DNA of 40,000 nt from Bacillus vallismortis (GTDB taxonomy: Bacteria > Bacillota > Bacilli > Bacillales > Bacillaceae), in NCBI RefSeq assembly GCF_004116955.1, contig NZ_CP026362.1, positions 2,163,677-2,203,676 on the forward strand, written 5' to 3'. A program made the position numbers and the translations under genes. The notes beneath the pieces were generated by a model. That model was not told the origin of the DNA. It did no database searches and was given only the letters and a program-made list of their open reading frames with translations. This document shows, piece after piece, positions 1-40,000 of the stretch (positions within the stretch are counted from its first letter, which is position 1; every line of letters starts with the position of its first letter).

Positions 1-1
1 G

Positions 2-109
2 AGGCGTGTGAAGTTAGTTGATTACGGAAAGTTTGGCCTTTCCGGGTATTCGCTTCGGGTGAGGGAGCGCAGTGCAGGTATATTAAAAAAGTTGAAGAAG
101 AAGAAATAA
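2..109 (+). CDS. 3' end of an unidentified CDS entering from the left edge (35 codons, ...GKFGLSGYSLRVRERSAGILKKLKKKK*)
   Basis: Frame 2 is the only open frame on the plus strand. It ends at TAA 107-109, directly before a terminator hairpin. I recognise no homology. Confidence 0.2.
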   Translation, partial: RRVKLVDYGKFGLSGYSLRVRERSAGILKKLKKKK

Positions 110-133
110 ATCCCGGAAACTCCGGGATTTTTT
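110..133. terminator. Bidirectional rho-independent terminator between the left-edge ORF and xlyA
   Basis: Stem ATCCCGGA / TCCGGGAT with loop AAC, followed by TTTTT on the plus strand and by a T-rich tract on the minus strand. Confidence 0.6.
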
Positions 134-140
134 GCTGTGA

Positions 141-1034
141 TTAGCTTAATTGCGCTGCAATCTTCGCTTTAGTCGCCGGTCCGTAAATACCGTCGGCCGC
201 TAAACCGTTAACAGACTGGAAACGCGCAATCGCATCAGCCGTTTTCGGTCCGTAAATGCCATCAATTCCGTTGTCGGCAGCTTCTTTATCAGGGTAAAAA
301 TGAAGAGCGGCCAGTGCTCGCTGCACCTGAAAGACGTGTTCCCCTGAGGTGTAAGGCGTTGTCAGTTTGATGATACCGTCCGGGAGCGGATAAAGCTCTG
401 GTTCTTCAGCGTTCGATGGCGCACTTACAAGTAACACTTGACCGACCTGAATGAGATTCGGGTCTTCAATATGATTCCATTCTTGCAGCTGAGCAACAGT
501 CACACCGAACGCTCTCGCTATGGAGGTAAGCGTGTCACCCTGTTTCACGACATAGGTTTGGCTGCCGCCTCCCCCAATCCCTGCTTTAAATGTATCCCAC
601 GTAGCCAACAGCCGGCGCGGACATTCCTTCCCAGACCAGTACTTATGAGGGACGACATTGGCAAGACTGATCTTGTGCTCAGCCATTAATGTTTTGATAA
701 GCCACTGGGCATTTGCTGTTGCTTGTGCGAAATCTCCATCCGCATTTTCACAAATTTCAATCCCGATAGAAGCCCGGTTGCCGCTGCCGTTTCCGTCTCC
801 CGCATGCCAGCCGTTTTCATTTAATGGCAAATGCTGATAAATGTCTGTATCATCAACAGTAAAATGCCAGCTTGTCGCCGTATCAGGATTTTTCAAATAG
901 CGGGCATGCGCCTCAGCATCCGCTCCGGGTGCAGTGTTCGCTGTATTATGAACTGTAATAAAAAGCGGTGTCATGAGGTAGCCAGGACGGTTATTTGCCC
1001 CGACTGGAATAAAGTCTTGAATCACGTTCAGCAT
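141..1034 (-). CDS. xlyA: N-acetylmuramoyl-L-alanine amidase (PBSX endolysin)
   Basis: Track ORF 141..1040. Amidase_2 motif GWHAGDGNGSGNRASIGIEICEN, a LysM (YVVKQGDTLTSIARAFGV), and C-terminal PG-binding repeats (GIDGIYGPKT, DGIYGPATK). Start moved to ATG 1034 (AAGGAGAG-N6-ATG), giving 297 aa. Confidence 0.93.
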   Translation of the reverse strand: MLNVIQDFIPVGANNRPGYLMTPLFITVHNTANTAPGADAEAHARYLKNPDTATSWHFTVDDTDIYQHLPLNENGWHAGDGNGSGNRASIGIEICENADGDFAQATANAQWLIKTLMAEHKISLANVVPHKYWSGKECPRRLLATWDTFKAGIGGGGSQTYVVKQGDTLTSIARAFGVTVAQLQEWNHIEDPNLIQVGQVLLVSAPSNAEEPELYPLPDGIIKLTTPYTSGEHVFQVQRALAALHFYPDKEAADNGIDGIYGPKTADAIARFQSVNGLAADGIYGPATKAKIAAQLS

Positions 1035-1046
1035 GTTCAACTCTCC

Positions 1047-1310
1047 TTATTTCGTCAAATTATTTTCCTTTAACAAGTCACGCTGTTTTTTCCCTTTTTC
1101 TGTTACATAGTTGTTTTTAAACCAAGCGGCTAGTGTCGTTCCAATTGTAAAAATGAGAGAGACTGCAGTATAGAGAGCGTCCGCAAGCTGATTGACCTGC
1201 TCCTCCTGAATGCCCAATGGTGATTTGCCAAACATCAGCATGGTTTGGTTAATGAATGCAACCAAAAGAAGCACCGTCCTGATGACCGTGCCTTTGTCAT
1301 ACGTTTTCAT
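1047..1310 (-). CDS. xhlB: Holin
   Basis: Track ORF 1047..1316. Small two-TM protein ([31 protein letters not shown]) between xhlA and xlyA. The SD AAAGGAGG favours the second ATG, giving 87 aa. Confidence 0.88.
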
Positions 1311-1325
1311 ATTCATAATCCTCCT

Positions 1326-1595
1326 TTACTGCTGCAGCAGGTTGTACATAATCGCGATGGCTCCGCCAATGATCCCTGTGCATACCGCTGTAATCATGGC
1401 ACCTGTGATGGTGCGTTTAATCCACGTTGTATTTTCATCAATTTTATTTAATTTCTCGTTCAGCGTCATGATCTGCTGATCTTGCCGGTCAGACACGCGT
1501 TCTAATACGGAAACCCGCTGCTCAAGCGCTTTGTGTTCACCCTTTATGTCTGTTAAATCTTGCTGAAACACATTCACATCAACTTCTTGCTGCAT
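1326..1595 (-). CDS. xhlA: Membrane-associated lysis protein acting with the holin
   Basis: 89 aa. Coiled-coil N-terminus and a C-terminal TM segment (ITGAMITAVCTGIIGGAIAIMY). SD AAGGGGGAG-N6-ATG. Lies in the PBSX lysis-cassette position. Confidence 0.88.
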   Translation of the reverse strand: MQQEVDVNVFQQDLTDIKGEHKALEQRVSVLERVSDRQDQQIMTLNEKLNKIDENTTWIKRTITGAMITAVCTGIIGGAIAIMYNLLQQ

Positions 1596-1647
1596 GACTC
1601 ACTCCCCCTTTACATACGGATCACCTCCCTTCCGAGGGCCGAAATGG

Positions 1648-2487
1648 TTACGAAACCACAGTTCCCTTTACTGAAAGAATCCCGCCTGTGATATTGGCAA
1701 TCTCCATGATAATCTCCTTAAACCCTTTAATATCAAAGGCCCACGCCTCAGCTTTCCCTAACGTACCCAAGGCAGTGGACGCATCCTCGGATTTCACGCC
1801 TCTTATCGGAAGTTTCTGCCCCGACAGCGATTTACCCCAAAACTTCACCTCACTCGTTTCCGCTGTGCCGTATACTTCAACGAGTAAATGCTCGGCACCG
1901 TTCACAAGTAAAGCAGCACCTTCGCCGGCGGAATCGGCATTTTCATGAAAGACAAAGTCAAACGTGTTGCCGGCTTTTACTTTCAGCAAGCCATCGTCTG
2001 TCTGAATCGTCGAAAAGTCAACCTGCAAAGGGGCTTTTTCACTTACTCGCACATCCATTTCTCCCGCGCCTACTGATTGATAGACTGCAAATTCCGATTG
2101 CTGAAGGTTCCCATTTACATAACGGAAGCGGTAATAGCGTTTAGACAGATATACCCAGTCCGTCTCCGTCAGGACACCAGCTGAGACATTAACTGCTGCT
2201 GTCGTTGTCCAAACATTGTTATTCTCGCTTTCTTCCACAAAGAGCGTGCCTTCGCGATCAGCATACGCCCAGCCCTTTACTTTCGAAATCAGAACGGCGC
2301 CCAGTCTGTCTTGTCCGAGCTGACTATATGCCTCAGTTGCCTTTAAGGCAGCGTTCGTTAAAATCTCCGCAACACCTGACAAATTCGAAACAGGTGTCAC
2401 AAAATCATTTTTCTCTCCTCTGTAGGGCTTTACAGCTCCGGCTTTTCCAGTCTTATCGAGAGGAAATTCGTATTGATACTTCACCAT
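1648..2487 (-). CDS. xepA: PBSX exported/lysis-associated protein XepA
   Basis: Track ORF 1648..2493. Position between xkdX and xhlA. Second ATG chosen (AAGGAGG-N6-ATG), giving 279 aa. Confidence 0.88.
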   Translation of the reverse strand: MVKYQYEFPLDKTGKAGAVKPYRGEKNDFVTPVSNLSGVAEILTNAALKATEAYSQLGQDRLGAVLISKVKGWAYADREGTLFVEESENNNVWTTTAAVNVSAGVLTETDWVYLSKRYYRFRYVNGNLQQSEFAVYQSVGAGEMDVRVSEKAPLQVDFSTIQTDDGLLKVKAGNTFDFVFHENADSAGEGAALLVNGAEHLLVEVYGTAETSEVKFWGKSLSGQKLPIRGVKSEDASTALGTLGKAEAWAFDIKGFKEIIMEIANITGGILSVKGTVVS

Positions 2488-2530
2488 CTTCATCCTCCTT
2501 TTGTTCTAAAAACAGGCAAAATAAAAAAGC

Positions 2531-2695
2531 CTACATGGCTTTACCGGTAATTTCTTTATACTGGTCAGGAGTAATCAGCTTTTTGTTCACACCCTCTGCC
2601 AGATCCTCAATTGAACAGTCTTGATATGCGATGGCCTGTCTCACCATCTCCGTTGTCGCCCACTCAAAATGCAAGGCAAGCACCCAATAATTCAT
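2531..2695 (-). CDS. xkdX: XkdX-family small phage protein (54 aa), not in the ORF track because it is under 60 aa
   Basis: Hand translation: MNYWVLALHFEWATTEMVRQAIAYQDCSIEDLAEGVNKKLITPDQYKEITGKAM*. The ATG overlaps the xkdW stop (ATGA). The C-terminal ITxxQYKEITG motif is typical of the XkdX family. Confidence 0.75.
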   Translation of the reverse strand: MNYWVLALHFEWATTEMVRQAIAYQDCSIEDLAEGVNKKLITPDQYKEITGKAM

Positions 2696-3021
2696 TCGGC
2701 ATGATCTCCTTTCAAGGAAAGTAATGAAAGCTTGATATCTGACAGCTCGCTCCCCAATGTTTTGTTCAACTCTTCAAGCTGCTTGCGAGCCAGCTTTTCC
2801 TGCGACAATGCCTGAGCAAGAAACTCAATCTGATTAGGCGGATCGTACGGCGGATTTTTTCGTGATTCCTCCCACCAGGATTCGAGTTCTTTTTGCGTTG
2901 GGATGGGGGTGCGCAGGTTCCATTCAGCTATATAAGACCCTTCCCCGTCATTTTGAACGATAAAATCTTTTGTTGGATCTGTATTGGGATATTTATACAT
3001 GATTGCTTCTGCGATCATCAT
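2692..3021 (-). CDS. xkdW: PBSX protein XkdW (tail-fibre associated, function unknown)
   Basis: Track ORF, 109 aa, immediately downstream of the tail-fibre gene. SD AGGAGG. The second ATG at 3018 is equally possible. Confidence 0.85.
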   Translation of the reverse strand: MMIAEAIMYKYPNTDPTKDFIVQNDGEGSYIAEWNLRTPIPTQKELESWWEESRKNPPYDPPNQIEFLAQALSQEKLARKQLEELNKTLGSELSDIKLSLLSLKGDHAE

Positions 3022-3035
3022 TTTTCCTCCTATAC

Positions 3036-5093
3036 TTATACTGTAGGATAGTTAAGCCCTCCAATTTCTTGAATGTTTATAAAATTGTATGCCTCGTTAT
3101 AATCGGATACACCTCTTCTATCACTACCACCATAGTTGCAATAGCAATAGATCTCTATATAATCACCTTTGTTCATAGGAACAGTTACATAACCATTTAA
3201 GCCAAGGTACATTTCATTTTGCTTATCAACAAAATCCCCTCTCTTATGGTCAACCGGTTTATACAATGATCCATTTAGATAGAGTTTCAAATGAAAATTG
3301 ATGTATGCCGGTGTATTTATCATATACAGCCCAACTCCTACTAAAAACATTCCATCATTAGGAGCAACGAATCTACTATTTTTTGTATCAAAAGCATTGT
3401 GACTGTCTTTAATTTTCCGATTAAACTGAATCTTTGTATGGGCTGCTTTATCCAAATACTGAATACCCGTAGTTCCTATATTCGCATGTGCAAACCCAGA
3501 AATTTTATGCCAAGCTGTCCAGCCGGAACCAGTCCACCAGTGCCGTATCCATGTTCCAGTACTATGAATGTAACTGTCAGATTCATTTCCAGTCCCATAA
3601 AAATATTGAGTAAATCTATAATCATGATATTTCTCATTTTTTACGATTCCGTAACCAAATGGATAACCCGTAGTATTTCCTTGACCAACATCCATTAGTG
3701 TTAGCCCTCGGGGATATTCATTTCCTCCAGTTCTTGCGTCTTGAATTGCATTAGAGCCTGTAAGTATCGTTAAATTTTGATTTGTATAATTTGTATCAAC
3801 ATAGTTTTTAGCATCAGCTAAGGCTTTATCTGCTTTACTTTGTGAACCTTCTGATGTTTCTAACACATACCAATCAGAATAATCAGTACTATTAACAGCT
3901 ACCCTCGTATAAAGAGTTTTCGTAGAGATGCTAAACCAATCTTGGCGTGTAGCCCATTTATTTGCAGAAGGATAGATAATTAGTAAACCTGTTCTGTTAT
4001 CATTGCTCGGAAATTGATTTTGCAAAACTGGATTAGCTACCATGTAATTAGTGTCTAAGCGATAAGTGCCCGGCGGCAGGCTCAGATCATTCGCATCGGT
4101 TATTGAATTTAATGGTCTAGTAATAAAGGCTGTACTGTTCGTATAATTTCTTGATTGGTTCAAAGCAGTATCAGCTTTTTTTTGCGCACCATCAGGCGTT
4201 TCCTGCTTAACATTTTCAACATTTCCGAGACCCACTTGCTGCTTAGTAACTGAATGTGGATTAGTTTTATCATTATTATGAATATCTAATCCAGATTGTA
4301 CTTTATCCACAATATCCGTTGTTGCAATTTGTTTCCAGCCTCTAAACTCACCGTTTGTGTGAACCATTCCAATCCACATTGTAATTCCCCAACTCTGATA
4401 AGCTACTATCGTTTTCCTTCCTGCAACACCTTCTATGATATCGTAGTTATACCAAGATGCATCTCCTTCCACCGGATTGTTTACGACTGATTTACCAACC
4501 CCATAATAAAATCCAGTAGGTAGCGTTAAGATATCAGTACTTTCTGGGATTAGTGTTCTTTTACCATCATCTCCAGTAAGTTTAATTAGTTGTGCAGCAT
4601 TCCATTTATTTCTTTCATTATCAGATATATGAGACTTAGTATTACTTACATGAGCATCAAAATCTGTTTGCGAAGCTTGTTTCACATTTTCTACATTTCC
4701 AAGTCCAATTTGTGCTTTTGTTACTTGGTTAGGGTTATCCCTCCGTGCAGCAAAACTGTCTGTATAGGCTTTGGCATTTGCTTCTGCTTGAGCTGCTTTA
4801 ACCTGAGCTCCAACTGGTGTTTCTTTCGCATTCCATTCACCACGTTCTGCTGATGTAATATGGCGCACCTGATCTTGCTCATGCTTGTCAAAATCCTTCT
4901 TCGCCGCCTGCTGCACGTTTTCCACATTCCCCAGCCCGACTTGCGCCTTTGTTGTGTTGTGGGGGTTGTTCATGTCGTTTTTGTGGGCTGCCAGGTCTGT
5001 GTGGGCGTCTTTTATGCCTTTTTCCCAGCGGTTGACGTCATCTTCGTTGATTGGATCATCCGGGAGCCAGTCTGTTTTTTCTTCGTATGCCAT
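3036..5093 (-). CDS. xkdV: Tail fibre / receptor-binding protein, 685 aa
   Basis: Three NPxxxTKxQ(V/I)GLGNVENV collar repeats, repeated GAQxKA..AKxY motifs, and a C-terminal C1q-like domain. SD GAGGTGGTG-N5-ATG. Confidence 0.9.
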   Translation of the reverse strand: MAYEEKTDWLPDDPINEDDVNRWEKGIKDAHTDLAAHKNDMNNPHNTTKAQVGLGNVENVQQAAKKDFDKHEQDQVRHITSAERGEWNAKETPVGAQVKAAQAEANAKAYTDSFAARRDNPNQVTKAQIGLGNVENVKQASQTDFDAHVSNTKSHISDNERNKWNAAQLIKLTGDDGKRTLIPESTDILTLPTGFYYGVGKSVVNNPVEGDASWYNYDIIEGVAGRKTIVAYQSWGITMWIGMVHTNGEFRGWKQIATTDIVDKVQSGLDIHNNDKTNPHSVTKQQVGLGNVENVKQETPDGAQKKADTALNQSRNYTNSTAFITRPLNSITDANDLSLPPGTYRLDTNYMVANPVLQNQFPSNDNRTGLLIIYPSANKWATRQDWFSISTKTLYTRVAVNSTDYSDWYVLETSEGSQSKADKALADAKNYVDTNYTNQNLTILTGSNAIQDARTGGNEYPRGLTLMDVGQGNTTGYPFGYGIVKNEKYHDYRFTQYFYGTGNESDSYIHSTGTWIRHWWTGSGWTAWHKISGFAHANIGTTGIQYLDKAAHTKIQFNRKIKDSHNAFDTKNSRFVAPNDGMFLVGVGLYMINTPAYINFHLKLYLNGSLYKPVDHKRGDFVDKQNEMYLGLNGYVTVPMNKGDYIEIYCYCNYGGSDRRGVSDYNEAYNFINIQEIGGLNYPTV

Positions 5094-5095
5094 GG

Positions 5096-5368
5096 TTACA
5101 CCACCTCAAAAGTAAATCTGAAATCGAGTGTTCTGTTTTCGCTGACGTCCAGGTCTGTTTTTCTCTCTGTGATCACGTTGCCCAGTTCGTCAAAAATTTG
5201 CACCGTTTCGATATGTTTGATGTCTTCCTCACGTTTTGTCAGAACGGTGACTGTCGCTCCGTCAATGGTGAGTTCTACTATTTCTGTTTTTTGTCCGTTC
5301 AGCAGCACGTGATCAATTCTGCTTTTTAAATCTGCCGCTGTACGTTCTCTGTATATGGTTGAAATCAA
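5096..5368 (-). CDS. Small baseplate/tail-fibre-proximal protein (90 aa)
   Basis: Track ORF. TTG start with SD GAGGTGG-N7. Overlaps the xkdU stop (TTGA) and ends 2 nt before the xkdV ATG, so it appears translationally coupled. Confidence 0.7.
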
Positions 5369-5943
5369 GTTAAAACCACCTCATTGTTGTTAAGGGTGAC
5401 CGAATAACCGACCTTCAGCTCACTGGCTGTTCGGTATCTGCGGTTATTCAGGATGACTGTGTCTTTGATTTGTAGCGTCTCGTTCAATCCGCCTCTGAGC
5501 GTATACGCCAAATGAGCGGGCTTCATGTTTTCTATCGCTTCAATCAGCTCATTCATGTGCTGAAGGTCATCAACATTGATATCCACATTAAATCGGTATT
5601 CGCCGGGCAGCAGGCGGACCTGTGCAGAGGGGTTCTTCAAGAAACGATTCACCGCCTGCTCAATGGCCTTGTAGGTGATTGGCGGAATGTTCGACATTTT
5701 TGAAATGAGACGCAGTCGCCTGATCTCATCCGTATCGCCTGATTCCCGCGGGACGTTTAAAATCTTTTCCCAGCGGCTGAGCCCCCATGTCGCTGTCGGC
5801 ACAAATAGCTGATCAGTCAGATCAAAGATGCTGTGATTCTGTTGATCAAACTCAGGCGCCTCCGCTTTCAACAGCTCAGCCATTTCTTTCAGGCTGGTGA
5901 GAAACGGCGGCAGATACGCTGTCATGTCATCTTGTTTGCTCAA
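5365..5943 (-). CDS. xkdU: Baseplate protein (P2 gpI-like)
   Basis: Track ORF, 192 aa, TTG start. Synteny after the baseplate-J gene. Confidence 0.82.
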
Positions 5944-6973
5944 TGATGTTCACCTGCCCAAGCTTCGGAATTTCCACGTCGCTCAGCACGAGATTTTCCG
6001 AGGTTCCATTGATTTTAATATTGGAATAATCACTGACTGACGGTGAATTATAGACGATATTGTTAATTTGAGAAAGGCGGATGACGTTCTCTTCAAACGC
6101 CATTTTCTTAAAGAGGTTTAAAACCCCCTCTTTGATTTCCGACTTTACTTCTTCAATTGAGTGATTGATCTCAGGCAGCACTTCGGCAGAAATCTCAACT
6201 TCCTTCCAGACCGCGCTTTCGACTGTGACATAGGCTCCAATTGGCGCCTGTCCCTCACCCTGTCCCGGTTCAGGATCAATATAATCTTTCACTTTTTGTA
6301 TCAAGATATCGGAAGCGGGCTCAAGATTCACATTCGTGACGACGATTTTGACCGTGCCCTCTCCCTTCCAAAGCGGAAAGATCTTTGCTTTCCCAATACC
6401 GTCCACCTCTTCAGCCCACTCTTTATAGTGCATTTTGTTAGCGCTGACAGCCTCGCGCCGAACTCTTGTAAAATACCGTTCTCTTAGGCTGTCGTCTCCT
6501 TCTTCCTCTCGACCCGGGATTAGGATTTCTTTAACAATGGCTGTCTCTAATCCGGGAATGGTATCCAGCGACAATAAATTGCGTCCAGTCAGATTGGCGT
6601 TTCCCGCTTCACCAGGTGTTTCACAGATGAGCGTTCCATCTGCCGTATATTGAAAATAAAGATGATCCACATAAAAGCGGGAGCCCACAGGAATGGTAAC
6701 GCCAGACGTAAACTCTCCCGCTCTGACCGCCTTTGTCGCGGCTGTCCGTTCAATCCCCGCTTCCGCTGCGCGCCGGTCTAAAAATTCGCCTTGGGCGGTA
6801 TCAGAAAAGACCAGCTCGAGCACGGTGTCCAGCCATATATACGACTTCGCAAGCTCGGCTGCCGCCGGAGCTAACGCATTATAGATAACGCTTCCTTCTC
6901 TTGTGTCAATATCTGCGGAAATGCTGTTCAGCATGCGTTCCATAATATTTTCAAAAGTCTGCTCCTCAAACAT
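5927..6973 (-). CDS. xkdT: Baseplate J-like protein
   Basis: Track ORF 5927..6982. Start moved to ATG 6973 (GGAGGTGA-N9-ATG), giving 348 aa, the size I recall for XkdT. Confidence 0.88.
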
Positions 6974-7391
6974 CTGCACCAATCACCTCCTCAATCTCAA
7001 GCGCCCCTTCATCTGTCTCCACCACAAAGGAAACATGAAACGCATCACCTTGTTTTTCTATCTCAAAATTTGTTACAGCAGATATCCGGTCGTCATAAAC
7101 CAGTGCCTCTTCAATTAGCCTCGGAATCTCCATTTTTTTATAGGCATCTGTCGTTTCATGGTCTGTCAGCACGTCCTGAAGCTCATTTCCGACATTATGG
7201 CTGTACACCGAATACGAATAGCGTTCTGTTTGTAAGGCGATATACACGAATTGTCTGATCGCTTCAAGCCCGGTAATCAGTTCATTTGTAATTCTTCCGT
7301 TTACAAAATCTATTTTGTATGTTTGCGAGGTTTCAATGACGTCACTTTCATCCTCAAAATCCTCAAACTCCATTTCTGGTGTCAGGGCCAT
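6966..7391 (-). CDS. xkdS: Baseplate wedge protein
   Basis: Track ORF 6966..7400. Start moved to ATG 7391 (AAAGGAG-N8-ATG), giving 141 aa. Confidence 0.85.
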
Positions 7392-7412
7392 GCCGCCCAC
7401 TCCTTTATGACA

Positions 7413-7447
7413 AGCTAAATAAAAACCCCTTCGTATGGAAGCGGTTT
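7413..7447 (-). terminator. Terminator-like hairpin inside the late operon (xkdR-xkdS spacer)
   Basis: Minus strand reads AAACCGCTTC-CATAC-GAAGGGGTTT (9 of 10 bp paired) followed by TTTTTATTT. Confidence 0.35.
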
Positions 7448-7449
7448 GT

Positions 7450-7716
7450 CTATACTTTATCTAAAATAAAAAACGATTGACCGCCAGTCAGAGCCGCGGT
7501 CATGACGCGATCCCCCGGCTCGAGTGCATCATCTTCTCCGGACTTCATCCGTTTTGGGATGATGAGAGCGTCAGCCGGTATGATCAGTTTGCTGTTTTCT
7601 TTTAATTTGATTTCAACAGGAGAAACCGAAACCACCTCAGCCGGAAGCAGCTCCACCGGAGACTCAGCGTCAACTGCACCGACGGCCAAATGTTTAATCG
7701 CCTCACTTAATCTCAT
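7450..7716 (-). CDS. xkdR: Small baseplate-assembly protein
   Basis: Track ORF, 88 aa. SD GGAAGGAG-N7-ATG. Start overlaps the xkdQ stop. Confidence 0.85.
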
Positions 7717-8693
7717 CAGGACACTCCTTCCGGCATGGTATTCTTTTCGACAACATCAATGGTCATCGTATGTTTCGTTCCTTTAAATTCGTGCCGGTCC
7801 GTATCTACCCAGTAGGTTTTCTTGATCCCGGCCTCCGGAATGGATATATAGACAGGCAAACCGCTCCTTACTTCCGGAATGCCGACCGCCTGTATATTTT
7901 TCAGCTCTTTTTTGACGCCCTTTTTTTCAGCAAGGCGCACATCTGCCCGCTGCTGCAGCTGAGCCTTGTTGATGTCATCTGTGACCGTTTCTGTATATTG
8001 AAGCACACCGTATTTGTTTACGCCTGAACTGTCCTTGGCAGACGCTTTATACGTCTTATTGTCCTTCTGCCGGCGGAGCACCACCCGTGTAGCAGTGTCG
8101 TTTATGGAAGTGCTGTACTGGTAGCCCGTGATATTGACACCCGTTTCCAGCACCCATACTTCCGACGGATCTGGCCAAGCGCGCAAGCCGAGCTTTCCTT
8201 TTTCCGAATACAGCTGATAATGTCGCCCTGTCTGGCTTTTCGTCTGTTTCAACGCTTTCAATATGATGTCATATAAGGTCGTATCATTTTTTATGACGAG
8301 GCTTTTGATCGTATGGCCTGTGTTCGCAATCGAGGTTGTCGGTATTTGAAAATCATTGGCGATCCTCCTGATCATCTGGTCGGCTCGCTGATTGGAGAAC
8401 ACGTACACGTCCTTATTTTTGACCAAGTATTGAAGCATATCATACGCGCTAAAAGCAAGCGTATGCTCGTCCGGTGTTCTTGCAAAAACAATGCCGCGAA
8501 AAAGCTCTTTTCCCTTCCACTTAAACAAGACCGTATCACCCTCAGTAACGCTGTAATACGTCTGGCCGCCCTGTTTGATGACGATGGTCGCTTCTATAGA
8601 GCGAGGCGCCTGATAACGGTGGCCTTCCAGCGATACGCTTTCTGCCACTAGCTCGAGCCACTCTGTGTCTTTAATGACAAACAGTTCTATCAT
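7716..8693 (-). CDS. xkdQ: Baseplate hub / late-control-D-like tail protein
   Basis: Track ORF 7716..8696. The ATG at 8693 has better SD spacing than the GTG at 8696, giving 325 aa. Confidence 0.85.
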   Translation of the reverse strand: MIELFVIKDTEWLELVAESVSLEGHRYQAPRSIEATIVIKQGGQTYYSVTEGDTVLFKWKGKELFRGIVFARTPDEHTLAFSAYDMLQYLVKNKDVYVFSNQRADQMIRRIANDFQIPTTSIANTGHTIKSLVIKNDTTLYDIILKALKQTKSQTGRHYQLYSEKGKLGLRAWPDPSEVWVLETGVNITGYQYSTSINDTATRVVLRRQKDNKTYKASAKDSSGVNKYGVLQYTETVTDDINKAQLQQRADVRLAEKKGVKKELKNIQAVGIPEVRSGLPVYISIPEAGIKKTYWVDTDRHEFKGTKHTMTIDVVEKNTMPEGVS

Positions 8694-8708
8694 CACACAT
8701 CACCTGTT

Positions 8709-9368
8709 TCATTGCGGTATCTTTAATTTTTGGCCGGGAAAAATCCAGTGCCCCGGCTGCCTGATGTTCCGTTTGCTCCGTTTGATCATTGCAGTTTTAT
8801 TGGCGTTCCAAATTTTGCGCCATTGCGTGCTCTTCCCATAAAACCTGCCGGCAATGTCCCACAGCGTATCTCCCTTTTTTACGGTGTAGGTTTTGGGAGA
8901 CGCCTTCGACGGGCGTTTTGCCTTAGTTTTTTTCTTCTGCTTGATTTTTCGGGGGGAAGCGGTTTTGTATTCTTTCAGGACGATATCAAAATCCCTATCT
9001 CCTATCTCTTTGTCCCCTTCACTGTATTTAAGGCTTTCAATGCTGCATGTCATATTGATTTTTGTTCCCGTAATTAAAAATTGGACAGGCTTTTTAGCCT
9101 TCATCCATTTTTCAATTTTCGCAATGGCATTCTCAGGAGACGGTAAATTTTGATATTCAGCTATCGGTGTATACTTTTTTGGAAAAAAAGAAGAAAATGA
9201 AATTTCTTTCGCTCCAGGTTCTTCAATAAACGTTAGTTCTCCCAGACCTGTAATCTTTACTGAGTCATTCTGTACACTATTTGCTATATCAATTGCTTCG
9301 GGAAGAACAGGAAACCGCAGCTTTTCCTTCCCCTGTGATATCCAAAATTCATAAACAGACTTAGTCAA
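8709..9368 (-). CDS. xkdP: LysM-domain tail protein
   Basis: C-terminal LysM ([18 protein letters not shown]...GQKLKIP). TTG start with SD AAGGGGG-N9. Overlaps the xkdO end by 8 nt. Confidence 0.85.
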
Positions 9369-12300
9369 AAGCTACGACCCCCTTTGTTCCGGTGTTTATG
9401 TCTTTTTGTAACTCATCAAGCAATGCCTGCTTAATTTTCGCTACTAGGCTGTCAGCGTCCTGTCCATTATGGAAATGCTGATCGCCGTTAAACTCAATCT
9501 TAATTTCTTTCGTTCCGGCCGTTTGGATCGTTTGCCGGGTTCCAGAGGTAACGGCTGAAACTTGGCCTGAAGAAAGCTCAGGCTGCTGGGATTGAGATGG
9601 ATCTGTCACTTCCATTCCCAGTGCTTGCGCCGCTTTCTGAAGGAGGTAGCGGCCGCGGATGCCCCGCTCCTCAGGAATGATCCATTCCCGCTTGTTTCCT
9701 TCACCGACACGGGCGATTTGCTCTTTTGTAATCAGTCCGCCGTTGGCATAACCGACGTACGGACCGCCACGTTTCAAGCTTTTAATACCAGGTACATTGT
9801 CAATTGAACCGTATCTGCTTTTGATATATCCTATAGCGGCAGCAGCGTTGTGAATCGGATTTTTAATGTTACCCATACCCGGTGCTTTATGAGCATTGAA
9901 TGTGGTCGGAACTGTCTGCATCAGACCTTGCGATGGATTCCCTGCCTTCGCGTTACTATCCCAAAGGTTAATAGAGTTAGGATTGCCCCCTGATTCATAC
10001 TGTGCAATCGTCATTAATCCTGAAAGCCAGCTTAATGGTGTTTTTGTGGCCATCATTGCAGCCATAAGCCACTGCTTCACATTTCCGCCTACTGCACCCA
10101 TTCCGGAATAAGCAGCCGCCAGTGATCCAGCTTGCTTTTCAGCATATTTTTTCACATCGACAGAATCCAGACCTTTTACAACACCTACAGAGGCAAAGCG
10201 ACCGAGACTCATCATAACTCGAGAAGGCGAATGAATATCTAGCTCTTCACGGAATGCCTTTTCAACTTTTTTCGCGAGTTCCTTGGCAGCTTCATGAACG
10301 TCACTTGCCTTAGAAGTCATACCTGAAACAAAATTCCCGATCATGCCGCTGCCCCAGCCGTTTGAGGATTCCTTCGAACGGACAAACGGTTTATTCACAT
10401 GAGTATTCACGTACTGATCAGTGCCAGTTTGTGAACTATTTTGACCCGAAGCAAACCCTTTGATCGTACCAGTTCCCCATGAAGAGGATTTATTCACAGT
10501 GTTCTGGAATGGTGTTTTGACTTTCGTCTGCAAATAGCCGTCTGTACCGGTTGCAGTGCCGTTTTGACCCTTGGCATACCCGCTTACCATTTGTTTACCG
10601 TAATTGGGTGAAGCAGAAATCATTTGTGTAAATGGCGTATTGATGTTTTTCTTTTTCCAGTCTTCCATATTGACCGGCTCTTTGCTGATGCCTTTGCCAA
10701 TGCCTTCTGAAAATTGCTGTCCGAGTGCGGACGCTTGGCCTGTAAGATTTGCAGTGTCCATTGATGGAGAAGTTGATCCTGATAACGGGCTGGCAGCTGC
10801 TCTTCCCGAGACAGATACCGAACTTCCACCAGAAGACGAAGCGGCTCCCATGTCGTCTACGACTTGCATACCGAGTTTAGACGCCGCTTGTGAAAGAAGC
10901 ATTTTGCCACGGCCTCGGTTGTTATCAACAGGGATAACGAATTCCTTGCCGGCTTCACCGATCCATGAGATGGTTGGTTTGGTGATGTAACCGCCTGTGG
11001 CATTTTTATCCGGATCCTTACCTTTATCCGGATCTCCGCCGCCGGTTACAAAATTGATCACTTTACTAGCTACGCCGCCAGCTTTATCCCAAATTTTCTT
11101 CACCCAGCCGAACGCTTTAGAAAAAGCATCTGAGATGGCTTCTCCAACCTTTGCAAGAGGTTCTTGGATATTCTTTTTAAACCAGCCGCTCAGACCCTTC
11201 CATATCTTCTTGACGGTATCTATTGCTTTTTGGAAAGCGTCAGAAATTCCCTTGCCTACATCTGAGACTGTATTTTTGACCGGGTTCCAAACTGTATTCA
11301 TGAACCATCCCGATACTGTACTGAAAACACTCTTAATCTTATTCCATGCACCAGTCATTTTATCCCAGATTGTGGTTGCCGCTCCGATAACAGCGGATTT
11401 TACTGGCCCCCACACATTGCTCATAAACCAGGATGCAACTGCACTGAACACATTTTTAATCGTCGTCCATGCACCTATAATTTTAGACCAAATGGCTGTA
11501 GCCACACCGACAACCGCCGATGACACAGGTGTCCAGACATTGTCCATAAACCATGTGGATACGGTACTGAAAATGGTTTGTATCGTTGTCCATGCGTTTA
11601 CAATGTTTGACCATATGCTTGTAGCTACGCCCACAACTGCTGATGATACTGGCGTCCAGACATTATCCATAAACCATGTTGATACAGTTCCCCAAGTATC
11701 CTGAATGGCTGACCATGCACTTTGTGCCCCCTCTGTAATGCTGTTCCATGTATCATTTAGAGCGCCAGCATCAATTGCCTTACCTAAACTTTCTCCGCCG
11801 AAAGATCCTGCAATTCCTCCTATTGCACCGCCAATCACTGTCCCGACTCCCGGAACAACACTTCCAATTGCCGCTCCGGCTGCTGCTCCTGCTAGACCTC
11901 CGCCGGCTGAACCTACTTTTTCACCGGCATTATCCTTATTGATTCCGGCTAAGTCAGTAAGAGACAAGATTTCGCCTAATCCTGGGATTCCTTTCGCGGC
12001 TCCTTTTAAGCCCTTCAGTCCCCCCTTCAAACCTTTTGAACCTCCCAATGATTTCAGAAGACCTGAAAAACCTTTACCGGACGCGCCTTTAGCTGCTTTT
12101 GCGGATTTCGGTGTATTCACAGAATTTGTTTTATTGCCTTTCGTTGATGAACCGTTTCTGTTTTTGACTTTTTTGCTTTTGCCTGTACTGATTCCGGCAC
12201 AGCAGCATCCGCAAGCCCTGCCCCATTTTCCGCCTGACTTCTTCGATTTAGAGCCCGACGCTTTTTTGTTCATAGAAGGTTTTTTCGTGCGGTTTGAGTT

Positions 12301-14295
12301 GTTAGAAGTTGCGTTCTTTGTATTGGCTTTTGGTGCTTTTTGTTTCCCTTTGCTTCCGTTGGATTTTCCCCCAAGCAGACCACCAAAATCCAAATTCCCC
12401 AGTTTTTCAGCAATGCCTTTTATAATCTTTTCAAAAAACTCTCCCGCTTTTTCAATAATTTTATCAGGGCTGAATTTCTCAAATTTTTTCGCGATTTTGG
12501 AGACAATGTTATCAACAAACTTTTCCGCTTTATTGGCGATTTTATCCGGGTTCAGAAAATTAAATTTATCCGAGATTTTGTCAATGATATTCGTTACAAA
12601 GTCTTCTGCTTTCGTGATAATGGCATCGGGACTAAATTTGCTCACGATATCATCCACTTTTTTCATAAAGGACTCTGTAAATTTGTCCAATTCATTAAAA
12701 ATCGTTTCCGGGCTGAATTTACTTACGACATCGTCCACCTTTTTCATAAAGGACTCTGTAAATTTGTCCAGCTGCTTAAAAATGGCTTCAGGACTGAATT
12801 TACTTGCGATTTCGTCTACTTTTTTCATAAATGAGCCTGTAAACTTATCCAGCTGCTTAAAAATGGCTTCTGGGCTGAATTTGCTTGCGATTTCGTCTAC
12901 TTTTTTCATAAATGAGCCTGTAAACTTATCTAGCTGTTTAAAAATGGCTTCAGGACTGAATTTACTTGCGATTGCATCTACTTTCTTCATAAAAGAGCCT
13001 GTAAACTTATCCAGCTGTTTTAGAATCGTTTCCGGACTGAACTTTGTCGCAATCGCATCAACCTTACTCATGAACGATGTTGTGAACTTATCCAGTTGTG
13101 CTAGAATTGTCTCCGGACTGAACTTCGTTGCGATTGCATCCACTTTTCCCATAAATGATGTTGTGAACTTATCCAGTTGTGCCACAATTGTCTCCGGACT
13201 GAACTTTGTTGCGATTGCATCCACCTTACTCATCAACGATGTTGTAAACTTATCCAGCTGGGACAGAATCGTTTCTGGGCTGAACCTTGTCGCAATTGCA
13301 TCCACTTTTCCCATAAATGATGTTGTGAACTTATCCAGTTGTGCCACAATTGTCTCCGGACTGAACTTTGTTGCGATTGCATCCACTTTACTCATGAATG
13401 ATGTTGTGAACTTGTCCAGCTGAGTTAACATTGTTTCCGGGCTGAATTTTGTCGCAATCGCATCCACCTTATTCATGAACGATGTTGTAAATTTATCCAG
13501 CTCTGTTAAGATTGTTTCCGGGCTGAATTTTGTGGCGATGTCATCCACTTTTTCCATGAATGATGCAGCAAATTTGTCCAGTGCTGTCAAAATCGGTTCT
13601 GGATCAAACATGCTTGCAATACCACCGGCATTTCCTCCGGTTGAAGGAGCTGCTTTGTCGGGTGAATCTGAGCTTCTTCCCATGCTGTCAATTCTTTTCT
13701 GCAAGGAATCCAGCTTACCTGATACCTTGTCATTAATAGCCAGCTCCAATTTGTTGTCTTTTCCTGTTAAGGCATCAATACCTGCTGAAATGCGACCGAC
13801 TGTTTTCATGACGTGATCAATCACGCGTATCGTAACAGAGTAGCCACTTTGAAGTGCGTTTTGCATATAACGCTGTATTTTTTGAACAGCCGGCGAAATT
13901 TGGTCTTCTGCACTCAGCATGATCGTAAATCCTTTAAATCCCGCAACGAGCTCTCTTAATCGTTCAAACTTTGCTGTTGCTCGGTCATTGGCGCCAATTT
14001 TAATAGATACCGATGCCGGCAATCCCTGCAATTGAGTTTGAACCTTCTGAATGACAGTGCTGGCATCATCCTCAGCCGAAATGGAAATCATTTGGGCGCC
14101 AAGCTTTTTCTTTAATGATTTTTGTATGCGGTCAATTGTCCTTAACACACTTTTGCTCTCTTTTCGTATATCGATAGCCCTATTTCGCTGCGTTACTTTT
14201 CTATACTTTTCAAGCGCTCTAAATCCATTTTGTATCTTTCTTAACTTTTTGCTTACACGGTCTTCCATCTCAAATCTTGCTGTCAGCTTTGCCAA
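9361..14295 (-). CDS. xkdO: Tape measure protein with C-terminal lytic transglycosylase domain, 1644 aa
   Basis: Position after the chaperone genes. Two internal tandem-repeat families, a Gly-rich hydrophobic segment, and an SLT motif ([30 protein letters not shown]). TTG start with SD AGGAGGGG. Confidence 0.9.
11071..11754 (-). repeat. About 5.5 tandem in-frame 123-bp (41-codon) Trp-rich repeats within xkdO
   Basis: Residues ~848-1075. Unit S(T/G)WFMxNVWxPVxSAVxGxATxIWxxxxxAWxxIxxxFSTV. Confidence 0.85.
12394..13608 (-). repeat. 15 tandem in-frame 81-bp (27-codon) repeats within xkdO
   Basis: Protein residues 230-634 with FSPE at 257, 284, 311 ... 527. Consensus [27 protein letters not shown]. 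Twelve copies are well conserved and three are degenerate. Confidence 0.9.
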
Positions 14296-14924
14296 TTACG
14301 ATGCCCCTCCTTTCTTTGCTTGTTTTTCAAGAAGATCCAGCTTATAACCGATCAGCCCATACAACAGCGCCTTAAAATTGCGCGGCGCTTCATGCAGTTC
14401 TAATAAATCAGATGGAGAATAATGAAGCTCGTGCATCGCATAGTAGAGATACACGGCTTCTTTATGTCCATCTTTGATTAGTTTTTTGCTTCTTCTTCCA
14501 GGTCTTCTAATTCATCTTCGAAGCCATTAATCTCAATCGCTTTGTTTAACCAGTTTGCGTATTCGCCCCCGACGGACAGGACGCGTTTCGCAACTTCTAC
14601 CGGGTCGGCCGTTTTGTATGCTTCTCGAAGATCTTTTGAGCGGAAGTCAGGATAAACGGTTGATTCCACTGCGATTCGGGCATAAAAGCGCTGGCTGTCT
14701 AAGTCTTTTACACGGCCTCTGCCTTTGACATTTTTATACGTTGTTGTTTCTTTCTCCAATTCATCAATGCGCTCTGTCGTGATCGCTTTAAAAACAAATG
14801 GCACGATGTTCCCTTTTTTATCAACAAAACGCTTTGAGATCGGCACTTTGATTTCCTCAGCTTCAATTGTTTTCCCCGGCATAAAAAAGGAAAGATCATA
14901 TACGTTTTCGTTCTTCTCGCTCAT
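14296..14924 (-). CDS. Predicted -1 frameshift fusion chaperone (xkdN plus a 61-codon extension covering the small ORF region before xkdO)
   Basis: Slippery A_AAA_AAC immediately before the xkdN stop. The -1 frame is open to TAA 14296-14298, abutting the xkdO start. This is the conserved G/GT-type architecture. Confidence 0.6.
14478..14924 (-). CDS. xkdN: Tail assembly chaperone (zero-frame product)
   Basis: Track ORF, 148 aa, between the tube gene and the tape measure. Acidic C-terminus. Confidence 0.88.
   Translation of the reverse strand: MSEKNENVYDLSFFMPGKTIEAEEIKVPISKRFVDKKGNIVPFVFKAITTERIDELEKETTTYKNVKGRGRVKDLDSQRFYARIAVESTVYPDFRSKDLREAYKTADPVEVAKRVLSVGGEYANWLNKAIEINGFEDELEDLEEEAKN
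14481..14487 (-). promoter_or_regulatory. Programmed -1 ribosomal frameshift heptamer A_AAA_AAC
   Basis: Read directly: GAA GCA AAA AAC TAA on the minus strand. Confidence 0.6.
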
Positions 14925-14961
14925 GTAAAAAACTCCCTTATCTTTTAATTGATTTCATCAT

Positions 14962-14992
14962 GTAAAAACAGGCCTTTCTGAGAAAGGCCTGT
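14962..14992 (-). terminator. Terminator-like hairpin after the tube gene xkdM
   Basis: Minus strand reads ACAGGCCTTTC-TCA-GAAAGGCCTGT (11-bp perfect stem) followed by TTTTAC. Confidence 0.45.
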
Positions 14993-15011
14993 ACGGCTTG
15001 TTCAGCTCTCA

Positions 15012-15455
15012 TTAAAACGTGTCAGAAAGCTTTTCAGGCACGTCGAAGTCCTCGAATGTAAATGGAACTTCTTCCTCTAATGCTTCTGAATCGACATCAA
15101 GGCTTGCGATTTTCGCTGAGTCAAAGTTGACGTCGTAAAGCGTGACTCTTTCCGTGCCTCTTCCGGAGGACTTATCATCCAGCACAGCTTGCAGCGTAAA
15201 GTAAGGATCACTGCCTTTTTTGACGTAGTCCATCATCAGGATCACGAATTTTGATGTGACTTTATAGAACGTCGCTGTTCCTGTTCCGTTTGCCCCTGTT
15301 GTTTTATGGCCGGTCATGCGGCGGCCCATAATGTTTACTTCAGACTTGTTTTTCTCGACATTTGCTTCAAATGTTTTGATGTGCGCCATTTCTTCGCCAT
15401 CGAGAAATAAGCGGCCTTCTTTTCCTGAAATTGTGTTTTGCGCTTTTAATGCCAT
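15012..15455 (-). CDS. xkdM: Tail tube protein
   Basis: Track ORF, 147 aa, immediately after the sheath gene. Confidence 0.9.
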   Translation of the reverse strand: MALKAQNTISGKEGRLFLDGEEMAHIKTFEANVEKNKSEVNIMGRRMTGHKTTGANGTGTATFYKVTSKFVILMMDYVKKGSDPYFTLQAVLDDKSSGRGTERVTLYDVNFDSAKIASLDVDSEALEEEVPFTFEDFDVPEKLSDTF

Positions 15456-15456
15456 A

Positions 15457-16857
15457 TTAGTTTACCTCCACATTAAAGTAGAATTTTTCTGCCGCGTCGA
15501 CAGGCTGTACAGCCAAGTCGATCAAGAAGCCGTCACGGTCTTCATTCATGGAAATGGTGATATCTTCATCAGAATCAAAGCCGGTGATGCCGCCCGCATC
15601 CTGAAGAGTTGTCATGTATTGCGTGATCATCGTTTTCACATACTGAAGCCCGTCTTCAGACGCCGGAATATCGCTTCCGCTGCCTTTTCGTGATTTGATT
15701 AAAGTTTTCAGCTCGCGAGTCAAATCATTATTTACAGCGTCCAGAACTCGAACAATTTTATTTTTCGCAAACTTTTTGTTTTTCTCGGCTGTAAATGTGA
15801 CGAGTGAGTTAATGTCTTTTTCTACGCTCACGGATTTATCGCGGGCATCGAATGTGAATAAAAATTCGCCTTTGCCCAGACGTTCAACAATCGCATCGTG
15901 GTCAAGGCGGTGTAACACATCAACAGCGCCTTCATACTCTACAAATGTCAGTGATTGGTTAAAGGTAGCTCCTGCGCTTGCTCCAGCTACCCAAGCCGTT
16001 GCTTTGTCCGGCGGAACTTCCGTGCCATCCTCCAACAGCACACCTTCTGTTACGTTGATGATGCCTTCATAGTCACCGGCATAATTGGCTGTGACCCCTT
16101 GCACTTTTTGTCCTTGGCCGTCGCGCAGGCGCTTAATGAAAGCGGCAAACGTCGCCTTCAGCTGATCACCTTCCGCAACAGGCAGCACAATCACATCAAA
16201 GCTCTCCGTTTCAGCCGCGGCTAAGAAATCTGTATAGTCGGAGTTGACAGGGGCCTTATCCGTACCGCCGGATAAACGGATTCCCGCAGATGCATTCAGT
16301 GTCTCAGCTGAAGTATCTCCTTCTGAACCAGTGAGCGGAATGGTCGAAGAAAGATCGCCTGTTCCAGTAAAGGTGACATAGCCGTTAGCTGTTAATTCTT
16401 CAGCCTTTTTGACCGTCTGCTTATCAACCTCTGATTCATCCATATACGTTGTCACATCAAAAGAAGCAGCATCCAGCACATTTGGGTTGATGCGGATGAT
16501 AATGTCATTGCCTTTTGAACCGCCATATACAGCTGTCGCTTTGACGCCTTCAGCAATATTAGCAGACGCTCGGACACCTTCGGTTAAACGGTACATCAAT
16601 ACCGTTTGTGCATTTTTCTTCGCTTCACGCAAAAGCAATAAGGACGGATCATCAATGCTGAGGCCCACTTTTTTGTTTAGGTCCTCAACACTGGAAATGG
16701 AAACGAACGTTTTCGCTTCGCCCCAGCTTGATGCGACTGGAAGCGCGACAGTTCCCCGCTCACCGAGTGACACCCGCTCCTGTGCTGTCGTTTTAAAGTT
16801 AAAATAAATGCCTGCACGTTCTTTTTCTTTGCCTGTTGTAAATGTTCCGCCATTCAT
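15457..16857 (-). CDS. xkdK: Contractile tail sheath protein
   Basis: Track ORF, 466 aa. Size and position typical of a phage tail sheath. Confidence 0.93.
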   Translation of the reverse strand: MNGGTFTTGKEKERAGIYFNFKTTAQERVSLGERGTVALPVASSWGEAKTFVSISSVEDLNKKVGLSIDDPSLLLLREAKKNAQTVLMYRLTEGVRASANIAEGVKATAVYGGSKGNDIIIRINPNVLDAASFDVTTYMDESEVDKQTVKKAEELTANGYVTFTGTGDLSSTIPLTGSEGDTSAETLNASAGIRLSGGTDKAPVNSDYTDFLAAAETESFDVIVLPVAEGDQLKATFAAFIKRLRDGQGQKVQGVTANYAGDYEGIINVTEGVLLEDGTEVPPDKATAWVAGASAGATFNQSLTFVEYEGAVDVLHRLDHDAIVERLGKGEFLFTFDARDKSVSVEKDINSLVTFTAEKNKKFAKNKIVRVLDAVNNDLTRELKTLIKSRKGSGSDIPASEDGLQYVKTMITQYMTTLQDAGGITGFDSDEDITISMNEDRDGFLIDLAVQPVDAAEKFYFNVEVN

Positions 16858-17072
16858 GATGACATGACCTCCTTGGTTAGAAATGTTTGAATCAATCGAT
16901 TGGCTTCTGATTTCGTCATACGTGTTTGATCCACGCCAAATAAAGCCCCCTGAAGGATATCCGGCTTAACGCCGAACAGCTCCTTCGCGTGCTTAATCAA
17001 ATCCGCTGTATCAAAAAGAGCTTCCCGGCTCTCTGTATGTACAGCCTTCTTCTGTTGTTTGTTCTTTGCCAC
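16854..17072 (-). CDS. Small conserved PBSX protein (72 aa)
   Basis: Track ORF, GTG start. The 4-nt overlap with the xkdK start suggests translational coupling. Confidence 0.65.
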   Translation of the reverse strand: MAKNKQQKKAVHTESREALFDTADLIKHAKELFGVKPDILQGALFGVDQTRMTKSEANRLIQTFLTKEVMSS

Positions 17073-17075
17073 CGC

Positions 17076-17516
17076 TTATTTCACCCCGCTGTTCATGTCG
17101 ATATCCTGTAAGACAGGCTGTTCTGATTTGTGATAATAATATCGGCTGCTCCACCTGATCACCATGACCGCCTCGCCCCTGTCTCCTACCCTAGTCTCGA
17201 TTCGGGTAATGCGAACCATATCCCGCGTCTTCTCACCGGATTCATTGAGCAGCGGAACCATGTTTCTCGCCTCTCGGATGGCATCCGCGAGCCTGTCCGC
17301 TTCATCCAGCGCCTGAACGGAGTCATGATGAAACAGCTTCACATTGAGACTGTAGGTTTTTTTAAATGTGGAGACCGTATCTGTTTCCTCGAAAACAGAT
17401 GGCGATGGGACGTATAACGACGGCACCTGAAACTGATCAGGCAGCTCTCGTTCATATATGGGAACAGACCACTGGCTGTATAAAAACGCCATGATCGATC
17501 CTGTTTCGCTGTTCAT
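17076..17516 (-). CDS. xkdJ: Tail completion / tail terminator-like protein
   Basis: Track ORF, 146 aa. SD AAAGGAGG. Confidence 0.85.
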   Translation of the reverse strand: MNSETGSIMAFLYSQWSVPIYERELPDQFQVPSLYVPSPSVFEETDTVSTFKKTYSLNVKLFHHDSVQALDEADRLADAIREARNMVPLLNESGEKTRDMVRITRIETRVGDRGEAVMVIRWSSRYYYHKSEQPVLQDIDMNSGVK

Positions 17517-17528
17517 CCTGCTCCTCCT

Positions 17529-18014
17529 TTACAGCTTCTTCAGCCACTGGCGCCATTTGCTTTCCAGCGATGTTTCAAACAGCTGTTCATATAAAAGCAG
17601 CGCATGGTCCCAGTAGCTTGTGCCCGGAATCCATTTTTTCTTGAGTGCCATTCCCGTGGAAGCGGCGGGATCATAAATAAACCGCGCACCTTGAAAATGC
17701 CCCGGCACCCATCTGACATTTTCTTGTGACGTCCAATGGCCGTCATTCAGAAATGAAGCGTAATCAAGCTGTGTCCCCACCTCAAGCGAAAGCCCTCCGC
17801 TTTGCGCAATCCAGAGATTGTCCTCCGCGCCTTTTTGAAAGGAGCTGAGCAGTTTTTCTGTATCAATCGTTTGTGTGCTGATCAGTTCAGATTGAACGAT
17901 TTCCAGAAAATCTTGCCCGCACTCCTCAAGCCAGCGGGACGCCTGATGTGAAAAGCCGCCTGATGCCGCTTTTTTTAATGATGTATTTAGCTGTTTCAGC
18001 CCCGCTATTTTCAT
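17529..18014 (-). CDS. xkdI: Head-tail joining protein (HK97 gp10-like)
   Basis: Track ORF, 161 aa. ATGA overlap with xkdH. Confidence 0.83.
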   Translation of the reverse strand: MKIAGLKQLNTSLKKAASGGFSHQASRWLEECGQDFLEIVQSELISTQTIDTEKLLSSFQKGAEDNLWIAQSGGLSLEVGTQLDYASFLNDGHWTSQENVRWVPGHFQGARFIYDPAASTGMALKKKWIPGTSYWDHALLLYEQLFETSLESKWRQWLKKL

Positions 18015-18367
18015 AGGCTTTCATCCCTAACCGCGATGACTTCCCAATGATGATGTCTGATCCTTTTCGGCAGCTTTAGTATATATTGATGATTCTCCCA
18101 AATGATTTTATCGTTCACGCGGATGTCCGCTGACAACGGAAAATGGACGAGAAAGCTATGGTATACAGTTTGATCCGGTTCTTCCTGAATCAGCTGCTGC
18201 GTTTTTTCGGTAAAATAGCAAGGAACACCTTGTTCATCGGGTATGTCCGGATAGGAAATCACCGGCTGCAGCTTATCGGCCGGAATTCCGAATCGGCCTG
18301 CAGACGGCGCTTTTGTTGCTTCATGATAAATGTCGCAGCGGTGAATGAGCATGTGCTGATAGCTCAT
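18011..18367 (-). CDS. xkdH: Head closure / head-tail adaptor protein
   Basis: Track ORF, 118 aa. Overlaps both neighbouring genes. Confidence 0.83.
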   Translation of the reverse strand: MSYQHMLIHRCDIYHEATKAPSAGRFGIPADKLQPVISYPDIPDEQGVPCYFTEKTQQLIQEEPDQTVYHSFLVHFPLSADIRVNDKIIWENHQYILKLPKRIRHHHWEVIAVRDESL

Positions 18368-18747
18368 AAAGACCTCACCTTCAGTCTGGAGGACTCGGGA
18401 AAGTAGCCAGGCGTGATAAACGCTTCGAGCAAATGATACACCTCTGGCCGCTGAATGCCTCCGTCTCCGGACATCGTGTAAGAATAATCCCCCATTTTTT
18501 CAGACTGATAGCTTGATGAGGCTGATTCATCGCTGTTTACAAGCGCAAAATACTGGGCTAGTTTCAGCAAAGCCAATTTCGCCTTGTCGGGCAGCGGGTC
18601 ATAAACGCTGTCTTCAAAGCGGTGGCCCGTGATGAGGGCCGCTTCCGCTTCCGCCTCGATGATATCCTGTGCCAGCAGTTCTTCCGGCCTGTTTTTCACT
18701 CGATCAAAGACCGAATAGGAGGCTACGTCAGTCGGTTCAATGAGCAT
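18364..18747 (-). CDS. Head-tail connector (gp6-like) protein, 127 aa
   Basis: Track ORF directly after the major capsid gene. SD GGGGTGG-N7-ATG. Confidence 0.78.
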   Translation of the reverse strand: MLIEPTDVASYSVFDRVKNRPEELLAQDIIEAEAEAALITGHRFEDSVYDPLPDKAKLALLKLAQYFALVNSDESASSSYQSEKMGDYSYTMSGDGGIQRPEVYHLLEAFITPGYFPESSRLKVRSL

Positions 18748-18768
18748 GAGCTGACCACCCCGTTTCTA

Positions 18769-19704
18769 TTATTCTTTTACGTTAATTAATTTCGCGCAGG
18801 CATCCTCTTCCTCGAACTTGCTGTCCAGCTTGGCTGTTAAGACGATAACGAATTTACGGGCGCGGATGTCTTTGTCGACTTCAATACGGATATTGCGGGA
18901 GAAGCCGAGAATGATATTTTTCGGATGTGTGAGAATGATATCGGAAGCGTCATATTGCGCGTCTCCCTCACCGACTGTGTACGGCTGCATATTGGATACC
19001 CCTTTAACCGGGATGCCGAATGCTGTTGACAAGCCGCCCTGAACAGCCTGGTCCCCAAGGTTTGTCTGGCGGTCTGCCACACGGTCCTTCCATTCAACTT
19101 CTAAGCCGTGAGACGTATAGAATCTGAAGTCCTGAGGAATGCGCAAATATTTCGGCGGAACAGCCTTTAAGCCTTTCTTGAATGTCGCTCTGGACAGTTC
19201 CTCACCGTTCATGTCCACGATATGGGACACCGCTTGTTTACGGATGCCGTCCAGCTGTGCCAAATACGGATCAGCTGATGCTGTATCGCCGTTTACAATC
19301 AGCTCTTCAATATCAACTGCTGCGCGCTCTGCTAAAATTTGCATAATGGTTTGCTGCAGGCCGTCTTTTTCAATATTGTTTTCGAGTGTGTCATACGTAA
19401 TGTTGATTTCCGCAATGACTTCCTTCGCGTTCAGCTGGACAGTGCTGGTCGTTGGAACAGTCAGCTCGTCGTTTGACAGTGCTTTTCCTTCTTGAGCCGC
19501 CCGCAGAATACGCTGGCCAAAGCCGATTTTCTCAAATTTTTGCGAGTCATTTTCCATTTGAATCACGCGGGATTCACTGAAAATGGTCGGCGTGTTTTGC
19601 ACCATGCGGATGAAAGCCGATGCTTGCGCAGGATTCATAAGCCCGCCGCTTTTTAAAGCAGAAAGCGACATTTCCGCTTTCCGAATGATCTCTTGATTTC
19701 TCAA
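18769..19704 (-). CDS. xkdG: Major capsid protein
   Basis: Track ORF, 311 aa, after the protease/scaffold gene. Confidence 0.9.
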
Positions 19705-19729
19705 TTGATTTCCTCCTCTTTGACTGGTT

Positions 19730-20557
19730 TTACAGCAGTCCGCTCCAGATTGATTTTTTCACTTGCTCTGTATTGCCGCCCGCATCGTCCGCTGTCTGTT
19801 TAGACGTGCCTCGCGCTTTTTCCAACGCCTCGATGCGTTCGATCACCGGGGCGATCATGTCCTCAACGAGTGTTTTCAAACGCTCGTCATCACCCGTCTG
19901 CTCCGGCTTTTCCTCCATATTTGTATTTTTTTCAATTCGTTCAAGCCGTTTGAGCAGAGGGTACAGCGCATGCTCGAATGATTCTTTCATGTCTTCTTTT
20001 CTCATTTCTTCAGTCTCCTTCCCTGTTTTGTCAGCCAGCATCTGCTTGAATACACTGAAGAATCCCGCTTTTTCAACCGGTTCTTCCTCATACACATCAG
20101 CAGTGCCCGCCATGCTGTAGCCGGTAATGATTCCAGCCTTGATCTGTTCCCACACCTCGTCAGACGCTCTTGTTACGAGCACCCACGAGCCTTTTGCAAT
20201 CTGCTTTGACCCGATCATAAAATCATCGGGCGCCACATATGACTCGACCACGACGCCGGTTCCGCCCTCAAAACTGTGATTGATGTCAATCTCCCGTGCC
20301 TCCGCGAGAAATCCGTGGGCTGCTTTTTCAATTTCCTCGGCGGTCATAAAATCGCCGTGGGCGTCAGGAACATCAGGCTCGTACACGATTCCGTACACGA
20401 GCTTTTGTTCGTCCTGCTCACTTTTTGTAAACAGCCGAACCTTTTTTTCAAATGACGGAGGTCCCGCTGACTTCGTAAAGAAAAATTCTGTTTGGTTAGC
20501 CGCCTTGTCCACATAGCTGACAAAGCTGATTTTGGCATTTTTTAATTCCCGCGCCAC
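19730..20557 (-). CDS. xkdF: Prohead protease / scaffold protein
   Basis: Track ORF, 275 aa, GTG start with SD GGGAGGTGA-N9. Acidic coiled-coil C-terminal half. Lies between the portal and capsid genes. Confidence 0.85.
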
Positions 20558-20576
20558 CTGCTTGATTCACCTCCCT

Positions 20577-22067
20577 TCAGGACGTTTTGATCTCATCGAT
20601 GCTTTCTTTCAGCCCCTGCATGAGCGCAGCCAGGTTTGTTTTTTCCGCATCCTGTCCTGCAGGCCGTTTATACATTTCTTCGGGCCACTCCTCCAGCGTT
20701 TTGCCAAGCACCCGTCCGGCAAGATCGCGTAAATCATTCGGCGAGACCGCTCCCGCTGTAATAAAAGGACCGAGCACTTTCGCAATCTCAAGCGGATCAC
20801 GAAAGTCCGGTCCTTTTAATGTCAGCCTGACGTCATGAATATTCAGCTCCGGCAAAAGCAGTGTGTTCAGTTTATTCACGAGCGTTTTTCGCTCCGGCTG
20901 AAAGACCTGCTCCTCCGTAATTTTTCTGGCGGTATCGGCTGTCGCCCGGTTGTATTCCTGGGCCTCGCCTGTATACAACGGCGGGAGGCGGAACGCCGAG
21001 CGCAGCTTATTTCTGCTTTTTTCATCGTATTCAAGAAACAAGGCGTCGTTTTGGAGAATTTCCGCGAGTGATTTGATTTCAACAGAAACCGGCGTAATAT
21101 CCTCTCCCCCGTGCAGGTCCTTCTCTTTCGCGATTCCCTCCGCTTCAATAAGGAGGAATTTATGGGCATTTTCCACGCCTTCAAGATCATTCATGTACTC
21201 TTGCAGTTCCCGATAAGAAGCTTCCGACAGCATCCCGTTTTCCACTGTGATGGCGGCGGGTACGTGACGGCCCTGTTTAAAATACATAAAATTGAGCTCT
21301 TCGGCTTTTCGCGCCCCGTATAAATTAACGATATTGCCGACCCAGCGGGGCACCCCGTATACACCGCTTCCGATTTTGAGGTGAATCGCTTCATTCGCTT
21401 GATGCTTCTCTGCCAATGTGTTTACATATTCACCCGTTCGCATGTCCATTTTTCGCGGATCGCCGTATTCCTTGAAAAACACTTTCTCTCCATTGATCAT
21501 CTGCACATATTTTCGGAAGCGTTTTTGCCTTTTGATCCTCTTCACTTTCCCGTTTTCTTCGTATACAAATGAAACCTCGACTGGTTCACCGGCTCCGCAT
21601 ACTCGCATATGCTTCACATCTAAATATTCAATGCCAGCCGGTTTTCCCATCCCGTCACGCAGCACTTCCATAAACCCGTTGCCTGTTTTTTCTCTGTCTT
21701 CGATGGCATAGCCCAAAATCATTTCAGCTGATTCGTCAAAGTGAAGGCATTTATAAAAGGCTTCGAGTCTGGCCCATTCTTGTTCCGCTTTTTTCTTTTT
21801 CGTTTGATCGACATCACTCGCGTTGACATCAAATGTGTACTCAACATCGAATCCAAAACCTGTAATATTGACTTTGTACGCATCAATGCATTGCTGGAGA
21901 ATCGTCGAGTACTCAGCAATGCTTTTGAGCTCGATCATATTGTAAGGCGGTGCGATAATATCGTCTCCGTACAGCTCAGAAAAGTCATCTTCATAGATTT
22001 GCTTTGTCTGAGGAGCGGCGGAATTGGATTTGAACACAGTCGCTCTGACTGTTTGATTGTGCATCAT
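20577..22067 (-). CDS. xkdE: Portal protein
   Basis: Track ORF, 496 aa, directly after the terminase large subunit. SD GGAGGAGG-N6-ATG. Confidence 0.9.
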   Translation of the reverse strand: MMHNQTVRATVFKSNSAAPQTKQIYEDDFSELYGDDIIAPPYNMIELKSIAEYSTILQQCIDAYKVNITGFGFDVEYTFDVNASDVDQTKKKKAEQEWARLEAFYKCLHFDESAEMILGYAIEDREKTGNGFMEVLRDGMGKPAGIEYLDVKHMRVCGAGEPVEVSFVYEENGKVKRIKRQKRFRKYVQMINGEKVFFKEYGDPRKMDMRTGEYVNTLAEKHQANEAIHLKIGSGVYGVPRWVGNIVNLYGARKAEELNFMYFKQGRHVPAAITVENGMLSEASYRELQEYMNDLEGVENAHKFLLIEAEGIAKEKDLHGGEDITPVSVEIKSLAEILQNDALFLEYDEKSRNKLRSAFRLPPLYTGEAQEYNRATADTARKITEEQVFQPERKTLVNKLNTLLLPELNIHDVRLTLKGPDFRDPLEIAKVLGPFITAGAVSPNDLRDLAGRVLGKTLEEWPEEMYKRPAGQDAEKTNLAALMQGLKESIDEIKTS

Positions 22068-23369
22068 TTATGACCTCCTCCTTTCACGGTTCGGCCGGAT
22101 CCGTTTGTGTCCTGTCTCTTTCATATCAGCCACCTCATAGTCATCAAGCGCATACCAAATGGCAGACAGCGTATGCGGGTCAATCGTGAATTCATCCTCT
22201 ATCAGCGCGCCGTTTTTGTCTTTGGCATACGTCAGCGTCTTGAGCTCATAGATCACATTTTCACAGCGGTCCGAACAGAAGATCTTTTTGAATCGTTTCA
22301 CTTTTTTTGTGTATTGAAGCCTTGAGCCGGGAAACTTTCTGGCTCCGACCATTCGAAAGCCCTGCTGACGGAAATATTGGATGCTTTTCGGTTCAGCAGC
22401 GTCGGCTTTAATCAATTCCTGCGTATCAATAAACTCACGCAGCTCCTCAGCCGTCCTGTCATCTGTCATTTTGTTTCGATAATACTCCCAATAAATGTAG
22501 AGGTGTTTTTTCTCAGGATCGACAGCGAGCCGGATGACGGCATTGTAGGATTCCTCAAACCCAAAATCCATGCCTGTCCGAAAAATCGGCTGGCCGATGG
22601 CTTCGATGCGTTCTTTTACTTGATCATGCGGAAGCACCTCGAACTGCGGCAGCACCCTGATCCCATTGACGCCGAATCGTCCTTTACGGGCAATCCGGTA
22701 TAAGTCAGGATCATACGCCTTGAGTCCGTCAAGCTGTTTCACATAGCTTTTCGGAAGAAAGAGATTGTCGTTTGCCGTGGAATGATGATAATACGTATCT
22801 CCCTTCACAATCGTCCGCTTTTCGTAAAGCTCGCTGTCATCCAGCACAAACCGTTTATTGCGCTCATCCCGAAAAAAATGCCGGTACGTCCAATTGGAGG
22901 TGCCGACGGGATTGGTGGTGCAGATCATGTGTAGCTTCAGCTCAGGGTGGCGCAGACGACCGATTAATTCCTTAAAGCCTTCGTACTTCACCTCTGAGCA
23001 TTCTTCAATCCATATTAAAGAAATGTTATGAACTGATTTTAATTTCGCCGGATTGTCCATTCCTTTGAACATGATCCGGCTGCCGTTTTGAAAACGAAGC
23101 TGCAGCGGGGAAGAAAGAGGTGCCACAGCCTTTGTGAGGCCGAGCTCTTCGACCACCTCTTGAAACAAGGAGTAGGTTGAATCCCGATGGGTATCGAACA
23201 CTTCACGGATGACAAGAGCCGTCCGTTTTTCCTTCAGCAGCTTTAATACGATTTTCAATGCGGTATGATAGCTTTTGGATGAGCCGTAGCCGCCGACGAG
23301 AAACTGGTACGTCTGCTCCCAATTGAACACGTAATCTTCGAAATGAGGGTTGATTTCTTTTACAATCAT
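22068..23369 (-). CDS. xtmB: Terminase large subunit
   Basis: 433 aa. Walker A-like VGGYGSSKS. Overlaps the xtmA stop. Confidence 0.93.
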
Positions 23370-24163
23370 GGGTTGCCCTCTTTTCGTTTGATCATGATTT
23401 CAATCGGCGCTTGGCTGTCATCTGTTCTCTCCGCTTTTTGTTTGGCAAGCTTTAATTTCTCGTTTTCAATTTTTTGTTTCAATTGATCCGGAAACAAATC
23501 GAAATATAAGGACAGCTTCTCGAGCGCCTTCATTTTATCGGCGAGCTTGATGGCGATGCCTTCTTTGCCGAGCTTCGCTTCCGTTACAATGGTGCCGTCC
23601 ACAAGCCCGGAATCTTTGACATCGACATAGCTGATTTCCTTCATAATCGGATTATCATCTTCATCAAACAGCGGCCCCGATTTCCCGATTGCCTGGACCT
23701 CTTTTTTTCCGAAAGTCACATAGTCCGTTATATCCGCAAACGCGATTTTGATGTAAACCTGCAGCACGTCCATCGCTTCAATAAACATTTCATTGACCAT
23801 TTCTTTTTTAATGCGCCTGATTTCAGCAGCGACCTTTTCATTCTTTAACAGCCGGCTGCCCGTCACATGGGCGCTGTCCGGAGAATAGCCCGCTTTGATT
23901 GCCGACTGTGTGGCATTGAAGCTTTTGACGTAATACAGGCAAAACAGCCGCTGCCGTTCATTTAATTCATCACTATCTATCCGGCGCTGTTTTTGTTCGT
24001 TTCTGGCTTCAGAAAACAAGGCCTCTTTCCATTTGTCTTGTTTTTTCCAGATGCCGATTGTTTTCGCGGAAACGCCGATTGTCTCCGCGATCGCTTGATT
24101 TGTGATCTTTCCTTGATGTTGTTGATAGATTGCTAATGCTTGTTCGCGCTGTTGTGTTTTCAT
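23366..24163 (-). CDS. xtmA: Terminase small subunit
   Basis: 265 aa. N-terminal HTH ([24 protein letters not shown]). Confidence 0.9.
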
Positions 24164-24207
24164 GCTACGGCATCACCGCCACCTCCGGCATGGATGTCTA
24201 TTCATAA

Positions 24208-24232
24208 AAGCGGCTGATCCTGCCAGCCGCTT
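24208..24232 (-). terminator. Hairpin between xpf and xtmA (weak terminator or 5' stabiliser of the late transcript)
   Basis: Minus strand reads AAGCGGCTG-GCAGGAT-CAGCCGCTT followed by TTAT. Confidence 0.3.
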
Positions 24233-24280
24233 ATGTGTCATGCTCTATTCACTTATAGGTGGCAAACGTATGACAAGCGT

Positions 24281-24790
24281 TCAGGCAAGCGATTGATTCA
24301 TTTCTTCCTGCTGTCTTTGCATCTTGACGATCGCCCGTTTAATGGTCGTTTGCACAGTCGATTTTTTCACGCCGAGAAGATCAGCAATCCGTTCATAAGA
24401 AAAGCATTCTACCTTATGCAGCAAAAATATTTCTTTTTCCCTGTCCGTTAACAGGGATAACGCTTCTTGGATTCTCTCTCTGTCTTCTTCTGATACCTGT
24501 CCGTCCGGCTCAACCATCATAGCGCTGGAAAATGATTCGATGATTCTCGGATCCTTGATCATCAGCCGCTGGTACGCATCACGCCGGTCAATCGCCCGTC
24601 TGATGCCGGGCTGTCTTCCTTTTTCAAGCCATTCTGTTACATATTCCAGATCGGTAATCATGTTTCGGATGATTTTTTTATCCTTCAGCTCTTCAGCTGA
24701 GAGCATGGATTCATCTGCTTCCGCGAAGGGTTTATATTGAGTTCTCGTCTGTTTAAGCGTGCGTTTATATTCAAATAGTAAGTCTTGCAT
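24281..24790 (-). CDS. xpf: Sigma-factor-like positive control factor for PBSX late genes
   Basis: Track ORF 24281..24832. Start moved to ATG 24790 (AAGGAGG-N8-ATG), giving 169 aa. Region-4-like HTH (SYERIADLLGVKKSTVQTTIKRA). The longer track ORF would run through a terminator. Confidence 0.85.
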   Translation of the reverse strand: MQDLLFEYKRTLKQTRTQYKPFAEADESMLSAEELKDKKIIRNMITDLEYVTEWLEKGRQPGIRRAIDRRDAYQRLMIKDPRIIESFSSAMMVEPDGQVSEEDRERIQEALSLLTDREKEIFLLHKVECFSYERIADLLGVKKSTVQTTIKRAIVKMQRQQEEMNQSLA

Positions 24791-24814
24791 TCTATGATCC
24801 TCCTTATTTTGGAC

Positions 24815-24868
24815 AAAAAAAACGGACACCAATCAACGCACAAATGCTGTGCAAGTTGATCAGTGTCC
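24815..24868 (-). terminator. Strong intrinsic terminator in the xtrA-xpf spacer
   Basis: Minus strand reads GGACACTGATCAAC ... GTTGATTGGTGTCC (12 of 14 bp paired, plus an inner 5-bp stem GCACA/TGTGC), then G and T8. Confidence 0.55.
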
Positions 24869-24904
24869 GCAGGCTTTCCGTCTTGGACGTATTCTTTTTT
24901 CGCT

Positions 24905-25111
24905 TTAATTTAATTTATAGCCGATTTCAAATTCCACGCGGGCAAGGTCTCCCTTTCTCGTTTCAACGAGCGTTTTTCCATGCTCCGGCGCTTCCGCAAT
25001 CCATGCTTCCCGTTTGACGCCGTCCACAATAATCACATGGATTTTTCCCTCCTCCAGCTGGCTCTCCAGCGTGATGGAATTGATATTGACTAGTTTTTTA
25101 GGATCGATCAT
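24905..25111 (-). CDS. xtrA: Small PBSX early protein
   Basis: Track ORF, 68 aa. ATGA overlap with xkdD. Confidence 0.83.
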   Translation of the reverse strand: MIDPKKLVNINSITLESQLEEGKIHVIIVDGVKREAWIAEAPEHGKTLVETRKGDLARVEFEIGYKLN

Positions 25112-25458
25112 GTTTCTTTTCCTCCTTTTGGCGGTTCTGCGCTTGTGTTGGCTTTTTCTAATAGCTGAATGATGCGCTCTTTTGAATGAATAGAATTCCC
25201 TTTCAGAAAATCAAGAGCTGCTTGAGACGCTTCCAGCAGTTCTGGCGCAGCCGCCATTAAAGCGGCATTCATGTTTTGCGAATATGAGCTGAGGTCAAAT
25301 ACAGCAGCAATCAGCCTCCCGTTTGAATAGGGGAATCTTTCTTTTTCTTCTTCACTGTAAGCTGAATAAATATAGATCGGTTTTGTATCCCCGCACGGGA
25401 CGGCACGCCACGGTGCGGGGCTTTTCTCTGCCTGTTTTGTTTTTTCCAATACCTTCAC
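25108..25458 (-). CDS. xkdD: PBSX early protein
   Basis: Track ORF, 116 aa, GTG start. Confidence 0.83.
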   Translation of the reverse strand: MKVLEKTKQAEKSPAPWRAVPCGDTKPIYIYSAYSEEEKERFPYSNGRLIAAVFDLSSYSQNMNAALMAAAPELLEASQAALDFLKGNSIHSKERIIQLLEKANTSAEPPKGGKET

Positions 25459-25550
25459 TTCCCGTCATCCTTATACCATTGTTCAATGTTTTTTTCCGTT
25501 TGCTTCGCCCGAAACAGCAAAGCTATGAAAGCAGTCAGCTTTTTAATCAT
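25455..25550 (-). CDS. Possible 31-codon coupled ORF (MIKKLTAFIALLFRAKQTEKNIEQWYKDDGK)
   Basis: Hand translation. The ATG overlaps the end of the upstream small ORF (ATGATTAA) and the TGA overlaps the GTG of xkdD. Confidence 0.3.
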   Translation of the reverse strand: MIKKLTAFIALLFRAKQTEKNIEQWYKDDGK

Positions 25551-25710
25551 GGATATTCAGCCTCGCTTTTCCCTCTGTCATCATTTCCTCCAGTTTTTGA
25601 ATGACCGGCGTTAAATCAGTGCCGGAGCGGCAGTTCGGACATGGATGAAAAACGGCGCCAATGTCTGTATGCTCCACGATGACTTTCTTTGTCAGACAAA
25701 GCTCGCACAT
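25543..25710 (-). CDS. 55-aa CxxC...CxxC zinc-ribbon-like protein
   Basis: Hand translation: MCELCLTKKVIVEHTDIGAVFHPCPNCRSGTDLTPVIQKLEEMMTEGKARLNIHD*. SD GGAGGGGG. The ATG overlaps the xkdC stop (TAATG). Confidence 0.55.
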   Translation of the reverse strand: MCELCLTKKVIVEHTDIGAVFHPCPNCRSGTDLTPVIQKLEEMMTEGKARLNIHD

Positions 25711-26510
25711 TATCTGGCCCCCTCCAATCTATGATTCAGCTCGCGGGCTGTTCCTTTGATAATCACTAAATAGTCACTGCACATTTCGTAGATTCTCGTC
25801 CCGAGCGCTTCATCAACCCGGACAAGTGTTTCGATCGTCAGCTCGCTCGAAAGCAAAATCGGTTTGTGATTTAAGTAGCGATAGTTGAGTACCGAATACA
25901 TTTGCTCTAATTGCCAATCGGTGGCGCGGGGTTTGCCATTAACCGGTTTAAACAGGTCATCGATGAACAGCACATCTGCCTGCTTTATCCGGTTCAGCTT
26001 CGCTTCCAAAAGATCAAAATCATTTTTCAAATCGGTAAAGCCCTCCACAAACGGAAAATAAATGACCGGCACATGGCGTGTTTTCATCAAATCGTTGGCG
26101 GCAGCGGTCAAAAGATGCGTTTTCCCTGAGCCGGGCTGTCCTAAAAGGGCGATGCTATTTTTCCGGCTATCCTTGATTTGTTCATAATCCGCCACATACT
26201 CTTTTGTGCATTCAAACGCGTCTTCTATAGCCTGCGGCTTCCCCTCAATGCTGAACGCTTCGAAGCCCAGCTGTCTGAAGGCAGGGGTAATCTCACTGGT
26301 ACCGAGGAGCCGCTTCACTTTCCGTTCTGCTATACAGCTGCACCTCGTCCATACCTCCAGGCCGTTCTGCTGGATGAGATAGCCTCCCTGATCCTTGCAT
26401 CGCGGGCAATCATACCGGCTTGCGTCTGATTCGGCCGGTTTGTCCGCCAGTAATGGACGTCTCCCTCTTCTCAGCTCGTCTAAAATCTGCTCGATTGTTC
26501 GTTTTGTCAT
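25710..26510 (-). CDS. xkdC: DnaC/IstB-like AAA+ ATPase (helicase-loader-like)
   Basis: Track ORF 25710..26663. Start moved to ATG 26510 (AGAGGA-N9-ATG), giving 266 aa. Walker A GQPGSGKTHL, Walker B LFIDDL, N-terminal Cys cluster CPRC..CSC. Confidence 0.88.
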   Translation of the reverse strand: MTKRTIEQILDELRRGRRPLLADKPAESDASRYDCPRCKDQGGYLIQQNGLEVWTRCSCIAERKVKRLLGTSEITPAFRQLGFEAFSIEGKPQAIEDAFECTKEYVADYEQIKDSRKNSIALLGQPGSGKTHLLTAAANDLMKTRHVPVIYFPFVEGFTDLKNDFDLLEAKLNRIKQADVLFIDDLFKPVNGKPRATDWQLEQMYSVLNYRYLNHKPILLSSELTIETLVRVDEALGTRIYEMCSDYLVIIKGTARELNHRLEGAR

Positions 26511-27246
26511 GTCTTTCCATCCTCTCATGTTGAATCGCGGTGTTTTTTTTGGCCTGCTGCGCGAAAAATCGGTCTTCAATAAATTTCGAGCAGTAGCGAA
26601 AGGCCTTGATTGTTTCTGAAGTGGCGGTCCGCCGGTTTTCAAAGGCTTGAAAGCATTCCTCAAGCCATTTGATTGTTTGCGTTACTGGAACGCCGATGGC
26701 GACAATACGGGCGATGGCTTGATAATCTCTGGAGGAAGGATACACGGTGCGTCCTTCTTGAGCCGACCGTAATTGTGTAAAGCGCTTCGCAATGTGATCC
26801 ACTGCATCAATAGCAGCAGTATTGTTATTTGTTTTATCTTTATTTGAGCGGACGTCTGTGTCCGGTGCCTGCGGCGAAAATGGCCGTTCCGTTATGCTCA
26901 GGTGTGCCATTTTGTCCGATCTGAAGCTGTATTTTTTGGAATGCTTTACCGAAATCACCAGTCCATATGGCGCGCGGACAGCCTTTATGTACTCATGGGC
27001 TTCAAGGAGCTCCAGCCATCTTCTGACGGTTTTTTCACTGACACCGAATACAGCCGCCATTTCTCTTGCTTTTAACGGCTTATGTCCGAGCACGATTCCC
27101 CAGCATACCCCGTCTTTTTCAATTTCTTTTGTTGTTGAGCTAATGAACCAGAGAAACAGCCATAGAGCCGGACCGATTTTGTCATAATGTTCTGAATTCA
27201 ATAACCCTGAATACGTTGGAAAAGGATAGCTTTTATCGGTTTTCAT
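26410..27246 (-). CDS. xkdB: Replication-organiser-like / DnaD-like HTH protein
   Basis: Track ORF, 278 aa, preceded only by a 59-codon ORF in the early operon. Confidence 0.85.
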   Translation of the reverse strand: MKTDKSYPFPTYSGLLNSEHYDKIGPALWLFLWFISSTTKEIEKDGVCWGIVLGHKPLKAREMAAVFGVSEKTVRRWLELLEAHEYIKAVRAPYGLVISVKHSKKYSFRSDKMAHLSITERPFSPQAPDTDVRSNKDKTNNNTAAIDAVDHIAKRFTQLRSAQEGRTVYPSSRDYQAIARIVAIGVPVTQTIKWLEECFQAFENRRTATSETIKAFRYCSKFIEDRFFAQQAKKNTAIQHERMERHDKTNNRADFRRAEKRETSITGGQTGRIRRKPV

Positions 27247-27412
27247 TGTACGCAGCTTCTCCTTTTAACAGCATATATGTTTGAAACTGTGCTTGCGTTT
27301 CAAAGTGGAATACCGGAAGGCCGCATGGCGTAAACGAAATGGTGCCGCCGGATTGTCCGAGATGGCGCTGATCTATGGGATTTTCACTAAAAACAATTTG
27401 GATGGGATACAT
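27233..27412 (-). CDS. 59-aa ORF at the head of the early operon, below the 60-aa track cutoff
   Basis: Hand translation: MYPIQIVFSENPIDQRHLGQSGGTISFTPCGLPVFHFETQAQFQTYMLLKGEAAYNENR*. SD AGGAGAG-N7-ATG. Overlaps the xkdB start by 14 nt. Confidence 0.5.
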   Translation of the reverse strand: MYPIQIVFSENPIDQRHLGQSGGTISFTPCGLPVFHFETQAQFQTYMLLKGEAAYNENR

Positions 27413-27437
27413 GTGATCACTCTCCTGATCTGTTTTT

Positions 27438-27544
27438 GATACATTTCGTATCAGCTGTATCCAAGTATAAACGATACATTCTGTATCATCAAGTTATTTT
27501 TGATACTTTTTTTATCATCCCTTTATTTTGATACATTTTGTATC
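27438..27544. promoter_or_regulatory. Array of four 15-bp Xre-type operators (GATACA-N3-TGTATC)
   Basis: GATACATTTCGTATC at 27438-27452, GATACATTCTGTATC at 27473-27487, GATACTTTTTTTATC at 27502-27516, and GATACATTTTGTATC at 27530-27544. Confidence 0.7.
27464..27492 (-). promoter_or_regulatory. Sigma-A-type early promoter (TTGATG-N17-TATACT) with an operator in the spacer
   Basis: Read on the minus strand: -35 at 27487-27492 and -10 at 27464-27469. Confidence 0.5.
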
Positions 27545-27550
27545 TATAAT
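27545..27550 (+). promoter_or_regulatory. TATAAT -10 box, candidate xre promoter, abutting operator 4
   Basis: Perfect TATAAT 41 nt upstream of the xre ATG. The -35 is poor. Confidence 0.4.
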
Positions 27551-27590
27551 CAATAGTAACTTAGAGAGTTTAAAAAAGAGAGGTCATAGC

Positions 27591-27932
27591 ATGATAGGCG
27601 GCAGATTGAAGAGTCTCAGAGGGAAAAGGACGCAGGAAGAAATCGCATCACACATCGGTGTATCACGGGCTCGATATTCCCACTATGAAAACGGGCGGAG
27701 CGAGCCTGATTACGATACACTGCAAAAGCTGGCTGATTACTTTCAAGTAACGGCTGATTACTTATTAACAGGGAAAGACAAAAAAGACGACGACGATATG
27801 TTTTCAGATCCGGACCTGCAGCTCGCATACCGTGATATGCAGGATTTTTCCCCCGAAAGCAAACAGCAGGCCATCGAGTTTATCAACTATTTAAAAGAAA
27901 AAGAGAAAAACCGAAAACCAAAAAATAAATAA
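27591..27932 (+). CDS. xre: HTH (Cro/C1-type) repressor of PBSX
   Basis: Track ORF 27528..27932. Start moved to ATG 27591 (AAGAGAGG-N7-ATG), giving 113 aa. HTH motif [21 protein letters not shown]. Confidence 0.9.
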
Positions 27933-28094
27933 ATCTTTCTCCGTTCTCTAAAACATATGAAAAATAGACCGATATAAAGAAAAAATTGTTTATTTTTTTT
28001 AGAAAAGGGAAAGATTTCTACACACTTTCCAGTCCTATACGGGGCTTTTCTTTCTCGCTAAAAACAGAACAAACGTTCGAAAGGGAGTATTCAA

Positions 28095-28745
28095 TTGGGC
28101 GATTACTTATCACATCTGGAGGAATACGTAAAAAATGTATACAGTCGGCTGGGCATCACCTCCCCGCATCACATTGACATGCTGAAAATCGCAAAGGACC
28201 TTGATATTTGGGTTCATTTTGAGGATATGGGGAGCATGATGGTCAAGTACGACGGGATGTACAGCATCGTATTGAACCAGAGAAAATCACGTGAAGAGCA
28301 ATGGGAGGATTTTGGCCATGAGCTGTGCCATGTGTTAAAGCATGCAGGCAATCATTTTCAGATGAACAAGCTCTTCAGGGAATTGCAGGAATTTCAGGCA
28401 AATCAATTTATGTACCACTTCTGTGTGCCAACCTTTATGCTGTTGCAGATGGAGCTGCCGCAATGGAGAAGCCAGGCGCTTGCCACAATCGCGTCTGTAT
28501 TCCGGGTGACAAAAGAATTTGCGATAAAAGGCTTGAAATGTTTGAACGGCGTAAAGCAGGTATTCAATTTCAGAAGCGGCTCGCTTATTTATTATCACAC
28601 AAGCGGCCAAATGCGTACGAGGAAGGCGATCAGCAGCACTTGCAGGTCGCTGAAGAAAAAGCGTTATATCATATCGGCAAAAACAGGTAACCAAAAATGG
28701 GCTGGGAACAGATATCATCTATCCTCAGCCCGGCAGAAAAACTAG
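28095..28745 (+). CDS. xkdA: ImmA/IrrE-family metallopeptidase, apparently frameshifted after codon 143
   Basis: TTG start with SD GAAAGGGAG. HExxH motif (FGHELCHVLKH). The C-terminal 73 aa look non-native, and the native-looking C-terminus lies in track ORF 28325..28690. Confidence 0.7.
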   Translation: MGDYLSHLEEYVKNVYSRLGITSPHHIDMLKIAKDLDIWVHFEDMGSMMVKYDGMYSIVLNQRKSREEQWEDFGHELCHVLKHAGNHFQMNKLFRELQEFQANQFMYHFCVPTFMLLQMELPQWRSQALATIASVFRVTKEFAIKGLKCLNGVKQVFNFRSGSLIYYHTSGQMRTRKAISSTCRSLKKKRYIISAKTGNQKWAGNRYHLSSARQKN

Positions 28746-29578
28746 CATTTTGACATTGGAGGCATCGTATCATGCACCCACATTGGCGCCGGTTTAAGAT
28801 GAGGCGCAGGCCCAAATGCAATCGGGGCCGGAATATACCTGAATTCTCCCCGTCCGTCAAAGGCTTCGCCATGAGCCCATCTTCCTTGTGAGCTTTCATC
28901 CCCTCTGGAAAAGTTAAACAGGTCATAAGCCACTTCACGCTTTTCGAGTTCACGCGGGAACGTCGTTGGCACCACAATATCCCGTTCTCTTTCTTCCAAC
29001 TCTCTAATGGCCGCATACCACATATTTTGATGATAAGTATCCCTTGCAATTAAAAACGAGAGCATATCCCTTACACCAGGATCATCAGTCATCGCATACA
29101 GCCGGGTCACCTGAAGGCGCCCTTGAGATTCCGCATTTAAGTTTGCGCGAAAATCCGCGAGCAAATTCCCGCTTGCAATAATGTATTTGGCATTCCACGG
29201 ATAGCCCTCACTATCTGATGGCATTGCACCCAAACCGGACACAATCGCATGCTGAGGATTCATTCCCGACATTACTGCTGCAATAGCGGGATTGCTTTTA
29301 TAAGCATCCTCCTGTACATCAGCTGGCGCATGATCCAGAAGTCTGGAAATCATTGTCGCCAGCATTTCGACGTGTGCAATCTCTTCAGTGCCTATGTCAC
29401 ATAACAAATCTTTATATTTGGCATCCGCCCTGCAGTTAAAGCCTTGGAACAAATATTGCATCATCACACTGATCTCACCGAATTGGCCGCCCAGTATTTC
29501 TTGAAGCTTTTTCGCATACACCGGATCGGGATGAGCTGGCTTTGCTTGATATTGAAGCTCTTTAATATGATAAAACAC
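28742..29578 (-). CDS. yjqC: Manganese catalase family protein
   Basis: Track ORF 28742..29584. Mn-catalase N-terminus (KELQYQAKPAHPDPVYAKKLQEILGGQFGEISVMMQYLFQG). The GTG at 29578 has better SD spacing, giving 278 aa. Confidence 0.88.
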   Translation of the reverse strand: MFYHIKELQYQAKPAHPDPVYAKKLQEILGGQFGEISVMMQYLFQGFNCRADAKYKDLLCDIGTEEIAHVEMLATMISRLLDHAPADVQEDAYKSNPAIAAVMSGMNPQHAIVSGLGAMPSDSEGYPWNAKYIIASGNLLADFRANLNAESQGRLQVTRLYAMTDDPGVRDMLSFLIARDTYHQNMWYAAIRELEERERDIVVPTTFPRELEKREVAYDLFNFSRGDESSQGRWAHGEAFDGRGEFRYIPAPIAFGPAPHLKPAPMWVHDTMPPMSKC

Positions 29579-29652
29579 ATGCATTCCTCCCTACACTTTC
29601 ACACAACCTCAGCGTATGAAGGAATGGGCCGATCGTGCAGGTCCCGTTTCAT

Positions 29653-30255
29653 TTATTCATAAAAGCCGAGCTTAACAGCTTCCACATATCGATAAAATAG
29701 ATCGTTTTGTGTGTAGCTTTTATCATAGCAGCCAAAATGGCGAAACAACGCCTTTCGCTGTGCCGTGCTTACTTCCAATTGCAGCCCCATTTCCCTTTTC
29801 GTCCGATTGACAATATTTTCGGGATGGACACCTGCCAGCCGGCCTTTCTCACTCGTGAGCTCGGCGCTGAAGCCCGCTTCATTCAGCCGCTCACAAATGA
29901 GCTTGGCTTTTTTACGATCCGCGCCTCCGACCAGTGTATGCGGAGTTTTCGGATCATGGTACCCATGAAATGCCAATGCGTAATGGTGGGCATTGACTTT
30001 TTCTAAAGCCAGCGGCTCGTCAAACCGAGTGCTTGTCAGGTGTAAAGAACGGTTGTTTCGCTGCTTCACACCTTCAAATAAATAAATGGAACATTGATCG
30101 GAAAAAGCCCGCACCAATTCACTGACACCGGGCTCAATTTTGCCGCCGTGGGGACCGAGAACAATAAGCTCACTTCCGTTTTTCTCGTCATATATAATCC
30201 GGTACTCCGATTCAGAAGCAGAAAGGGCTGCAAAACTTTCATACTTATCTTTCAT
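29653..30255 (-). CDS. yjqB: Phage-related poly-gamma-glutamate-hydrolase-like (UPF0714) protein
   Basis: Track ORF, 200 aa. SD AAAGGAGAG. Synteny. Confidence 0.8.
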
Positions 30256-30360
30256 TTTGAACGCTCTCCTTTACCAGTCAGCACCAGTTTACTCTACTCA
30301 TCTATGAATGAAAACCTTTTTATTGTATGATTTGATCAAGCACATATCAGGAGGGATATC

Positions 30361-30738
30361 ATGGGATTTATTGATGGATTACTTGGAAATGCGTCGACAC
30401 TGTCAAAGGCTGCGGCGAGGGAAGAACTGGCTCATATTTTGCTGGAGGGCGAGAATGTCAATGCCGCGTTTAAATTGGTTCGCGACCTACTTGTCTTTAC
30501 TGATAAGCGGCTTATTCTTGTAGATAAGCAGGGAATCACAGGCAAGAAAACGGAATTTCAATCAATTCCGTACAAAAGCATTTCTAGATTCAGCGTAGAG
30601 ACCGCCGGCCGCTTTGACCTAGATTCAGAGCTGAAAATTTGGATTTCCGGCGCGGAACTTCCCGCTGTTTCAAAACAGTTTAAAAAAGATGAAAGCATTT
30701 ATGATATTCAAAAGGTTCTTGCAGCAGTTTGTATGTAA
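30361..30738 (+). CDS. yjqA: Bacterial PH-domain protein
   Basis: Track ORF, 125 aa. SD AGGAGGG. Confidence 0.83.
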   Translation: MGFIDGLLGNASTLSKAAAREELAHILLEGENVNAAFKLVRDLLVFTDKRLILVDKQGITGKKTEFQSIPYKSISRFSVETAGRFDLDSELKIWISGAELPAVSKQFKKDESIYDIQKVLAAVCM

Positions 30739-30742
30739 GGTG

Positions 30743-30768
30743 AAACGGAAGCTCAGCAGCTTCCGTTT
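30743..30768. terminator. Bidirectional terminator between convergent yjqA and xlyB
   Basis: AAACGGAAGCT-CAGC-AGCTTCCGTTT, an 11-bp perfect stem. Confidence 0.6.
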
Positions 30769-30773
30769 ATTGA

Positions 30774-31727
30774 TTACAGCTTTTCCATTATTTTTGCTTT
30801 TGTTTTCGGACCGTAAATCCCATCTGCCGTTAATCCGCTGACAGACTGAAAACGTTTCACGGCATTTGCTGTTTTCGGGCCATAAACACCGTCAACGCCA
30901 TGGTTTTCCGCCCCTTTATCAGGATAAAAATAAAGAGCAGCTAAAGCGGTCTGCACCTGTTTTACGTTTGTCCCTTTCGTCAGCGGGCTTGTCACTTTGA
31001 TCACTCCGGATGGGAGCGGATAGGAAGATGTGGCATGGCTTTTACAAGAAGATGCCGCTTGAGACAGCTTAATCACCTGTCCGACTTTGATGTGATCCGG
31101 GTCAGTAATATGATTTATGTTTTGCAGTGTTTTCACACTGACACCATGCGATGCAGCAATACCGGACAGTGTGTCGCCTTTTTTCACATGGTATTCAGAC
31201 GCCGAAGAAGAGACTGAAGCCTTTTTTACTGACACGCTTCCGTTCAATTCCTTTTCAATTGCCGCCTTTACTTGATCCCAGCGCCCCTCTGATAAAATGC
31301 GGTGCGGGCAGTACTTGCCGCTCCAGTCCTGATGCTTTCTCACCCGGTCTATTCCCCAGCCGCTCTCTTTCAAAAGCTGAGCCACGAAAGAAATCGCCAA
31401 GGCTTCGGCCGCTTCATACTTTGGACCTCCCGATTTGCTGTAGCAAATCTCAACACCGATTGATTTGCGGTTTCCTGTACCATTTGTGCCATCACCCGTA
31501 TGCCATGCGTTTCGGTTAAGCGGCAGACCTTGAATCACCTCTTTATCATCGACTGCAAAATGGAAGCTTGTCGAGCTGGTATTTCCAATCATATAGCTGA
31601 TTTCATTAGCCGCTGAGGCGTCGTTTGCCGTGTTGTGGATGGTAATGTATTCAGCGGACATCGCATTGGGGCACTTCAGCGCGTATTTCGCCCCAGAAAC
31701 CAAATTTTGCTTTACTTGAATGCTCAC
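30774..31727 (-). CDS. xlyB: N-acetylmuramoyl-L-alanine amidase, paralogue of xlyA
   Basis: 317 aa, GTG start. Same amidase_2 + LysM + PG-binding architecture as xlyA. Confidence 0.9.
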   Translation of the reverse strand: MSIQVKQNLVSGAKYALKCPNAMSAEYITIHNTANDASAANEISYMIGNTSSTSFHFAVDDKEVIQGLPLNRNAWHTGDGTNGTGNRKSIGVEICYSKSGGPKYEAAEALAISFVAQLLKESGWGIDRVRKHQDWSGKYCPHRILSEGRWDQVKAAIEKELNGSVSVKKASVSSSASEYHVKKGDTLSGIAASHGVSVKTLQNINHITDPDHIKVGQVIKLSQAASSCKSHATSSYPLPSGVIKVTSPLTKGTNVKQVQTALAALYFYPDKGAENHGVDGVYGPKTANAVKRFQSVSGLTADGIYGPKTKAKIMEKL

Positions 31728-31850
31728 CTATCATCTCTCCTTTTTCTTTTTCACCAATAGGTGGCATTCGTAGGACGAAAAGCTCATTTCATCCGTCACC
31801 GTAATATGGATAATTGTGTTAGACTGAAATTCAATAGGAGGGAAATGATC

Positions 31851-32105
31851 ATGCACACGTATTTAATGCTGACAACAAGAACAGATCAATTCAATCAGGA
31901 GCACGTAGCCGGACACTATGAATTTTTGGACCGCTTACAGGCAGATAAACGTTTAAAAATGTTCGGGCCATTCAGCGACGCCACAGGCGGAGCCTACGTC
32001 ATTGAAGCAGGTTCGCCAGAAGAAGCGAAGGAAATCGGCCATCAAGATCCGCTGGTGGCAAGCGGATCTTCCGAGCTGACGATAAGGGAATGGAAGCTGA
32101 AATAA
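31851..32105 (+). CDS. yjpA: YciI-like small protein
   Basis: Track ORF 31761..32105. Start moved to ATG 31851 (AGGAGGG-N8-ATG), giving 84 aa. Confidence 0.72.
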   Translation: MHTYLMLTTRTDQFNQEHVAGHYEFLDRLQADKRLKMFGPFSDATGGAYVIEAGSPEEAKEIGHQDPLVASGSSELTIREWKLK

Positions 32106-32107
32106 AA

Positions 32108-32125
32108 AAGACCCCTGGGGGTCTT
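32108..32125. repeat. Left copy of the 18-bp target duplication AAGACCCCTGGGGGTCTT
   Basis: Identical to 33683-33700 and directly abuts the IS end. Confidence 0.8.
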
Positions 32126-33682
32126 CAGCTTGTAGAGAAAACGACGTTTTTTCTACAAGCTTTTTTGTTTTTTGCTGTTTCCTTAGTTATTCAGCGGATT
32201 TCAAAAACTCAAAAAGAGCTCCCACATACCTAGCCCTGCTTGGCTAGGTATGTGGCAATCTTCTTCATGTTCTGGCATGCGGCTGTGAGGAGAACTTGTT
32301 CACTCACATTCCGTTTTCCCCTCAACCTGCAATAGCGAAGCCCATGCAGCTGTTTTGAATCTGCAAAGCTTCGCTCTATTTTTTCTTTTCTTTTTTTATA
32401 GAGGGTTTTTCCTGAAACAGATAAACGATTTTGTCTGACCTTTTCTTTATGGTCCTCCCATACATGCCGGGTGATGATCTTCTGGCGGTTCTTTGATCTT
32501 GTGCATTGCGCAAGCAATGGGCATGCGGAACAGGTTTCAGGATTTGATTTATATGACCTGTAGCCTTTTCGGTCAGTTGTTGAGTATGTAAGTACCTGCT
32601 GGTTCGGGCAAATGTAACTGTCTTGTTCACTGTCATAATGAAACTTCCATTTTGGAAACAAGCCTCTAGTAGGGTGATATCGTCTATGGGCAATAACGCC
32701 AAAAATATGGCGGTCGGCTAACCCTTTACAGATCGGAGTCGTTAAATAACCAGAATCAAGAGCGACGGCTTCTACTTCAAAATGAAATCGTGCAATTTGG
32801 TGATCTAATCGGTCAAGATAAGGCACAGAATCATGGACATTTCCAGGCGTAACATAGGCGTCGGTGATAATGTTATGTTTCATATCCGTTGTTCGGTGAT
32901 CTAAGTAAAAGAAACCCTCCGGTTTGTTTTCACGATACATATATCCACTTTCCGGATCAGTGGTACTGTGGCGGATCTCTTTTTCAGCTTTCACCTCCTC
33001 TTTGGCCGGTAATGGCTTTTTTCCGTGCTCCTCCCGATCTTCTTGAATGGCTTCATTTAAATCTTTGATATAGTTTTGTGTATCCTGTTCAATCGTTTTT
33101 CTTGTGTATTTGTGCTTGTTGGCATTGGCTTTCAGATGAGTTGAATCGGTGAATAGGACACGTCCACCCACCATGTCATGATTGATGGCCTGAAGAACGA
33201 TCTCATCAAAAATGTCTTGGAAAATCGTTGTATCTTTAAAGCGTGTGCGTCTGTTCCAGCTGATGGTGGAGTGGTGCGGAACTGGGTCATTGATATTCAG
33301 GCCCAAAAACCATCTGTACGCCATATTGTAGTAAATTTCTTTTTCAAGCTGTCTTTCTGAACGGATACCGTAGAGGTAGCCGATAAACATCATTTTGAAT
33401 AAAATCAGCGGGTCGAGTGAGGGGCGGCCTTTGTTTTCGCTGTAGTAAGGCTTAACCTTTTCAATGATAAAAGAGAAGTCTATGTGTTTATCAATTTTTC
33501 GAAGCAAATGATCCTCTTCGACGAGTTGGTCAAGCAGAACAAATTCGGCTGCGTTTTGAGAAGAATTTCTTGTGTAGAACATGAGAAAGACACCGTCCTT
33601 TTTAGTCTTTCTTTTATTTTATTACAGAAGAATGGATATTTTAAGGAAAAATAAAGGCTGTCGAGATTTTCTCGACAGCCTG
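32126..33682 (-). mobile_element. 1557-bp insertion sequence, IS1182/IS5-superfamily-like
   Basis: Single DDE transposase ORF. Imperfect terminal inverted repeats (CAGCTTGTAGAGAAAAC / CAGGCTGTCGAGAAAAT). Flanked by an 18-bp direct repeat. Confidence 0.82.
32230..33582 (-). CDS. DDE transposase (InsH-type N-terminal domain, IS1182-like C-terminus)
   Basis: 450 aa. N-terminal GRPSLDPLILFKMMFIGYLYGIRSERQLE. Candidate DDE residues in FTDSTH, ALDSGY and ERSFADSK. C-terminal LRYCRLRGKRNVSEQVLLTAACQNMKKIA. Confidence 0.88.
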   Translation of the reverse strand: MFYTRNSSQNAAEFVLLDQLVEEDHLLRKIDKHIDFSFIIEKVKPYYSENKGRPSLDPLILFKMMFIGYLYGIRSERQLEKEIYYNMAYRWFLGLNINDPVPHHSTISWNRRTRFKDTTIFQDIFDEIVLQAINHDMVGGRVLFTDSTHLKANANKHKYTRKTIEQDTQNYIKDLNEAIQEDREEHGKKPLPAKEEVKAEKEIRHSTTDPESGYMYRENKPEGFFYLDHRTTDMKHNIITDAYVTPGNVHDSVPYLDRLDHQIARFHFEVEAVALDSGYLTTPICKGLADRHIFGVIAHRRYHPTRGLFPKWKFHYDSEQDSYICPNQQVLTYSTTDRKGYRSYKSNPETCSACPLLAQCTRSKNRQKIITRHVWEDHKEKVRQNRLSVSGKTLYKKRKEKIERSFADSKQLHGLRYCRLRGKRNVSEQVLLTAACQNMKKIATYLAKQG

Positions 33683-33700
33683 AAGACCCCTGGGGGTCTT
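33683..33700. repeat. Right copy of the 18-bp target duplication
   Basis: Identical to 32108-32125. Confidence 0.8.
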
Positions 33701-33712
33701 TTTTCGTCAACA

Positions 33713-33847
33713 TCATGTTTGATTTCGTGCCGCAATATGAAATGTTTTATCTTCTTTGTCTGCTGTTTCTCCTGGATGGACCATCACCTGAGTAAAGCTG
33801 AACCCGACCGCAACGAGCAACAAACCTGACATCCATTTAGATTTCAT
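33713..33847 (-). CDS. phrA: Phosphatase RapA inhibitor precursor (pentapeptide ARNQT)
   Basis: Track ORF 33713..33898. Start at ATG 33847, overlapping the rapA stop. 44 aa: MKSKWMSGLLLVAVGFSFTQVMVHPGETADKEDKTFHIAARNQT. Confidence 0.9.
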   Translation of the reverse strand: MKSKWMSGLLLVAVGFSFTQVMVHPGETADKEDKTFHIAARNQT

Positions 33848-34973
33848 ATAAACAATCTCCTCTCTGGATTTGTTTTTGTGCGTGCACCATTTTCTCATAA
33901 AATGAAAGTGCTTTTTCAGGCTGTCCGTTTTCTATATAGAATTGGGCAGCATCATGCGCCAGCTCTTCAATATAAGGATACAGCATATGTTCTTCAAGAA
34001 ATTGAAAGGTGTGTGAGACTGATTCTGTGTTCATGTTTTTTCCGTATAACGCATGTAAAAATTGAAAAAGCTCCACAAACAATTCATCACTGTATTGACG
34101 GGCGATTTCCAATCCTTCACGATACTTTTTTTGCGCTTCGGCATCATTTTTTTGTTTATACAGAACCTGTGTTAAAGAGTAGATAGAATGCGGAAGATTA
34201 TCGAACTTTTCCGACTTGCAAATAGAAACGGATTTCTCAAAGTATTCGGCTGCCTTTTGCAGTTCACCCATTTTCTCAAAACAGTTTCCGAGATTATACA
34301 GGGCCGAACTGATCAAGCGGGGATTGCCTTCTTTCTTTGCAAGATCTAAAGCCAGTTCTAAGTGGGGCAATGCTCTTTCTGGATACTGCATATCATCATA
34401 ATTTCCTGCAATAACGAATTCACATTGGATTCTGCGGACGGTGTACGTTTCATACATTTGGTACGTTTCTAATGCCTGAACGGCGTAGCTCATTGAAACA
34501 TAGGTTTGTTTTAAATTGTAAAAGATCTCGGCCATTTTAAAAGCAAACTCGGCTTTTTCAATATCATCCGAGACGAGGGCAAGATTCTTTTCCGCCCGTT
34601 TATAATACATCATGGCACTGACAAACATTTTCTGCTTAAATTCAAACATTCCGCGAAAAAAGTTAAAGTAATAATCGAGAAGCCCGGTCAGCTTGTACTG
34701 ATTCCCTTCTATGTCTTCTAATAATTCTGAAAATTCCAGCTGCGACGTGTCCTCTCCTAAAGGCTTAATGTAATCCAGCATGACTCGATGCCTGAAATCC
34801 ATTAAAGAATAATACAGCAGCAAATCTTGGTCTTCTTCCATATCCTCGATTTCTCTTTCTACTTCGAGCTTGACCCGTTCGGCTTCAGCCACGTGGAACT
34901 GCCGGATATGGGTATACCATTCATTAATTTTAAGCCCGACATAAGAGGACGGAATCGTCTGCTTCATCCTCAA
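33837..34973 (-). CDS. rapA: Response-regulator aspartate phosphatase (TPR)
   Basis: 378 aa, TTG start (MRMKQTIPSS...). Followed by overlapping phrA. Confidence 0.93.
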   Translation of the reverse strand: MRMKQTIPSSYVGLKINEWYTHIRQFHVAEAERVKLEVEREIEDMEEDQDLLLYYSLMDFRHRVMLDYIKPLGEDTSQLEFSELLEDIEGNQYKLTGLLDYYFNFFRGMFEFKQKMFVSAMMYYKRAEKNLALVSDDIEKAEFAFKMAEIFYNLKQTYVSMSYAVQALETYQMYETYTVRRIQCEFVIAGNYDDMQYPERALPHLELALDLAKKEGNPRLISSALYNLGNCFEKMGELQKAAEYFEKSVSICKSEKFDNLPHSIYSLTQVLYKQKNDAEAQKKYREGLEIARQYSDELFVELFQFLHALYGKNMNTESVSHTFQFLEEHMLYPYIEELAHDAAQFYIENGQPEKALSFYEKMVHAQKQIQRGDCLYEI

Positions 34974-35009
34974 TTAATCCCCCCTTTTGAGTTACCCGAG
35001 ATATGTCAT

Positions 35010-35079
35010 ATTTTATCATATTTACTAGAAAAAGAAGAACGCAAAAAGACCGCAATTGTCGAATTTCGGCTAACCGCAA
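35010..35079 (-). promoter_or_regulatory. rapA promoter region: ComA-box-like TTGCGG-N4-CCGAAA plus a third TTGCGG, and an extended -10 TGATAAAAT
   Basis: Minus strand: RE1 at 35074-35079, RE2 at 35064-35069, RE3 at 35050-35055, -10 TAAAAT at 35010-35015. ComA-box consensus recalled from the literature. Confidence 0.45.
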
Positions 35080-35108
35080 AAAAAGCGCGGGTTTTCAAAA
35101 CCCGTGCT
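35078..35108 (-). terminator. yjoB terminator
   Basis: Minus strand reads AGCACGGGTTTTGAAAACCCGCGCT followed by T7. Confidence 0.6.
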
Positions 35109-35113
35109 TTCAT

Positions 35114-36385
35114 TTAGTGAAAACCGACCTTGTTTCTTTCCATCCAGCTTCCGTGCCGGCTTTTTCTTTGTTCTCCTGTCATGTCTTTTACCATGGCTTC
35201 AATATGATGCTCCCCTTCTTGGTGCCATTGAAGGGCGGAAGATACATATAATTCTCCCAACTGGGCAAAGGAAAAGCCTTCTGTAAGCTTCGCGGCACTT
35301 TTGATTTCTTCTTCATTCAGGAAGATGTCAAAGCCTCTCATTTTCATATATTCCCGCCGCAGCTCTTCATCCGGAAGCCCGATTTCGTAGGCACGGTCAA
35401 ACCGTCCTGCACGATTCATCAAGCCCGGATCGATCTTTTCGGGATAGTTTGTCGTGCCGATGAGAAAAATCCCCTCTTTTGATGTCGCGCCGTCCAGCGT
35501 ATTGAGAAAAAAGGATCGCACATCTTCCGGCATTGAATCTATATCCTCGATGACCAAAACTGCTGGAGCGAGGCGTCTCGCTGACTGAAAGACTTCTTCT
35601 ATTGTCTCGCTCGACGTAAATTCTGTAATTTGCCAATAGGCAACAGGTGCATCGATACTGCCTGCAATCGACTTTACTAATGTTGTCTTTCCATTTCCGG
35701 GAGGTCCATATAACAGGATGCCGCGCTTGTAAGGGATGTTATACGTTTGATAAAACGTTTTATCACTATGAAAAAATTGATCAATTGACCGGTATATCTC
35801 TTTTTTCAACACTGGGCTCATCATCACCTGATTTCGTTGAACCTCTCTGACGATCGCTTCCTGTTCTTTTGAAGTCCCGCCATCCCCATCCGTAAAAACG
35901 GTCACTTTCCGCTTGCTTCTTTCCCAAAGGCGTGGTCTGACGCCCTCTAAGAATGCACGCATTTTTTCATCGTTAACCGCAAACAGGCAATCGAAACTCA
36001 TCATGCTCCCATCTTGGAAATATGGAATTCTGGCAAAAGCAACACCCTTTTCAGGATATGCATATACGCTGTTTCGTATAGATTGATGAACGGTATAATC
36101 CGGTTCTTTTTCATCTTCATCGTAAGCAAAGGTTTTCTTTTCAAGCTTTTCAAATATATAAGCCACATGCTTAGGCTCCAATGAACCGCTGCGGACATCT
36201 TCTTCAAGAAGCTCCCAGTACTCAGTGTTCGGGTCATCACTTGCATAAAGCTCATAGAAAACGCCATATTGATCATAAAGCGCCTCTTCAATTCGTGTTA
36301 TAAGATAACCGAAAGTGCCGTAGCCCGCCGCAGCTCTTTCATTCTCTTTTTCTTCGTACTGATAAATGAAAGGTATGTTTGTCAT
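35114..36385 (-). CDS. yjoB: AAA+ ATPase
   Basis: Track ORF 35114..36451. Start moved to ATG 36385 (GGAG-N7-ATG), giving 423 aa. Walker [10 protein letters not shown], Walker B LVIEDID. The upstream extension overlaps a SigW-type promoter. Confidence 0.88.
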
Positions 36386-36422
36386 GTTAATCTCCATTTC
36401 TTGATCTTTTGTGAACGTTATA

Positions 36423-36450
36423 TAGACGATTGACTTCGCTTTTTGTTTCA
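36423..36450 (-). promoter_or_regulatory. SigW-type promoter TGAAAC-N16-CGTCTA upstream of yjoB
   Basis: Read on the minus strand. Consensus TGAAAC-N16-CGTA recalled from the literature. Confidence 0.55.
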
Positions 36451-36534
36451 TCCCACAGCATATTGCTTGTGAAATGATAACCGTTGATATAGGATTTCAT
36501 TGCACCATTTATTTTTCATATGGAGGAGATCATA

Positions 36535-36999
36535 TTGAGTCAATCCAATCAAATTGTGAGCCATTTTTTATCCCATCGAAACGTGACAAATGAGCTGGCT
36601 GAAAAAATCAGCAAAGACCATTACAGCTACAAACCGGCTGAAACATCAATGTCAGCGGAGGAACTGGTCAAACACATTCTTACGTCTTTCCACTTGTTTG
36701 CAAATGTCATTAAAGAAGGCAACGCCTCACCATTCCAAAACAAACAGGAAGAAATGGAAACAGATCTCAATGTTTTGGCAAAAACATATACAGAAAAAAC
36801 GGCCGCTATCCTTGAACAGCTGACAGAAGAGCAACTGGACAGAGAAATTGATCTGACAGCCACTTTTGGCAGAAAAATCACAGGCCGCACACTGCTTCAG
36901 CTTGCGATGGAGCATGAAATTCACCATAAAGGCAACCTGTTCGTTTATGTGCGGGAAATGGGGCACACAGAACTTCCTTTCTATCAGCAGCGCATGTAA
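36535..36999 (+). CDS. yjoA: DinB-family protein
   Basis: Track ORF 36520..36999. TTG at 36535 is preceded by GGAGGAG-N6, giving 154 aa. His-rich DinB-like C-terminus (MEHEIHHKGNL). Confidence 0.8.
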   Translation: MSQSNQIVSHFLSHRNVTNELAEKISKDHYSYKPAETSMSAEELVKHILTSFHLFANVIKEGNASPFQNKQEEMETDLNVLAKTYTEKTAAILEQLTEEQLDREIDLTATFGRKITGRTLLQLAMEHEIHHKGNLFVYVREMGHTELPFYQQRM

Positions 37000-37012
37000 A
37001 TACATAAGACAA

Positions 37013-37041
37013 AAAGATACCTGTCCAGGGTATCTTTTTTT
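37013..37041 (+). terminator. yjoA terminator
   Basis: AAAGATACC-TGTCCAG-GGTATCTTT followed by TTTT. Confidence 0.6.
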
Positions 37042-37156
37042 GTGCCTCTGGCTTCCTGCTGGATCCTGTCCAGACACTCATTCTAGGGCAAATGAATAAA
37101 GATATTGAGCAAACCAAATTTTCAAGCAGCAAACGCACAAACATTCTAAACATTCA

Positions 37157-37185
37157 ATTGATTAACTTGACCTAATTATATATAA
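37157..37185 (+). promoter_or_regulatory. Sigma-A-type promoter TTGATT-N17-TATAAT upstream of yjnA
   Basis: Read directly. Lies 39 nt upstream of the ATG. Confidence 0.45.
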
Positions 37186-37223
37186 TCTGATAAAAATAGT
37201 CGGGTTTTCAGGAGGCCTTTATC

Positions 37224-37988
37224 ATGAGTGTAACAATCATATTGATGGGTTTGTTTGTCGGAGCCTTAGTGGGATTGACAGGAGTGGGCGGAGCGGCCTT
37301 ATTAACTCCTCTTTTAATTGTGCTTGGCATTAATCCTTCGATCGCTGTCGGTACGGATCTTGTATATAACTCGATCACAAAGCTGTTTGGCGTTGCTTCC
37401 CATTGGCGGCAGAAAACGATTAACTTTACATTAGTCAAATACTTAGCCATCGGCAGTATTCCGAGTGCTTCTTTAGCCATTGGCATATTGCATTTGTTCC
37501 CCGCCTTTCATCAGCATCAGGAAGACATTATAAAGCACGCTCTTGGCTATGTGTTAACGCTAGTTGCCATTTCCATTATCGTTCGTTTGTTTTTGGATAG
37601 AAAACTTCGCCCCAACCGCTGGCAGCTGATGCCGCTTGAAAATAAGCGGACGCTCACGATTCTCATTGGTGTCGTGTTTGGATTTATCGTCGGATTAACA
37701 TCAATCGGTTCCGGATCATTATTTGCCATTGCCATGATTTACTTATTTAACATGAAAGCGTCACAGATTGTCGGAACCGATATCGCGCATGCTTTTCTTC
37801 TCGTGACAGCAGCAGGCATCTTGAACGCAAGCTTCGGAAGCGTCGACTATATGCTGGCAGCTAACCTGCTGCTCGGTTCAATTCCCGGCGTGCTGATCGG
37901 AAGCCATCTCTCGCCTCGCTTCTCCCCGCGTCCGCTGCAATTTATTATGGCGTCCATTATACTGATCAGCGGCTTAAAACTGATTTAA
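37224..37988 (+). CDS. yjnA: TauE/SafE-family anion exporter (multi-TM membrane protein)
   Basis: 254 aa, highly hydrophobic with repeated Gly-rich TM segments. SD AGGAGG. Confidence 0.88.
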   Translation: MSVTIILMGLFVGALVGLTGVGGAALLTPLLIVLGINPSIAVGTDLVYNSITKLFGVASHWRQKTINFTLVKYLAIGSIPSASLAIGILHLFPAFHQHQEDIIKHALGYVLTLVAISIIVRLFLDRKLRPNRWQLMPLENKRTLTILIGVVFGFIVGLTSIGSGSLFAIAMIYLFNMKASQIVGTDIAHAFLLVTAAGILNASFGSVDYMLAANLLLGSIPGVLIGSHLSPRFSPRPLQFIMASIILISGLKLI

Positions 37989-37990
37989 TG

Positions 37991-38017
37991 AAAAAGGCTA
38001 TCCCCTCGCAGGATAGC
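37991..38017 (-). terminator. uxaA terminator
   Basis: Minus strand reads GCTATCC-TGCGAGG-GGATAGC followed by CTTTTTC. Confidence 0.45.
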
Positions 38018-38026
38018 TCTTCTTCA

Positions 38027-39520
38027 TTATAACGTCACACCTGATTTAAAAATGGCAAGTTCTCTGAAATCATTTTTTTCATGGTTCACAAGCTGACCGC
38101 TGGCCACTTCAATCATATAGTGGATAAACTCCCGCAGTACATATTCCTCATGCACATCATCCTCCGCTAAAAGACCCGCGTTGAAATCAATCCAATGCGG
38201 CTTCGTCTCGTACAGCTGGGTGTTTGTCGCGACCTTCACCGTCGGGACAAAGGTGCCAAACGGCGTGCCTCTTCCCGTTGTAAACAAGACAATTTGGCAG
38301 CCGGCCGCCGCCAATGCGGAGGACGCGATTAAGTCATTGCCTGGCGCGCTCAAAAGCGTCAGCCCGTTTGTCTTGAGCACTTCGCCGTATTTCAAGACAT
38401 CCGTGACAGGAGAAATCCCCGCTTTTTGCGTGCAGCCCAGCGATTTATCCTCAAGCGTAGAGATGCCGCCCGCTTTGTTGCCCGGTGAAGGGTTTTCGTA
38501 CACCGGCTGTTCGTGTTTGATAAAATATTGTTTGAAATCATTGATTAAATGGACAATTTTATGAAACACTTCCTCATTGGCAGCCCGCTGCATCAGGATG
38601 GTTTCCGCACCGAACATCTCCGGGACTTCCGTCAGCACCGTGCTTCCTCCCTGTGCGATGATATAGTCTGAAAAACGGCCAAGCAGCGGATTTGCCGTTA
38701 CGCCGGAAAAACCGTCCGACCCTCCGCATTTCAGCCCGATTTTCAGTTCAGACAGCGAAATGTCTTCTCTCCTATCCCCTTTAGCGGCTTCATGAATTTC
38801 CTTCAGCAACGCAACACCTGCCTCCATTTCATTCGTCACCGACTGCGATTCAAGAAACTTCACCCGATTCAGATTCACATCTTGCAGCGCTTCCTTCATT
38901 CCTGCCAGCTCGTTGTTTTCACAGCCAAGCCCTAACACCAAGACGCCGCCGGCATTTGGGTGGCGAATGGCATTTAGAAGGATTTGCTTCGTATTTTCGT
39001 GGTCGTCGCCAAGCTGCGAGCAGCCGTATTGGTGTTTTAACACGAGCACGTTATCGAATGGAGCGATATCCCCCGTTTCTCTGACAAAACGCTGGAGCAT
39101 TTTTTCAGCGATCCCGTTGACGCAGCCGACAGTCGGCACAATCCACAATTCATTCCGTACACCGGCATCTCCGTTTTCTCTTCTAAATCCCTTAAACGTC
39201 CGGTTTTCATTTGAATACGGATTTTCATCAAATCTCGGTGTATAGCTGTATGTTTGGATATCAGACAGGTTTGTTTTCGTATTATGGACATGAATATGCT
39301 CTCCGATCGATATATCTTGTGATGCATGCCCGATTGGAAATCCGTATTTGATGATGCTGTCGTTTTCTTTGATAGGCTGCAGCGCAATCTTGTGGCCTCT
39401 TTTAATATCATCCTTCACTTCAATCGACACGCCGTCCGCATTCAGCTGCTCTCCCTTCCCGATATCCCGCAGAGCAAGAAGGACATTATCTTGTTTATGA
39501 ATCTTGATAAATGACTTCAT
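38027..39520 (-). CDS. uxaA: Altronate dehydratase
   Basis: Track ORF 38027..39547. Start at ATG 39520 (GGGGAG-N7-ATG, ATGA overlap with the uxaB stop), giving 497 aa. SAF N-terminal domain and the UxaA-family core. Confidence 0.92.
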   Translation of the reverse strand: MKSFIKIHKQDNVLLALRDIGKGEQLNADGVSIEVKDDIKRGHKIALQPIKENDSIIKYGFPIGHASQDISIGEHIHVHNTKTNLSDIQTYSYTPRFDENPYSNENRTFKGFRRENGDAGVRNELWIVPTVGCVNGIAEKMLQRFVRETGDIAPFDNVLVLKHQYGCSQLGDDHENTKQILLNAIRHPNAGGVLVLGLGCENNELAGMKEALQDVNLNRVKFLESQSVTNEMEAGVALLKEIHEAAKGDRREDISLSELKIGLKCGGSDGFSGVTANPLLGRFSDYIIAQGGSTVLTEVPEMFGAETILMQRAANEEVFHKIVHLINDFKQYFIKHEQPVYENPSPGNKAGGISTLEDKSLGCTQKAGISPVTDVLKYGEVLKTNGLTLLSAPGNDLIASSALAAAGCQIVLFTTGRGTPFGTFVPTVKVATNTQLYETKPHWIDFNAGLLAEDDVHEEYVLREFIHYMIEVASGQLVNHEKNDFRELAIFKSGVTL

Positions 39521-40000
39521 CGCACTTCTCCCCTTTGTGTGCAGCATTGTTTAAGAGCCCGCTGCATGCCCAGCTTATGAATATGATTCAAGTGATCAGC
39601 GACTCTTTCAGTCAGCCTCGGTATCTCGTTCAGATCTGCCCCCCACAGCCGCTCTTCGCCTAACACCCTTGAGGCAATACGGAGCATGTCTCCATTCTCC
39701 TGATGCCACACCTCTGTGAAAAATTGAAGAACAGCCGGATCATCCTGCAAATACTCGTTTCCCTGATAAAAATACAGAAGAGCGCTGAAAGCAAACACCA
39801 TGCGTTCAGGAAGCTGTCCTTTCTGTTCAACATATTCCTGAATGGTCGGCAAGTTTCTCGTTTTGAATTTGGAAACGGAATTCAATGCGATGCTTTCTAA
39901 ATAGTGCTTCATATACGGGTTTTTGAAGCGATTCAGCACATCATTAGCATATTGAGAAAGCCCTTCCATTTTTAAAACAGGAAGAATGTCGTCACTGATC
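39517..40000 (-). CDS. uxaB: Tagaturonate reductase (altronate oxidoreductase), 3' part; the gene continues beyond the window
   Basis: The frame is open from 39517 to the window edge (hand-checked upstream of the track Met at 39969). C-terminal region of a mannitol-dehydrogenase family protein. Confidence 0.85.
   Translation of the reverse strand, partial: ISDDILPVLKMEGLSQYANDVLNRFKNPYMKHYLESIALNSVSKFKTRNLPTIQEYVEQKGQLPERMVFAFSALLYFYQGNEYLQDDPAVLQFFTEVWHQENGDMLRIASRVLGEERLWGADLNEIPRLTERVADHLNHIHKLGMQRALKQCCTQRGEVR

Follow-up and report, generated by a model that had tools for sequence, protein, structure and literature searches.

Gram-negative tailocins occupy a fixed chromosomal site and carry fibres with a conserved N terminus and a hypervariable distal part; their fibre types are discordant with the species tree, and homologous recombination has been inferred (PMC13195805, PMC12208367). 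R-type pyocins, carotovoricin (Pectobacterium), and the P. syringae tailocins resemble xkdV in locus layout and fibre exchange, but they differ in that the host of the DNA studied here is Gram positive, and no sequence relationship was found. Shuffling of domains has been described for phage receptor-binding proteins (Smug et al. 2023, PMC10684548); there, and in Gp15 of Listeria phage PSA, which has served for chimeric fibres (PDB 6R5W), modules are likewise joined at conserved helical segments; aa 63-112 of XkdV matched residues 6-55 of 6R5W (E value, 1.9e-6), a short stretch that was the sole match in the PDB sequence search. SPbeta YomR, SP-10, PM1, and further B. subtilis phage fibres have the collar and linker motifs in common with XkdV (30-63%). 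These phage systems replicate, whereas the xkdV pool appears to reside chiefly in defective, PBSX-like elements of the B. subtilis group. Among phage-tail weapons, PBSX-type particles are the principal ones in this group, which includes widely used biocontrol and probiotic strains, and XkdV has been named the fibre subunit involved in killing (PMC9406221). For PBSX, as a Gram-positive case of fibre exchange, we found little written.

We analysed 40,000 nt of B. vallismortis DNA (the window), which holds the late operon of a PBSX-like phage-tail bacteriocin. The gene order xkdT-xkdU-90 aa ORF-xkdV-xkdW-xepA-xhlA-xhlB-xlyA is shared, from xkdT to xlyA, with PBSX of B. subtilis 168, PBSZ (W23), PBP180 (B. 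pumilus), and the skin-element copy, and the Pfam order (Baseplate_J, Mu Gp48, XkdW, XhlA, SPP1 holin, Amidase_2) places xkdV at its PBSX late-operon position. The two genes that concern us are as follows.

3036 to 5093, minus strand: xkdV, the PBSX tail-fibre/receptor-binding protein gene, 685 aa, stop codon at 3036-3038 (from the ORF list and translation).
2692 to 3021, minus strand: xkdW, 109 aa (Pfam XkdW, 1.6e-23; PDB 2HG7, 3.9e-50).

The window XkdV is 100% and 99.6% identical to B. vallismortis proteins with a precomputed Pfam assignment to XkdV_N (PF27308), the N-terminal domain that it probably has in common with XkdV of PBSX and its homologues; this domain is listed in the precomputed annotation for the identical protein and for all full-length homologues. 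Our own Pfam-A and NCBIfam scans returned no family for XkdV, and the name XkdV_N comes from the precomputed annotation only; tail-fibre matches were obtained in PHROG. The comparison set comprised 22 PBSX-type loci and about 80 IMG/VR loci, always with the window as the reference. Loci L001, L004, and L021 to L023 have a matching gene order and adjoin spoIISA/B and a PHO4-family phosphate transporter gene; the source of L021 is a Logan assembly. We consider it highly probable that XkdV is a fibre with a conserved anchor and AT-rich exchangeable distal modules that have been swapped by recombination. Exchange at xkdV is standard modular receptor-binding-protein evolution, detailed here for PBSX; a like mode has been recorded in other tailocins and in the receptor-binding proteins of phages (PMC13195805, PMC10684548), and because it is the expected one, specialists in these fields will be unsurprised.

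Nowhere in the 40 kb is the DNA as AT-rich as in the distal part of xkdV. GC content, taken over 300-nt sliding intervals, was 33-40% between about 3000 and 4800, against 44-52% in the flanks, and 1,791-nt intervals on the cassette gave 36.1-36.9%, the minimum of the whole window (mean, 45.1%; SD, 2.8). Sliding GC and codon-usage profiles are thus far from uniform and confirm the low-GC distal part noted in the preliminary description. The GC3 of xkdV (0.29) is the lowest among 37 ORFs (0.39-0.60 in the others). A maximum-likelihood change point in GC3 lies at codon 77, about position 4862 (2-lnL support interval, codons 66-79), with 0.65 in codons 1-77 and 0.24 thereafter. Low GC might be ascribed to the amino-acid composition of fibres (Asn, Tyr, Lys, Thr, Ile) or to chance, with no relation to history, and GC1 is indeed lower distally (0.46 versus 0.64 proximally), while N, Y, and T are abundant in the translated fibre. 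However, none of 2,000 permutations reached the observed likelihood ratio, and the GC3 step coincides with the homology breakpoint. Moreover, the 27 residues identical in collar units 1 and 2 are encoded with a GC3 of 0.56 in unit 1 and 0.11 in unit 2, a shift in codon choice and not in amino-acid composition, which refutes this explanation; we regard it as having next to no probability.

All 20 of the related PBSX-like loci that were checked, 16 of them taken from genome records with one entry per species, had low GC in distal xkdV, and in nearly all IMG/VR loci examined the distal fibre is AT-richer than its surroundings. Because all 20 related loci have it, low GC marks a shared module pool, not a recent foreign acquisition; since the modules are AT-rich whatever species or element carries them, a sharp GC3 step results. 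One possibility is that the AT-richness of the pool is kept clade-wide by selection rather than by history. The preliminary description had held that a low-GC segment present in all relatives, with no breakpoint at the repeat, would speak against its proposal: low GC was found at all 20 loci checked, and allele alignment places a breakpoint at the first collar unit. The features of this 5' region are listed below.

4884 to 5093, minus strand: conserved N-terminal anchor (aa 1-70) with host-like GC-rich codons, from DNA and protein identity and GC3.
4824 to 4976, minus strand: collar repeat unit 1 (aa 40-90; GLGNVENV at 4914-4937), GC-rich codons, GC3 of 0.59.
4829 to 4883, minus strand: 5' junction zone (codons ~71-89), marked by a break in homology as well as in GC3.
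4746 to 4829, minus strand: linker helix L1 (aa 89-116, AKETPVGAQVKAAQAEANAKAY...), first ET[PS]xG[AS]QxKA copy and start of the variable region.
4593 to 4745, minus strand: collar repeat unit 2 (aa 117-167; GLGNVENV at 4683-4706), AT-rich codons, GC3 of 0.16.
4197 to 4277, minus strand: collar repeat 3 (aa 273-299; GLGNVENV at 4209-4232), AT-rich codons, GC3 of 0.26.

Across the 22 loci, anchor DNA is 93-98% identical in the subtilis clade and 76-88% identical in more distant loci, at least the level of the neighbouring genes, and aa 1-88 show 80-94% protein identity to nearly all full-length homologues. GLGNVENV occurs three times in XkdV (aa 53-60, 130-137, and 288-295), and the DNA repeats around it (4888-4967, 4657-4736, and 4204-4251) match the coordinates given earlier, as does the use of GC-rich codons in the first and AT-rich codons in the second and third. 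Units 1 and 2 are spaced by 231 nt (77 aa). In alleles of 575-585 aa, the alignment pairs query residue 109 with subject residue 30, which means that these alleles lack about 79 residues between the two collar units.

In 18 of 19 distinct patterns, homology on the 5' side is lost between 4800 and 4889, with HSP ends at 4829-4882; in the sole exception, L006, it continues to 4650, where the second collar unit ends. Mismatch maps show divergence beginning at codon 72 or codon 81. As judged from these alignments, the 5' junction falls where the first collar unit ends and the Ala-rich helix begins, at codons 72-89. The preliminary description was right to place the junction inside a collar unit, but it is the first unit (4829-4883), not the second (4650-4736). 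Its upper boundary of about 4740 has to be moved by about 120 nt toward the 5' end of the gene at codon level; it came from hand-counted total GC, in which the Ala-rich helix, with high GC1 and GC2 and low GC3, masked the true step. In L1, GC1 and GC2 are high and GC3 is 0.17-0.23, and AF2 predicts a helix at aa 93-119. GLGNVENV itself was considered as the crossover point and rejected, as none of its three copies holds a homology breakpoint.

Homology breakpoints against the window cluster at 4800-4889, 3810-3869, 3330-3509, and 3000-3089, and they match the positions of the recurring linker motif and of the helices predicted at aa 93-119 and 414-435. They divide the remainder of the gene into the following parts.

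3855 to 4829, minus strand: middle module, type M4 (aa 89-413), from homology and allele typing.
4308 to 4568, minus strand: knob 1 (aa 176-262), a beta-rich domain (AF2 pLDDT about 60-81, strands at 194-257).
3405 to 3854, minus strand: stalk module (aa 414-563), semi-conserved, beginning with linker helix L3 (SEGSQSKADKALADAKNY).
2911 to 3404, minus strand: tip cassette, type T1, comprising XkdV aa 564-685, a 14-nt spacer, and xkdW codons 1-37.
3060 to 3494, minus strand: C-terminal head domain (aa 534-678), predicted C1q/TNF-like jelly-roll (AF2 pLDDT 77-96).

Within M4 lie L1, collar unit 2, knob 1, collar unit 3, L2, and beta domain 2. Loci L001, L004, L005, L007, L009, L020, L021, and L023 carry a different middle in its place, and knob 1 is common to several otherwise different alleles at 52-74% identity. 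In alleles sharing the stalk and tip, homology returns at 3810-3869 (aa 414-420; 12 distinct patterns), and in alleles sharing the middle it ends again at 3330-3509. The stalk begins with a helix predicted by AF2 (aa 414-435), and its aa 441-560 are 55-92% identical in all alleles. On this alignment evidence, distal xkdV is made up of at least three apparently exchangeable modules: the middle (aa 89-413), the stalk (aa 414-563), and the tip. A positional parse of the proteins gave 16 middle types and four tip types in many combinations, with amino-acid identities of 20-50% between module types; no parsed protein other than the window's own and its 99.6% sibling had the M4+T1 combination. Conserved anchors and hypervariable distal parts occur at this one locus in close relatives: B. 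vallismortis alone has three different xkdV alleles, and in its strains L001 and L004 both flanks are 94-98% identical to the window while distal xkdV is unalignable. The earlier view of the AT-rich part as the recombining, probably receptor-binding part of the fibre is supported. The distribution of the modules is at odds with species and flank relationships, and sub-modules reassort.

The preliminary description had proposed one receptor-binding cassette of foreign origin, taken up from a low-GC donor in a single recent event and joined at the second GLGNVENV repeat. The sharp GC drop, the different distal sequences in conspecific strains, and the AT-rich codons of the second and third collar repeats would all fit this reading, but every related locus is equally AT-rich at the same position in distal xkdV, and the junctions lie at 4829-4883, not at 4650-4736. 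The region comprises several independently exchanged modules, with homology resuming and stopping inside it and middle and tip types reassorting, so the notion of one cassette fails. In addition, M4 is 87-89% identical in L010 (B. mexicanus) and L022 (B. cabrialesii), where the flanks are 85-93% identical; this divergence, close to that of the flanks, indicates that the middle module was not recently acquired. The M4 middle type was found in B. cabrialesii, B. subtilis, B. mexicanus, and B. atrophaeus, and alleles annotated as B. subtilis or B. cabrialesii share it at 77-93% amino-acid identity over aa 89-440.

Searches for a donor point the same way against a recent event. Megablast of 2600-5500 against phage records gave no match, and the best phage tblastn hits were defective phage PBP180, matching part of the protein at 57%, and SPbeta-type collars, at 30-45%; by either search, no close copy was found in replicative phages. 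Phage tblastn and two IMG/VR scans likewise yielded no foreign low-GC donor, only PBSX-like or prophage loci. A foreign island would be marked by atypical composition, which is present, and by absence from relatives, an identifiable donor, tRNA genes, or flanking repeats, none of which was found: the AT-rich segment is in all 20 loci, no tRNA gene lies in the 40-kb window, and no flanking repeats were seen beyond the internal collar repeats. The single-cassette, recent-acquisition reading is largely refuted, and we hold it to be very improbable. A point of difference from the Gram-negative tailocins is that the window has no alternative silent cassette: blastn and tblastn of the cassette against the whole window matched internal collar repeats only, no invertible segments were found in it (inverted repeats were weak), and a silent or inverted copy or template repeat, as expected of programmed switching by an invertase shufflon or a diversity-generating retroelement, was absent within its limits.

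Unlike the middle, the tip bears the marks of a recent exchange. The T1 tract of 494 nt (3404-2911) shows three differences from L021, whereas the adjoining sequence on both sides differs by 7.7% (P about 3e-13), indicating recent transfer of a sub-module. The window tip (aa 561-685) is only 44-53% identical to the B. subtilis and B. cabrialesii alleles, and T1 occurs with other middles. One might suppose instead that the types are an ancient trans-species polymorphism under balancing selection, with flanks homogenised within species and no real transfer of modules; the deep divergence of the module types (20-50% amino-acid identity), the presence of the same types in several species, and the divergence of M4 roughly in step with the flanks would be in keeping with this. 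The near-identical tract shared with L021 speaks against it, however, and the many middle-tip combinations require repeated intragenic recombination. We therefore judge this polymorphism unlikely as the explanation; balancing selection is compatible with exchange as a force maintaining diversity, but it is no substitute for exchange.

The tip unit does not end at the xkdV stop codon, where the preliminary description had set the 3' limit, but runs on into xkdW codons 1-37. At 3040-2921, alleles with other tips are 61-77% identical to the window and those with the same tip are 90-100% identical. Tip identity correlated with identity of the N-terminal 37 aa of XkdW (Spearman, 0.78) and less with that of its C-terminal part (0.38). 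Codons 1-37 of xkdW co-vary with the XkdV tip, and the remainder behaves as conserved flank; GC3 is 0.38 in codons 1-37 and 0.51 in codons 38-109. The window XkdW matches the solved 168 protein 2HG7, with the differences concentrated in aa 1-37, where the window has the "IAEA/DPTKDFIV" type of N terminus and 168 the "LYDA" type. Although its structure is solved (PDB 2HG7), we know of no function assigned to XkdW. The fibres of R-pyocins and P2 have cognate chaperones. Like the genes for these, xkdW is a small downstream gene co-varying with the tip, but in xkdW only the first third does so. We suggest tentatively, with somewhat more doubt than conviction, that XkdW aa 1-37 pair with the variable half of the XkdV head as a specificity-matched partner and that XkdW is a chaperone, cap, or adaptor; the co-variation could partly reflect adjacency rather than function. 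If true, the 494-nt unit 2911-3404 would be a natural minimal cassette for retargeting PBSX-type particles, and the map offers a testable role for XkdW. An Acyl_transf_3 gene adjoining xlyA in conspecific strains was considered as an immunity gene and rejected, since it accompanies several fibre types with no clean link.

Taken as a mechanism, exchange of modules would operate as follows. XkdV would be the trimeric tail fibre and receptor-binding protein of the PBSX-like particle, whose first 70-88 residues, conserved and evolving with the rest of the element, would hold it to the baseplate. The distal modules, probably a middle shaft with knobs (aa 89-413), a semi-conserved stalk (aa 414-563), and a C1q/TNF-like head, would be joined by conserved alpha-helical linkers with the motif ET[PS]xG[AS]QxKA...Y, and the variable half of the head (aa 564-685) would travel with the first 37 xkdW codons. 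Replacement would proceed by homologous recombination in the internal linker and stalk and in the conserved flanks, with xkdU and the xkdV 5' end on one side and the 3' part of xkdW and xepA on the other as substrates; uptake is probably by natural transformation among B. subtilis group members. The window allele is probably a chimera, in which a 168-like M4 middle diverged in step with the flanks and the T1 tip and the xkdW 5' end were exchanged recently. The expected consequence would be a changed target-cell specificity, with XkdW as a putative tip-matched assembly partner; an effect of module exchange on the killing spectrum is plausible. The natural map of cutting and rejoining (codons 72-89, codon 414, codon 564, and xkdW codon 37) gives designs for retargeting, and the typing of middles and tips can be compared with killing matrices and wall-teichoic-acid types.

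A lectin fold is described for the receptor-binding domain of the R-pyocin fibre (PMC6363177), whereas the XkdV tip is predicted by modelling to fold like C1q/TNF. The full-length AF2 monomer had a mean pLDDT of 54.7, and only its knob, helices, and head were used; given this poor model, domain limits outside the knob and head are approximate. A second AF2 model (aa 414-685) confirmed the head. In Foldseek searches against the PDB, the head matched the C1q domains of Cbln1, C1QL, and Caprin-2 (TM, 0.7-0.8; E values down to 1e-8), as well as the phage receptor-binding heads 8ke9, 4l92, and 9eul.

The locus, read on the minus strand, is a late operon from a defective, PBSX-like phage (tailocin). 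Its named genes were assigned from open reading frames (ORFs) with domain or tail-gene matches (tail-fibre matches for xkdV):

141-1040, minus strand, xlyA
1047-1316, minus strand, xhlB
1326-1595, minus strand, xhlA
1648-2493, minus strand, xepA
2692-3021, minus strand, xkdW
3036-5093, minus strand, xkdV, 685 aa
5096-5368, minus strand, 90-aa ORF between xkdV and xkdU
5365-5943, minus strand, xkdU
5927-6982, minus strand, xkdT

A B. vallismortis database protein is 99.6% identical to the window XkdV, and two B. vallismortis genomes use the same chromosomal site, adjoining spoIISA/B, with flanks 94-98% identical to the window. XkdV homologues in NCBI and UniRef are mostly named "terminase" (a few are "pyocin knob domain-containing protein"), which for this tail fibre is a propagated mis-annotation. 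A local Pfam-A scan of XkdV returned no family; the precomputed annotation has PF27308 (XkdV_N), and the local copy may be older than that model.

The low-GC block noted in the preliminary description is real and strong: GC in 300-nt windows is 33-40% over ~3000-4800 and 44-52% outside, and 1791-nt windows over the block have the lowest GC in the 40 kb (36.1-36.9% versus 45.1 ± 2.8%). xkdV also has the lowest GC3 among 37 ORFs. By likelihood change-point analysis, GC3 drops from 0.65 to 0.24 at codon 77 (window ~4862; support, codons 66-79), a fall matched by 0 of 2000 permutations; the upper boundary earlier put at ~4740 was off by ~120 nt. Total-GC counts hide the low GC3 of the Ala-rich helix at aa 89-116 because GC1 and GC2 are high there. 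The three GLGNVENV collar motifs and surrounding DNA repeats had been positioned correctly, and the reported difference between a GC-rich repeat 1 and an AT-rich repeat 2 was borne out (GC3 of 0.56 versus 0.11 at 27 identical residues), so the effect is one of synonymous codon choice.

The window was compared, always as reference, with 23 loci bearing PBSX-type elements: those of conspecific strains, 16 drawn from genome records limited to one per species, and some picked for their alleles. In nearly all loci with another allele, high identity stops at 4829-4883 (codons 72-89), where the first collar unit runs out and a helix opening with AKETPVGAQ begins; it continues to 4650 in L006 (B. inaquosorum) alone. 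The junction is not at the second collar repeat, where it had been placed. Six loci (L005, L007, L009, L020, L021, and L023) share the stalk (aa 414-563) and tip (type T1, aa 564-685) with the window; their homology returns at 3836-3860 (codons 414-420), the start of the third copy of the helical motif, SEGSQSKADKAL, and runs past the stop codon and beyond. L022 (B. cabrialesii), with a window-type middle (aa 89-413, type M4), is homologous from upstream to 3339 and lacks homology only over the tip, while L010 (B. mexicanus) aligns throughout, with tip identity down to 59%. These differing patterns are at odds with the single cassette first proposed and show that the AT-rich block comprises three or more modules in series. 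The 114 full-length homologues fall into 16 middle types and 4 tip types, which are combined in many ways; M4 together with T1 was seen only in the window protein and a near-identical sibling. Collar units 1 and 2 (4593-4976) form a 231-nt (77-aa) duplication, and in alleles of 575-585 aa query residue 109 aligns with subject residue 30, so that ~79 inter-unit residues are absent; the collars, though not the main exchange points, may therefore be sites of in-register fibre length variation.

The recombining unit does not end at the xkdV stop codon, its formerly supposed 3' limit, but continues into xkdW. Over 3040-2921 (xkdW codons 1-34), loci with other tips are 61-77% identical to the window, returning to 80-96% in the next bin, whereas same-tip loci are 90-100% identical. 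The window and L021 differ at 3 of 494 nt over 3404-2911 (XkdV codon 564 to XkdW codon 37), compared with 65 differences in the 843 nt flanking this tract on both sides (P ~3e-13), a pattern that marks 3404-2911 as recently exchanged. In a set of 52 distinct tip/XkdW pairs, tip identity tracks that of XkdW aa 1-37 (Spearman 0.78) more closely than that of the remainder of XkdW (0.38), and all 13 distinct "GGLNYPTV" tips are paired with a single XkdW N-terminal type. XkdW has a match in the solved 168 protein 2HG7, from which it differs chiefly in the first 37 residues.

The low GC had been taken to indicate a horizontally acquired module; however, distal xkdV is AT-rich in all 20 related loci first examined (GC 0.35-0.44, GC3 0.24-0.44, against GC3 of 0.35-0.67 in the first 88 xkdV codons and flank GC of 0.39-0.48), with a weaker contrast in the velezensis/siamensis clade, and likewise in nearly all IMG/VR prophage loci examined. 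Divergence of the window middle from its counterparts in B. cabrialesii and B. mexicanus is close to that of the flanks, and nucleotide and translated searches of phage records found no replicative phage with a close xkdV copy. The nearest relationships were a 57% match of the defective B. pumilus phage PBP180 to the C-terminal 250 residues of XkdV and 30-63% matches of SPbeta YomR and other B. subtilis phage fibres to the collar region. Taken together, the clade-wide low GC, the flank-like divergence, and the lack of a phage copy argue that AT-richness is a shared property of the module pool and not a sign of recent foreign origin.

Overall confidence in the full-length XkdV monomer model is low (pLDDT 54.7); the model's helices at 93-119, 300-315, and 414-435 correspond to the three linker motifs, and it contains a beta knob at ~180-260 and a confident C-terminal domain, which a second model (aa 414-685) confirmed (pLDDT 77-96 over aa 534-678). 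The head is predicted to be C1q-like: Foldseek matched it to the C1q/TNF jelly-roll fold (TM 0.7-0.8) and also returned phage receptor-binding heads. The crystallised fragment of Listeria phage PSA Gp15 (6R5W) is similar, at its start, to XkdV aa 63-112.

The fibre gene combines a conserved anchor, breakpoints clustered at conserved helical linkers, and reassorting modules. We propose that modules would be replaced by homologous recombination via conserved flanks and linkers, with DNA probably taken up by natural transformation, that such changes would alter the target cells bound by the particle, and that the XkdW N terminus may cooperate with the matching XkdV head. Comparing the AT-rich cassette with the whole window and searching for repeats revealed no invertase-type or template-type switching element, and no tRNA genes were found within the window.

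Such a pattern is the norm among the receptor-binding proteins of tailocins and phages, the class of protein in which domain shuffling is concentrated (PMC10684548): carotovoricin fibres undergo recombination-driven exchange across the genus Pectobacterium (PMC13195805), and in P. syringae the tailocin fibres differ according to the O-antigen of the target (PMC12208367). Our PBSX literature search found only the remark that B. subtilis variants differ in xkdO and the xkdV "end fragment" (bioRxiv 10.1101/2024.07.03.601884) and the statement that XkdV is the fibre subunit and has a part in killing (PMC9406221). The papers that could be searched appear not to describe the detailed module map, the tip/xkdW unit, or the clade-wide AT-richness; these extend the known principle without changing it. 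The original interpretation is thus supported in part, with its junction, module number, 3' limit, and low-GC meaning corrected. The map is useful for engineering and typing.

The xkdP/xkdO boundary (9001-9450) holds another AT-rich patch (GC 35-38%). The tape-measure ORF (9361-14295) is 1644 aa long, and a preprint reports that xkdO, too, is variable among B. subtilis PBSX elements (bioRxiv 10.1101/2024.07.03.601884). Homology is lost from the xkdV junction to ~1561-1581, inside xhlA, in L006 and L008 (B. halotolerans) and to ~2440-2530, inside xepA, in L015-L017 (velezensis/siamensis clade), so the entire xkdV-distal and xkdW block there is of another type; in L008 and L016 an unrelated 118-123 aa protein takes the place of XkdW, and the fibre ends in "...NVxGYYxDxVxALx". 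Conspecific strains carry an Acyl_transf_3 family gene of ~1.15 kb between xlyA and spoIISB (L001, 11349-12500; L004, ~10989-12140) that the window lacks at 75-160, just beyond xlyA. It is also present in L007, L010, L026, L028, L086, L089, and L097; as the fibre type varies among these loci, the gene does not track tip type. L002, L003, and L012 contain a second PBSX-like element (DNA ~75% identical to the window), which in L002 has a Phage_holin_4_1 holin and adjoins an LXG/HNH toxin and immunity pair, and which in the B. vallismortis loci L002 and L003 has a 576-aa fibre allele. Since its tip types overlap those of PBSX, both elements probably draw on one module pool.

Follow-up and report, generated by a model that had tools for sequence, protein, structure and literature searches.

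A copy-number-variable array of 27-residue units in the tape measure gene of a PBSX-type element from Bacillus vallismortis

We analysed the tape measure gene of a PBSX-type element in the window, that is, the whole stretch of 40,000 nucleotides of B. vallismortis DNA. The gene of interest was a single open reading frame on the minus strand (9361-14295) that translated into 1644 aa from a TTG start, with AAAGGAGGGG forming a strong ribosome-binding site 8 nt 5' of that start. More than 15 PHROG families labelled "tail length tape measure protein" matched the product (for example phrog_167, E 8e-79), phrog_11489 matched it as well, and PDB 6v8i, the tape measure protein (TMP) of 80alpha, matched its C-terminal part (E 7e-6). 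Tblastn returned annotated TMPs in many phages. The closest match to the N-terminal part of the protein (97% identity) was a partial protein labelled B. vallismortis. The gene occupied the expected position in the tail module, with an XkdN-like tail assembly chaperone and an XkzB-like ORF directly upstream, the tube and sheath genes beyond them, an XkdP-like gene directly downstream and a YqbQ-like protein also encoded downstream. The wider locus carried XepA (equivalog, E 7e-150), an Xpf-like sigma factor and an Xre-like repressor, and genes for a Mn catalase (YjqC-like) and a LysM hydrolase (XlyB-like) flanked the element. The regulators, tail genes, xepA and yjqC/xlyB flanks establish PBSX synteny at the canonical PBSX locus, and the 1644-aa product is the tape measure protein of this element, in the position of XkdO. 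On the opposite strand, an ORF of 572 aa (11705-13423) was not accepted as a gene, because its Pro/Ala-rich sequence mirrors that of the tape measure coding region. The features of the gene and its neighbours are as follows.

8709-9368, minus strand: XkdP-like LysM / Dit-like protein, directly downstream of the tape measure gene (PF01476, PF21821)
9361-14295, minus strand: tape measure protein gene (XkdO position), 1644 aa (ORF, PHROG families, PDB match, gene order)
9682-10053, minus strand: SLT lytic transglycosylase domain, aa 1415-1538 (PF01464 in Pfam at 60.4 bits, cut-off 21.3)
11065-11679, minus strand: second tandem array of about five Trp-rich units, each 41 aa (123 bp), aa 873-1077 (Tandem Repeats Finder period 123 and register)
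11794-11925, minus strand: Gly/Ala-rich hydrophobic segment, aa 791-834 (sequence; conserved in all relatives)
12199-12213, minus strand: poly-cysteine motif CGCCC, aa 695-699, within a linker rich in Lys, Ser and Gly (sequence)
12394-12636, minus strand: three degenerate terminal units (13-15), aa 554-634 (register; kept in relatives aligned unit by unit)
12637-13608, minus strand: twelve canonical 27-aa (81-bp) units, aa 230-553 (register table)
14296-14454, minus strand: XkzB-like 52-aa ORF between the chaperone and tape measure genes (phrog_20560, E 8e-25)
14478-14924, minus strand: XkdN-like tail assembly chaperone (PF08890, E 1.9e-39; phrog_389)
15012-15455, minus strand: tail tube protein, XkdM (PF09393; PDB 2guj XkdM, E 3e-93; diffocin tube 8v3t, E 1.6e-21)
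15457-16857, minus strand: tail sheath protein, XkdK (Pfam sheath domains; PDB 3lml; diffocin sheath)

Residues 230-634 of the tape measure protein (nt 12394-13608) consisted of 15 units of 27 aa in perfect register, in 27-aa steps from residue 230. A preliminary description of this DNA had reported these 15 units, and the register, a hidden Markov model (HMM) and Tandem Repeats Finder all bore it out. Tandem Repeats Finder detected an 81-bp period with 11.6 copies and 82% matches (score 785) at 12651-13593, and the HMM built from the units gave 15 full-length matches in the 1644-aa protein and none elsewhere in the protein. The division into twelve canonical and three degenerate units likewise stood, but calling the twelve near-identical was too strong, as protein identity among units 1-12 ranged from 59 to 100% (mean 76%) with 4-31 nucleotide differences per 81. 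Their consensus was FSPETILxxLDKFTxSFMxKVDxIAxK. Units 13-15 were just 15-30% identical to the other units and retained the length, the register and an F/L-S/N-P start. Because the period is a multiple of three and the array is in frame and conserved in other species, it is not a chance pattern.

Across 183 distinct units, positions F1, P3, I6, F13 and K27 were near-invariant, and hydrophobic residues at positions 1, 6/7, 10, 13, 17/18, 21 and 24 formed a seam with a spacing of 3-4. An AF2 model of aa 200-660 (single sequence, pLDDT about 60, pTM 0.40), which is silent on the oligomer and on whether helices fold back, contained 15 helices of 23 residues separated by 4-residue K-F-S-P breaks. 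Each unit is predicted from this model to be one amphipathic helix of about 23 residues closed by a K-F-S-P break. Searches of Pfam and PHROG gave no family for the 27-aa array and returned sub-threshold coiled-coil noise only. DUF3618, Mod_r and three unannotated phrogs were rejected as array families on these grounds, the phrogs having no stretch that passed.

Outside the 27-aa array, the SLT domain belonged to PF01464 with a score above the Pfam gathering cut-off, and CCC or CCCC motifs equivalent to CGCCC were present in every cassette type of XkdO-position proteins. The copy number of the 41-aa array also differed among relatives, with proteins P0003 and P0002 being one 41-aa unit apart. 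This Trp-rich array resembles the classic type of tape-measure repeat, including the 40-aa repeat of phage p2. Variable tandem units in tape measure genes are already established: TMPs carry 11-aa units in variable number (Belcaid, Bergeron & Poisson 2011, PMC3271669), and 11-, 18- and 40-aa repeats occur in the TMPs of the lactococcal phages TP901-1 and p2 (Mahony et al. 2016, PMC5099701). Deletions in the TP901-1 TMP shorten tails in proportion, one of its repeats can be replaced by alanines without effect (PMC5099701), and TMP repeats are regarded as a natural facilitator of duplication and deletion (PMC3271669; PMC5099701). The window array shares with these systems in-frame tandem units that differ in number between related elements. 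Their units, however, are of 11 or 18 aa (or about 40), carry Trp or Phe at fixed spacing and come from non-contractile siphophages, whereas the 27-aa unit is proline-bounded, belongs to a contractile PBSX-type particle and forms an exact within-species ladder (described below). The 11- or 18-aa aromatic periodicity was absent from the 27-aa unit, which has Phe at 1, 13 and 17 (spacings 12, 4 and 11) and no Trp. It is a different unit from those already described.

Copy number of the array was assessed among relatives found by a scan with the conserved C-terminal 544 aa, covering one genome per species and IMG/VR and yielding 125 loci, and a protein cluster look-up supplied additional B. atrophaeus isolates. 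Units were counted by HMM under cut-offs for score and coverage, since permissive thresholds inflated the counts of both types of repeat. This gave 41 distinct full-length array-bearing proteins, from B. spizizenii, B. mojavensis, B. atrophaeus, B. velezensis, B. siamensis and IMG/VR prophages, with 8-27 units and lengths of 1450-1977 aa. Unit number thus varied between relatives, and the outcome that the preliminary description named as refuting its reading, the same 15 units in all relatives, was not seen. In a linear fit over the 41 proteins, each 27-aa unit contributed 25.9 aa to protein length and each 41-aa unit 34.1 aa (R2 0.90). The finished genome of B. spizizenii TU-B-10 encoded 18 units in 1726 aa, B. 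mojavensis and B. halotolerans had 13-14 units together with an inserted stretch of about 150 aa, and the 27-aa array was also found in B. velezensis, B. amyloliquefaciens, B. siamensis and B. nakamurai. Fragments of the array type also occur under the label B. subtilis (P0029, a cluster of 75 members). When 1.84 billion representatives were searched with the array, the unit was found in Bacillus alone and no clostridial relative was detected. A saposin-repeat protein and similar non-Bacillus matches were rejected as array homologues, being unrelated repeat proteins.

The B. atrophaeus alleles formed a ladder of 1501, 1555, 1582, 1609 and 1636 aa, corresponding to 8, 10, 11, 12 and 13 units and leaving 1039 aa outside the units in every case; part of this ladder comes from short-read assemblies, in which identical units could be collapsed. 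Alleles with 8 and 13 units showed zero differences over 1285 flanking residues, as did those with 10, 11 and 12 units, and the latter three differed solely in the number of copies of one identical protein unit. As the flanks are identical despite different unit counts, copy number appears to change faster than point substitutions accumulate.

Divergence among the units themselves was measured for units 1-12 of the window, which gave a dS of about 1.35 and a dN/dS of about 0.09. By this ratio the unit sequence is under purifying selection. In a unit-by-unit alignment, window unit 1 differed by 2-4 nt from the unit that opens each of the two B. spizizenii arrays, and units 13-15 differed by 3-15 nt from their counterparts at the end of all three arrays of B. 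spizizenii and B. mojavensis. Between the window and these species, units were gained and lost in the middle of the array, and the window array held two recent local duplications only (units 4 and 6, 4 nt apart; units 9 and 10, 5 nt apart). The high dS together with the positional orthology of the end units between species argues that the array is old and has not recently expanded. The overall pattern is that of an ancient array in which selection maintains the protein sequence while local turnover of units continues.

The length of a tape measure protein sets the length of the tail, at about 1.5 Å per residue. Engineered deletions and duplications reportedly established this for lambda gpH (work attributed to Katsura and Hendrix in 1984) and for T4 gp29 (Abuladze et al. 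in 1994). The same length principle would apply here, the differences being that the gpH and gp29 changes were engineered and that neither protein has an array of this kind. Among solved homologous tubes the closest is that of diffocin, with a helical rise of 40.0 Å (PDB 8v3t; PMC10996793), and its XkdM-like tube and XkdK-like sheath are homologous to the tube and sheath encoded in the window. Its TMP, CD1366, has 817 aa, with no 27-aa array reported, unlike the window protein, and spans 32 layers as a trimeric coiled coil of about 1388 Å, or 1.70 Å/aa (PMC10996793). Within the diffocin lumen, runs of short helices, even those predicted to be "globular", lie linearly and the TMP spans the full length (PMC10996793). 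The PBSX-like particle of B. pumilus 15.1 combines a 1423-aa TMP with a tail of 227 +/- 4 nm, or 1.60 Å/aa. The suggestion in the preliminary description that one unit is close to one ring holds as arithmetic, in that 27 aa at 1.5 Å/aa equal 40.5 Å against the 40.0 Å ring rise of the diffocin tube. At the 1.6-1.7 Å/aa of the measured relatives, however, a unit equals 1.08-1.15 rings, not exactly one. On these scales the tail predicted for the 1644-aa protein is about 247-280 nm, against the roughly 245 nm predicted in the preliminary description.

Taken jointly, the reading we favour, with a probability of roughly 70%, is that the array is a helical block in the ruler of a PBSX-type contractile particle, that it changes length in whole units and that the window carries an ordinary mid-range allele. 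We infer that the number of units sets tail length and that the array adopts an extended trimeric conformation, its helical segments lying in line within the tube lumen. Unequal recombination or slippage between units would lead to the gain or loss of whole units, and since a unit is 81 bp or 27 codons every such event would stay in frame. Each event would shift the ruler by about 4.0-4.6 nm, roughly one 4.0 nm ring of tube and sheath, and natural populations accordingly hold a ladder of alleles with 8-27 units, among which the intact window allele with 15 lies mid-range. This natural copy-number series probably tunes tail length. A stricter version, in which the 27-aa unit is a true one-ring tick, commensurate with the 40 Å lattice and making the same contacts with each hexameric ring, would explain the strong conservation of the unit sequence if true; we consider it rather doubtful.

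The array may alternatively not act as an extended ruler at all, its helices folding back as hairpins or a compact domain and its units serving another role, such as docking of the XkdN/XkzB chaperones, contact with tube subunits during polymerisation or formation of a channel after ejection. Tail length would then change by well below 4 nm per unit, or not at all. The strong purifying selection on the units is in keeping with this, as are the five near-invariant positions, and the 4-residue K-F-S-P linkers could make tight turns. Pairing with chaperones has also been proposed for the aromatic repeat markers in other TMPs (PMC5099701). A dN/dS of 0.09 is stricter than a passive spacer needs, and in TP901-1 alanines can stand in for a repeat, so the units may have an additional role. 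Their conservation suggests contacts with chaperones or the tube, for example, and such a role is the main rival, or complement, to the ruler reading. That the array is no extended ruler seems unlikely to us, as the short helices of diffocin lie linearly in the lumen with the TMP spanning its full length, the lumen density is 25 Å wide and leaves little room for six-helix hairpin bundles, and protein length tracks tail length at 1.6-1.7 Å/aa in the two homologous machines with data.

The extended-ruler reading treats the window allele as ordinary. Recent expansion in this strain would instead have made its tape measure and tail unusually long against the PBSX norm, and the preliminary description had indeed judged that the array "looks expanded", in part by comparison with strain 168. 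We take the PBSX tail to be about 200 nm and strain 168 XkdO to be about 1332 aa. Our own comparison used 168-type alleles as proxies for the strain 168 protein (B. tequilensis, 1334 aa, and Bacillus sp. N13C7, 1333 aa). Lengths of 168-type alleles were 1292-1440 aa (B. inaquosorum 1293 aa, IMG/VR 1292-1440 aa, together with the two proxies), against 1644 aa in the window, and this difference and the two local duplications are what speak for an expansion. The HMM count, however, found no 27-aa units in the 168-type alleles of B. tequilensis, B. inaquosorum, N13C7 and IMG/VR. These alleles occupy the same locus with the same neighbours and have a conserved C-terminal part of about 550 aa with 76-94% identity, SLT domain included, but their N-terminal two-thirds are another cassette without 27-aa units, unlike in the window protein. 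DNA homology between the window and 168-type loci stopped at 11010 and resumed at 14305, the first 225 aa were just 29% identical, and similarity did not extend over the full length of XkdO, conservation being confined to the region from about aa 1095 to the C-terminus.

By these comparisons the window gene is best described as the positional orthologue of 168-type XkdO with a different N-terminal cassette, and the array and 168 types as alternative N-terminal cassettes on a common C-terminal part of about 550 aa. As the 168-type alleles lack any units, the 312-aa length difference is not the expansion of a shared array, and the judgement that the array is expanded relative to 168 had compared unlike alleles. 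The more general impression of expansion did not survive either, given the age of the array (dS about 1.35, orthologous end units) and the place of its 15 units in the middle of the range of 8-27. Most units differ at 12-31 of 81 nt, the units pair off one by one with those of B. spizizenii and B. mojavensis, and of the 41 full-length relatives 19 exceed the window protein in length, reaching 27 units and 1977 aa. Recent expansion is therefore very unlikely. Two PBSX variants that differ in xkdO and xkdV have been described in B. subtilis as vOTU 5 and vOTU 6 (bioRxiv 10.1101/2024.07.03.601884), and they fit the two cassette types seen here; xkdO is treated in that study as a cell-wall hydrolase, and the repeat array and its copy-number variation are undescribed there.

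Array length could also be an artefact of assembly, if repeats had been mis-joined or collapsed, whether in the window or in its relatives. Many database entries are partial and begin or end inside the array at contig ends, the IMG/VR allele L120 contains an exact repeat of 581 nt, and the 10/11/12-unit steps in B. atrophaeus are copies of one identical unit. In the window, however, the longest exact in-register DNA repeat within the array is just 92 nt, so ordinary reads resolve it and an artefact is unlikely there; the ORF is also intact. Exact repeats in the arrays of most relatives are 29-228 nt, identical lengths recur in independent assemblies, and the 18 units of B. spizizenii TU-B-10 come from a finished genome. 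We regard an artefactual array length as highly improbable. The least credible explanation is that the variable middle confers specificity by recognising molecules of the target cell. A recognition role has been a matter of speculation for the B. pumilus homologue, in which the middle of xkdO is one of two variable regions (PMC8347963), and in B. subtilis the variants of xkdO and of the tail-fibre gene xkdV go together (bioRxiv 10.1101/2024.07.03.601884). Against this, it is unit number that varies and unit sequence that is conserved, and the tape measure sits inside the tube in homologous machines.

On the stricter one-ring reading, tail length would be under selection and would evolve rapidly in natural populations of Bacillus, ranging over 8-27 units or about 75 nm, and would perhaps be matched to the thickness of the target envelope and linked to the xkdV fibre type. 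Contractile-tail rulers have so far been probed mostly by engineered mutants. The array-bearing relatives offer a natural allelic series of 1450-1977 aa in a genetically tractable clade, that of B. subtilis, in exact 27-aa steps and sometimes with identical flanks. Such a series could yield a clean slope for a contractile machine, in nm per residue or rings per unit, and could also test the commensurability of the repeat unit with the tube lattice. The 27-aa units could further serve as a modular length setting for engineered tailocins against Gram-positive bacteria. For genome comparisons the array matters in that it breaks short-read assemblies, and prophage comparisons that read xkdO as merely a "variable hydrolase" miss what causes the variation. 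Many proteins of this tape measure type carry the wrong annotation "phage portal protein" in databases.

The tape measure gene is a mosaic in which N-terminal cassettes have been exchanged. The array-type cassette spans about 1095 aa as compared to about 785 aa for the unrelated cassette of the 168-type alleles, and the swap was marked by sharp DNA homology breakpoints at window positions 14305 (the start codon) and 11010 (near aa 1095), as seen in the relatives' loci L043, L006, L014 and L039. In the last of these, from B. mexicanus, a cassette of the 168 type is joined to a C-terminus that shares 92% identity with that of the window. An insertion was also observed, as the B. mojavensis and B. 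halotolerans alleles (loci L003, L046 and L047, aa ~200-380; protein entries P0031 and P0032) carry about 150 additional residues directly ahead of the array. This insertion contains helices rich in Lys and Glu, together with a CCC motif and a stretch rich in Gly, and because of it an allele with 14 units reaches 1772 aa.

The following features were located in the tape measure gene:

11065-11679 (-): second tandem array, aa 873-1077, about five Trp-rich units of 41 aa (123 bp)
12199-12213 (-): poly-cysteine motif CGCCC, aa 695-699
10867-10995 and 9613-9741 (-): two copies of a 43-aa motif, aa 1101-1143 and 1519-1561

The first three units of the second array are highly similar to each other. 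Copy number of this array varies among relatives, with database entries P0003 and P0002 exactly 41 aa apart; the 168-type alleles, which range from 1292 to 1440 aa in length, illustrate the variation. The poly-cysteine motif was kept in all cassette types, as CCCC in the velezensis group, CCCGCC in the 168-type alleles, CCSCC in the pumilus group and CCC in the licheniformis group. The CCC within the insertion of the B. mojavensis and B. halotolerans alleles (aa ~303-305 in L003) is a second such motif. If the tape measure protein is a trimer, the poly-cysteine motif would gather at least 12 cysteines. The copies of the 43-aa motif, which is among the most conserved stretches of the family, lie on either side of the Ser/Gly-rich and SLT region.

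The longest allele found, L120 (IMGVR_UViG_2511231180_000002), is 1977 aa long and has 26-27 of the 27-aa units at aa 242-970. Its array contains an exact 581-nt repeat shifted by 81 nt, which corresponds to about eight consecutive identical units and suggests either that the array expanded in a burst very recently or that there is a problem with the assembly. The public tape measure entries (P0003, P0004, P0007, P0008 and P0029-P0035) include many that are annotated as 'phage portal protein' and many that are partial, starting or stopping within the array at contig ends. Short-read assemblies therefore often break within the array, and its copy number is under-sampled.

In three reference genomes the tape measure reading frame was broken upstream of the conserved C-terminal region, and the ORFs that remain are 1010 aa (L001, B. 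halotolerans ATCC 25096), 1442 aa (L002, B. spizizenii DV1-B-1) and 681 aa (L019, B. stercoris D7XPN1) long; pseudogenes or errors in sequencing may account for this. The relatives' genomes also carry one to three paralogues of the tape measure gene that are of the skin-element/YqbO type (L007-L010, L012, L013, L015, L020 and L080-L107), and none of these paralogues contains 27-aa units. Their products start with MAKLTATF, share the conserved C-terminal part with the window's tape measure and are either 1583-1585 aa or about 1740-1785 aa long, the 1585-aa class being strikingly uniform in length.

Three further ORFs were noted in the window:

14296-14454 (-): XkzB-like 52-aa ORF, phrog_20560
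11705-13423 (+): 572-aa ORF on the opposite strand, overlapping the array and linker
32230-33582 (-): IS1182-family transposase gene, E 3e-147

The XkzB-like ORF occupies the space that separates the XkdN chaperone from the start of the tape measure, and its stop codon adjoins the TTG start. The 572-aa ORF is most likely not a gene, as its translated product is rich in Pro, Ala and Phe and mirrors the coding region of the tape measure. The transposase gene lies in the chromosomal flank past the regulatory end of PBSX, close to the XlyB-like gene.
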